Source: Flavobacteriales bacterium (GTDB lineage: Bacteria; Bacteroidota; Bacteroidia; Flavobacteriales_D; CANHHI01). Taken from it: DNA of 34,238 bases. Within the stretch, counting starts at the first letter, position 1. The number at the start of each line of letters is the position of its first letter. Below the pieces are notes generated by a model. It searched no databases and was not told the DNA's origin. It worked only from the letters and a program-made list of their open reading frames with translations. This document shows, piece after piece, positions 1 to 34,238 of the stretch. The position numbers were made by a program, and so were the translations under genes. The stretch spans positions 1-34,238 of the forward strand of contig CANHHI010000002.1 in assembly GCA_947460225.1 (NCBI GenBank). The letters are read 5' to 3'.

Positions 1-2871
1 AACCTGAGTTTTTTGGGCTCGGAGTCTAACATTGTTTCATGGAGAATCCAACAAAAAACGCCGGGTAACCATGCTATAACTGGTGCAGTCATATCTGCTA
101 AGATTTGGAATGTACCTTCTCCCGCACCTACTACAATAGCTTTGACAGATGCATACAGAAGAGCAGCCATATCTTATGATGTTGCAGATTTATCAATTTC
201 AAATGGAGCTACAATAGAGCCTGGAAGTATATTTCCTATAAATAATCCACAACCCCCAGTTGGTTCATCTAATTCTAGTCATCCTAATGCGATTATCATT
301 AAAAGCCAGGATGGATATGCCACAAGTAGATACGGATTGGATGTAACCTATTTGTCAGAAGAGGCATTACTTACAGGAACACCAACGCTGAAACAAACGG
401 TAGGCACGAATAGTTTGTTAGACAACACTTCCTTGGATAAGACTGCTCAATTAACGATAGGCGCACCAACGGGAGATGTAGCAAATTTAAATATTGCAGC
501 ATCTTTTGGAGCCAATAGGTTTGTTAGTGGATATGGTTCTTTCCAACTCACATTTGTACCAAGCCTAAACGCAACAACACCTTCTGGTAATTCGCCTTTG
601 TTTCTATCTCTTGACAATGCGTCTGGAGCATCTATTATCAATAAGGACGATTTTATTACAGTGCTTTCAGAAGACCATAGAAAAAAGACCGTATATAGCC
701 TTAAATCTGTGCCTTTTTACAACAATGGTGTTAAGATAGACGATGGAAATAACATTAAGTTTAGATATAATTTTGCGCCTGATTTTGTTAATACTCTTGT
801 AACGGGCACAGTAAATGGGTCTAATATTACCTTAACCACGAAGTTGGTTAATGGCAAAGGCACATTAGCACTTGATCCGAATTCTTGGGTTTTGAATAAT
901 ACCACTGGTGTAAACAGTTCTTTGCTTGCTGATGTTCGTTTGTCTAATAATAGTCCGCAAAAGCCTATCCTTCAAGATCAAAACACTTGCTTGAATTGTG
1001 TTGTTGTTACATCTCAATCTGCTGTGCAAAGCCGACCTTACACGATAAGTTATAACTTCTTGTCTAGCGATGTGGCTCTGACCAGTCTCTCATTTAAACA
1101 GGGGGGTAAAACATTCAATTCAACTTCTGGTTTGGTTTTGGAGAATGCTACTGCAAATGGTGGAACTTACGTACTCAAAGGAGTTAAGCCTAATGCAAGT
1201 GTTCAGTTTAGTACACTTGCTACTGCGAATGGCAATACTGCGAAATATAACAATAACAACATTGTGCTAAACACAACGGCATTGACACAAGCAAATGCCG
1301 CAATACCAACAGATTTGAGTCAGCTTGTGATTTTATCAGAAGATAAGCAAAAATCGCTAACTTATTCGTTTAGAATTGAGTATTTGGTAAACTTAGAAAC
1401 TATTTCTTACGCTACTGCTGGTGCTGGTTTTGAAAAGAATAGAATTGGTGCAGGTGACTTTACTAAACCAGATTTATATGCCATAAGCAACTGGTTCACT
1501 GGTAATTATGCAATCACCCTAACATTTGGAGGTATTAATGCTAATGTCGGTCAAAACTTTACAAGTGCCCTTGCCAATTTAAGCGGTACTCTTTTTAGCA
1601 TAAATCAATATGTACCTATTTTAGATGGAGATAGAACATTAAAGGTAGAAATTAGAACCACTGGAACCAATCCTGTTCTTTTAGCAACTAGTGGCGATGT
1701 TACTGTAAAAAAAGAACAATACCTCATTAAAACATGGAGAGATTTGCAAGGTATGGAATATGACGTAACAGCCACAGCAAAATACAAACTGGATAGAGAC
1801 ATCACATTCCCTGCGGTTAATACTGATGGTTTTACTGGGTTTAGACCTATTCGAGGTCCAGGTACTATTTCTTATAATAATACAACAGGTGCTTTTAAGG
1901 GAGAATTAGATGGAAATTATAAAAAAATTATTAACCTAGATATACGCAATGTAGGTGATTTTGTTGGGCTTTTTGCCGCTGTACACGGTGCAAAGATTAG
2001 TAATTTGGTTTTTATGAAGCCTAATATAAATGCACCTACATCACATTATGTTGGTGTACTCACTGGACAAGCAGGTATTAGACCAAATAATAGCCCTGCT
2101 GTTACTGTTATATCTAATGTTGGTGTGGTTGGAGGATATGTTAATGCAAAAGGTCTTTTGGGTGGTTTAATAGGTATTTCTCGCAGTAGTTCTGAGCTTA
2201 ATAGATGTTTTTATATAGGCTCAATCAAAACAGAAGATGGAGATAGAACGGGTGGATTGGTTGGTGAGTTGCAAGGATTTGCAAGCATTTCTGATACTTT
2301 TATGTATGGCGAAATTCTTTCTGGCAATCTCACAACTTCTGCTCAACAAATGGGTGGTTTGATAGGTACTTTTTATGTTATTGATGGAGATACTTCTCCT
2401 AAGATTTTGAATAGTTTCGTTTTGGTCAATATGTCAGCGATTCTAGCACTTTCAGGCAATGCACAGAAAACGATAGGGTATATACAAGGTGAAAGCGTAT
2501 TGCCTGGCACTGCTTCAAGCCTAAATGCTTCGCTACCAGCTTCTATAAACTATAACACCATGAATAATAGTTTGAGTATATCCAATACGGACGTAACCTT
2601 AACTTGCGCATTATCATTTAGTCGTCTTACGGGTACTAATAGTGTACCTGGGTCTGGTCTTTGTGGAACAAGACAAGTACCTATGGCTACATTAAAAGCA
2701 GCAGTCGGCGTAAATGGGTTACTTAACACATTTAATGGCATAACTGCTGGATTATGGGATAAAGAAGTAGGTCTAACTAATAACTATATGGGCGGTTTAC
2801 CTTATCTAAAATGGATAAGAACCAATGCTCAACTCACGCAAGGCGAATTGTTGCAAGTAACATGGCAATAA
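1..2871 (+). CDS. Large surface/adhesin-like protein with C-terminal GLUG-motif repeats; 5' end cut by the window edge
   Basis: The frame is open from nt 1, with no stop before the TTG at 13 used by the ORF track. The stop is at 2869-2871. The sequence is Asn/Thr/Ser/Gly-rich. Residues ~640-800 carry G-G-L-[IV]-G-type units about every 30 aa (VGLFAAVHG, VGVLTGQAG, LLGGLIGIS, TGGLVGEL, MGGLIGTF), as in GLUG-motif adhesins/proteases. Confidence 0.6.
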   Translation, partial: NLSFLGSESNIVSWRIQQKTPGNHAITGAVISAKIWNVPSPAPTTIALTDAYRRAAISYDVADLSISNGATIEPGSIFPINNPQPPVGSSNSSHPNAIIIKSQDGYATSRYGLDVTYLSEEALLTGTPTLKQTVGTNSLLDNTSLDKTAQLTIGAPTGDVANLNIAASFGANRFVSGYGSFQLTFVPSLNATTPSGNSPLFLSLDNASGASIINKDDFITVLSEDHRKKTVYSLKSVPFYNNGVKIDDGNNIKFRYNFAPDFVNTLVTGTVNGSNITLTTKLVNGKGTLALDPNSWVLNNTTGVNSSLLADVRLSNNSPQKPILQDQNTCLNCVVVTSQSAVQSRPYTISYNFLSSDVALTSLSFKQGGKTFNSTSGLVLENATANGGTYVLKGVKPNASVQFSTLATANGNTAKYNNNNIVLNTTALTQANAAIPTDLSQLVILSEDKQKSLTYSFRIEYLVNLETISYATAGAGFEKNRIGAGDFTKPDLYAISNWFTGNYAITLTFGGINANVGQNFTSALANLSGTLFSINQYVPILDGDRTLKVEIRTTGTNPVLLATSGDVTVKKEQYLIKTWRDLQGMEYDVTATAKYKLDRDITFPAVNTDGFTGFRPIRGPGTISYNNTTGAFKGELDGNYKKIINLDIRNVGDFVGLFAAVHGAKISNLVFMKPNINAPTSHYVGVLTGQAGIRPNNSPAVTVISNVGVVGGYVNAKGLLGGLIGISRSSSELNRCFYIGSIKTEDGDRTGGLVGELQGFASISDTFMYGEILSGNLTTSAQQMGGLIGTFYVIDGDTSPKILNSFVLVNMSAILALSGNAQKTIGYIQGESVLPGTASSLNASLPASINYNTMNNSLSISNTDVTLTCALSFSRLTGTNSVPGSGLCGTRQVPMATLKAAVGVNGLLNTFNGITAGLWDKEVGLTNNYMGGLPYLKWIRTNAQLTQGELLQVTWQ

Positions 2872-2894
2872 GAGATAAAAAAATAAACAAAAGA

Positions 2895-2919
2895 AAAGAC
2901 TGCTATTCCAGCAGTCTTT
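2895..2919. terminator. Bidirectional hairpin between convergent genes
   Basis: aaagactgc (2895-2903) pairs perfectly with gcagtcttt (2911-2919) around a 7-nt loop. Both flanks are T-rich on their respective strands. The hairpin overlaps the last codons of the minus-strand ORF. Confidence 0.4.
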
Positions 2920-3259
2920 CTTGTTCAAAGTAATACACCATGGCGTCTTTCATGAGCCGTTCTTGTTCGCTTTGGTCTAGGGGCGGGAGTTCTTCTATTT
3001 GTTTGTAATGCGCCCAGCCTGCATCGTCCAAGCCTTCCAGTTCGTAGTAGCCATAAGGCGTAAGTAGTCTGCAAACGGCTAAGTGCATCAAATCTATCTT
3101 TTCTTGCTTTTTAAACTTGCGCACTTGCCCCAATTCCCTTACGCCAATTAAAAAAATCATGCTCTGCAAATCTATTACAGTGCCTTGGGTTTTGGCAAAA
3201 AACCGCACCACTTGGGCGTATTTTTTTTCCAGTTCTAAATCTATGTATTTTTTTTCCAT
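2903..3259 (-). CDS. Hypothetical cytoplasmic protein (118 aa), function unknown
   Basis: Clean ATG ORF with backbone-like composition, divergent from cvpA. I recognise no motif. Confidence 0.55.
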   Translation of the reverse strand: MEKKYIDLELEKKYAQVVRFFAKTQGTVIDLQSMIFLIGVRELGQVRKFKKQEKIDLMHLAVCRLLTPYGYYELEGLDDAGWAHYKQIEELPPLDQSEQERLMKDAMVYYFEQERLLE

Positions 3260-3269
3260 GAAAAAACGC

Positions 3270-3277
3270 TAACTTTG
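3270..3277 (+). promoter_or_regulatory. Bacteroidota-type -7 box (TAACTTTG) upstream of cvpA
   Basis: Matches the TAnnTTTG consensus, 29 nt upstream of the ATG at 3307. Confidence 0.35.
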
Positions 3278-3306
3278 CCACAAATTTACGAACAAAATAA
3301 CAGAAT

Positions 3307-3840
3307 ATGAATATATTGGATTTGATTATTGTCTTGCCTTTGATTTGGGCAACTTACCAAGGTTACCAAAATGGCTTTTGGCAATCTGTGGGGCAGTTTT
3401 TTGCCGTTTTTTTAGCCATTTTGGGCGCAGTGCGCTATGGTGCTTATTTTGAAGCGAACATATTGCAAACATGGACACAAGTGCAAGGCTTTGAGAAAAT
3501 TATCGCTTTTGTGCTGGTATTCTTTGTGCTCTTGCTGATTTTTTATGTGTGTATATGGCTTTTGGCAAACAAAATTTTTCCGCTTCTGCGCTTGGTTTGG
3601 TTAGACAAAACCCTTGGTGCAGTGGTGAGTTTTTTAAAAACAGCCTTGTTTTTAGGCATCATTTTGCTCCTTTTAGACTGGGCAGATAGCCAGCATCACT
3701 ACGTGATTTCTTCACGCATCAAACAGGGTTCTTTTTTCTACGGCATGCTCGTAAACTTTGCAGAGCAAGTTATTGCTTTGCTTGCACAAAATAGTTACGT
3801 GATAGACTTGCGCAATCAACTCAAACATTTGGCAGAGTAA
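3307..3840 (+). CDS. cvpA: CvpA-family membrane protein
   Basis: 177 aa with four hydrophobic helices. The N-terminus MNILDLIIVLPLIWATYQGYQNGF follows the CvpA pattern (M..lD.ii....l.....G...GF). Confidence 0.65.
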   Translation: MNILDLIIVLPLIWATYQGYQNGFWQSVGQFFAVFLAILGAVRYGAYFEANILQTWTQVQGFEKIIAFVLVFFVLLLIFYVCIWLLANKIFPLLRLVWLDKTLGAVVSFLKTALFLGIILLLLDWADSQHHYVISSRIKQGSFFYGMLVNFAEQVIALLAQNSYVIDLRNQLKHLAE

Positions 3841-3941
3841 CGGTCAGAGACCGTTTTAATCTGCCTACGGCAGGGCAGGCGGACATTGTCCGTTTTAATC
3901 TGCTTCGCAGGCTCGATATCCCAGCGATGAAAACGCCTGCG
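3841..3941 (+). repeat. R2 palindromic intergenic repeat: a half unit (3841-3874) plus a full 61-bp copy (3881-3941)
   Basis: Unit structure is a small hairpin (cggtc-aga-gaccg or ggac-att-gtcc), then GTTTTAATCTGC-NNN-GCAGG. The 61-bp stretch 3881-3941 matches the reverse complement of 14283-14343 at roughly 80% by eye. The first hairpin plus the TTTT run may also terminate cvpA. Confidence 0.6.
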
Positions 3942-4007
3942 CCAAAGGCGCAGATAACGTACAGGGTTTGCCTGTTTTTTTTGTTATATTTGTCGGAAAA
4001 TTTTATT

Positions 4008-4670
4008 ATGTTGTATATTGTCCCCACGCCGATTGGCAATTTAGAAGATATTACGTTTAGGGCTTTGCGCATACTCAAAGAAGTAGATACGATTTTGGCG
4101 GAAGACACCCGCCAAAGCAAAATTCTGCTCAACCATTATCAAATCCAAACGACTTTGTATAGCTACCACATGCACAATGAACATCGCATTGTGAAACATT
4201 GGGCAGAAAAAATAGCAGAAGGCGCAAATATTGCGCTCATTTCCGATGCAGGCACGCCCGCTATTTCCGACCCCGGTTTTTTGCTGGTGCGGGAGGCACT
4301 TGCTTTGGGCGTAAAAGTGGAATGTCTGCCTGGTGCTACGGCTTTTGTGCCTGCTTTGGTGCAGTCTGGATTTCCTTCGGAGCGTTTTTTATTTGAAGGC
4401 TTTTTGCCTTTGAAAAAAGGCAGGCAAACACGCATTTTGTCTTTTGCCAAGGAAAGCCGAACCGTGGTGATGTATGAATCCCCGCATCGCATTATCAAAT
4501 TGGTGGAGGAAATTGTTCAGCTATTGGGGGCAAATCGGGAGCTGGCTTTGTGCCGAGAAATCAGCAAAAAGTTCCAGGAAACTTTAATTATGCCCGCCGA
4601 TGGTTTGCTGATGCACCTGAAAAACTATCCCCCAAAAGGAGAAATCGTGTTGGTGCTAAAAGGCGTTTAG
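4008..4670 (+). CDS. rsmI: 16S rRNA (cytidine1402-2'-O)-methyltransferase RsmI
   Basis: MLYIVPTPIGNLEDIT N-terminus, SDAGTPAISDPG, YESPHR. The start is trimmed from the track's 3927 to the ATG at 4008, because the upstream extension lies inside the R2 repeat. Confidence 0.9.
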   Translation: MLYIVPTPIGNLEDITFRALRILKEVDTILAEDTRQSKILLNHYQIQTTLYSYHMHNEHRIVKHWAEKIAEGANIALISDAGTPAISDPGFLLVREALALGVKVECLPGATAFVPALVQSGFPSERFLFEGFLPLKKGRQTRILSFAKESRTVVMYESPHRIIKLVEEIVQLLGANRELALCREISKKFQETLIMPADGLLMHLKNYPPKGEIVLVLKGV

Positions 4671-5327
4671 TTTCCCTGCTCTTGCCAAAGTCGCCACCGA
4701 TAGTTGGAGGTGTGGATTTTTTTGCAAAATACACAAAGCCAGTGCCTCCAAAGTGCTACCCGTTGTAAAGACATCATCTATGAGCAAAACGTGTTTTGCC
4801 GTAATTTCTGCTGTGCAGGCAAAACTATTTTTGACATGCAAAAACCTTTGCAAAGCATTTTTATTGGTTTGCGATTCCCCATGGGTCTTACGTTGCAACA
4901 TATCCCTGCCAAGGGGAATAGCCAAAACTTCTGCCACACCTTTGGCTATTTCTTCGCTTTGGTTATAGCCCCTTTGGCGCAATTTTTGCGCATGCAAAGG
5001 TACTGGAAGCAATAAATCCCATTTTTGATTTGTTTCTTGGAGCAAATGCCCCAGCCACCTGCCCATTTCTTGTGCCAAGCGTGGATTATTTTTGTATTTA
5101 ATTTCGTGTAAAATGCCTTGCACACGGCTTTGTTTTTGATAATCAAACAAATGCCAAAGCCCTTGAAAAGCCACCAAGCCATTTTGCCTGGCTCTATTTT
5201 GGCATAAAGTGAGAAACTCGGGGCTTTGGGTGGGTAATTTTGCCCGACAAGAAAGACAAATATAGCCCTCAGCCAACACTTCGGCGCAAAACAAACAGGT
5301 TGGCACTTGGCTTGCATGCCTGTACAT
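4656..5327 (-). CDS. comF: ComF-family protein (phosphoribosyltransferase fold with N-terminal zinc ribbon)
   Basis: CLFCAE...CLSCRAKL double CxxC plus the PRTase motif VLLIDDVFTTGSTL. The start is trimmed to the ATG at 5327 (M29 of the track ORF), which removes the overlap with the upstream gene. Confidence 0.8.
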   Translation of the reverse strand: MYRHASQVPTCLFCAEVLAEGYICLSCRAKLPTQSPEFLTLCQNRARQNGLVAFQGLWHLFDYQKQSRVQGILHEIKYKNNPRLAQEMGRWLGHLLQETNQKWDLLLPVPLHAQKLRQRGYNQSEEIAKGVAEVLAIPLGRDMLQRKTHGESQTNKNALQRFLHVKNSFACTAEITAKHVLLIDDVFTTGSTLEALALCILQKNPHLQLSVATLARAGKLNAF

Positions 5328-5343
5328 GTTTTGCCAAAATTGC

Positions 5344-7437
5344 CTAAAAGCCGTAGCGAAGGTATGCCTTGATTTCTGATTTGGTGTTTCCTCTAATTTC
5401 TTCATAACCACTGCCCAAAGTTTCTTTGTTGTTGTAAATGCTCGTGCTTAAACGCACCCAGGTTTCCAAGCCCTTGTAAACTTTACATTTCAGCATCAAA
5501 TACAGCCGATGCGAGGTTTCGTAGTACGGCACAATGGAAAACGTGGCAGGCACATCGCTTTCATAGGCGTAAATGCGGGTGTCATAGTCATCTGTTTGAA
5601 TGATTGCGTATCTAAATTTTGCCTGTACAGGAAAAGATTTTGGGCTGAAATCTATATCTTGCAAAAGTACATAACCAAATCTTGTGCCTTTATGGTCTTG
5701 TACGGCTCTGGTCTCGGCACGGCTCTGCGCCCGAAAATACCCAAACAAGGGGTAGGTAACGTTGAGCCTAAAATTGTGCTGGTTTTGCCATGCCACGGCA
5801 AATGTGGGCGCAGTCTCGGTATAAGTGTAAATCTTGCGTTTGTAGCGATATTTGATGTAAAATTGATAATACTTTCGGTAATTGTAATTGAGTTGGCTCA
5901 AAAAATCCATGCCCTCCCCTGGCGTTTGCACGCTATACGTGAGCCAAGGTTGCCGAAAAAAATCCAGGTAATTTTGCCATTGCAAACGACTGGTAAAATC
6001 TACCTGCACACCCAAATAAATGCCTTTTTCATTGTTGGCATCATAGCTTTCGCCAAAGGCACGGGCGTAAAAAGCATGATAATTCGGTGCATAATCTCTA
6101 TACAGCAAACTCAAAGACACTTTTTTGTGCAAGGAAGCCACCAAACCCTGCAAAATAGCATAGCCCAAACTTTCAGACATTGCCAGCTCACCAAAAAGAT
6201 AGACGCTAGACCAAGTCAAGCGATAATCCAAACCCAAGTTATAATTTTGATTGCCCGAAAATTTGTACAAATTATAGGGTGCATCATCTGGCTTTTGCGT
6301 TTTATTCCAATGGATATAACTGCCCGTAAAGCCCATTTGAAAAAGACTGCGTTTGTATTGCAAATACATCGCCGTGAGTGCCTCTTGAATTTGATTGCGC
6401 TTTTTAAAAGAATTGGCGGTATTGTGGTAATTGGACAAACTAAAATTGCTAAAATTTTCCTCCAAACCGCTTTCCGCCGTGCTGTCTATGGGATTAACCA
6501 CCGCATCTTTATGGCGATATGAACCCAGCACAGTCAGTTCTAGGTTTTTGTGCAAAGACAAAGTCATTGCCAAACCTCGCAAATACTGATACTCGTTTAA
6601 AGAGCGGTAGGGCTTTAAAATGGACGCATTTTTTTCCACCTGCAAAACTTGAGCGGTTTTGCCAAAACCCAATCCCGACCAAAAAGTTAAGCCCTGCCCA
6701 AATTCGGCATGAAAATCGCCCACCGCCAAAGTTTTCACAAAACCCAAATCCCGCATGAAAAAATGCGCACTGTAAAAGTCAAAACCATATTTCCAATACG
6801 GATTCTGAAACATTTTCTCCCCTTGGTCTTCGCTAGCAGTAACGCCCACACTCAAACGGTTTTGCACCGAAAACCGATAACGCAGAAAAAACTTATCTGG
6901 ATTGCCCAAATATTTTTTCTCTATGGGTTTTTCATTGCCTTGTTTGTCCAGTTTTCTATATCCTTCTTGGGTTTCTAAAATCCGCCCATACCTCGCCGTT
7001 AATTCGTGTCGTCCTTTTTCTTTGAGCAATTTGTAGCTCCAAGGCGTACGCAAAACAGGCGCAACTTGCACATACAGCTTTAATTTCTGTAATAAAGGCA
7101 TATCCAAAGCCTCAATATTTTGCAGTTCATATAAATTGATGAAATTGCCAAATTTTCTGCGGTGATGCAAAATGGCATGAATCTGCAAAGGGCTCAAAAA
7201 AGGGATTTTTTGCAAATCTTCCGCACTGGCTTTATTCAAAGAAACGGGGTTTTCCCGCAAATAATTCAAATCCTCTTGAATTTCTACCAAATCCAACTCC
7301 TGTTCGCCCATGCTCTCGGCGATGTCTTCCAAAGTTTGCTCAAAAGAACGGTCTAAAAACTCGTTTAAGCTATCTTTTTCCTGTGCAAATAGCTTGCCTA
7401 TACTCAAAAAGGCAAATAAAAACCAATAAAAACGCAT
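5344..7437 (-). CDS. Outer-membrane beta-barrel protein with an N-terminal ComEA-like helix-hairpin-helix (HhH) module
   Basis: Signal peptide MRFYWFLFAFLSIGKLFAQ. The HhH region is ASAEDLQKIPFLSPLQIHAILHHRRKFGNFINLYELQNIEALDMPLLQKL. About 560 aa of Tyr/Gly-rich alternating beta-strand pattern follow, ending in the OMP-type C-terminus YLRYGF. The start is trimmed to 7437. Confidence 0.7.
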   Translation of the reverse strand: MRFYWFLFAFLSIGKLFAQEKDSLNEFLDRSFEQTLEDIAESMGEQELDLVEIQEDLNYLRENPVSLNKASAEDLQKIPFLSPLQIHAILHHRRKFGNFINLYELQNIEALDMPLLQKLKLYVQVAPVLRTPWSYKLLKEKGRHELTARYGRILETQEGYRKLDKQGNEKPIEKKYLGNPDKFFLRYRFSVQNRLSVGVTASEDQGEKMFQNPYWKYGFDFYSAHFFMRDLGFVKTLAVGDFHAEFGQGLTFWSGLGFGKTAQVLQVEKNASILKPYRSLNEYQYLRGLAMTLSLHKNLELTVLGSYRHKDAVVNPIDSTAESGLEENFSNFSLSNYHNTANSFKKRNQIQEALTAMYLQYKRSLFQMGFTGSYIHWNKTQKPDDAPYNLYKFSGNQNYNLGLDYRLTWSSVYLFGELAMSESLGYAILQGLVASLHKKVSLSLLYRDYAPNYHAFYARAFGESYDANNEKGIYLGVQVDFTSRLQWQNYLDFFRQPWLTYSVQTPGEGMDFLSQLNYNYRKYYQFYIKYRYKRKIYTYTETAPTFAVAWQNQHNFRLNVTYPLFGYFRAQSRAETRAVQDHKGTRFGYVLLQDIDFSPKSFPVQAKFRYAIIQTDDYDTRIYAYESDVPATFSIVPYYETSHRLYLMLKCKVYKGLETWVRLSTSIYNNKETLGSGYEEIRGNTKSEIKAYLRYGF

Positions 7438-7454
7438 AAAGTAAAAACATAAGG

Positions 7455-7462
7455 CAAAAATA
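7455..7462 (-). promoter_or_regulatory. -7 box (TATTTTTG on the minus strand) for the HhH-barrel gene
   Basis: Matches TAnnTTTG, 17 nt upstream of the ATG at 7437 and downstream of the cassette terminator. Confidence 0.35.
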
Positions 7463-7494
7463 CAAATTTTATGCAAATACGCATCTAAAAACAC

Positions 7495-7522
7495 GAAAAA
7501 AATCGCCCTAATAGGCGATTTT
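7495..7522 (-). terminator. Intrinsic terminator closing the ParA/AlbA_2 cassette
   Basis: On the minus strand: stem aatcgcc / ggcgatt (7501-7507 / 7514-7520, extendable by A:T pairs), a 6-nt loop, then a run of 7 T. It sits 64 nt past the ParA-like stop. Confidence 0.6.
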
Positions 7523-7585
7523 GAAAATTGAAAACCGCTTTTAATCCTCTTCACGAAATAGATTCCAGCGATTAAAACACTTACA

Positions 7586-8557
7586 TTATTTACACTTATT
7601 TAGAATGTTTATTGTTAACGACTTAAATTCCTCATAACTCTTTTGAACAGCATAAAGATGCGCACCAATTGCACCATCGGCAGGTTTCAAAAGAAAAATT
7701 GGTTTGTTTGATTCCATGGACATAGGGGCTAAACTCCTATAATGTTTTAATAAGGCAATACAATTGTTGTCATTGTCAACAGATTTTACATCTAACTTGT
7801 TTCCTAAAACGTACTCTGAAAATATGGCTGGTATTCTATTTGCCCATTTTAGATATGATTTTACAGGGCTACTTTCTTTTGCGGAATATTGCATGACGAT
7901 ATAACCAATTGGCGTTGAATTTTTTGAAGGTATTTCAAAAGCAACATCCTTTGGTTTTCGTTGTACACGATCTTGCCAATCTATTTTCCATTTTTGTAAT
8001 GTTTGCCCTAAATTTTTTATACCTTGTAGAGAAAATAAATCAGAAGCTACTGGCATTATTATAAAATCCGAACTAATGGTTACCGCCCTGTTAATAGCAC
8101 CTAAATTTGGTCCAACATCTATTAAAACAATCTCCGCACCAAAACGACTAACGGCATCGTTGATAATCGTATTAAAAATACTAGTTAGTTTAAAAGCATA
8201 AGCATCTCCCCCTAATGATTTGAGCCAAGCATCGCTTAACTTATCTTCAAAAACTGAAAGAGAAAGATTACCAAGAATCAAACCTAGGTTATCACTAATA
8301 TTCTCTATATGAACAGGCTTATAAGGCTCTCCTGATACAACAGGATTAATAGAATCAAGAATTGTTAGAGACAAATCTCGTTCATAAACCTCTTCAAGAC
8401 GTTCAGGCGTCAAGAACATTGAGGTCAAATTTGACTGCGGGTCTAAATCAATGGCAATTGTTTTTATACCAAGTTCTGAAAGCATCCACGCAACATGGTA
8501 TACGGTTGTGGTTTTACCTACACCGCCCTTATTGTTAAAAAATATGATGGATTTCAT
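7586..8557 (-). CDS. Orphan ParA/MinD-family deviant Walker-A ATPase (323 aa)
   Basis: FNNKGGVGKTTT (deviant Walker A at aa 10-17), IDLDPQ (A'), VLIDVGP (Walker B). It is about 70 aa longer than Soj-size ParAs, from memory. The start lies 1 nt after the upstream stop (TAA-A-ATG). Confidence 0.85.
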   Translation of the reverse strand: MKSIIFFNNKGGVGKTTTVYHVAWMLSELGIKTIAIDLDPQSNLTSMFLTPERLEEVYERDLSLTILDSINPVVSGEPYKPVHIENISDNLGLILGNLSLSVFEDKLSDAWLKSLGGDAYAFKLTSIFNTIINDAVSRFGAEIVLIDVGPNLGAINRAVTISSDFIIMPVASDLFSLQGIKNLGQTLQKWKIDWQDRVQRKPKDVAFEIPSKNSTPIGYIVMQYSAKESSPVKSYLKWANRIPAIFSEYVLGNKLDVKSVDNDNNCIALLKHYRSLAPMSMESNKPIFLLKPADGAIGAHLYAVQKSYEEFKSLTINILNKCK

Positions 8558-8558
8558 T

Positions 8559-9755
8559 TTACCATTCTTTGTTTATAAAGATTGAAACTTTAAATTTTGT
8601 ACCTAAGGTCAAATCAAAATCTGGTTTTCCATTTCCATTTTTAATCAATTCATCTATGGCTCGCTTTACGCCATAATTAAATTTATTTACATAGCCAAGA
8701 ATTTTCATAGCTTCGGCTAGCACAACATTTCTATAATCACTTGCATTAGGGAAATTTTGAGCATTGGCATCACCAAAAAGCCCACCCGAATTTAATATTT
8801 CTATACGATTGGAAAATTCATAAATATAAATAGGCGCATTTGTTTCATAACTTCTGTGCATAATGGCGTTCATAATCAATTCACGTAATGCCCAATACGA
8901 ATAATTCCTTATCAGGTCTTCTTGAAAAGAATCTCTTTTTACGGGTCTTTCTTTAATGATATTGTTTTTTATAAAATCATCTATTGAATGAAGTTCTGTA
9001 ACAAGTGCACCTGAAAATTTCTTTTCAAATTCAACATCACTAGTCATTTCTTCTCCTCTGTACCTTACATATTGAATATACGCCCCTGGTAAATAATATT
9101 CTGGATTTAGTCCAAAAATTAAAATTCCCGCATGATTAGGACAATTTTCTTTCATGTTAAAAAACCGCAGAGAGGCGAGTTGCTCTTCTACTGTTCTGCC
9201 ATTTTCTTTGATGGTGTCTTTGTCAATGGCTATTGGCAGATAAGTTGATTTGAAATATTCAATGGCAATATCATCAATAGTCGCTCCAAGTGCAGGGGCT
9301 AAATCATAAGTCTTTACATAAGCTGCTCTTCGTTCTGTTAGAATTTTTTCTTCTTCTCCTGTTGCTTTTGTTTGTCTTGGACCTGTTCTTATCCAGCATC
9401 TCCCATCATATCGTACAGGCGGATAACTAGAAGGTTTAACCTCCACCACCACCACTTCGCCTTCGGGAAATGTAAAAACAGGGCTTACAATCAGCGAGGG
9501 TGGAGGCAGGACATTGCCATTCGTTTTAACTCCGCCAATGGTTTGAAGTTCTTTATCTGTCCATTGCTTACCTGCTAATTTACCGTCATCATACACGCCT
9601 AACAAAATATATCCTGAATGTTTATGATTTGGAAAATCATTAGATAAAGCACAAACAGCGGGTCCTAATTTGTCTTCTTTGATGGAAATTGTTCGCTCTA
9701 TCCAATCACTTTCCATATCGGCAATCAATGCTTTTACTTGTTCTTCAGTTATCAT
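8559..9755 (-). CDS. AlbA_2 (Schlafen-like) N-terminal domain + HATPase_c_4 C-terminal domain protein, usually annotated ATP-binding protein / putative transcriptional regulator
   Basis: The N-terminus ESDWIERT...AVCALSN...SGYILLGVYDDGKLAG fits the AlbA_2 pattern (E..lE.K ... AfaN ... GG.l.iGv.d.G.i.G). The C-terminus LRELIMNAIMHRSYETNAPIYIYEFSNRIEILNSGGL fits the HATPase_c_4 pattern. Confidence 0.8.
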   Translation of the reverse strand: MITEEQVKALIADMESDWIERTISIKEDKLGPAVCALSNDFPNHKHSGYILLGVYDDGKLAGKQWTDKELQTIGGVKTNGNVLPPPSLIVSPVFTFPEGEVVVVEVKPSSYPPVRYDGRCWIRTGPRQTKATGEEEKILTERRAAYVKTYDLAPALGATIDDIAIEYFKSTYLPIAIDKDTIKENGRTVEEQLASLRFFNMKENCPNHAGILIFGLNPEYYLPGAYIQYVRYRGEEMTSDVEFEKKFSGALVTELHSIDDFIKNNIIKERPVKRDSFQEDLIRNYSYWALRELIMNAIMHRSYETNAPIYIYEFSNRIEILNSGGLFGDANAQNFPNASDYRNVVLAEAMKILGYVNKFNYGVKRAIDELIKNGNGKPDFDLTLGTKFKVSIFINKEW

Positions 9756-9832
9756 AATGTTAATTTATGTTATCGTACGCTGAACAACCCCAGCAATAAA
9801 CATTTTTTATATTTTTTGCATTATTAAATTAA

Positions 9833-9887
9833 ACTCACTGCGAAAGTCTTTTGTGAAAAATATGCACCAAAAAATGCTTTTCACAGC
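9833..9887 (-). repeat. Internally deleted, inverted copy of the R1 hairpin element
   Basis: actcactgcgaaa (9833-9845) resembles the reverse complement of the copy A right end (28041-28053). tgtgaaaaatatgcaccaaaaaatgcttttc resembles the reverse complement of the copy A left arm (about 27925-27955). The central ~75 bp is missing. Confidence 0.5.
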
Positions 9888-9926
9888 GGACTTGTTATAG
9901 ACTGGCTTGGCTAATTTATAACCCGC

Positions 9927-9998
9927 AATATTTTCATGCTTTTCTTGTGCAAACAACCGACTTCCATAAAGGCACAAACGCAAAAGCCATTTCTTCAT
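9927..9998 (-). pseudogene. Signal-peptide-only stub (MKKWLLRLCLYGSRLFAQEKHENI...), a probable remnant of a secreted-protein gene
   Basis: The ORF 9807..9998 opens with a typical signal peptide and then runs straight into the R1 fragment and stops. Its LFAQEK cleavage region is identical to the one in the HhH-barrel protein now located 2.5 kb downstream. Confidence 0.3.
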
Positions 9999-10011
9999 AG
10001 CATAACCTTAG

Positions 10012-10019
10012 CAAAGGTA
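10012..10019 (-). promoter_or_regulatory. -7 box (TACCTTTG on the minus strand) downstream of bamA
   Basis: Matches TAnnTTTG, 13 nt upstream of the stub ATG at 9998. It is the only consensus-like box I found upstream of the cassette. Confidence 0.3.
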
Positions 10020-10058
10020 AGAAATTTCCAAATACTTAGGTAAAAAATATAAAAGTTA

Positions 10059-12524
10059 TTATAAATCCCCCACTTGGAAGCCCAAAGTAAACACAAACCT
10101 ACCAGTACCAGGCGCATTATATTTACCAAATTCTTGCAAATTATCAAAAGTCCATGCGTAATCCAAACCGAGCATGCCCACAATAGGCAAGAAAATTCTC
10201 AATCCAAGACCAGCACTTCGTTTTAAATTAAAAGGATTGAAATTTTTAAAATCCATCCACGTATTGGCTGCCTCGGCAAAAGCCAAGGCAAAAATAGTCG
10301 CACTCGGGCTAATGATAATCGGATACCTAAGTTCTGCTGTATATTTCGCCACAATGGCACTGCCGTTTTTGTAATTCACCGCCTCGTCATCATAGCCTCT
10401 AAACGCAACGATTTCACGCCCATAATAAAAAATACCGATACCCGTCAAGCCATTTCCGCCCACGGCAAAACGTTCAAAAGGATTTAAGCCCAATTTAGCA
10501 TTATAATACCCCAAATAGCCAAAGCCAGCTTTTAAGCGCAATACCAATTTTTGGTCTTTGGTCAAGGGCGTAAACCACTCGGTGGCAAATTTAATTTTAT
10601 AGTATTCCGCCACTGGAAATTCTTGGGTTTCTTTGATTTTTTCCACCTGTGCGGTTGGCATAAAGAAAGAATACGGTGGCGTAAACTGCCCACTGAGCAA
10701 AATATGCGAACCACTGCGTGGATACACTGGGTGGTCTATGGATTTCCTTTGCAAACGCAAACTGATGTTAAAGTTATGCGTTTTGCCGTTTTTCAAGGAA
10801 AAAAAGCTGTAATTGTTGACATTATAGTGTTGGTAGCCAATTTCCTCCTGCAAAGTAAAATAATCATCTGGAAAAGTAAGCCTTTGCCCAAAACCAACCG
10901 ATGCACCAATAATAGCAAAAGATTGTCTTTTGGCACCTGTTTGGTTGTTGCTATTCAAAGAATAAGAACCCGTAAGCGTAAAAGAATGCGGTTTCTTCCC
11001 ACCCAGCCAAGGTTCTGTAAATTGAAAACTATAATTTTGATAATACAAGCCCGTTGCAGATATTTTCAAGGACAACTCCTGTCCTGCCCCTGCTGGCAAA
11101 GGTCGCCATGCTTCTTTTTTAAAAATATCTTGCAAAGAAAAGTTTTTCAGCACCAAGCCCACACTGGCAATCACAGAGTTATAGCCCCCCCAGCCTGCTG
11201 AAAGCTCCACCTGGTCGGAAGACGTTTCTTCTACCGTATAGCGAATATCCACCGTGTTGTCTTCAGGGTGCGGAATAGGTTCTATGCCAATTTTTTCCGC
11301 ATTAAAATAGCCTTTTGAGGACAGCTCTGTTTGGGTACGGATAATATTTTCTCGGCTAAAAAGTTCCCCTGGCAAAGTGTATAAACTGCGCTGAATCACG
11401 TAGTCTTTGGTTTTGTCGTTGCCTGTAATAAAAATCCTGCCAATTCTATACTGCTCGCCTTCTCTGATGCGAATTTCCAAATCTATGGAATCTTTTTCTA
11501 TACCGACCTCCAAGGGTTGCACGCTGGCAGTCAAATAGCCGTTGTTCATATACAAACCCAAAATATCCCGAGACGATTTTTGGTCGTAGGTCAGCCTTTG
11601 GTTGAGCAAATCTTGGTTGTAAATGTCTCCCTTTTTGATACCCAGCAAAGTATCCAAAAACCCAGAGCGATACACGGTATTGCCGACAAAACGTATGTTG
11701 CGGAAATGATACTGCACGCCCTCTTGGATTTTGATGATAAGTTTTAAGGTTTTATCATCAAGCACCACCAAACTATCGCTGACAATGCTTGCATCTCGAT
11801 AGCCCTGTTTTCTGTACTTGGCAATTAAATTGATTTTATCCTCTTCAAATTTTTCACGGATAAACTTAGAACTTTTGTAAAAGCGTATCCAAAGTTTTTG
11901 TTTGGTATTTTTGAGGTAACGGCGAATTTTGGCATTGCTAAATTTGACATTGCCCTCGGTTTCTATTTTTTGTATTTTAAATCTTTTGCCTTTGTTGATA
12001 TTCAAAGCCAAGCGCAAGCCACCACTCACGGAGTCGTATTGTTGGAGCACCTGAACTTGTGCATTAAAATAGCCTTTTTCTTCGTAATATTTTTGAATGC
12101 GCTGGGTTGCTTCATAAACCAAGTTTTCCGAAAGTTGCATGCCTGGTTTTAGGCTAATTTTTTCTTTGAGTTTTTTAATGTCGCCACTTTTTACGCCCGT
12201 TATGTTAAATTTGCTCACACGAACCCGCTCCATCACTTGTATTTCCAAATAAACCAATTGCCCGATTTTTTCGGTGATTTCTATTTTTACATCGGAAAAA
12301 TAATTTTGTTTCCACAAACTTTTTATAGCATTGCCAATGGTTTCACTGGGCAAAATCAAAGATTGCCCCACACGCAAACCCGACAGTAAAATCACGCTAT
12401 TTTCATCAACACTTTGGTTGCCTACCACGCGAATGCCTGCAATTTCGTACATGTTTTTGTACTGTGCAGTTAGGGTTGCGCTCAAAGCAAGGAGCAAGAA
12501 AAATAAAAAGCGAATATTGCGCAT
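10059..12524 (-). CDS. bamA: Outer membrane protein assembly factor BamA
   Basis: Signal peptide MRNIRFLFFLLLALSATLTAQ, an N-terminal region of POTRA-repeat length, and a C-terminal Omp85 barrel. It lies immediately downstream of uppS, as is usual in Bacteroidota. Confidence 0.9.
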   Translation of the reverse strand: MRNIRFLFFLLLALSATLTAQYKNMYEIAGIRVVGNQSVDENSVILLSGLRVGQSLILPSETIGNAIKSLWKQNYFSDVKIEITEKIGQLVYLEIQVMERVRVSKFNITGVKSGDIKKLKEKISLKPGMQLSENLVYEATQRIQKYYEEKGYFNAQVQVLQQYDSVSGGLRLALNINKGKRFKIQKIETEGNVKFSNAKIRRYLKNTKQKLWIRFYKSSKFIREKFEEDKINLIAKYRKQGYRDASIVSDSLVVLDDKTLKLIIKIQEGVQYHFRNIRFVGNTVYRSGFLDTLLGIKKGDIYNQDLLNQRLTYDQKSSRDILGLYMNNGYLTASVQPLEVGIEKDSIDLEIRIREGEQYRIGRIFITGNDKTKDYVIQRSLYTLPGELFSRENIIRTQTELSSKGYFNAEKIGIEPIPHPEDNTVDIRYTVEETSSDQVELSAGWGGYNSVIASVGLVLKNFSLQDIFKKEAWRPLPAGAGQELSLKISATGLYYQNYSFQFTEPWLGGKKPHSFTLTGSYSLNSNNQTGAKRQSFAIIGASVGFGQRLTFPDDYFTLQEEIGYQHYNVNNYSFFSLKNGKTHNFNISLRLQRKSIDHPVYPRSGSHILLSGQFTPPYSFFMPTAQVEKIKETQEFPVAEYYKIKFATEWFTPLTKDQKLVLRLKAGFGYLGYYNAKLGLNPFERFAVGGNGLTGIGIFYYGREIVAFRGYDDEAVNYKNGSAIVAKYTAELRYPIIISPSATIFALAFAEAANTWMDFKNFNPFNLKRSAGLGLRIFLPIVGMLGLDYAWTFDNLQEFGKYNAPGTGRFVFTLGFQVGDL

Positions 12525-12538
12525 GAATGAATGATAGT

Positions 12539-13282
12539 TTAAATTTGTTGTTGGGTTTTGCCAAACCTTCTTTGTCTATGTTGGTAGGCTAGAATAGCCT
12601 CAAAAAAATCTTCTTGGGTAAATGATGGCCACAAAACGGGCGTAAAATAAAACTCCGTGTATGCCATTTGCCAAAGCAAAAAATTGCTAATGCGGATTTC
12701 TCCGCTGGTTCTAATGAGCAAATCGGGGTCTGGAATGCCCACGGTGCTTAAATTTTGCGCAAACATTTCCTCGGTAATATCTGCGGGATTTATCGCTTTT
12801 TCAGCCACTGCTTCGGCAATGGATTTTACAGCTTGCAAAATTTCATTTCTCGCACTATAACTCAATGCCAAAATCAAATGCAACTTGTCGTTATATTGTG
12901 TAAGCGCAAGGGTTTCATGCAATTTTTCTTGCACAGATTCTGGCAAAAGATGCGTTTGTCCAATCACGCCCAAGCGCACGCCCTCTGCGTTGAGTTTTGG
13001 AGATTCTAGCACCAATAATTCAACCAAAAGTTGCATTAAGGCACGCACTTCTTCTTCTGGACGTTGCCAATTTTCAGCAGAGAACGTGTAAAGTGTTAGA
13101 TAACGCACGCCCGATTGCAAGGCAGCTTTTATTGCATTTCTAACGCTTTCAGCCCCATTTTGATGACCAAAAACCCTGTCTTTTCCTTGCTGTTCTGCCC
13201 AACGACCATTGCCGTCCATAATAATGGCAACATGTTGGGGAGTAGTTTCTTTTTGTATTTTTGTTAAGTGCGACATATTCAC
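12539..13282 (-). CDS. uppS: Isoprenyl transferase (undecaprenyl-diphosphate synthase)
   Basis: HVAIIMDGNGRWA, LTLYTFSAENWQRP, RTSGEIRISNFLLWQ. Confidence 0.93.
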   Translation of the reverse strand: MNMSHLTKIQKETTPQHVAIIMDGNGRWAEQQGKDRVFGHQNGAESVRNAIKAALQSGVRYLTLYTFSAENWQRPEEEVRALMQLLVELLVLESPKLNAEGVRLGVIGQTHLLPESVQEKLHETLALTQYNDKLHLILALSYSARNEILQAVKSIAEAVAEKAINPADITEEMFAQNLSTVGIPDPDLLIRTSGEIRISNFLLWQMAYTEFYFTPVLWPSFTQEDFFEAILAYQHRQRRFGKTQQQI

Positions 13283-13306
13283 AAAGGCTTCGGCAAAGAT
13301 ACTATA

Positions 13307-14206
13307 TTATTTGAAATGTTCCCTGCTTTTTGCAAAAATGCGTTGCCAAAGCCATTTAAATAATAAGCCGATTAAAATCATACCCAGCGCAATCAAACGT
13401 TTGGCATCTATTTTTTCCCCTTGCAACATGCCCAAGAAAAATCCAACAGGTGGCACCAAATAATTTGCCATAGACGTAAAAGCAATACCTGCCCTACGAA
13501 TTAACGTGGCGTACAACACCCAAACAAAACCCGTGCACACAATACCTAAAACCAGCAAATTGGTAAGCCCCAAAGGAGAAACGTGCAAACGCAAAGATTC
13601 CCCCTGCACGATTGCCATGAGAAGCAAAAGCAAAGATGCCATGAGTAAAATATTGCGTGTGGCACGAATGGGCGAATGTTGTCCCAATAATTTTTTGATC
13701 AGCACAATAGCAATGGCAAAGCAACACGCCGCCAAAAGCAAAGCCATGGCACGCACCAGACTAAATCCGCCTTGAAAACCATCGGCAAGCAAAAGGCAAA
13801 CCCCTGCAAAACCTATCAAAACACCCATGCCGTCTTGCCAGTTGGGTTTATTTTCTTTTTTTTCTGTAAGATATGCCAGCGCAATTGCCCACAAAGGCAC
13901 CGTACTAATTAAAATAGAAGCAAGGCTGCTTTCTATTTCTTGTTGCGCCCACAAAATCAACTGCAAAGGAATAACCGTCTCAAATAAGGCAATCAACGCA
14001 AAGGAAAGCCACTCCCTTGCACCAAAATGTTCTTTGTTTTTTCTGTCGTAAAAATAAAGCACGATTGCCAAGGTAAATGCCCCAAAAGCTGCCCGGAAAA
14101 AAGAAATAGTCATTTCAGTATTTTCTTGCAAGGCAAAATGGTTTAAGGCAAATTGAGAACCCCAAATGCAACCGATTAAAAGGAGCAACAGATAGTTTTT
14201 TAACAT
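13307..14206 (-). CDS. DMT-superfamily (EamA-like) transporter
   Basis: About 10 hydrophobic helices in two similar halves. The start is set at the ATG at 14206; the track's 14230 is a TTG. Confidence 0.75.
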   Translation of the reverse strand: MLKNYLLLLLIGCIWGSQFALNHFALQENTEMTISFFRAAFGAFTLAIVLYFYDRKNKEHFGAREWLSFALIALFETVIPLQLILWAQQEIESSLASILISTVPLWAIALAYLTEKKENKPNWQDGMGVLIGFAGVCLLLADGFQGGFSLVRAMALLLAACCFAIAIVLIKKLLGQHSPIRATRNILLMASLLLLLMAIVQGESLRLHVSPLGLTNLLVLGIVCTGFVWVLYATLIRRAGIAFTSMANYLVPPVGFFLGMLQGEKIDAKRLIALGMILIGLLFKWLWQRIFAKSREHFK

Positions 14207-14282
14207 GTAGTTTTTCAAAAGTAAGCGCAAATATAGTTGATTTTTTTAGAAAAATCAAGCATATCATTCTGAAATGCGCAGA

Positions 14283-14343
14283 CGCAGGAATTTTCATTGC
14301 TGGGTAATCTTGCCTGCGAAGCAGACTAAAACGGACTGTGTCC
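14283..14343 (-). repeat. R2 palindromic intergenic repeat, inverted copy
   Basis: The reverse complement ggacacagtccgttttagtctgcttcgcaggcaagattacccagcaatgaaaattcctgcg aligns with 3881-3941. Confidence 0.6.
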
Positions 14344-14727
14344 GAAGTCCCAAGTCTTTGCAGGCAAAACACTTACAAACATAAATTCTGGCAGTTCTCT
14401 AATGGCTGTACGCCAATCGGCTTTAATATCCGCAGGCGCATCTTGCAAAACGAGCACATAGTCTAAGGTGGGAAATTCTGGCAATAAGTAGCCGTTTTCG
14501 GTTCGGTTTTGCAAAATATGCAGGGAGAAATTTCGCTCCGTGCAAACAAAATGCGCATGCGCCACCTCAACGCCAAAAAGCGTCAAGGGGTCGGAAAACG
14601 AAAATAATTTGTCGCCATTTTGGTTGATAAAAAACAGCAAGCGCACAAAAGACAAAGGACACATCAAGCCCCAAGTTTCTTGTTCTATTTGCCACTTGGC
14701 AAGTGGACTCAATTTAAAAACTTTCAT
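14326..14727 (-). CDS. Hypothetical protein (133 aa) co-oriented with and 3 nt downstream of mgtE
   Basis: ATG ORF with backbone-like composition and no motif I recognise. The last ~6 codons and the stop lie inside the R2 repeat. Confidence 0.5.
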   Translation of the reverse strand: MKVFKLSPLAKWQIEQETWGLMCPLSFVRLLFFINQNGDKLFSFSDPLTLFGVEVAHAHFVCTERNFSLHILQNRTENGYLLPEFPTLDYVLVLQDAPADIKADWRTAIRELPEFMFVSVLPAKTWDFGHSPF

Positions 14728-14730
14728 AGT

Positions 14731-16095
14731 TTAAATCAGCGTACCACCCAAAACTAAACTTGCTATCGTAAAATAGATAATCAGCCCCGTAACATCAGAA
14801 AGCGTTGCCACAAAAGGCGCAGAGGAAGTGGCAGGGTCTAAGCCCATTTTTTTGAGAAAAAACGGAAGCATAGCGCCTGTAATGGTTCCCCAAACAACAA
14901 CACCTATCAAAGAGAAACAAATGGTGCAAGCAATCAAAAACCAATGCTCACTGTATTGTCCAAAAACCAAAGAGCCTATGGCGATTCTACCAAAGCCAAT
15001 CAAACCCAACACCAAACCAAGTAAAGCACCAGAAAAAAGCTCTCGTCTAAAAACCTGCCACCAGGAACTCAGTTGGATTTCGCCCAATGCCAAGGCACGT
15101 ATAATCAGCGTGGCTGCTTGTGAACCTGAATTACCCCCACTGGAAATAATTAAAGGCACAAAAAAAGACAGCATCACCGCCTTTTGAATTTCTTCTTCAT
15201 AATGCCCCATGGCAGTAGTGGTAAGCATTTCGCTAAAAAAAAGCAAAATAAGCCAGCCCGCACGTTTGCGCACCAATTCCAAAATAGACGTGGACTGATA
15301 AGGAAAATCCAAAGCCTCCAAACCCCCAAATTTTTGGATATCTTCGGTATTTTCTTCCTCGGAAGCGTGTAAAACGTCATCGACTGTTACAATGCCCAAG
15401 AGTTGATTTTCCTCGTTTAACACGGGAATAGAAATCCTATCATCGTATTGCTTAAAGGCTTGAATACAGGCTTCTTGGTCGGCAGTGGCTTGCACCTGCG
15501 CATGGCAAGTTTCCAGCAAATCGTGAATTTTCTGATGCACGGGCACGAGCAATAATTTGCGCAAATGCACTTCGCCCAGCAGTTTTCCCTGTCTGTCTAT
15601 GATGTAAATAAGGTTCAAATTGTCGTTGTCAAAACCATTTTTTCGGATATACGAAATGGCTTGCTCTATGCTTTTGTCATCAAAAAGTGAAATATAAGTG
15701 GTGCTCATCAAACGACCTATGCTATTTTCTTGGTAACCCAAGAGCGTCTGCGCCTCACTTTTTTTATCGGGTTCTAACCAATCAATGTATTTGGCAGAAA
15801 CAAAAGAGGGCAAATTTTCCAAAAAATCCGTTCTGTCATCGGATTCCAGATGGTTTAAAATATGCTGTACGTCTGATTTTTTAAGCTGTTGCAAAAGATT
15901 TTTGCGCAAGTCAAAATCTAAATAAGGAAAAACTTCCAAACGATGGTCTTGGGCGAGATACGAAAAAAACAGCACCTGTTCTTCGTCCGCCAAGTTTTGT
16001 ATAATTTCCGCCCAATCGCTGGGGTGCAAGTCTAGCTGAGCTATTTTGTCAAAATCCTTGTCTTGCAGTAATCGTTGAATTTCCAAATTTTCCAT
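14731..16095 (-). CDS. mgtE: Magnesium transporter MgtE
   Basis: MgtE N-domain, a tandem CBS region, and a TM domain with PLIISSGGNSGSQAATL and DPATSSAPFVATLSDVTGL. Confidence 0.92.
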   Translation of the reverse strand: MENLEIQRLLQDKDFDKIAQLDLHPSDWAEIIQNLADEEQVLFFSYLAQDHRLEVFPYLDFDLRKNLLQQLKKSDVQHILNHLESDDRTDFLENLPSFVSAKYIDWLEPDKKSEAQTLLGYQENSIGRLMSTTYISLFDDKSIEQAISYIRKNGFDNDNLNLIYIIDRQGKLLGEVHLRKLLLVPVHQKIHDLLETCHAQVQATADQEACIQAFKQYDDRISIPVLNEENQLLGIVTVDDVLHASEEENTEDIQKFGGLEALDFPYQSTSILELVRKRAGWLILLFFSEMLTTTAMGHYEEEIQKAVMLSFFVPLIISSGGNSGSQAATLIIRALALGEIQLSSWWQVFRRELFSGALLGLVLGLIGFGRIAIGSLVFGQYSEHWFLIACTICFSLIGVVVWGTITGAMLPFFLKKMGLDPATSSAPFVATLSDVTGLIIYFTIASLVLGGTLI

Positions 16096-16217
16096 CGTGT
16101 CGTTTTTTTGAAAAATAGCAGGACAAAGTTATTGAAAATTTGCGTATTTTTGTGAAAAATTCAAGCAAATGATGCAATATACAAAAGTAAGTTTGCCCTA
16201 ACCTTATTTAATTTAAC

Positions 16218-17162
16218 ATGGGAACTAATCACAAAATGTATGACGTTTCAGTAATCATGCTGAACTACAACTCCGCATCATATAGCATAGCGTGCATCAA
16301 ATCTATTTTAGAAAAGGCACATAAAAACCTAAACTACAACATTATTGTTGTGGACAACAACTCCCAAGATAATGATTTTGACGCACTGCAAGCATTTTGT
16401 GCCTCGCAAAAAGACGTACCGCTAAAAATAATACGCAGTATATTAAACGTGGGTTTTTCCGCAGCAAATATGATAGGCGTGCAAAACACAAATGCACGGT
16501 ATCTTTTTTTTCTCAATAACGACACAACGCTGTTGAACGATTGTTTGTCTATTCTTTTTAACTTTGCCGAAAAACATAAAGACATGGCGGTATGCACGCC
16601 CCAAACATTCAATGAGAATGGTACATTAGAACCAAGTTTTGGGTATATTCCTACGCTGGGTGCTAAATTTTTGGGACATGGCTTTGCCAGGCTTTTTTCC
16701 TCCGAACAATACCCCAAAAGACATCGTGTTTACACCGAGCCAATAGACGTGCCTTTGGTTACGGGTGCAGCCATGTTTGTAAATAGTACCATCTTTGCAA
16801 AAATGGGCGGATTTGATACCAATTTATTTTTGTATTGTGAGGAAGAAGATTTTGCCACAAGAATGAAAATGAAAGGTTATAAAGCCTATCTCGTGCCGAC
16901 TGCGCATTTTGTGCATTATGCAGGAAAAAGCACAAAACGCAACCTACACATAGAAAAAGAATACTATATTTCGCTTTTTTATTTTCTGAGAAAACACAAC
17001 AATGCGCTGGTCTGTTTTTTATGGAAATTATTGTTGTTTTTCAAAGTATTCAAAAAGGCTTATAAGTCATTAGATTCTCTAAAATTATCTTGGTTTATTT
17101 TGCAGGGAGCACCGATGAAATATTCTTTGCGGTTTAAACAAGAAATAAATTTTCATCATTAA
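16218..17162 (+). CDS. Family 2 glycosyltransferase
   Basis: VSVIMLNYNS, VVDNNSQD, FLNNDT (DxD-like), CEEEDF. An alternative start exists at 16236. Confidence 0.8.
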   Translation: MGTNHKMYDVSVIMLNYNSASYSIACIKSILEKAHKNLNYNIIVVDNNSQDNDFDALQAFCASQKDVPLKIIRSILNVGFSAANMIGVQNTNARYLFFLNNDTTLLNDCLSILFNFAEKHKDMAVCTPQTFNENGTLEPSFGYIPTLGAKFLGHGFARLFSSEQYPKRHRVYTEPIDVPLVTGAAMFVNSTIFAKMGGFDTNLFLYCEEEDFATRMKMKGYKAYLVPTAHFVHYAGKSTKRNLHIEKEYYISLFYFLRKHNNALVCFLWKLLLFFKVFKKAYKSLDSLKLSWFILQGAPMKYSLRFKQEINFHH

Positions 17163-17734
17163 AACCCCTCTGTCAACAAGCGTTCAATCAAGGCATACGT
17201 TTTTAAGGTTTTGCTTTCTGCCAAAGGTTTCCAGCCCACCCAGGTAATTTCTTCTTGGGTTTGTGGCGTGAGCTTTTGCGCTTTTGTGGATAAAAATTTA
17301 TACCAATAGGTTTTTTTGAGCACCGCCTTTTCCAAATGCCTGTGCCAATACGCATGATAACTCATAAAAGGCTCTTTTGACACCAAAGTTAAATCTTGCA
17401 CGCCACATTCTTCTTGCACTTCTCGCTGTGCCGCCACCAAAGTGGATTCACCTTCTTCCACATGCCCCTTGGGCAAATCCCATTTGCCTAGTCTTTGTAT
17501 CCAAAGCAAGTCGCCATCTTCATTTTGAACCAAACCGCCCGCCGCAGCTATGACAGTTTGCGTTTGAATAAAAGTTTGAAAGTCTGCCTCTGGATTTTGA
17601 CTCTGCACATAAAACATTTTTTCATTGCTCAATTGCATAAAATCTAGCAAATTGGGCATTTCTGGATACACAAAATCTGCTTGTCCAGCATTTACAAAAG
17701 AAAATCCACCTTCTTGAATAAAAATTTCGTACAT
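17159..17734 (-). CDS. NUDIX hydrolase with an N-terminal extra domain
   Basis: Nudix box GKWDLPKGHVEEGESTLVAAQREVQEECGV. The start is trimmed to the ATG at 17734, which avoids overlap with the divergent gene. Confidence 0.8.
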   Translation of the reverse strand: MYEIFIQEGGFSFVNAGQADFVYPEMPNLLDFMQLSNEKMFYVQSQNPEADFQTFIQTQTVIAAAGGLVQNEDGDLLWIQRLGKWDLPKGHVEEGESTLVAAQREVQEECGVQDLTLVSKEPFMSYHAYWHRHLEKAVLKKTYWYKFLSTKAQKLTPQTQEEITWVGWKPLAESKTLKTYALIERLLTEGF

Positions 17735-17767
17735 TTGTTTTTTATTGGACAAATATATTACTTTTTT

Positions 17768-18166
17768 ATGAAAATAGAAATTCCCAGTGTACTTATCAAC
17801 AAAGACAAGCAAAGCGTTATCGCTTTTTTAAGCAATTTAGAAAATTTACAAAAACTCTTGCCTACCGACAAGATAGAAGATTTCAAAGCCAATGCCGATA
17901 CATGCAGTTTTAAACTCAAAGGATACAGCAAATTGTCTTTTGAAAAAGTGAAAGCCACCTACACAAAAGTAATGTTAAAATCGGGGGCAGAAAGTCCATT
18001 TCAGTTTCAACTAGAAATCAACGTAAATCCAGAAACAGAAAACACTTGCACCGCCGAAAGCAAGCTAAATGCAGACATCAATCCTTTTGTGAAAATGATG
18101 GTGGAAAAACCACTCACCCAGTTTTTTGAATACATACAAAATCGCTTGCAAACGCATTTTGCGTAA
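17768..18166 (+). CDS. Small hypothetical protein, possibly SRPBCC/CoxG-like fold
   Basis: 132 aa from the ATG at 17768. The fold assignment rests only on size and a vague alpha/beta pattern. Confidence 0.45.
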   Translation: MKIEIPSVLINKDKQSVIAFLSNLENLQKLLPTDKIEDFKANADTCSFKLKGYSKLSFEKVKATYTKVMLKSGAESPFQFQLEINVNPETENTCTAESKLNADINPFVKMMVEKPLTQFFEYIQNRLQTHFA

Positions 18167-18212
18167 AAATAGACAAGCACCGCAAAAATAAAAAATTACG
18201 TGTTTTTTTTAT

Positions 18213-18220
18213 TACTTTTG
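18213..18220 (+). promoter_or_regulatory. -7 box (TACTTTTG) upstream of prfA
   Basis: Matches TAnnTTTG, 23 nt upstream of the ATG at 18244. Confidence 0.4.
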
Positions 18221-18243
18221 CAGTTTTTGTAAAATAGTACAAG

Positions 18244-19320
18244 ATGTTTCAAGATAAATTACAAGCTATTTGCATTCGCTTTGAGGAGGTTTCTCATTTA
18301 ATCACAGACCCTGCGGTGGTCAGTGATAGCAAAAGATATGTGCAACTCAGTAAAGAATACAAAGAATTGAAAGTGTTGGTGGACACTTACCAAAACTATC
18401 TAGCCACAGAAAAAGCATTCCAAGAGGCGCAAAATATATTGCAAAACGAGCAAGATGCAGAATTTAGAGAAATGGCTCGTGCGGAAAGCACAGAATTAGC
18501 AAAGCAAATAGAGGTTTTGCAGGAAGAAGTGAAGCAATTGCTTATTCCCAAAGACCCCGAAGACGACAAAAACGCCATGCTGGAAATCAGAGCAGGTACG
18601 GGTGGAGATGAAGCCTGTATTTTTGTGCAAGATGTGATGCGCATGTACACCATGTACCTCAAAGCAAAAGGCTATCAATGCACGGTTTTAAATTCCAGCG
18701 ATGGTAGCGTACACGGGCTTAAAGAGGTGATTATCCAAGTAGAAGGCGAAAATGCTTATGGTATATTGAAATACGAATCGGGCGTGCATCGGGTGCAACG
18801 TGTGCCCGAAACCGAGTCGCAAGGCAGGGTGCATACTTCGGCAATCACCGTGGCAGTCATGCCCGAAGTGGAAGAATTTGATTTTGAAATCAACATGAGT
18901 GAGGTGCGCAGAGATGTGTTCCGTGCATCGGGAGCAGGTGGGCAACACGTCAACAGAACGGAGTCTGCTGTACGTCTTACCCACTTACCCACGGGAACGA
19001 CGGCGGAATGCCAAGACGGCAGAAGTCAAGGGCAAAACTACGAAAAAGCCTTGCAAGTGTTGCGTTCTAGGTTATACGAGCAAGAAATGCAAAAGCGCAA
19101 TGAAGCAAGGGCAAACCAAAGAAAATTACTGGTTTCTACAGGCGATAGGAGTGCAAAAATACGCACCTACAACTACCCACAAGGCAGGGTAACTGACCAT
19201 AGAATTAACTTAACTTTATACAATTTGGAAGCCATTATGAATGGCAATATTCAAGAAATATTAGATCAACTCAAGATGACAGACAATGCGGAGAAAATGA
19301 AAGATGGTGAAAATTTGTGA
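18244..19320 (+). CDS. prfA: Peptide chain release factor 1
   Basis: GGQHVN motif, RVQRVPETESQGRVHTSA (PxT tripeptide region), 358 aa. Confidence 0.95.
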   Translation: MFQDKLQAICIRFEEVSHLITDPAVVSDSKRYVQLSKEYKELKVLVDTYQNYLATEKAFQEAQNILQNEQDAEFREMARAESTELAKQIEVLQEEVKQLLIPKDPEDDKNAMLEIRAGTGGDEACIFVQDVMRMYTMYLKAKGYQCTVLNSSDGSVHGLKEVIIQVEGENAYGILKYESGVHRVQRVPETESQGRVHTSAITVAVMPEVEEFDFEINMSEVRRDVFRASGAGGQHVNRTESAVRLTHLPTGTTAECQDGRSQGQNYEKALQVLRSRLYEQEMQKRNEARANQRKLLVSTGDRSAKIRTYNYPQGRVTDHRINLTLYNLEAIMNGNIQEILDQLKMTDNAEKMKDGENL

Positions 19321-19396
19321 ATAAAATATTAAGTTTTGCATGAATATGTAAAGTTATTTTTAACTAACTTTGTATTATCATCAAAAACTAATTATC

Positions 19397-19480
19397 ATGA
19401 AAACTATCACAAAAAAAGAACAAATCAAAGCAGGCAAATCAAGAACTGGCGATCTTTGCCAAACATCAAAACCAGATTAG
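19397..19480 (+). CDS. 27-codon ORF (MKTITKKEQIKAGKSRTGDLCQTSKPD) 12 nt upstream of the membrane-protein gene; coding status unproven
   Basis: ATG at 19397 and TAG at 19478-19480, read by hand; it is too short for the ORF track. Lys-rich with a single Cys. Confidence 0.2.
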   Translation: MKTITKKEQIKAGKSRTGDLCQTSKPD

Positions 19481-19492
19481 TTTTACAACAAC

Positions 19493-21079
19493 ATGAGCAA
19501 ACCTAAACATGCATGGAATAAATCACCTACGGAATTATATCCGCATTTTAGGTTTGCTTTGCCTTTAAATTTTAGGCAATATAAAAAAGCATATATTATA
19601 GATAAATTTTGGCGGCTTATACTGCCTAAATCTTGGTATGCAACATACGCAAACGCCAGCGAAGAGCCTGATGTGTGGTGGCGGAATTTGATGAATTCAC
19701 TGCCTTTGTACGCTTTTACTTTATTTTTGTTTGCATGCCTACAAAAAGCCATTATGACACATATACTTCTGTATGACAATTTCCCATCTTACTCCTATTT
19801 CAAATTAACACAAGGATTATTATATCTGTTATGCGCTATTGTGTTATGGGCAGTAACCCTAACTTATCCCATTAGTTATATGCGGGATTTTGAAAGATTT
19901 TCACTGCTCACAAAGCGGTACGCTTATAATTACGAAAAACGTTATTTTCTCTTACCCATTGGATTTTTGTGTTTAGTATATGGCGTTTACAGCCTATCCT
20001 GCACACGATTTGAAATAGCTTTGACTGAAAACATAGCCCTAGATATTTTTCATAGGTTATTGCATGCGTGTGCCAATTTATTATGGTTGCGCATAAGCGT
20101 TTATTACTTGCTCTGCTTGCTAAGTTGGAGTCCGTATAGATTTAATTTGCACTATGGACACAAAAAAGCAATAGATAGCATTATCATAGGATTTCTGCAT
20201 AGTCTGATATATATTGGCGTATTAACGTATCTATTTGATATGGGTATAAAATTTTTCTTTGTGGCGGGTTTAGCACATTTTTTTGCTATGATTATTCTTT
20301 TTGCCAGCGACCAGTCTTTTAAAGCTCCACTGTTCTTTTTATTTATCATGGACCTCTTTGGTGCTGGTAAGTATTTATGGTTTACACAAGAAAAAAGCAG
20401 CGACAGAATATTTAACATGGGGGTATTTAAATTTGCAAGTCCAGAAGTAGCGGGTAAAGCGGATTTGATTGCATTTGGTGGCATAATGGCTTTTTCTAGC
20501 TTGGCAATTTTTTGGCTCGTTTATAATATCAAGCGTATGATGAGTCTGCAAGACGAAGAGGAAGCCTACAAAGTGCAATATATGTACGTGCGCAATCCGC
20601 CTGCTTTTAAAAGCCCACCACGCAACGAAAATCCAGAACTTTTAGAGGGCTTACTGGGGAGTTTTTTGCGCTATTCTTTGGCAGGCAAGGAATATTTAAT
20701 CCGCAGTTTTATTGAAGAAGAGCGTTTATCACAAATACCTGAATATTGGCAAGAAATTGAAAAAGCCCGTGAGCGTTACCAAAAAGACTGGGATAAATTA
20801 AGTGCCGAAGAAAAAGCCACAGAAACCTTACATGGCAGTGAAATAGAGCGTTATGAAATAGACCCTGAACCAAGTTTAGACCAAGAATATTTGGATTGGT
20901 TTGCCAAACAAAGTCCCGAAGAACAAGAAAATTATATGCTTGGCAGAAAGCCTTTACCAGCGCGTTTTGCAGAAACAGACTTGAAAAAAGAAATGGCAAA
21001 AGCCAAAGAAATAGAGTCTCTGGAGTATCAAAGATTGCTCGCATTATACCGCAGGGAAGAAAATAAAACAAAAATTTAA
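19493..21079 (+). CDS. Orphan polytopic membrane protein with a long acidic/charged C-terminal tail
   Basis: About 9-10 hydrophobic segments across aa ~70-350, then ~170 aa of E/K/Q-rich, coiled-coil-looking sequence. I recognise no family motif. A hand-counted sample at 20201-20300 is 29% GC. Confidence 0.6.
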   Translation: MSKPKHAWNKSPTELYPHFRFALPLNFRQYKKAYIIDKFWRLILPKSWYATYANASEEPDVWWRNLMNSLPLYAFTLFLFACLQKAIMTHILLYDNFPSYSYFKLTQGLLYLLCAIVLWAVTLTYPISYMRDFERFSLLTKRYAYNYEKRYFLLPIGFLCLVYGVYSLSCTRFEIALTENIALDIFHRLLHACANLLWLRISVYYLLCLLSWSPYRFNLHYGHKKAIDSIIIGFLHSLIYIGVLTYLFDMGIKFFFVAGLAHFFAMIILFASDQSFKAPLFFLFIMDLFGAGKYLWFTQEKSSDRIFNMGVFKFASPEVAGKADLIAFGGIMAFSSLAIFWLVYNIKRMMSLQDEEEAYKVQYMYVRNPPAFKSPPRNENPELLEGLLGSFLRYSLAGKEYLIRSFIEEERLSQIPEYWQEIEKARERYQKDWDKLSAEEKATETLHGSEIERYEIDPEPSLDQEYLDWFAKQSPEEQENYMLGRKPLPARFAETDLKKEMAKAKEIESLEYQRLLALYRREENKTKI

Positions 21080-21138
21080 CAAGCATTTTACAATTTAGTT
21101 CGCAAAAAATGCCTACACTTGCATATAAATAGCAAGAT

Positions 21139-23028
21139 ATGTGGGAGATTACAAGTGCGGATTTAAGAGAACAAGCGTATCAAAACAGCTTAGATAATCC
21201 AGAAGCGTTTTGGGCAAACATTGCCGAGCAGTTTACTTGGCAAAAGCCTTGGAACAAGGTGTTGAGTTATAGTTTTTCGCCTTATCATTTGACATGGTTT
21301 GAGGGCGCAAAGCTCAATATGACAGAAAATTGCCTAGATAGGCATTTGCCCAAACACAAAGATAAAGTGGCTATTATTTTTGAGCCCAACAACCCCAAAG
21401 AAAAAACAAAAAAAATTACCTACGAAAAACTACTGCAAGAAGTCTGCACTTGGGCAAATATGCTCGTGCAAGAGGGCGTAAAAAAGGGCGACCGTGTGTG
21501 CATTTACATGCCCATGATTCCAGAGGCGGTGTATGCCATGCTGGCTTGCGCTAGAATTGGCGCAATTCATTCGGTGATTTTTGGAGGCTTTGCCGCACAA
21601 TCCATTCAAGACAGACTCTTAGATGCCACTTGTACTTTTGTGATTACCGCCGATGGCGCATATAGAGGCGATAAATTTATTCCACTGAAAGAAAATATAG
21701 ACCAAGCCCTGCAAGCAAAAACAAGTGTGCAGAAAGTCATCGTGTGCCAGCATAGCCACAGCGAAGTTTTTATGCAAAAAGATAGGGATTTTTATGCCGA
21801 GCCTTTGCTTGAAAAATACCGCACCGATTTTATACCCGCAAGCAGTATGGACGCAGAAGATGCTTTGTTTATTCTTTATACCTCTGGCTCTACGGGAAAA
21901 CCAAAAGGTGTGGTGCACAGCACAGCGGGCTACATGGTTTATACAGCGTATAGCTTTAAAAACGTGTTTCAGTACCAAGATGGCGATGTGTATTTCTGCA
22001 CAGCAGATATAGGCTGGATTACAGGACATTCTTATAATGTGTATGCACCCCTGCTTTTGGGCGCAACTTTGGTGCTTTTTGAAGGCACGCCAACATATCC
22101 AAATCCAAGCAGGTGGTGGGATATTGTGGAGAAACACAAGGTCAATATTTTTTATACCGCCCCAACTGCCATTCGCTCACTCATGGCTTTTGGCGATGAA
22201 CCCTTAAAAGGAAAAGATTTGAGTAGTTTGAAAGTACTCGGTTGCGTGGGAGAACCACTCAATCAAGAGGCTTGGCATTGGTATTTTGAAAAAATTGGCG
22301 CATCTAAGTGTCCGATCGTAGATACTTGGTGGCAAACCGAAACAGGTGGAATTTTGATTTCAGCAATGGCGCATATAAGCCCCTGCATTCCCACTTATGC
22401 TACAAAACCCTTGCCGGGCGTGCAAATGGTTTTGGTAGATGAACACGGGGAGGTATTACATACAAATCCTGCAAGTGGTTATTTGTGTTTGGCTTTTCCT
22501 GTGCCAAGTCTTTTGCGCACCACCTACAACGACCACGCACGTTGTGAGCAGAGCTATTTTAAAACATATCCCAATTTATACTTTACAGGAGACGGCGCAC
22601 AAAGAGACGAAGCTGGCAATTATAGAATTACGGGCAGAGTAGATGACGTACTAAACGTTTCGGGGCATAGAATTGGTACAGCAGAACTGGAAGATGCGAT
22701 AAACCTGCACCCCAAAGTGCTGGAAAGTGCTGTGGTTGGTTTTGCGCACCCCATCAAAGGCGAGGGCATTTATGCTTTTGTAATCAGCCATGAAGATATA
22801 AAAACCTTAGGCGCAGAAATTCATGCCCTGGTGCAAAAACAAATTGGCGCTATTGCCAAACCTGATAAAATACAGGTGGTTACAGGTTTACCGAGAACAC
22901 GCTCAGGGAAAATCATGCGCAGAATTTTGCGCAAACTCGCCCAAGGCGAAACAGAACATTTGGGAGACACCAGCACACTGGTGGACGCCAGCGTTATTGA
23001 CGCAATAAAAGAAGGTTTGCTGATGTAA
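21139..23028 (+). CDS. acs: Acetyl-CoA synthetase (acetate-CoA ligase)
   Basis: YTSGSTGKPKGV, WWQTETGG, and the C-terminal PRTRSGKIMRRILRK; 629 aa. Confidence 0.95.
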   Translation: MWEITSADLREQAYQNSLDNPEAFWANIAEQFTWQKPWNKVLSYSFSPYHLTWFEGAKLNMTENCLDRHLPKHKDKVAIIFEPNNPKEKTKKITYEKLLQEVCTWANMLVQEGVKKGDRVCIYMPMIPEAVYAMLACARIGAIHSVIFGGFAAQSIQDRLLDATCTFVITADGAYRGDKFIPLKENIDQALQAKTSVQKVIVCQHSHSEVFMQKDRDFYAEPLLEKYRTDFIPASSMDAEDALFILYTSGSTGKPKGVVHSTAGYMVYTAYSFKNVFQYQDGDVYFCTADIGWITGHSYNVYAPLLLGATLVLFEGTPTYPNPSRWWDIVEKHKVNIFYTAPTAIRSLMAFGDEPLKGKDLSSLKVLGCVGEPLNQEAWHWYFEKIGASKCPIVDTWWQTETGGILISAMAHISPCIPTYATKPLPGVQMVLVDEHGEVLHTNPASGYLCLAFPVPSLLRTTYNDHARCEQSYFKTYPNLYFTGDGAQRDEAGNYRITGRVDDVLNVSGHRIGTAELEDAINLHPKVLESAVVGFAHPIKGEGIYAFVISHEDIKTLGAEIHALVQKQIGAIAKPDKIQVVTGLPRTRSGKIMRRILRKLAQGETEHLGDTSTLVDASVIDAIKEGLLM

Positions 23029-23035
23029 AAACAGG

Positions 23036-23893
23036 CTATGCCTGTGGACGGTGTACGTGTTTGCTCATATCCACACGCAAAGCTACGGCGGGAATAATGC
23101 CCAGTTGCCAATGCCATGCGCTGGCTATATCTATGTGCAAATACTTGGCAAACACGGAAAGCCCTGTTGAGAAAAGCGTGGGATTATAGCCTGCGCCCAA
23201 GCGCAAAGAAACAATAGGCACAACCTGCCATGCCAAACCTGTCTTTATTGCCAAAGGCTGGTACAAATTCTTCTCCGCTTGCAAGATGCACAACAAACTT
23301 TTGCCCACCTTATAATCCAAACCCAATCGGAACAAAATAGGGTAGCTGTCTTTTTGTTCTATCTTGGTTTGATAGGGCTTATAAATATGCACGGAAATCC
23401 CCAAAGGCGCAATGGGTTGCGCACGCAGGGCAATGTCCATAAAAAATACGTTCGTACTGCCATAATACGCCTCCCCAAAGCGAAAGGCTTCATAGTTGAG
23501 TTTGATTGCCAAAGCTGTTGTGGGGTGCAAACGCAAGGCGTAAGCCAAAGAAGTCTGGTGGTTTTGGTAAAGGCTATACCCCGAAAAAGCATAACCCACG
23601 CCGAAGGCGTGGATTTTATAAGGATATGCAAAAGCAAATGCGGTTTTTGAAATTTCTTTGCTGAGAAATAAATTGGTATAGCTGATGCCTACACTCATCT
23701 TTTGCAAAAAAGCCATTTGTGCGGGTTGGTTGTATAAAGACCAAACATCTGCAAAACCCATGGAAGCCCCCGCCACCGACCATGAAGAAGCCCCTTGTGT
23801 GATTTCTTGGGCGGACAATGTAAAGGATAAAATAAAAACACTAATAGCTCTCTTTTTCGTTTGGAAAAGTTTGGGCTTTAACATCTTGAACAT
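23036..23893 (-). CDS. Outer-membrane beta-barrel protein, tentatively PorQ/PorV-like (T9SS-associated family)
   Basis: Signal peptide ...[40 protein letters not shown] resembles the G.rs.gmG.a..A..D.ws...NPAgla opening of that family. The start (23893 or 23884) overlaps the panB 3' end by 44-53 nt. Confidence 0.5.
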
Positions 23894-24656
23894 ATTGTGA
23901 AACGGCTGTTGTAACTTGCTCTGATAAATTTAAATAACGACGTAAAAATCTAGGACTAAAATCTTGTGTCATGCCGAGCATATCGTGCACCACAAGCACC
24001 TGTCCATCGGTGTGTGCACCTGCGCCAATGCCAATAACAGGCACTTGCACAGATGCGGTAACTTTTTGTGCCAATTTGGCGGGTACTTTTTCTAAAACTA
24101 TTGCAAAAACGCCAGCTTTTTGTAAAAGTAGCGCATCATGCAATAATTTTTCGGCTTCTTCTTGCTCTTTGGCACGCACGCCATAAGTACCAAATTGATA
24201 AATAGACTGCGGTGTTAAACCCAAATGCCCCATCACGGGAATGCCAGCGTCCACAATTTTTTTGACAGCATCTGCGATTTCTTCCCCGCCTTCCAGTTTC
24301 ACGGCGTGTCCACCAGATTCTTTCATAATGCGGATAGCCGAGCGCAAAGCCTCATGTGCATCACCTTGATAACTACCAAACGGCATATCCACAACCACCA
24401 GCGCACGATTTGCCGCACGCACCACAGCGGCAGCGTGGTATATCATTTGGTCTAAGGTGATTGGCAAAGTTGTTTCATGCCCTGCAATTACATTAGAAGC
24501 AGAATCGCCAACCAGCAAGATTTCCACCCCAGCTTGGTCTAGCAACTTACCCAAAGTGTATTCATAAGCCGTTAGCATGGCTATCTTTTCCCCTTTGGCT
24601 TTCATTTCTTGCAACACAAAAGTTGTGATGCGCTTTACCTCTTTATGTATAGACAT
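23841..24656 (-). CDS. panB: 3-methyl-2-oxobutanoate hydroxymethyltransferase
   Basis: [28 protein letters not shown]. Confidence 0.93.
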
Positions 24657-24662
24657 AGCCTA

Positions 24663-25325
24663 TTATTCCGCAATTCTGTTGTTGTAAGCGTCTAAAAATG
24701 CTTTGGATTGCATGGTGCAAAAACCATTGCCAACTTCTTCTTGGGCATGCAAAGTCCATATTTTAGGCGTTTCTAGTTTTTTAGCCATTTTATAATCAAA
24801 GCCAGATTTAAACTGCAAAGTAATTTCTGTTGCAAAACCTGTTTCGTTTTTAATGCCAGACAAATAAAAATCAACGCTCACAAAATTTTTTACTTTGTAA
24901 GAAAATATACCCGTTTTTCCTGTAACCATTGTTTCAGGCGATTCCCAACGAATATGTGGGTCTCTATCGTCTAGTTTTGTAACCACATAATGGTGTTCCA
25001 AAGTTTGACCGCCTGCGGTTTCTACGTTGTAAATTTTTGCCCCAGATTGAATTTTACTTCTATTGGTAACAGCAAATTTTTGATGCGCTGGGCTTAAGGT
25101 CAAATAATAATCTGCCAAATTGGCAAAAAAGAAGTGTGATTTTTGCAAATCTGTTCTTACGGACATGGGCAAATAAGCACGCATGGTTATTTTCTTGTTT
25201 TCATCGTCCACGGTGTAGTAGGCTTGCACTTTTTCAGCACAAAAAATACTATCTGCTACGAATACACGTTCTGCCTGCGCCAAAACTAGGCTAGACAAAC
25301 TCAAAAGAAACAAAAATACTTTCAT
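24663..25325 (-). CDS. Secreted protein of unknown function (220 aa)
   Basis: Signal peptide MKVFLFLLSLSSLVLAQA. It sits between deoD and panB in a co-directional gene string. Confidence 0.6.
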   Translation of the reverse strand: MKVFLFLLSLSSLVLAQAERVFVADSIFCAEKVQAYYTVDDENKKITMRAYLPMSVRTDLQKSHFFFANLADYYLTLSPAHQKFAVTNRSKIQSGAKIYNVETAGGQTLEHHYVVTKLDDRDPHIRWESPETMVTGKTGIFSYKVKNFVSVDFYLSGIKNETGFATEITLQFKSGFDYKMAKKLETPKIWTLHAQEEVGNGFCTMQSKAFLDAYNNRIAE

Positions 25326-25342
25326 AGTTTTAGGTTTTAAAT

Positions 25343-26044
25343 TTAAGCGATTTCTAAGGCGATTTGCATCATTTGGGTAAAAGTTTTTTCCCTTTGTTCG
25401 GCAGTGGTTTGCGCATGTGTTACCAGCGAATCACTCACCGTTAAAATAGTCAAAGCCTTTGCGCCCAAGCGTGCGGCGTTCATATACAAGGCTGCCGCTT
25501 CCATTTCCACGGCAAGCACGCCCATTTTCTGCCATTTTTTCCAAGCATCTGGATTGTCATCGTAAAAAATATCGCTAGACAAAATATTGCCCACATGTAC
25601 TTTTACCGACAATTCCTTTGCCGAAGCAACAGCATTTGCGAGCAATTCATAGCTTGCAATAGGCGCATAAGCACCGGGTAATTCATATTGGTGCATGTAT
25701 GCGGAATTGGTGCATGCTGCCATGCCAATCACCACATCGCCAAGGTTTAAATCGGCTTGCAAAGCCCCGCAAGAACCTACTCTAATTAAATTTTTCACGC
25801 CAAATTGCGCAATCAATTCATGCGAGTAAATCCCAATGGAGGGCATGCCCATGCCACTGCCCTGCACGGAAACCCTTTTGCCTTTGTACATTCCTGTAAA
25901 ACCAAGCATACCTCGTATGCTATTGTATGGTTTAACGTCTGTTAAAAAAGTTTCGGCAATAAATTTTGCACGCAAAGGGTCGCCAGGCAAAAGCACGGTT
26001 TCTGCAATTTGTCCTTTTTCTGCACCAATATGAACGGTAGCCAT
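25343..26044 (-). CDS. deoD: Purine nucleoside phosphorylase, DeoD type
   Basis: HIGAEKGQIAETVLLPGDPLRAKFIAE, GMGMPSIGIYSHEL, AVEMEAAALY. Confidence 0.9.
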   Translation of the reverse strand: MATVHIGAEKGQIAETVLLPGDPLRAKFIAETFLTDVKPYNSIRGMLGFTGMYKGKRVSVQGSGMGMPSIGIYSHELIAQFGVKNLIRVGSCGALQADLNLGDVVIGMAACTNSAYMHQYELPGAYAPIASYELLANAVASAKELSVKVHVGNILSSDIFYDDNPDAWKKWQKMGVLAVEMEAAALYMNAARLGAKALTILTVSDSLVTHAQTTAEQREKTFTQMMQIALEIA

Positions 26045-26054
26045 AAATATAATC

Positions 26055-27851
26055 CTATTTTGAACGTTTTTTTCTATCTGCTTCTGTCAAGTAAATTTTT
26101 CTCAAACGCAATGATAAAGGAGTAACCTCTACATACTCATCACCTTGAATGTATTCCAAAGCGGCTTCTAGGGTAAATTTGATGGGAGGCGTAATTTTAG
26201 CCTTATCATCAGAACCGCTGGCACGCATGTTGGTCAATTTCTTTTCTTTGGTTACATTGATCACCAAGTCACCAGGTCTGCTGTTTTCGCCAATTACTTG
26301 CCCTTCATAAACCGCTGCACCAGCTTCTATGAAAAACTTACCTCTGTCTTGCAAACCGTCAAGGGCATAAGGTGTTGTTGTGCCTGTTTCCATCACAATC
26401 AAAGAACCGTTCTGTCTGCCAGCTATATCGCCCATGTAAGGCTCGTAACCTAACAAACGGTGAGACATGGTCGCTTCACCTGCTGTTTCGGTAAGCAATT
26501 CATTTCTCAAACCGATAATCCCACGAGAAGGAATTTTAAACTCCATAAATGTGCGAATGCCTCTGGTTTCCATGGTACTCATCACCCCTTTGCGCAAAGT
26601 TACGCTATTGATAACTGTTCCGCTATAATCTTCGGGCACGTCTATGCGCAATTCCTCAACGGGTTCGCATTTTTTGCCTTCAATTTCTTTAAAAATTACT
26701 TGTGGTTGTCCTACTTGCAATTCATAACCCTCTCGGCGCATGGTTTCTATCAAAACAGACAAGTGCAAAACCCCTCTACCAAACACCATAAATTTGTCGG
26801 CAGATTCTGTTTCTTTGACACGCAAGGCAAGATTTTTTTCCAATTCTTTTTCCAAGCGTTCTTTAATGTGCCTAGATGTTACAAACTTTCCTTCTTTTCC
26901 AAAAAATGGCGAATCATTGATGGCAAAAGTCATGCTCATGGTTGGTTCGTCAATTTGTATGCTTTGCAAAGGTTGTGGGTTTTCGGCATCACAAATACAA
27001 TCGCCAATTTCAAAGCCTTCTATCCCTACAACTGCGCAAATATCGCCAGCTTGCACGGTGGACACTTTTACTTTATTCAAGCCGTCAAATACGTGCACCT
27101 CTTTGATTTTAGATTTCACCAAAGTGCCGTCTCTTTTTGCCAAAATAATAGGCATGTTTTCTCTGAGTTCACCTCTGTGTAGTCTGCCAACGGCAATCCT
27201 ACCAATAAAGCTAGAATAGTCCAAAGACGTAATCAACATTTGCGTGTTGCCTTCTTCTATTTTTTGCGGTTTAATGTGCTCAATCACTGCATCTAGCAAA
27301 GCAAAGATGTTGTCGGTGGGTTTTTTCCAATCATCGCTCATCCAGCCGTTTCTAGCAGAACCATATACGCAAGGGAAATCCAATTGCTCTTGGCTTGCTT
27401 CTAGCTCAAACATCAAATCAAATACTTTTTCGTGTACCTCCTCGGGCGTACAGTTTTCTTTATCTACTTTGTTGATAACCACCAAAGGTTTTAAGCCCAA
27501 TTGCAAGGCTTTTTGCAACACAAACCTTGTTTGTGGCATAGGTCCTTCAAAAGCATCAACCAGCAAACAAACACCGTCAGCCATGTTTAACACACGCTCC
27601 ACCTCACCACCAAAGTCAGCGTGACCTGGTGTATCTATAACATTGATTTTTTTTCCTTTGTAATTGATAGAAACGTTCTTAGCAACGATAGTAATACCTC
27701 TTTCACGCTCTAAGTCGTTATTATCCATAATTAGCTCCCCTTTTTTCTCGTGGGCAGCAAAAATTTGACCTACTTCTAGTAATCTATCTACCAAAGTAGT
27801 TTTTCCATGGTCAACGTGTGCTATAATAGCAATATTGCGAATTTCTTGCAT
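26055..27851 (-). CDS. typA: Translational GTPase TypA/BipA
   Basis: AIIAHVDHGKTTLVD, DTPGHADFGGE, NKVD. The start is trimmed to the ATG at 27851 (MQEIRNIAII...). Confidence 0.95.
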   Translation of the reverse strand: MQEIRNIAIIAHVDHGKTTLVDRLLEVGQIFAAHEKKGELIMDNNDLERERGITIVAKNVSINYKGKKINVIDTPGHADFGGEVERVLNMADGVCLLVDAFEGPMPQTRFVLQKALQLGLKPLVVINKVDKENCTPEEVHEKVFDLMFELEASQEQLDFPCVYGSARNGWMSDDWKKPTDNIFALLDAVIEHIKPQKIEEGNTQMLITSLDYSSFIGRIAVGRLHRGELRENMPIILAKRDGTLVKSKIKEVHVFDGLNKVKVSTVQAGDICAVVGIEGFEIGDCICDAENPQPLQSIQIDEPTMSMTFAINDSPFFGKEGKFVTSRHIKERLEKELEKNLALRVKETESADKFMVFGRGVLHLSVLIETMRREGYELQVGQPQVIFKEIEGKKCEPVEELRIDVPEDYSGTVINSVTLRKGVMSTMETRGIRTFMEFKIPSRGIIGLRNELLTETAGEATMSHRLLGYEPYMGDIAGRQNGSLIVMETGTTTPYALDGLQDRGKFFIEAGAAVYEGQVIGENSRPGDLVINVTKEKKLTNMRASGSDDKAKITPPIKFTLEAALEYIQGDEYVEVTPLSLRLRKIYLTEADRKKRSK

Positions 27852-27915
27852 AAAATCTATCCTCTCTATGGAGGCAATCAAAATGAACGGCAAATATAAT
27901 GAAAATTATCTTATA

Positions 27916-28053
27916 AACCCAAGCGAAAAGCATTTTCTGGTGCATATTTTTCACAAAATCTCATCTTCTAATCCTCACATACTTAGGTATCTTGTGGGTT
28001 TTAGATTTCTCTTTTGCAAAAACTATTTTCCATAAAATACTTTCGCAATGAGC
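27916..28053 (+). repeat. R1 palindromic MITE-like element, copy A
   Basis: Aligns over its full length with 29147-29283 in the same orientation, at roughly 75-80% by eye. The shared core is ttcacaa...atcctcacatacttaggtat...gggttt.agatttc...ttgcaaaaa. Confidence 0.65.
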
Positions 28054-28148
28054 TTCTTAGTTTTTAGTGAATTTTTAAAATAAAAAAAACGAAAGGGACT
28101 GCCAAAAAGCAAATCCCCTCCGTTCATCACAAACTAACAATCATGAAG

Positions 28149-28970
28149 TTAAACTAGCGCAAAAGGGAATGTTTGTTTAACACGCTCCTTGGTCAATGCA
28201 GGTAATGGGTTATAGAGTAAATAAAGTTCCTTTAATAATGAGAGTCCATAAAAAGACTCTGGTAAACTTGTCAAAGCATTGCTTATTAAGTCTAATTTTT
28301 TTAGATGTCTTAAATTGCCAATAGATTTTGGCAAAGTGCTTAAATTGTTGTCGTATAAAGTCAAAATGGTTAAACCTGTCATTTCGCCAATATTTTCAGG
28401 CAAACTCGTCAAAAGATTTCTGCCGAGCCAAAGCACAGACAAATCTCGCATGCTCAAAAGCTCTTCTGGAAATTCTGCTATTGTATTGTCTGCCAAATGT
28501 AACGTTGTCAAATTTTTTAAGTTTGAAAAATGCTCGGGCAATGCGCTTATTTGATTTGAATACGCACTAAGTGTTTCAAGCGAATGTAGCAAGCTGATTT
28601 CCTCAGGCAATTCTACAAGCATGTTTTCTTGCACTAATAATGTATTTAAAGATTTTAAATTGCCAATGCTTTTGGGCAAATGCGTTATAGCAAGTTCATT
28701 AAGGTATAAATACGTTAAAGAGGTGAAGCAGCCCAAAGTTTCTGGCATTATTTCCAGGTCTAAATCAATGATCGACATTTTGATGACCTCGCCCTGTGCG
28801 TTGAAATTTACATAAGCCTGATTAAAAGGATACTCTTGTAGGAGTTCTGCTTGAGGTTTACACGAAAGTTCCGTTTCGTTTTTTGTTGCTACGGATACCA
28901 AATTTTGATTTTTTTTGCAGTTTGTAGCTGTTAAAGACAAAGCTACCAAGAATACATGTTTTTGTTTCAT
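28149..28970 (-). CDS. Leucine-rich repeat (LRR) protein with a signal peptide and possible lipoprotein Cys18
   Basis: MKQKHVFLVALSLTATNC, then about 7.5 tandem 23-aa LRRs of the form LxxLxLxxNxLxxLPxxIGxLxx (for example LTSLPENIGEMTG, LSTLPKSIGNLRH). A hand-counted sample at 28301-28400 is 33% GC. Confidence 0.8.
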   Translation of the reverse strand: MKQKHVFLVALSLTATNCKKNQNLVSVATKNETELSCKPQAELLQEYPFNQAYVNFNAQGEVIKMSIIDLDLEIMPETLGCFTSLTYLYLNELAITHLPKSIGNLKSLNTLLVQENMLVELPEEISLLHSLETLSAYSNQISALPEHFSNLKNLTTLHLADNTIAEFPEELLSMRDLSVLWLGRNLLTSLPENIGEMTGLTILTLYDNNLSTLPKSIGNLRHLKKLDLISNALTSLPESFYGLSLLKELYLLYNPLPALTKERVKQTFPFALV

Positions 28971-29146
28971 AGTCTATTGAATTTGAAGGCAAAATTAACA
29001 CATTAAAATGATATGAGCACAATGTTTTATGTTATTTTTAGGTTAAATTTTTGTTTAATAAATGTATAAAAACAGCCTTTTTTTGCATGTTTTGTAAAAA
29101 ACATCGCTTGATAGTTAATGGTCTTATGATTTTATTAACTATTTAA

Positions 29147-29283
29147 GACCCCTGCGAAACGCCTTCTTGCTGTGCATTTTTTCACAATACTTATCTTCCA
29201 ATCCTCACATACTTAGGTATGCTTTGGGTTTCAGATTTCACCTTGCAAAAAACTGCTTTGCAATAAAGCATTTCGCAGGGGTC
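29147..29283 (+). repeat. R1 palindromic MITE-like element, copy B (best preserved)
   Basis: Perfect 13-bp terminal inverted repeats: gacccctgcgaaa (29147-29159) and tttcgcaggggtc (29271-29283). The arms are imperfectly complementary throughout. The central hairpin catac-ttag-gtatg (29208-29221) sits exactly at the element midpoint. Confidence 0.7.
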
Positions 29284-29338
29284 TTTTTTGTACCATAAAA
29301 CGCTTGATTTTTTTGTGCTGTAATGTATCCATTTTCGC

Positions 29339-29356
29339 TAATTTTGGCTAACTTTG
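29339..29356 (+). promoter_or_regulatory. Two tandem -7 boxes (TAATTTTG, TAACTTTG) upstream of sucA
   Basis: Both match TAnnTTTG, at 29339-29346 and 29349-29356, 23-33 nt upstream of the ATG at 29380. Confidence 0.4.
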
Positions 29357-29379
29357 CCTGAAATTCAAACCAAAAATCA

Positions 29380-32091
29380 ATGAGTCAGTTTGCTTATTTA
29401 AATGCCGGCGATGTCAATAGTTTAGACCAGCTGTATCAACAATATTTACAAGACCCTGCATCAGTTGATGCGAGTTGGGCGTATTTTTTTCAGGGCTTTG
29501 ATTTTCAAAAGTCTGAATATCCGCAAAATAAAAAACAAAGCGGTGCTGGCGTTTCTGCTGGGCAATTGCAGAAAGAATTGGGGGTGCATTTGCTGATAGA
29601 GGCGTATCGCCAAAATGGGCATTTGCTCGCTGACGTGAATCCTATGCAAGAACCACAACTGAAATCTTTTGATTTGGCGCAGTTTGGACTTGCTGAACAG
29701 GATAAAAACACGGCGTTTCAAGTGGGCAATGAACTTGGACTCGGCACGGCAACTTTGCAAGATATTTTAAATAAATTAAAAACTGCTTACACAGGGTATA
29801 TCGGCTTTGAATATACGCATCTAGTGGATAAAAAAGAACGAGATTGGTTTCAAGCAAAAGCGGAAAAAGCAAGCGCAGATTTAGCCAAAGAAAGCAAAAT
29901 AAGCCTTTTGGAAAAATTGACAGAAGCCTTGCAATTTGAACTTTTCCTCAATAAAAAATTTGTTGGGCAAAAGCGTTTTTCGGTGGAAGGCGCAGAAAGT
30001 TATATTGCGGGTTTAGACGCTATTATTGAAAAAGCCTCAGAAATGGGCGTTTTGGAGGTGGTGCTTGGCATGGCGCATAGAGGCAGGTTGAATACTTTGG
30101 TGAACATTATGCAAAAACCTGCCACAAAGTTGTTTACAGAATTTGAGGGCAAAACCTACGATGATATAGAGCAGTTTGATGGCGATGTGAAATATCACTT
30201 TGGGCATAAACACAAACATCAAACAAGATCGGGTAAAAATATCACCCTTACCTTGTCGCCTAATCCTTCGCACTTGGAAACAGTCAATGCGGTGGTGGGC
30301 GGTTTGGCGAGAGCACGCATAGAAAGCCAATATAAACAAGCCGATAAGGTATTGCCTATTTTGGTACACGGCGATGCAGCTTTGGCTGGGCAAGGGATAG
30401 TGTATGAAGTGGTTCAAATGTCTGGTTTGGCGGGTTATGCTATCGGTGGAACGGTTCATATTGCTATCAATAATCAAGTTGGTTTTACCACCAATGCCAG
30501 CGATGCGAGAACGGCGAGGTATTGCACGGACGTTGCCAAAGTGATTGGTGCGCCCGTGTTGCACGTGCATGGAGACGATGTGGAAGCGGTAGCCAAAGCA
30601 TTTGTTTGGGCGGTGGAATATAGACAAACGTTTCAAAAAGATATTTTTATAGATTTGCTATGTTATAGGAAATATGGGCATAACGAGGGCGATGAACCTA
30701 AATTTACCCAGCCTACATTGTATGCAAAAATAGACAAACAGAAAAGCCCGCAAATCATGTATGCAGAGGCTTTGGTGGCTACAAATGTGCTGAGTGCAGA
30801 AGCTGTGCAAAACATGGCAAAAACATACAACGACAAATTGGAAATTGCTTTTGAGCAAGCCAAAGCCACGGAAAAGGTAAAAGTAGAAAATTTTTTACAC
30901 GATTTACACCAAGGCTTTTTGGGCGAAATCAATTTGCAAAAATCTGTAAAAACCCAAGTTGATTTAAGCACTTTGAAAAAATTGGGCGAGAAAATAAGCA
31001 CTTTGCCAAGCGGTAAAAATTATTTCCGCAAGAGCAAAAAAATCATAGAAGATCGTGCAAACATGCTCAAAGATAATGTGCTGGATTGGGGCATGGGCGA
31101 GAGTTTGGCGTATGCAAGCCTTTTGGCAGAAGGACACCCTGTGCGTCTTTCTGGTCAAGATGTGGAGCGTGGCACTTTTTCGCATAGACATGCGGTGATT
31201 ACCACGGAAGATACCGAAGAAAAAGTGGTGGTGCTTAATATGCTTTCAGAAAATCAAGCTAAATTTTCTGCTTACAACTCTTTGCTTTCTGAGTACGGTG
31301 TTTTGGGTTTTGAGTGGGGTTATGCCGCTGCCACGCCAAATGGTTTGACGATTTGGGAAGCCCAATTTGGCGACTTTAACAACGGTGCGCAAATTGTGAT
31401 AGACCAATATTTAGCCAGCGCAGAAGACAAATGGAAAGTGCCCAATGGTTTGGTGCTTTTGTTGCCACATGGCTTTGAAGGGCAGGGCAGTGAACATTCC
31501 AGCGCACGCTTGGAAAGATTTTTACAGCTTTGCGCCGAAGAAAATATGCAGGTATTGAATTGTTCTACCCCTGCGAATTTGTTCCATGCTTTGCGCAGAC
31601 AAGTCAAACGGGATTTCAGAAAGCCTTTGGTGATTTTCTCGCCCAAGCAATTGCTCAGACACCCCAAAGCCGTTTCTAGCTTGGAAGACTTGGCGCAAGG
31701 TGAATTTTTGCCTGTTATTGCCGATGATAACAAATATACCAATGCCAGCAAAGTTGTGCTGTGCGCTGGAAAATTGTATTATGAACTTTTGGCGGAGCGA
31801 GAAAAACAAAACCGACAAGATATAGCCTTGGTGCGCTTGGAGCAATTGTATCCGTTCCCAGCTCAAGAAATGGCAAAAATAGTGGCGGAATATAAACAAG
31901 CCAAAACATGGCTTTGGGCGCAAGAAGAACCCGAAAACATGGGTGCTTGGTTGCATGTGTTTAAAAATATGCGCAAAACCTTGCCCAATTTGGAAGTGGC
32001 ATCAAGACCAGAATCAGCTTCGCCTGCGCCTGGTTCTAGCAAACTAGATGCTTTGTTGCAACAAAAATTGCACAAAACAATATTTGGATAA
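29380..32091 (+). CDS. sucA: 2-oxoglutarate dehydrogenase E1 component
   Basis: 903 aa, with a typical E1o N-terminus (LNAGDVNSLDQLYQQYLQDPASVDASWAYFF), the ThDP-region GDAALAGQGIVYE, and the transketolase-like C-terminal half. Confidence 0.95.
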   Translation: MSQFAYLNAGDVNSLDQLYQQYLQDPASVDASWAYFFQGFDFQKSEYPQNKKQSGAGVSAGQLQKELGVHLLIEAYRQNGHLLADVNPMQEPQLKSFDLAQFGLAEQDKNTAFQVGNELGLGTATLQDILNKLKTAYTGYIGFEYTHLVDKKERDWFQAKAEKASADLAKESKISLLEKLTEALQFELFLNKKFVGQKRFSVEGAESYIAGLDAIIEKASEMGVLEVVLGMAHRGRLNTLVNIMQKPATKLFTEFEGKTYDDIEQFDGDVKYHFGHKHKHQTRSGKNITLTLSPNPSHLETVNAVVGGLARARIESQYKQADKVLPILVHGDAALAGQGIVYEVVQMSGLAGYAIGGTVHIAINNQVGFTTNASDARTARYCTDVAKVIGAPVLHVHGDDVEAVAKAFVWAVEYRQTFQKDIFIDLLCYRKYGHNEGDEPKFTQPTLYAKIDKQKSPQIMYAEALVATNVLSAEAVQNMAKTYNDKLEIAFEQAKATEKVKVENFLHDLHQGFLGEINLQKSVKTQVDLSTLKKLGEKISTLPSGKNYFRKSKKIIEDRANMLKDNVLDWGMGESLAYASLLAEGHPVRLSGQDVERGTFSHRHAVITTEDTEEKVVVLNMLSENQAKFSAYNSLLSEYGVLGFEWGYAAATPNGLTIWEAQFGDFNNGAQIVIDQYLASAEDKWKVPNGLVLLLPHGFEGQGSEHSSARLERFLQLCAEENMQVLNCSTPANLFHALRRQVKRDFRKPLVIFSPKQLLRHPKAVSSLEDLAQGEFLPVIADDNKYTNASKVVLCAGKLYYELLAEREKQNRQDIALVRLEQLYPFPAQEMAKIVAEYKQAKTWLWAQEEPENMGAWLHVFKNMRKTLPNLEVASRPESASPAPGSSKLDALLQQKLHKTIFG

Positions 32092-32096
32092 AGTGT

Positions 32097-32147
32097 AAAA
32101 GGCTTTTTGTTTTGTAGTCCAAGTGCTTATCAAATAAAAAGCCTTTT
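32097..32147 (+). terminator. Possible terminator / long-loop inverted repeat after sucA
   Basis: A perfect 12-bp inverted repeat, aaaaggcttttt (32097-32108) and aaaaagcctttt (32136-32147), followed by a T run. The 27-nt loop is long for an intrinsic terminator. Confidence 0.3.
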
Positions 32148-32150
32148 TCT

Positions 32151-32169
32151 TTGCTTTATGAGGGGAAAC
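32151..32169 (+). repeat. 19-nt direct repeat, left copy (ttgctttatgaggggaaac)
   Basis: 18/19 identical to 33496-33514. It ends 29 nt upstream of the MTase ATG. Confidence 0.7.
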
Positions 32170-32172
32170 TTT

Positions 32173-32180
32173 TACCTTTG
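32173..32180 (+). promoter_or_regulatory. -7 box (TACCTTTG) upstream of the M-R operon
   Basis: Matches TAnnTTTG, 17 nt upstream of the ATG at 32198. Confidence 0.4.
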
Positions 32181-32197
32181 CGTATATAATTTATGAA

Positions 32198-32989
32198 ATG
32201 AATATCAACCAAGTTCATCAAGGTGACGCTTTACAGCTTATAAAAAAGCTACCTGATAATAGCGTGGATTTAATCGTGTGTGATGGTCCTTATGGTGTTA
32301 CTGCTAACGCTTGGGATAAAGTATTGGATATTCAACATTATAATTTGCATTTAATTCAATTGTTTTCTAGAGTTTTGAAGCCAGGAGGTGCTTTGTATTT
32401 GTTTGGAAAAGATAATTGTATAGATTTTATAGATTATAGACCTTACCTAAACTTAAATCGTAAAATTATATGGTATCAACCCAGCAGACTTGCACAGGGT
32501 AGGATAAATTACACCAACAACTATGACTTGATTGCTTATTTTACCAAAGGCAAAGCAAAAACGTATAATTTAGATGCTATCAGAATTCCCCAATTGGTTG
32601 AATTAGAACATCGTTTGCGTTGTGAAAAAGTTCCTTCTGTTTTAAAAGGGCAATATGGAAAGACAAAATTTAATGATGAAGGGAAAAATCCAGGAGATGT
32701 TTGGGGAGATATAAAACAATTAACCTATAATTCAAAAGAACTGATAAGTAGATCATTGTTAAATACGATTCAAAAACCCGAACGACTTATTGAGCGCATT
32801 GTAAAAGCAAGTTCCAACGAAAATGATTTAGTATTAGACCCGTTTTCAGGTGTAGGAACAACATTTGCAGTTTGTCAAAAAATAGATAGACAATTTATTG
32901 GTTTTGAAATTAACCCCGAATTTATTAGCATTACGGAAAATAGAATAAAAAAAATACAACAAGAAAAAGAATATAGCTTATTTTCATGA
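32198..32989 (+). CDS. Beta-class N4-cytosine/N6-adenine DNA methyltransferase (DNA methylase N-4/N-6 family)
   Basis: Motif IV is N-terminal (LIVCDGPYGV, a DGPY variant of D/SPPY). Motif I is C-terminal (LVLDPFSGVGTTFAV). This IV...I order defines the beta class. Confidence 0.88.
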   Translation: MNINQVHQGDALQLIKKLPDNSVDLIVCDGPYGVTANAWDKVLDIQHYNLHLIQLFSRVLKPGGALYLFGKDNCIDFIDYRPYLNLNRKIIWYQPSRLAQGRINYTNNYDLIAYFTKGKAKTYNLDAIRIPQLVELEHRLRCEKVPSVLKGQYGKTKFNDEGKNPGDVWGDIKQLTYNSKELISRSLLNTIQKPERLIERIVKASSNENDLVLDPFSGVGTTFAVCQKIDRQFIGFEINPEFISITENRIKKIQQEKEYSLFS

Positions 32990-33483
32990 AAAAAACACTT
33001 ATCCGAAATATTATAGACCTTATTGTTCAAGCGCAACAAATAGCTTCTAAAATAGGTATTCCAAATATATTACAGCCAGGACTTATTAAAGAAATGATTA
33101 TTGCGGATATTTTAGGACACCAGCTTATTCATTCAAAAAGAGATGCAGATGCCTGCCAAATAGACAATCCAACAATAAAATATGAATATCTTTCTTGTTA
33201 TGTTGGTGGTACAGGTCAATTAGATAGAATGTTTAAAGAGCCTTTGTTAGAGCGAGAACGTTCAATGGACAGGATATGGCGAAATAGCAAAATTTATCTG
33301 GCTGTTTTTTTGAAAGAAACTCCACTAGAAGTCAAAGTTATTTATGAAGTAGAACCATCTGTCTTGGCACAAGAAACACAAAGGCAGTTAGACAAAAGTA
33401 GCAATGCTATTTCTCATGTAGGGTTTTCAGAAAATTGGGCAAAAAATAATGGTAAAGTGGTTTATCAAAAAGTTGAATTTTAA
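32986..33483 (+). CDS. Putative type II restriction endonuclease, PvuII-like by sequence pattern
   Basis: ATGA start/stop overlap with the MTase gene; 165 aa. By-eye alignment to my recollection of R.PvuII: GIPNILQP / GINDIFQD, RDADAC / GNDAVD, KYEYLS / EYELKS, IYLAVF...VIYEVEPSVL / IFAIY...AIYRLEPKDL. Confidence 0.55.
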   Translation: MKKTLIRNIIDLIVQAQQIASKIGIPNILQPGLIKEMIIADILGHQLIHSKRDADACQIDNPTIKYEYLSCYVGGTGQLDRMFKEPLLERERSMDRIWRNSKIYLAVFLKETPLEVKVIYEVEPSVLAQETQRQLDKSSNAISHVGFSENWAKNNGKVVYQKVEF

Positions 33484-33495
33484 ATTCCCTTTGAT

Positions 33496-33514
33496 TTGCT
33501 TTATGGGGGGAAAC
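33496..33514 (+). repeat. 19-nt direct repeat, right copy (ttgctttatggggggaaac)
   Basis: 18/19 identical to 32151-32169. It ends 63 nt upstream of the C5-MTase ATG. Confidence 0.7.
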
Positions 33515-33576
33515 GAATATTTACAATAGCCTTCAAATTCTTTGGAATACAAAAATTATCTTTAAACCTCAAAACA

Positions 33577-34238
33577 ATGAAAAAGAATTTATTATCACTT
33601 TTTTCAGGTTGCGGTGGTATGGATATTGGCTTTGAAGGTGGTTTCAAAATTCCCAAAACAATAATAAATACTGATATACACAAAACATGGATACAAAAGG
33701 AAGATGAACTACATTATTATTTAAAAGAAACTGTTTTTGAAACAAAGTTTGCCAACGATATTAGCGAATATGCCAAAATAGCGTGGAATGATTATTTTTC
33801 TAAAAAACGAGGTTATGATTTAAATGGAACTTTCAGAGTTGGAAGTATAGTGGATATTGTAAAGGCGTATAGAAATGGCAATACCAGCGTATTTCCTCAA
33901 AATGTAGAAATTGTTACTGGTGGTTTTCCTTGCCAAGATTTTAGTGTTGCAGGAAAACGAAATGGTTTTAATTCACACAAAGACCATAATGGCAAACACA
34001 TAAATTCCGAAATTCCAACAGAAGAAACAAGAGGAAAACTTTATATGTGGATGAAAGAAGTGATTGAAATTACTTTACCGAAAATTTTTATTGCTGAAAA
34101 TGTAAAAGGCTTAGCTAATTTAGGCGAAGTCAAGGAAATTATTCAATCAGATTTTTCAAATGTTAATGGAGATGGTTATTTGGTTTTGTCGCCAAAAATT
34201 TTGCACGCTGGACATTATGGCGTTCCTCAATCCAGAGA
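33577..34238 (+). CDS. dcm: DNA (cytosine-5)-methyltransferase, 3' end cut by the window edge
   Basis: Read by hand; it is absent from the ORF track because no stop is reached. Motif I LFSGCGGMDIGF, motif IV GGFPCQDFSVAGKR, motif VI AENVKGL, motif VIII GVPQSR. Motif I to motif II and motif IV to motif VI are separated by unusually long inserts. Confidence 0.92.
   Translation, partial: MKKNLLSLFSGCGGMDIGFEGGFKIPKTIINTDIHKTWIQKEDELHYYLKETVFETKFANDISEYAKIAWNDYFSKKRGYDLNGTFRVGSIVDIVKAYRNGNTSVFPQNVEIVTGGFPCQDFSVAGKRNGFNSHKDHNGKHINSEIPTEETRGKLYMWMKEVIEITLPKIFIAENVKGLANLGEVKEIIQSDFSNVNGDGYLVLSPKILHAGHYGVPQSR

What the first reader, a model, noticed from the sequence alone, without database searches (positions are those of the whole stretch)
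7495..10058. Self-contained AT-rich two-gene cassette: an AlbA_2/Schlafen-like + HATPase_c_4 protein translationally coupled to an orphan ParA/MinD ATPase, a candidate undescribed defence/conflict module
Seen in sequence: on the minus strand, a 398-aa gene (9755->8559) and a 323-aa gene (8557->7586) are joined by TAA-A-ATG. The pair is closed by its own hairpin plus T7 terminator (7495-7522), and the next gene downstream has its own -7 box. A hand-counted 100-nt sample from the cassette (8001-8100) is 32% GC. Samples from the flanking bamA (11001-11100) and HhH-barrel gene (6001-6100) are each 42% GC. The cassette sits in a spacer that also holds a signal-peptide stub and a truncated R1 repeat, which looks like an insertion scar. 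Protein 1 combines an AlbA_2/Schlafen-type nucleic-acid-binding N-domain with a GHKL-like HATPase_c_4 C-domain. Protein 2 has a deviant Walker A (KGGVGKTT), A' (DLDPQ) and Walker B (VLIDVGP). No ParB or centromere-binding partner, replication gene or integrase is nearby, so it is not a partition locus. Established knowledge: Schlafen/AlbA_2 domains and stand-alone P-loop ATPases recur in prokaryotic defence islands, and ParA/MinD ATPases are ATP-dependent dimerising switches that bind DNA non-specifically. Inference: the ParA-like protein could be a DNA-bound sensor or scaffold that licenses the AlbA_2-HATPase protein, or the reverse. I know of no named defence system with this pairing.
Basis: partly seen in the sequence, partly recalled or inferred. 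Interest (0 to 1): 0.8.

Follow-up and report, generated by a model that had tools for sequence, protein, structure and literature searches.

The report
Schlafen-ATPase plus ParA-like defence pair
This is a horizontally mobile two-gene module, found in at least ten named bacterial phyla and in archaea, that pairs a Schlafen-type RNase/ATPase protein with a special ParA-like ATPase; it is most likely an undescribed anti-phage or conflict system, not a DNA-partition locus.

Summary
Both genes, the TAA-A-ATG junction, the terminator and the AT-rich composition are present as described.

P1 (398 aa) is a "Schlatpase": a Schlafen/AlbA_2 domain plus a GHKL ATPase domain. This is the commonest class of prokaryotic Schlafen proteins. 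P2 (323 aa) is an intact deviant-Walker-A ATPase of a distinct ParA subfamily typified by DIP2308 (PDB 3PG5).

- **Synteny.** P1 lies directly upstream of P2 in 60 loci. These span many Bacteroidota orders, at least nine other named bacterial phyla and Altiarchaeota. In 49 of the 60 the junction is -4 or +1 nt.
- **Co-divergence.** The identities of P1 and P2 to the window copy correlate at r = 0.98.
- **Fusion.** A natural P1-P2 fusion protein was assembled in at least 15 contigs.
- **No conserved third gene.** No ParB, integrase or other gene recurs, and the pair is absent from plasmid and phage collections.
- **Swappable partners.** Sister ATPases are coupled to a SIR2 NADase (39 of 46 loci) or fused to a RES domain.
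- **R-M origin.** Bacteroidota copies sit between hsdS and hsdM, and the window keeps a probable hsdS tail remnant.

The pairing is not in PADLOC v2 or the searched literature. I read it as a new variant of nuclease/NADase-plus-NTPase defence. The function is inferred and untested. The Schlafen catalytic lysine is replaced by threonine.

The parts
8559..9755 (-). P1 gene, 398 aa: Schlafen/AlbA_2 domain plus GHKL (HATPase_c_4) ATPase, the 'Schlatpase' architecture, with no C-terminal HTH. Predicted effector.
   Evidence: ORF. Pfam. Foldseek full-length match to 3LMM (DIP2311), plus SLFN11-14 and histidine-kinase CA domains. 1698 homologues.
9363..9713 (-). Schlafen/AlbA_2 domain of P1 (residues 15-131).
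   Evidence: Pfam PF04326, E 2.9e-13. SAFAN-like box CALSN at residues 35-39 and a GYILLGVYDDG core.
9690..9713 (-). Variant nuclease motif E15-x4-E20-R21-T22. The canonical motif is E-x4-(E/D)-x-K, so the lysine is replaced by threonine.
   Evidence: Alignments. T22 is invariant in the 36 close homologues. The deep branches L094, L099, L103, L118 and L120 keep K. Canonical motif from PMC13056530.
8583..8837 (-). GHKL/HATPase_c_4 ATP-binding domain of P1 (residues 307-391). N-box residues E292, N296, H300 and R301 and the G-box N322-x-G-G-L are invariant.
   Evidence: Pfam PF13749, E 1.2e-12. Invariant columns. Histidine-kinase CA-domain fold matches.
8555..8561 (-). Gene junction TAA-A-ATG, indicating translational coupling.
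   Evidence: In 60 loci the junction is -4 (ATGA) in 29 and +1 in 20.
7586..8557 (-). P2 gene, 323 aa: ParA/MinD-type deviant-Walker-A ATPase of the DIP2308 (3PG5) subfamily. Predicted sensor or switch.
   Evidence: 3PG5, E 6e-26; TMq 0.65, TMt 0.68; 411 clusters at E <= 1e-30.
8507..8530 (-). Deviant Walker A, K10-GGVGK15-TT.
   Evidence: G12-T17 are invariant and K10 and G11 nearly invariant (90% or more) in 34 homologues. D37-L-D-P-Q41 and the D147-V-G-P part of Walker B are also invariant.
7913..8500 (-). Mosaic, hyper-divergent core of P2 (codons 20-215) relative to the nearest relative L125.
   Evidence: dS is 0.90 here against 0.13 in bamA and uppS. Nucleotide identity is 59-91% against about 97% in the flanks.
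7496..7522 (-). Intrinsic terminator closing the pair.
   Evidence: 10-pair stem, T-run. Sequence.
9762..9830 (-). Probable remnant of the 3' end of a type I R-M hsdS gene (aligned core 9782-9810), directly upstream of P1.
   Evidence: A profile of hsdS tails from six other loci has its best hit in the whole window here. E is 0.031 against 0.86 for the next hit, and the register relative to the P1 ATG agrees to within 1 nt. The remnant is clearer in L125 (E 0.005; translated AQKLKVLQ*QKKFLFLGLF against L001 AKKIEQLKLHKKGLMQGLFP).
9807..9998 (-). 63-aa signal-peptide-like stub ORF in the bamA-P1 spacer. It contains a 34-nt repeat (9849-9882) also found at 27925-27958.
   Evidence: It is 45 aa in L125. 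Its significance is unresolved.

Best explanation
P1 and P2 form one two-component conflict system, most likely anti-phage of the abortive-infection type.

- **P1 is the effector.** It has a Schlafen-fold RNase domain whose activity depends on ATP-driven oligomerisation through its GHKL domain. This follows what was shown for the same supradomain in the SLFN-pAgo RzAgo.
- **P2 is the sensor or switch.** It is an ATP-dependent dimerising ParA/MinD-type ATPase with all catalytic motifs intact. I propose it binds P1, holds it inactive, and licenses it when an infection cue changes P2's nucleotide, DNA-bound or partner-bound state.
- **Outcome.** Activated P1 would cleave tRNA or rRNA and arrest translation.

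Shown here: the domain composition, strict co-inheritance, translational coupling, a natural fusion, interchangeable toxic partners of P2-type ATPases, horizontal mobility, and R-M linkage.

Inferred: a physical P1-P2 complex, which protein senses what, the RNA substrate, and the defence phenotype.

The confidence given (0.6) is for the conflict/defence-system reading as a whole. The specific direction of control (P2 gating a P1 RNase) I would put nearer 0.4.
For: - **Synteny.** A P1 homologue lies directly upstream of P2 in 31 of 33 loci and in all 31 loci of the second scan whose ATPase scores E <= 1e-80 against the P2 profile.
- **Coupling and co-divergence.** In 60 full-length pairs the junction is -4 or +1 nt in 49, and r = 0.98 between the P1 and P2 identities.
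- **No third gene.** None is conserved.
- **Spread.** Many Bacteroidota orders plus Verrucomicrobiota, Planctomycetota, Latescibacterota, Myxococcota, Acidobacteriota, Chloroflexota, Hydrogenedentota, Armatimonadota, Proteobacteria and three Altiarchaeota MAGs.
- **Fusion.** P0246 (731 aa: SLFN_AlbA_2, HATPase_c_4, AAA_31) was assembled in at least 15 contigs from several samples.
- **Sister clade.** The sister ATPases align end to end with P2. They are followed by a ThsA/Dsr-like SIR2_2 protein in 39 of 46 loci, on plasmids too, including one that has its own separate ParAB. One relative is fused to a RES domain.
- **R-M linkage.** L002 has the order hsdR-hsdS-P1-P2-hsdM. hsdS or hsdM fragments flank the pair in L001, L003, L005, L025, L030 and L031. 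There is a probable hsdS tail in the window. Algoriphagus carries the pair beside CRISPR-Cas and AAA_15/DUF4276.
- **Selection.** Purifying selection acts on both genes (dN/dS about 0.15-0.17), with a recombined P2 core.
- **Literature.** Prokaryotic Schlafens defend against phage by tRNA cleavage (PMC13056530). GHKL ATP binding tetramerises and activates the Slfn domain (bioRxiv 10.64898/2026.05.29.728809). A ParA/AAA_31 protein, GiPD474, confers phage resistance (PMC12724215).
Against: - No experiment exists for this pair.
- The Slfn motif is E-x4-E-R-T, not E-x4-(E/D)-x-K, in the window and most of the clade. Nuclease activity may therefore be lost or altered.
- Only about 12-15 of about 66 loci have a recognisable defence or R-M gene among the nearest neighbours. 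Many copies, including this one, sit alone among housekeeping genes.
- Neither gene matches a PADLOC system as such.
- In PMC13056530 only the DUF262 and Ig-like fusions of the seven systems tested protected E. coli, so the HisKinase-type Schlafens tested there gave no protection.
- The AF2 models are of low confidence (pLDDT 62 and 65).
- No trigger can be named.
Confidence: 0.6

Rival explanations
1. The pair is a selfish toxin-antitoxin-like addiction module. P1 is a toxin, P2 is its ATP-dependent antidote or regulator, and the pair persists by post-segregational killing or as a stabiliser of genomic islands, with no dedicated anti-phage role.
For: Compact, translationally coupled, horizontally mobile two-gene unit. 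The partners of P2-type ATPases (SIR2, RES) are also classic toxin domains, and RES is the toxin of Xre-RES TA systems. Many copies are solitary among housekeeping genes. Decayed copies exist in L015 and L030-L032.
Against: The pair is essentially absent from plasmids (0 of 72,556 records at 60% identity or more), where addiction modules thrive. The 323-aa ATPase is far larger than typical antitoxins. The gene order is toxin first. Embedding in R-M operons and Schlafen precedents point to phage defence. TA and abortive-infection roles are not mutually exclusive.
Confidence: 0.15
2. The pair is an accessory of type I restriction-modification, a PrrC/RloC-like back-up. It is kept latent by the R-M complex and fires when phage inhibits restriction. 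Solitary copies such as this one would be orphaned remnants.
For: hsdR-hsdS-P1-P2-hsdM operon in L002. hsdS or hsdM flanks or remnants in six further Bacteroidota loci, and a probable hsdS tail in the window. Type III-like MTase directly upstream in L012, L016 and L026. The literature notes Schlatpase modules exchanged with, or fused to, type I R-M HsdS.
Against: Most of the 60 pairs, including those in almost all the non-Bacteroidota phyla, have no R-M neighbour, yet remain intact under purifying selection. The fused form sits between proS and a yhdP-like gene. The sister SIR2 pairs are also mostly R-M-independent.
Confidence: 0.1
3. The pair is a non-immune housekeeping or regulatory module. 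P1 would be a nucleic-acid-binding regulator (COG2865 proteins are annotated as transcriptional regulators) with a catalytically dead Schlafen domain. P2 would position it or switch it on the nucleoid.
For: Loss of the motif lysine. Solitary chromosomal location among housekeeping genes, stable in the lineage. Purifying selection. 30% of prokaryotic Schlafen genes have no defence neighbours.
Against: P1 lacks the HTH found in regulator-type COG2865 proteins. The distribution is patchy and inter-domain, with 72-74% identity between Bacteroidota and Altiarchaeota, and GC3 is foreign. The sister ATPases pair with SIR2 and RES toxins. There is an allelic mosaic in P2.
Confidence: 0.1
4. The pair is a decayed partition or positioning locus of a mobile element. 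P2 would be the ParA, and P1 a ParB-like adaptor or an unrelated passenger.
For: P2 has the full ParA/Soj fold and motifs. NCBIfam gives sub-threshold hits to RepA and ParA partition models.
Against: All NCBIfam partition scores are far below cut-off, for example 53.6 bits against 348. No ParB, centromere repeats, replication gene or integrase appears in the window or recurs in 35 loci. The gene order is the reverse of parAB. The clade is absent from plasmids. pVPon1 carries a separate canonical ParAB next to a P2-like+SIR2 pair.
Confidence: 0.03

Closest known systems
Prokaryotic Schlafen defence proteins (pSlfn, e.g. RorSlfn5 and EcoSlfn7; PMC13056530) and the 'Schlatpase' SLFN+GHKL supradomain of SLFN-pAgo RzAgo (bioRxiv 10.64898/2026.05.29.728809)
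   Same: P1 has the same SLFN_AlbA_2 + PF13749 GHKL architecture, the commonest pSlfn class. It has a SAFAN-like box and both motif glutamates, and it hits the PADLOC SLFN-pAgo model. It shows the same association with R-M operons.
   Different: P1 is a stand-alone Schlatpase with no fused sensor (no pAgo, Ig, DUF262 or HTH). It is obligatorily paired with a ParA-type ATPase, which neither paper mentions. The motif lysine is replaced by threonine.
Two-gene effector+NTPase defence systems (SIR2-HerA; nuclease-NTPase systems such as Gabija, Septu and PARIS; bioRxiv 10.1101/2025.07.10.664194)
   Same: Same operon logic: a toxic effector plus a P-loop NTPase partner, with swappable effectors on a conserved NTPase. 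Here the effectors are Schlatpase, SIR2 and RES.
   Different: The NTPase is a SIMIBI-class ParA/MinD dimerising switch, not an ABC/OLD, HerA/FtsK, STAND or helicase ATPase. The effector carries its own second ATPase (GHKL).
PrrC and RloC anticodon nucleases embedded in type I R-M loci (my knowledge, not tested here)
   Same: A predicted tRNA-directed RNase associated with an NTPase and inserted between hsd genes (L002: hsdS-P1-P2-hsdM).
   Different: The folds are unrelated. Most copies are R-M-independent. No evidence exists for latency imposed by HsdMSR.
ParABS, Soj and MinD partition/positioning ATPases
   Same: P2 shares the fold, the deviant Walker A with signature lysine, and switch I and Walker B.
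   Different: No ParB, MinE or centromere partner. P2 has an extra inserted region after about residue 195, which is where the alignments to Soj and to 3PG5 stop. It belongs to a separate subfamily with DIP2308. Its genomic partners are toxin domains.
GiPD474, a Gifsy-1 prophage ParA/AAA_31 defence protein (PMC12724215)
   Same: A ParA/AAA_31-type ATPase that experimentally confers phage resistance. P22-like phages carry a protein about 30% identical to P2 in the same repressor-adjacent position.
   Different: GiPD474 is a single-gene system with an unknown C-terminal domain.
DIP2308 (PDB 3PG5) and DIP2311 (PDB 3LMM), uncharacterised structural-genomics proteins of Corynebacterium diphtheriae
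   Same: These are the best solved-structure matches of P2 and P1 respectively. Their locus tags are three apart in one genome.
   Different: DIP2311 is longer (583 aa, with extra C-terminal domains). Other Corynebacterium orthologues of DIP2308 lie next to a type IV restriction enzyme, and no Schlatpase lies within 8 kb.

Membership tests
Prokaryotic Schlafen / Schlatpase (SLFN_AlbA_2 + GHKL) | SLFN_AlbA_2 domain | tested here: met
   Pfam PF04326, 50.8 bits against a cut-off of 25.3. Foldseek hits to SLFN11, 12, 13 and 14.
Prokaryotic Schlafen / Schlatpase (SLFN_AlbA_2 + GHKL) | GHKL ATPase domain PF13749 C-terminal to the Slfn domain, with ATP-binding N-box and G-box | tested here: met
   PF13749, 48.1 bits against a cut-off of 26. 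E292, N296, H300, R301, N322, G324 and G325 are invariant. Histidine-kinase CA fold matches.
Prokaryotic Schlafen / Schlatpase (SLFN_AlbA_2 + GHKL) | Catalytic E-x4-(E/D)-x-K motif | tested here: not met
   The window has E15-x4-E20-R-T22. T is invariant in close homologues. Only deep branches keep K.
Prokaryotic Schlafen / Schlatpase (SLFN_AlbA_2 + GHKL) | SAFAN (Schlafen box) and the Gly/hydrophobic core | tested here: met
   C35-A-L-S-N39 (family consensus CAFSN) and GYILLGVYDDG.
Prokaryotic Schlafen / Schlatpase (SLFN_AlbA_2 + GHKL) | tRNA/rRNA cleavage and phage protection | not testable with these tools
   Requires biochemistry and phage assays.
ParA/MinD (SIMIBI deviant Walker A) ATPases | KGGxGK[ST] with signature lysine, switch I D-x-D-P-Q, Walker B | tested here: met
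   K10GGVGK15TT, D37LDPQ41 and D147 are conserved: all invariant except K10 and G11, which are nearly invariant at 90% or more.
ParA/MinD (SIMIBI deviant Walker A) ATPases | ParA/Soj fold | tested here: met
   Foldseek: 3PG5 with TMq 0.65 and TMt 0.68, Soj with TMq 0.50-0.52 and TMt 0.59-0.62. AAA_31, 98.3 bits.
ParABS-type partition locus | Adjacent ParB/centromere-binding partner and centromere repeats; plasmid, phage or origin-proximal context | tested here: not met
   No conserved third gene in 35 loci. No ParB within 6 kb. No repeat array. NCBIfam partition models are far below cut-off. The clade is absent from PLSDB.
Named defence systems in PADLOC-DB v2.0.0 | Both proteins match the models of one system | tested here: not met
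   P1 hits only the Slfn-GHKL portion of the pAgo and Aga_SIR2-PNTD models. P2 hits only the P-loop of PDC-M28B. None of the ten large window ORFs scanned has a PIWI/pAgo domain, though two of them matched no Pfam family.
Type I R-M-embedded defence genes (PrrC-like context) | Located between hsd genes of one operon | tested here: inconclusive
   Met in L002, L001 and L031, and as remnants in L003, L005, L025 and L030. In the window there is only a 29-nt hsdS-tail match at E 0.031 and no hsdM remnant.
Defence-island resident | Enrichment of known defence genes in the neighbourhood | tested here: inconclusive
   R-M, Hma, AbiEi and CRISPR neighbours occur in roughly 12-15 of 66 loci, counting only the two nearest genes per side. 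No matched control was run. The window itself has none within 20 kb.

The most novel reading that the evidence does not exclude
DIP2308-like ParA/MinD ATPases (about 400 clusters at 50% identity) are an unrecognised, widespread family of immune switch or sensor proteins in bacteria and archaea. They pair or fuse with interchangeable toxic effectors: a Schlafen-GHKL RNase (this window), a SIR2 NADase and a RES NADase. This would make a ParA-type nucleotide-dependent dimerisation switch, classically a DNA-positioning device, a new class of defence regulator.
Probability: 0.5. Interest if true: 0.78.

Novelty: new variant of a known kind. Interest (0 to 1): 0.66.

Why it matters
Stand-alone Schlafen-GHKL proteins are the most abundant prokaryotic Schlafen class, yet they carry no sensor and nobody knows how they are controlled. 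This pair offers a concrete, testable answer for one large clade: a dedicated ParA-type ATPase partner.

It would add SIMIBI/ParA ATPases to the short list of NTPase families that gate immune effectors (STAND, ABC/OLD, HerA, SMC). The ParA-like+SIR2 and ParA-like-RES relatives found here would be explained by the same logic.

The pair is small (2.2 kb), self-contained and present in cultivable strains (Algoriphagus sp. NG3, Lunatimonas lonarensis, Chitinophaga, Arcicella). Experiments are therefore straightforward.

Tried and rejected
- **Empty-site test.** A scan of 185,579 species genomes with BamA found no close relative; the best match is 47% identity. All 80 distant Bacteroidota keep uppS-bamA but have neither the cassette nor the HHH_3 gene downstream. 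The test is inconclusive. The only close relatives (L121-L125) all carry the cassette at the same site.
- **Terminal repeats or att sites.** None was found around the cassette.
- **hsdM or hsdS remnants by tblastn.** Nothing turned up in the window. Only the later nucleotide profile found the hsdS tail.
- **DIP2308-DIP2311 linkage in other Corynebacterium species.** No Schlatpase lies within 8 kb of the ParA-like gene there.
- **Structure models.** The alignments were shallow and confidence is low (pLDDT 62 and 65). I used the models only for fold-level matches, not for active-site geometry.
- **Literature.** Searches for the pairing with the terms ParA+Schlafen, AAA_31, COG2865, ParA-like+SIR2, AlbA_2+ParA and PNTD found no description.
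- **Supplementary tables of PMC13056530.** These are not held.
- **Partition-locus reading.** Rejected, for the reasons given under the rivals.
- **P0241.** This 536-aa top hit looks like an assembly duplication of a P2-like gene and I ignored it.

Full report
**Observation**

The two minus-strand ORFs are exactly as described: 8559-9755 (398 aa, P1) and 7586-8557 (323 aa, P2). They are joined by TAA-A-ATG and closed by a 10-pair hairpin at 7522-7499 plus a T-run.

Pfam gives SLFN_AlbA_2 (residues 15-131) and HATPase_c_4 (307-391) for P1, and AAA_31/CbiA for P2.

The cassette is 34.9% GC against 40.6-41.5% for bamA, uppS and the HHH_3 gene. The contrast is much sharper at third codon positions, 24-25% against 43-45%.

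The 63-aa signal-peptide-like stub (9807-9998) and a 34-nt repeat (9849-9882, 97% identical to 27925-27958) are real.

The neighbourhood is housekeeping: MgtE, EamA, UppS and BamA on one side, and HHH_3, ComF-like and TP_methylase on the other. There is no ParB, integrase or replication gene. The HHH_3 gene more likely starts at the ATG at 7436 than at the GTG at 7554, which ORF listing reports and which would overlap the terminator.

**What P1 and P2 are**

P1 is the stand-alone form of the Schlafen+GHKL supradomain that a 2026 preprint named "Schlatpase". That preprint shows 58.6% of 103,533 prokaryotic Schlafen proteins carry the GHKL domain, and most are small proteins with nothing else or a short HTH. 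The same architecture is the commonest prokaryotic Schlafen class ("HisKinase", 34%) in the Nature Microbiology study that showed Schlafen proteins defend bacteria by tRNA cleavage.
- This explains the PADLOC hits of P1 to pAgo and Aga_SIR2-PNTD models.
- Foldseek matches P1 over its full length to 3LMM (DIP2311), and by domain to SLFN11-14 and histidine-kinase CA domains. The model itself is of low confidence (pLDDT 62).
- The GHKL N-box and G-box residues are invariant.
- The Schlafen domain keeps both motif glutamates and a SAFAN-like box. The canonical E-x4-(E/D)-x-K is E-x4-E-R-T in the window and most of the clade. Only the deepest branches retain the lysine.

P2 has every ParA/MinD catalytic motif conserved: most residues are invariant, and K10 and G11 are nearly so. 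It belongs to a distinct subfamily.
- Its best solved relative is DIP2308 (3PG5), at E 6e-26 over residues 1-195. Soj matches at 1e-12 on the P-loop only. Foldseek gives TMq 0.65 and TMt 0.68.
- An exhaustive search finds 411 clusters at 50% identity with E <= 1e-30.

**Is the pair a unit?**

Yes.
- **First scan.** A species-genome scan with P2 returned 33 loci, and a P1 homologue lies immediately upstream in 31 of them.
- **Second scan.** A scan seeded with the 3PG5 fragment returned 80 loci. All 31 whose ATPase scores E <= 1e-80 against a P2 profile have a P1 homologue directly upstream, and so does L093, a more divergent pair.
- **Junction.** Across 60 loci with both genes full-length, the junction is a 4-nt ATGA overlap (29 loci) or TAAnATG (20 loci).
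- **Co-divergence.** The two proteins' identities to the window copy correlate at r = 0.98.
- **No third gene.** Clustering of all flanking ORFs finds none.
- **Hosts.** Many Bacteroidota orders, Verrucomicrobiota, Planctomycetota, Latescibacterota, Myxococcota, Acidobacteriota, Chloroflexota, Hydrogenedentota, Armatimonadota and beta- and gamma-Proteobacteria carry the pair.
- **Archaea.** Three Altiarchaeota MAGs have it at 71-74% identity. One of those contigs also carries an archaeal-type DHQS II.
- **Fusion.** The exhaustive search revealed a natural fusion, P0246 (731 aa: SLFN_AlbA_2 11-127, HATPase_c_4 303-387, AAA_31 402-605). It was assembled in at least 15 contigs from several samples, at one chromosomal site between proS and a yhdP-like gene.

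**Not a partition locus**

- NCBIfam partition models score far below cut-off.
- No plasmid among 72,556 records and no phage among 50,697 carries a close homologue.
- Only one of 2.9 million viral contigs carries the pair.
- Vibrio ponticus pVPon1 has a canonical ParA-ParB and, separately, a P2-like ATPase followed by a SIR2 gene.

**The sister systems**

The 46 loci with more distant P2-like ATPases align end to end with the P2 profile.
- In 39 of them a roughly 285-aa SIR2_2 protein lies directly downstream. Its best PADLOC matches are ThsA, Dsr2 and LmuA.
- The same pair occurs on Spirosoma and Salmonella Infantis plasmids.
- These loci often sit beside BamHI-type R-M, methylases and small serine recombinases.
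- Another relative, P0313, has a degenerate Walker A and is fused to a RES domain.
- The Corynebacterium orthologues of DIP2308 abut a type IV restriction enzyme.
- P22-like phages ST160 and SE1 carry a protein about 30% identical to P2, directly after the c2 repressor together with a DUF3024 gene. The experimentally validated ParA/AAA_31 defence protein GiPD474 is described in the same context.

So P2-type ATPases are a constant module whose partners are interchangeable toxin or effector domains.

**Origin and mobility of the window's copy**

In the Bacteroidota subclade the pair sits inside type I R-M operons.
- L002 reads hsdR-hsdS-P1-P2-hsdM, with 1-4 nt gaps between genes.
- L001 and L031 keep hsdS upstream.
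- L003, L005, L025 and L030 keep only hsdS 3' or hsdM 5' fragments.
- L012, L016 and L026 have an N6_N4 methylase upstream.

A nucleotide profile of the hsdS tails from six other loci has its best hit in the whole 34-kb window at 9810-9782. E is 0.031 against 0.86 for the next hit, and the register relative to the P1 ATG agrees to within 1 nt. The relative L125 shows the remnant more clearly (E 0.005; translated AQKLKVLQ*QKKFLFLGLF against AKKIEQLKLHKKGLMQGLFP). No hsdM remnant is detectable downstream.

This is the real scar. The cassette was imported from an R-M operon together with the last codons of hsdS.

No empty site could be found, because the species collection has no close relative (best BamA identity 47%).

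Within the lineage the cassette is fixed at this site but is not evolving like its flanks. Against L125:
- bamA and uppS have dS of about 0.13 and dN/dS of 0.01-0.03.
- P1 has dS of 0.19 and dN/dS of 0.17.
- The central part of P2 has dS of 0.90.

This indicates allelic replacement by recombination, with both genes still under purifying selection.

**Defence association**

The association is real but moderate.
- Among the two nearest genes on each side, R-M components dominate the PADLOC hits in the first set of 35 loci.
- Hma, AbiEi, HsdS and methylases appear in the second set of 31.
- Algoriphagus sp. NG3 has the pair next to HTH genes, an ISL3 transposase, AAA_15+DUF4276 and a type I CRISPR-Cas.
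- Roughly 12-15 of 66 loci qualify. Many copies, including this one, are solitary.
- I did not run a matched control.

**Mechanism**

The best-supported reading is a two-component conflict system. P1 is the effector: a Schlafen RNase whose assembly into an active oligomer is driven by ATP binding to its GHKL domain, as shown for RzAgo. P2 is the ATP-dependent dimerising switch that senses the cue and restrains or licenses P1.

What is shown: domain composition, co-inheritance, coupling, fusion, swappable effectors, mobility and R-M linkage.

What is inferred: the complex, the direction of control, the RNA target, the trigger and the phenotype.

The K-to-T change in the nuclease motif and the modest defence-island signal are the main reasons for caution. 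Rival readings, in descending likelihood, are a TA-like addiction module, an R-M accessory, a non-immune regulator and a decayed partition locus.

**Novelty**

Neither this pair nor the ParA-like+SIR2 pair is in PADLOC v2.0.0. No paper in the searched corpus, up to September 2026, describes either. The components belong to known kinds, namely prokaryotic Schlafen effectors and effector+NTPase operons. I therefore class this as a new variant of a known kind, with a fair chance that it exposes a new family of ParA-type immune switches.

Noticed in passing
L045-L088 and L106; L206 (pVPon1), L289 (Spirosoma plasmid), L290 (Salmonella Infantis plasmid): A second apparently undescribed two-gene system: a DIP2308-like ParA ATPase directly followed by a roughly 285-aa ThsA/Dsr-like SIR2_2 protein (39 of 46 loci). 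It often lies next to BamHI-type R-M, methylases or small serine recombinases. The ATPase has no PADLOC hit.
   Followed up: partly
P0313 (545 aa) and P0308 (595 aa): P2-like ATPases with degenerate Walker A motifs, fused to a C-terminal RES domain (P0313, on 5-6 contigs) or to an unannotated roughly 270-aa extension whose sequence EYAIEVKRL I read as possibly E-x-K-like (P0308).
   Followed up: partly
P0246; L293-L296, e.g. L293 6001-8196: A natural single-polypeptide fusion of the P1 and P2 architectures (731 aa), lying between proS and a yhdP-like gene. It recurs in at least 15 contigs from several metagenomes.
   Followed up: yes
One copy lies in the bamA-P1 spacer and two lie upstream of the BipA/TypA gene. 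Possibly a host regulatory or REP-like element.
   Followed up: partly
window 7436-7554: The longest-ORF start of the HHH_3 gene (GTG at 7554) overlaps the cassette terminator. The ATG at 7436, followed by the signal peptide MRFYWFLFAFLSIGKLFAQ, is the likelier start, as called in related contigs (697 aa).
   Followed up: partly
window 32198-33483: An N6_N4 DNA methylase (263 aa) overlaps a 165-aa ORF with no Pfam match, in a 30-33% GC island. This may be a type II R-M system, about 22 kb from the cassette.
   Followed up: no
window 28149-28970: A leucine-rich-repeat protein (273 aa) in another AT-rich stretch (33-35% GC).
   Followed up: no
window 7913-8500 compared with L125: The central part of P2 has dS of 0.90 between two strains whose flanking genes have dS of about 0.13. 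This suggests a recombined or mosaic allele and may mark the specificity-determining surface.
   Followed up: partly
PDB 3PG5 and 3LMM: The best solved-structure matches of P2 and P1 are DIP2308 and DIP2311, three locus tags apart in Corynebacterium diphtheriae. The species-genome scan recovered only a 667-nt C. belfantii fragment and no C. diphtheriae locus, which might mean the region is strain-variable.
   Followed up: partly
L207 (Salmonella phage ST160) 3515-5068: P22-like phages carry a DUF3024 gene plus a ParA-like gene (about 30% identical to P2) immediately after the c2 repressor, a rexAB-like lysogenic-defence position. This matches the context reported for GiPD474.
   Followed up: partly
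L015, L030, L031, L032: Decayed copies. One Altarchaeum MAG has P2 but has lost P1 at the same locus where a sister MAG (L013) has both. L030-L032 carry truncated, frameshifted or fused remnants.
   Followed up: partly
L008 2076-3832 and 8944-10940: The pair is bracketed by inverted duplicate ECF-sigma/FecR gene pairs in one Chitinophagales MAG, and a related pair flanks it in L029.
   Followed up: no
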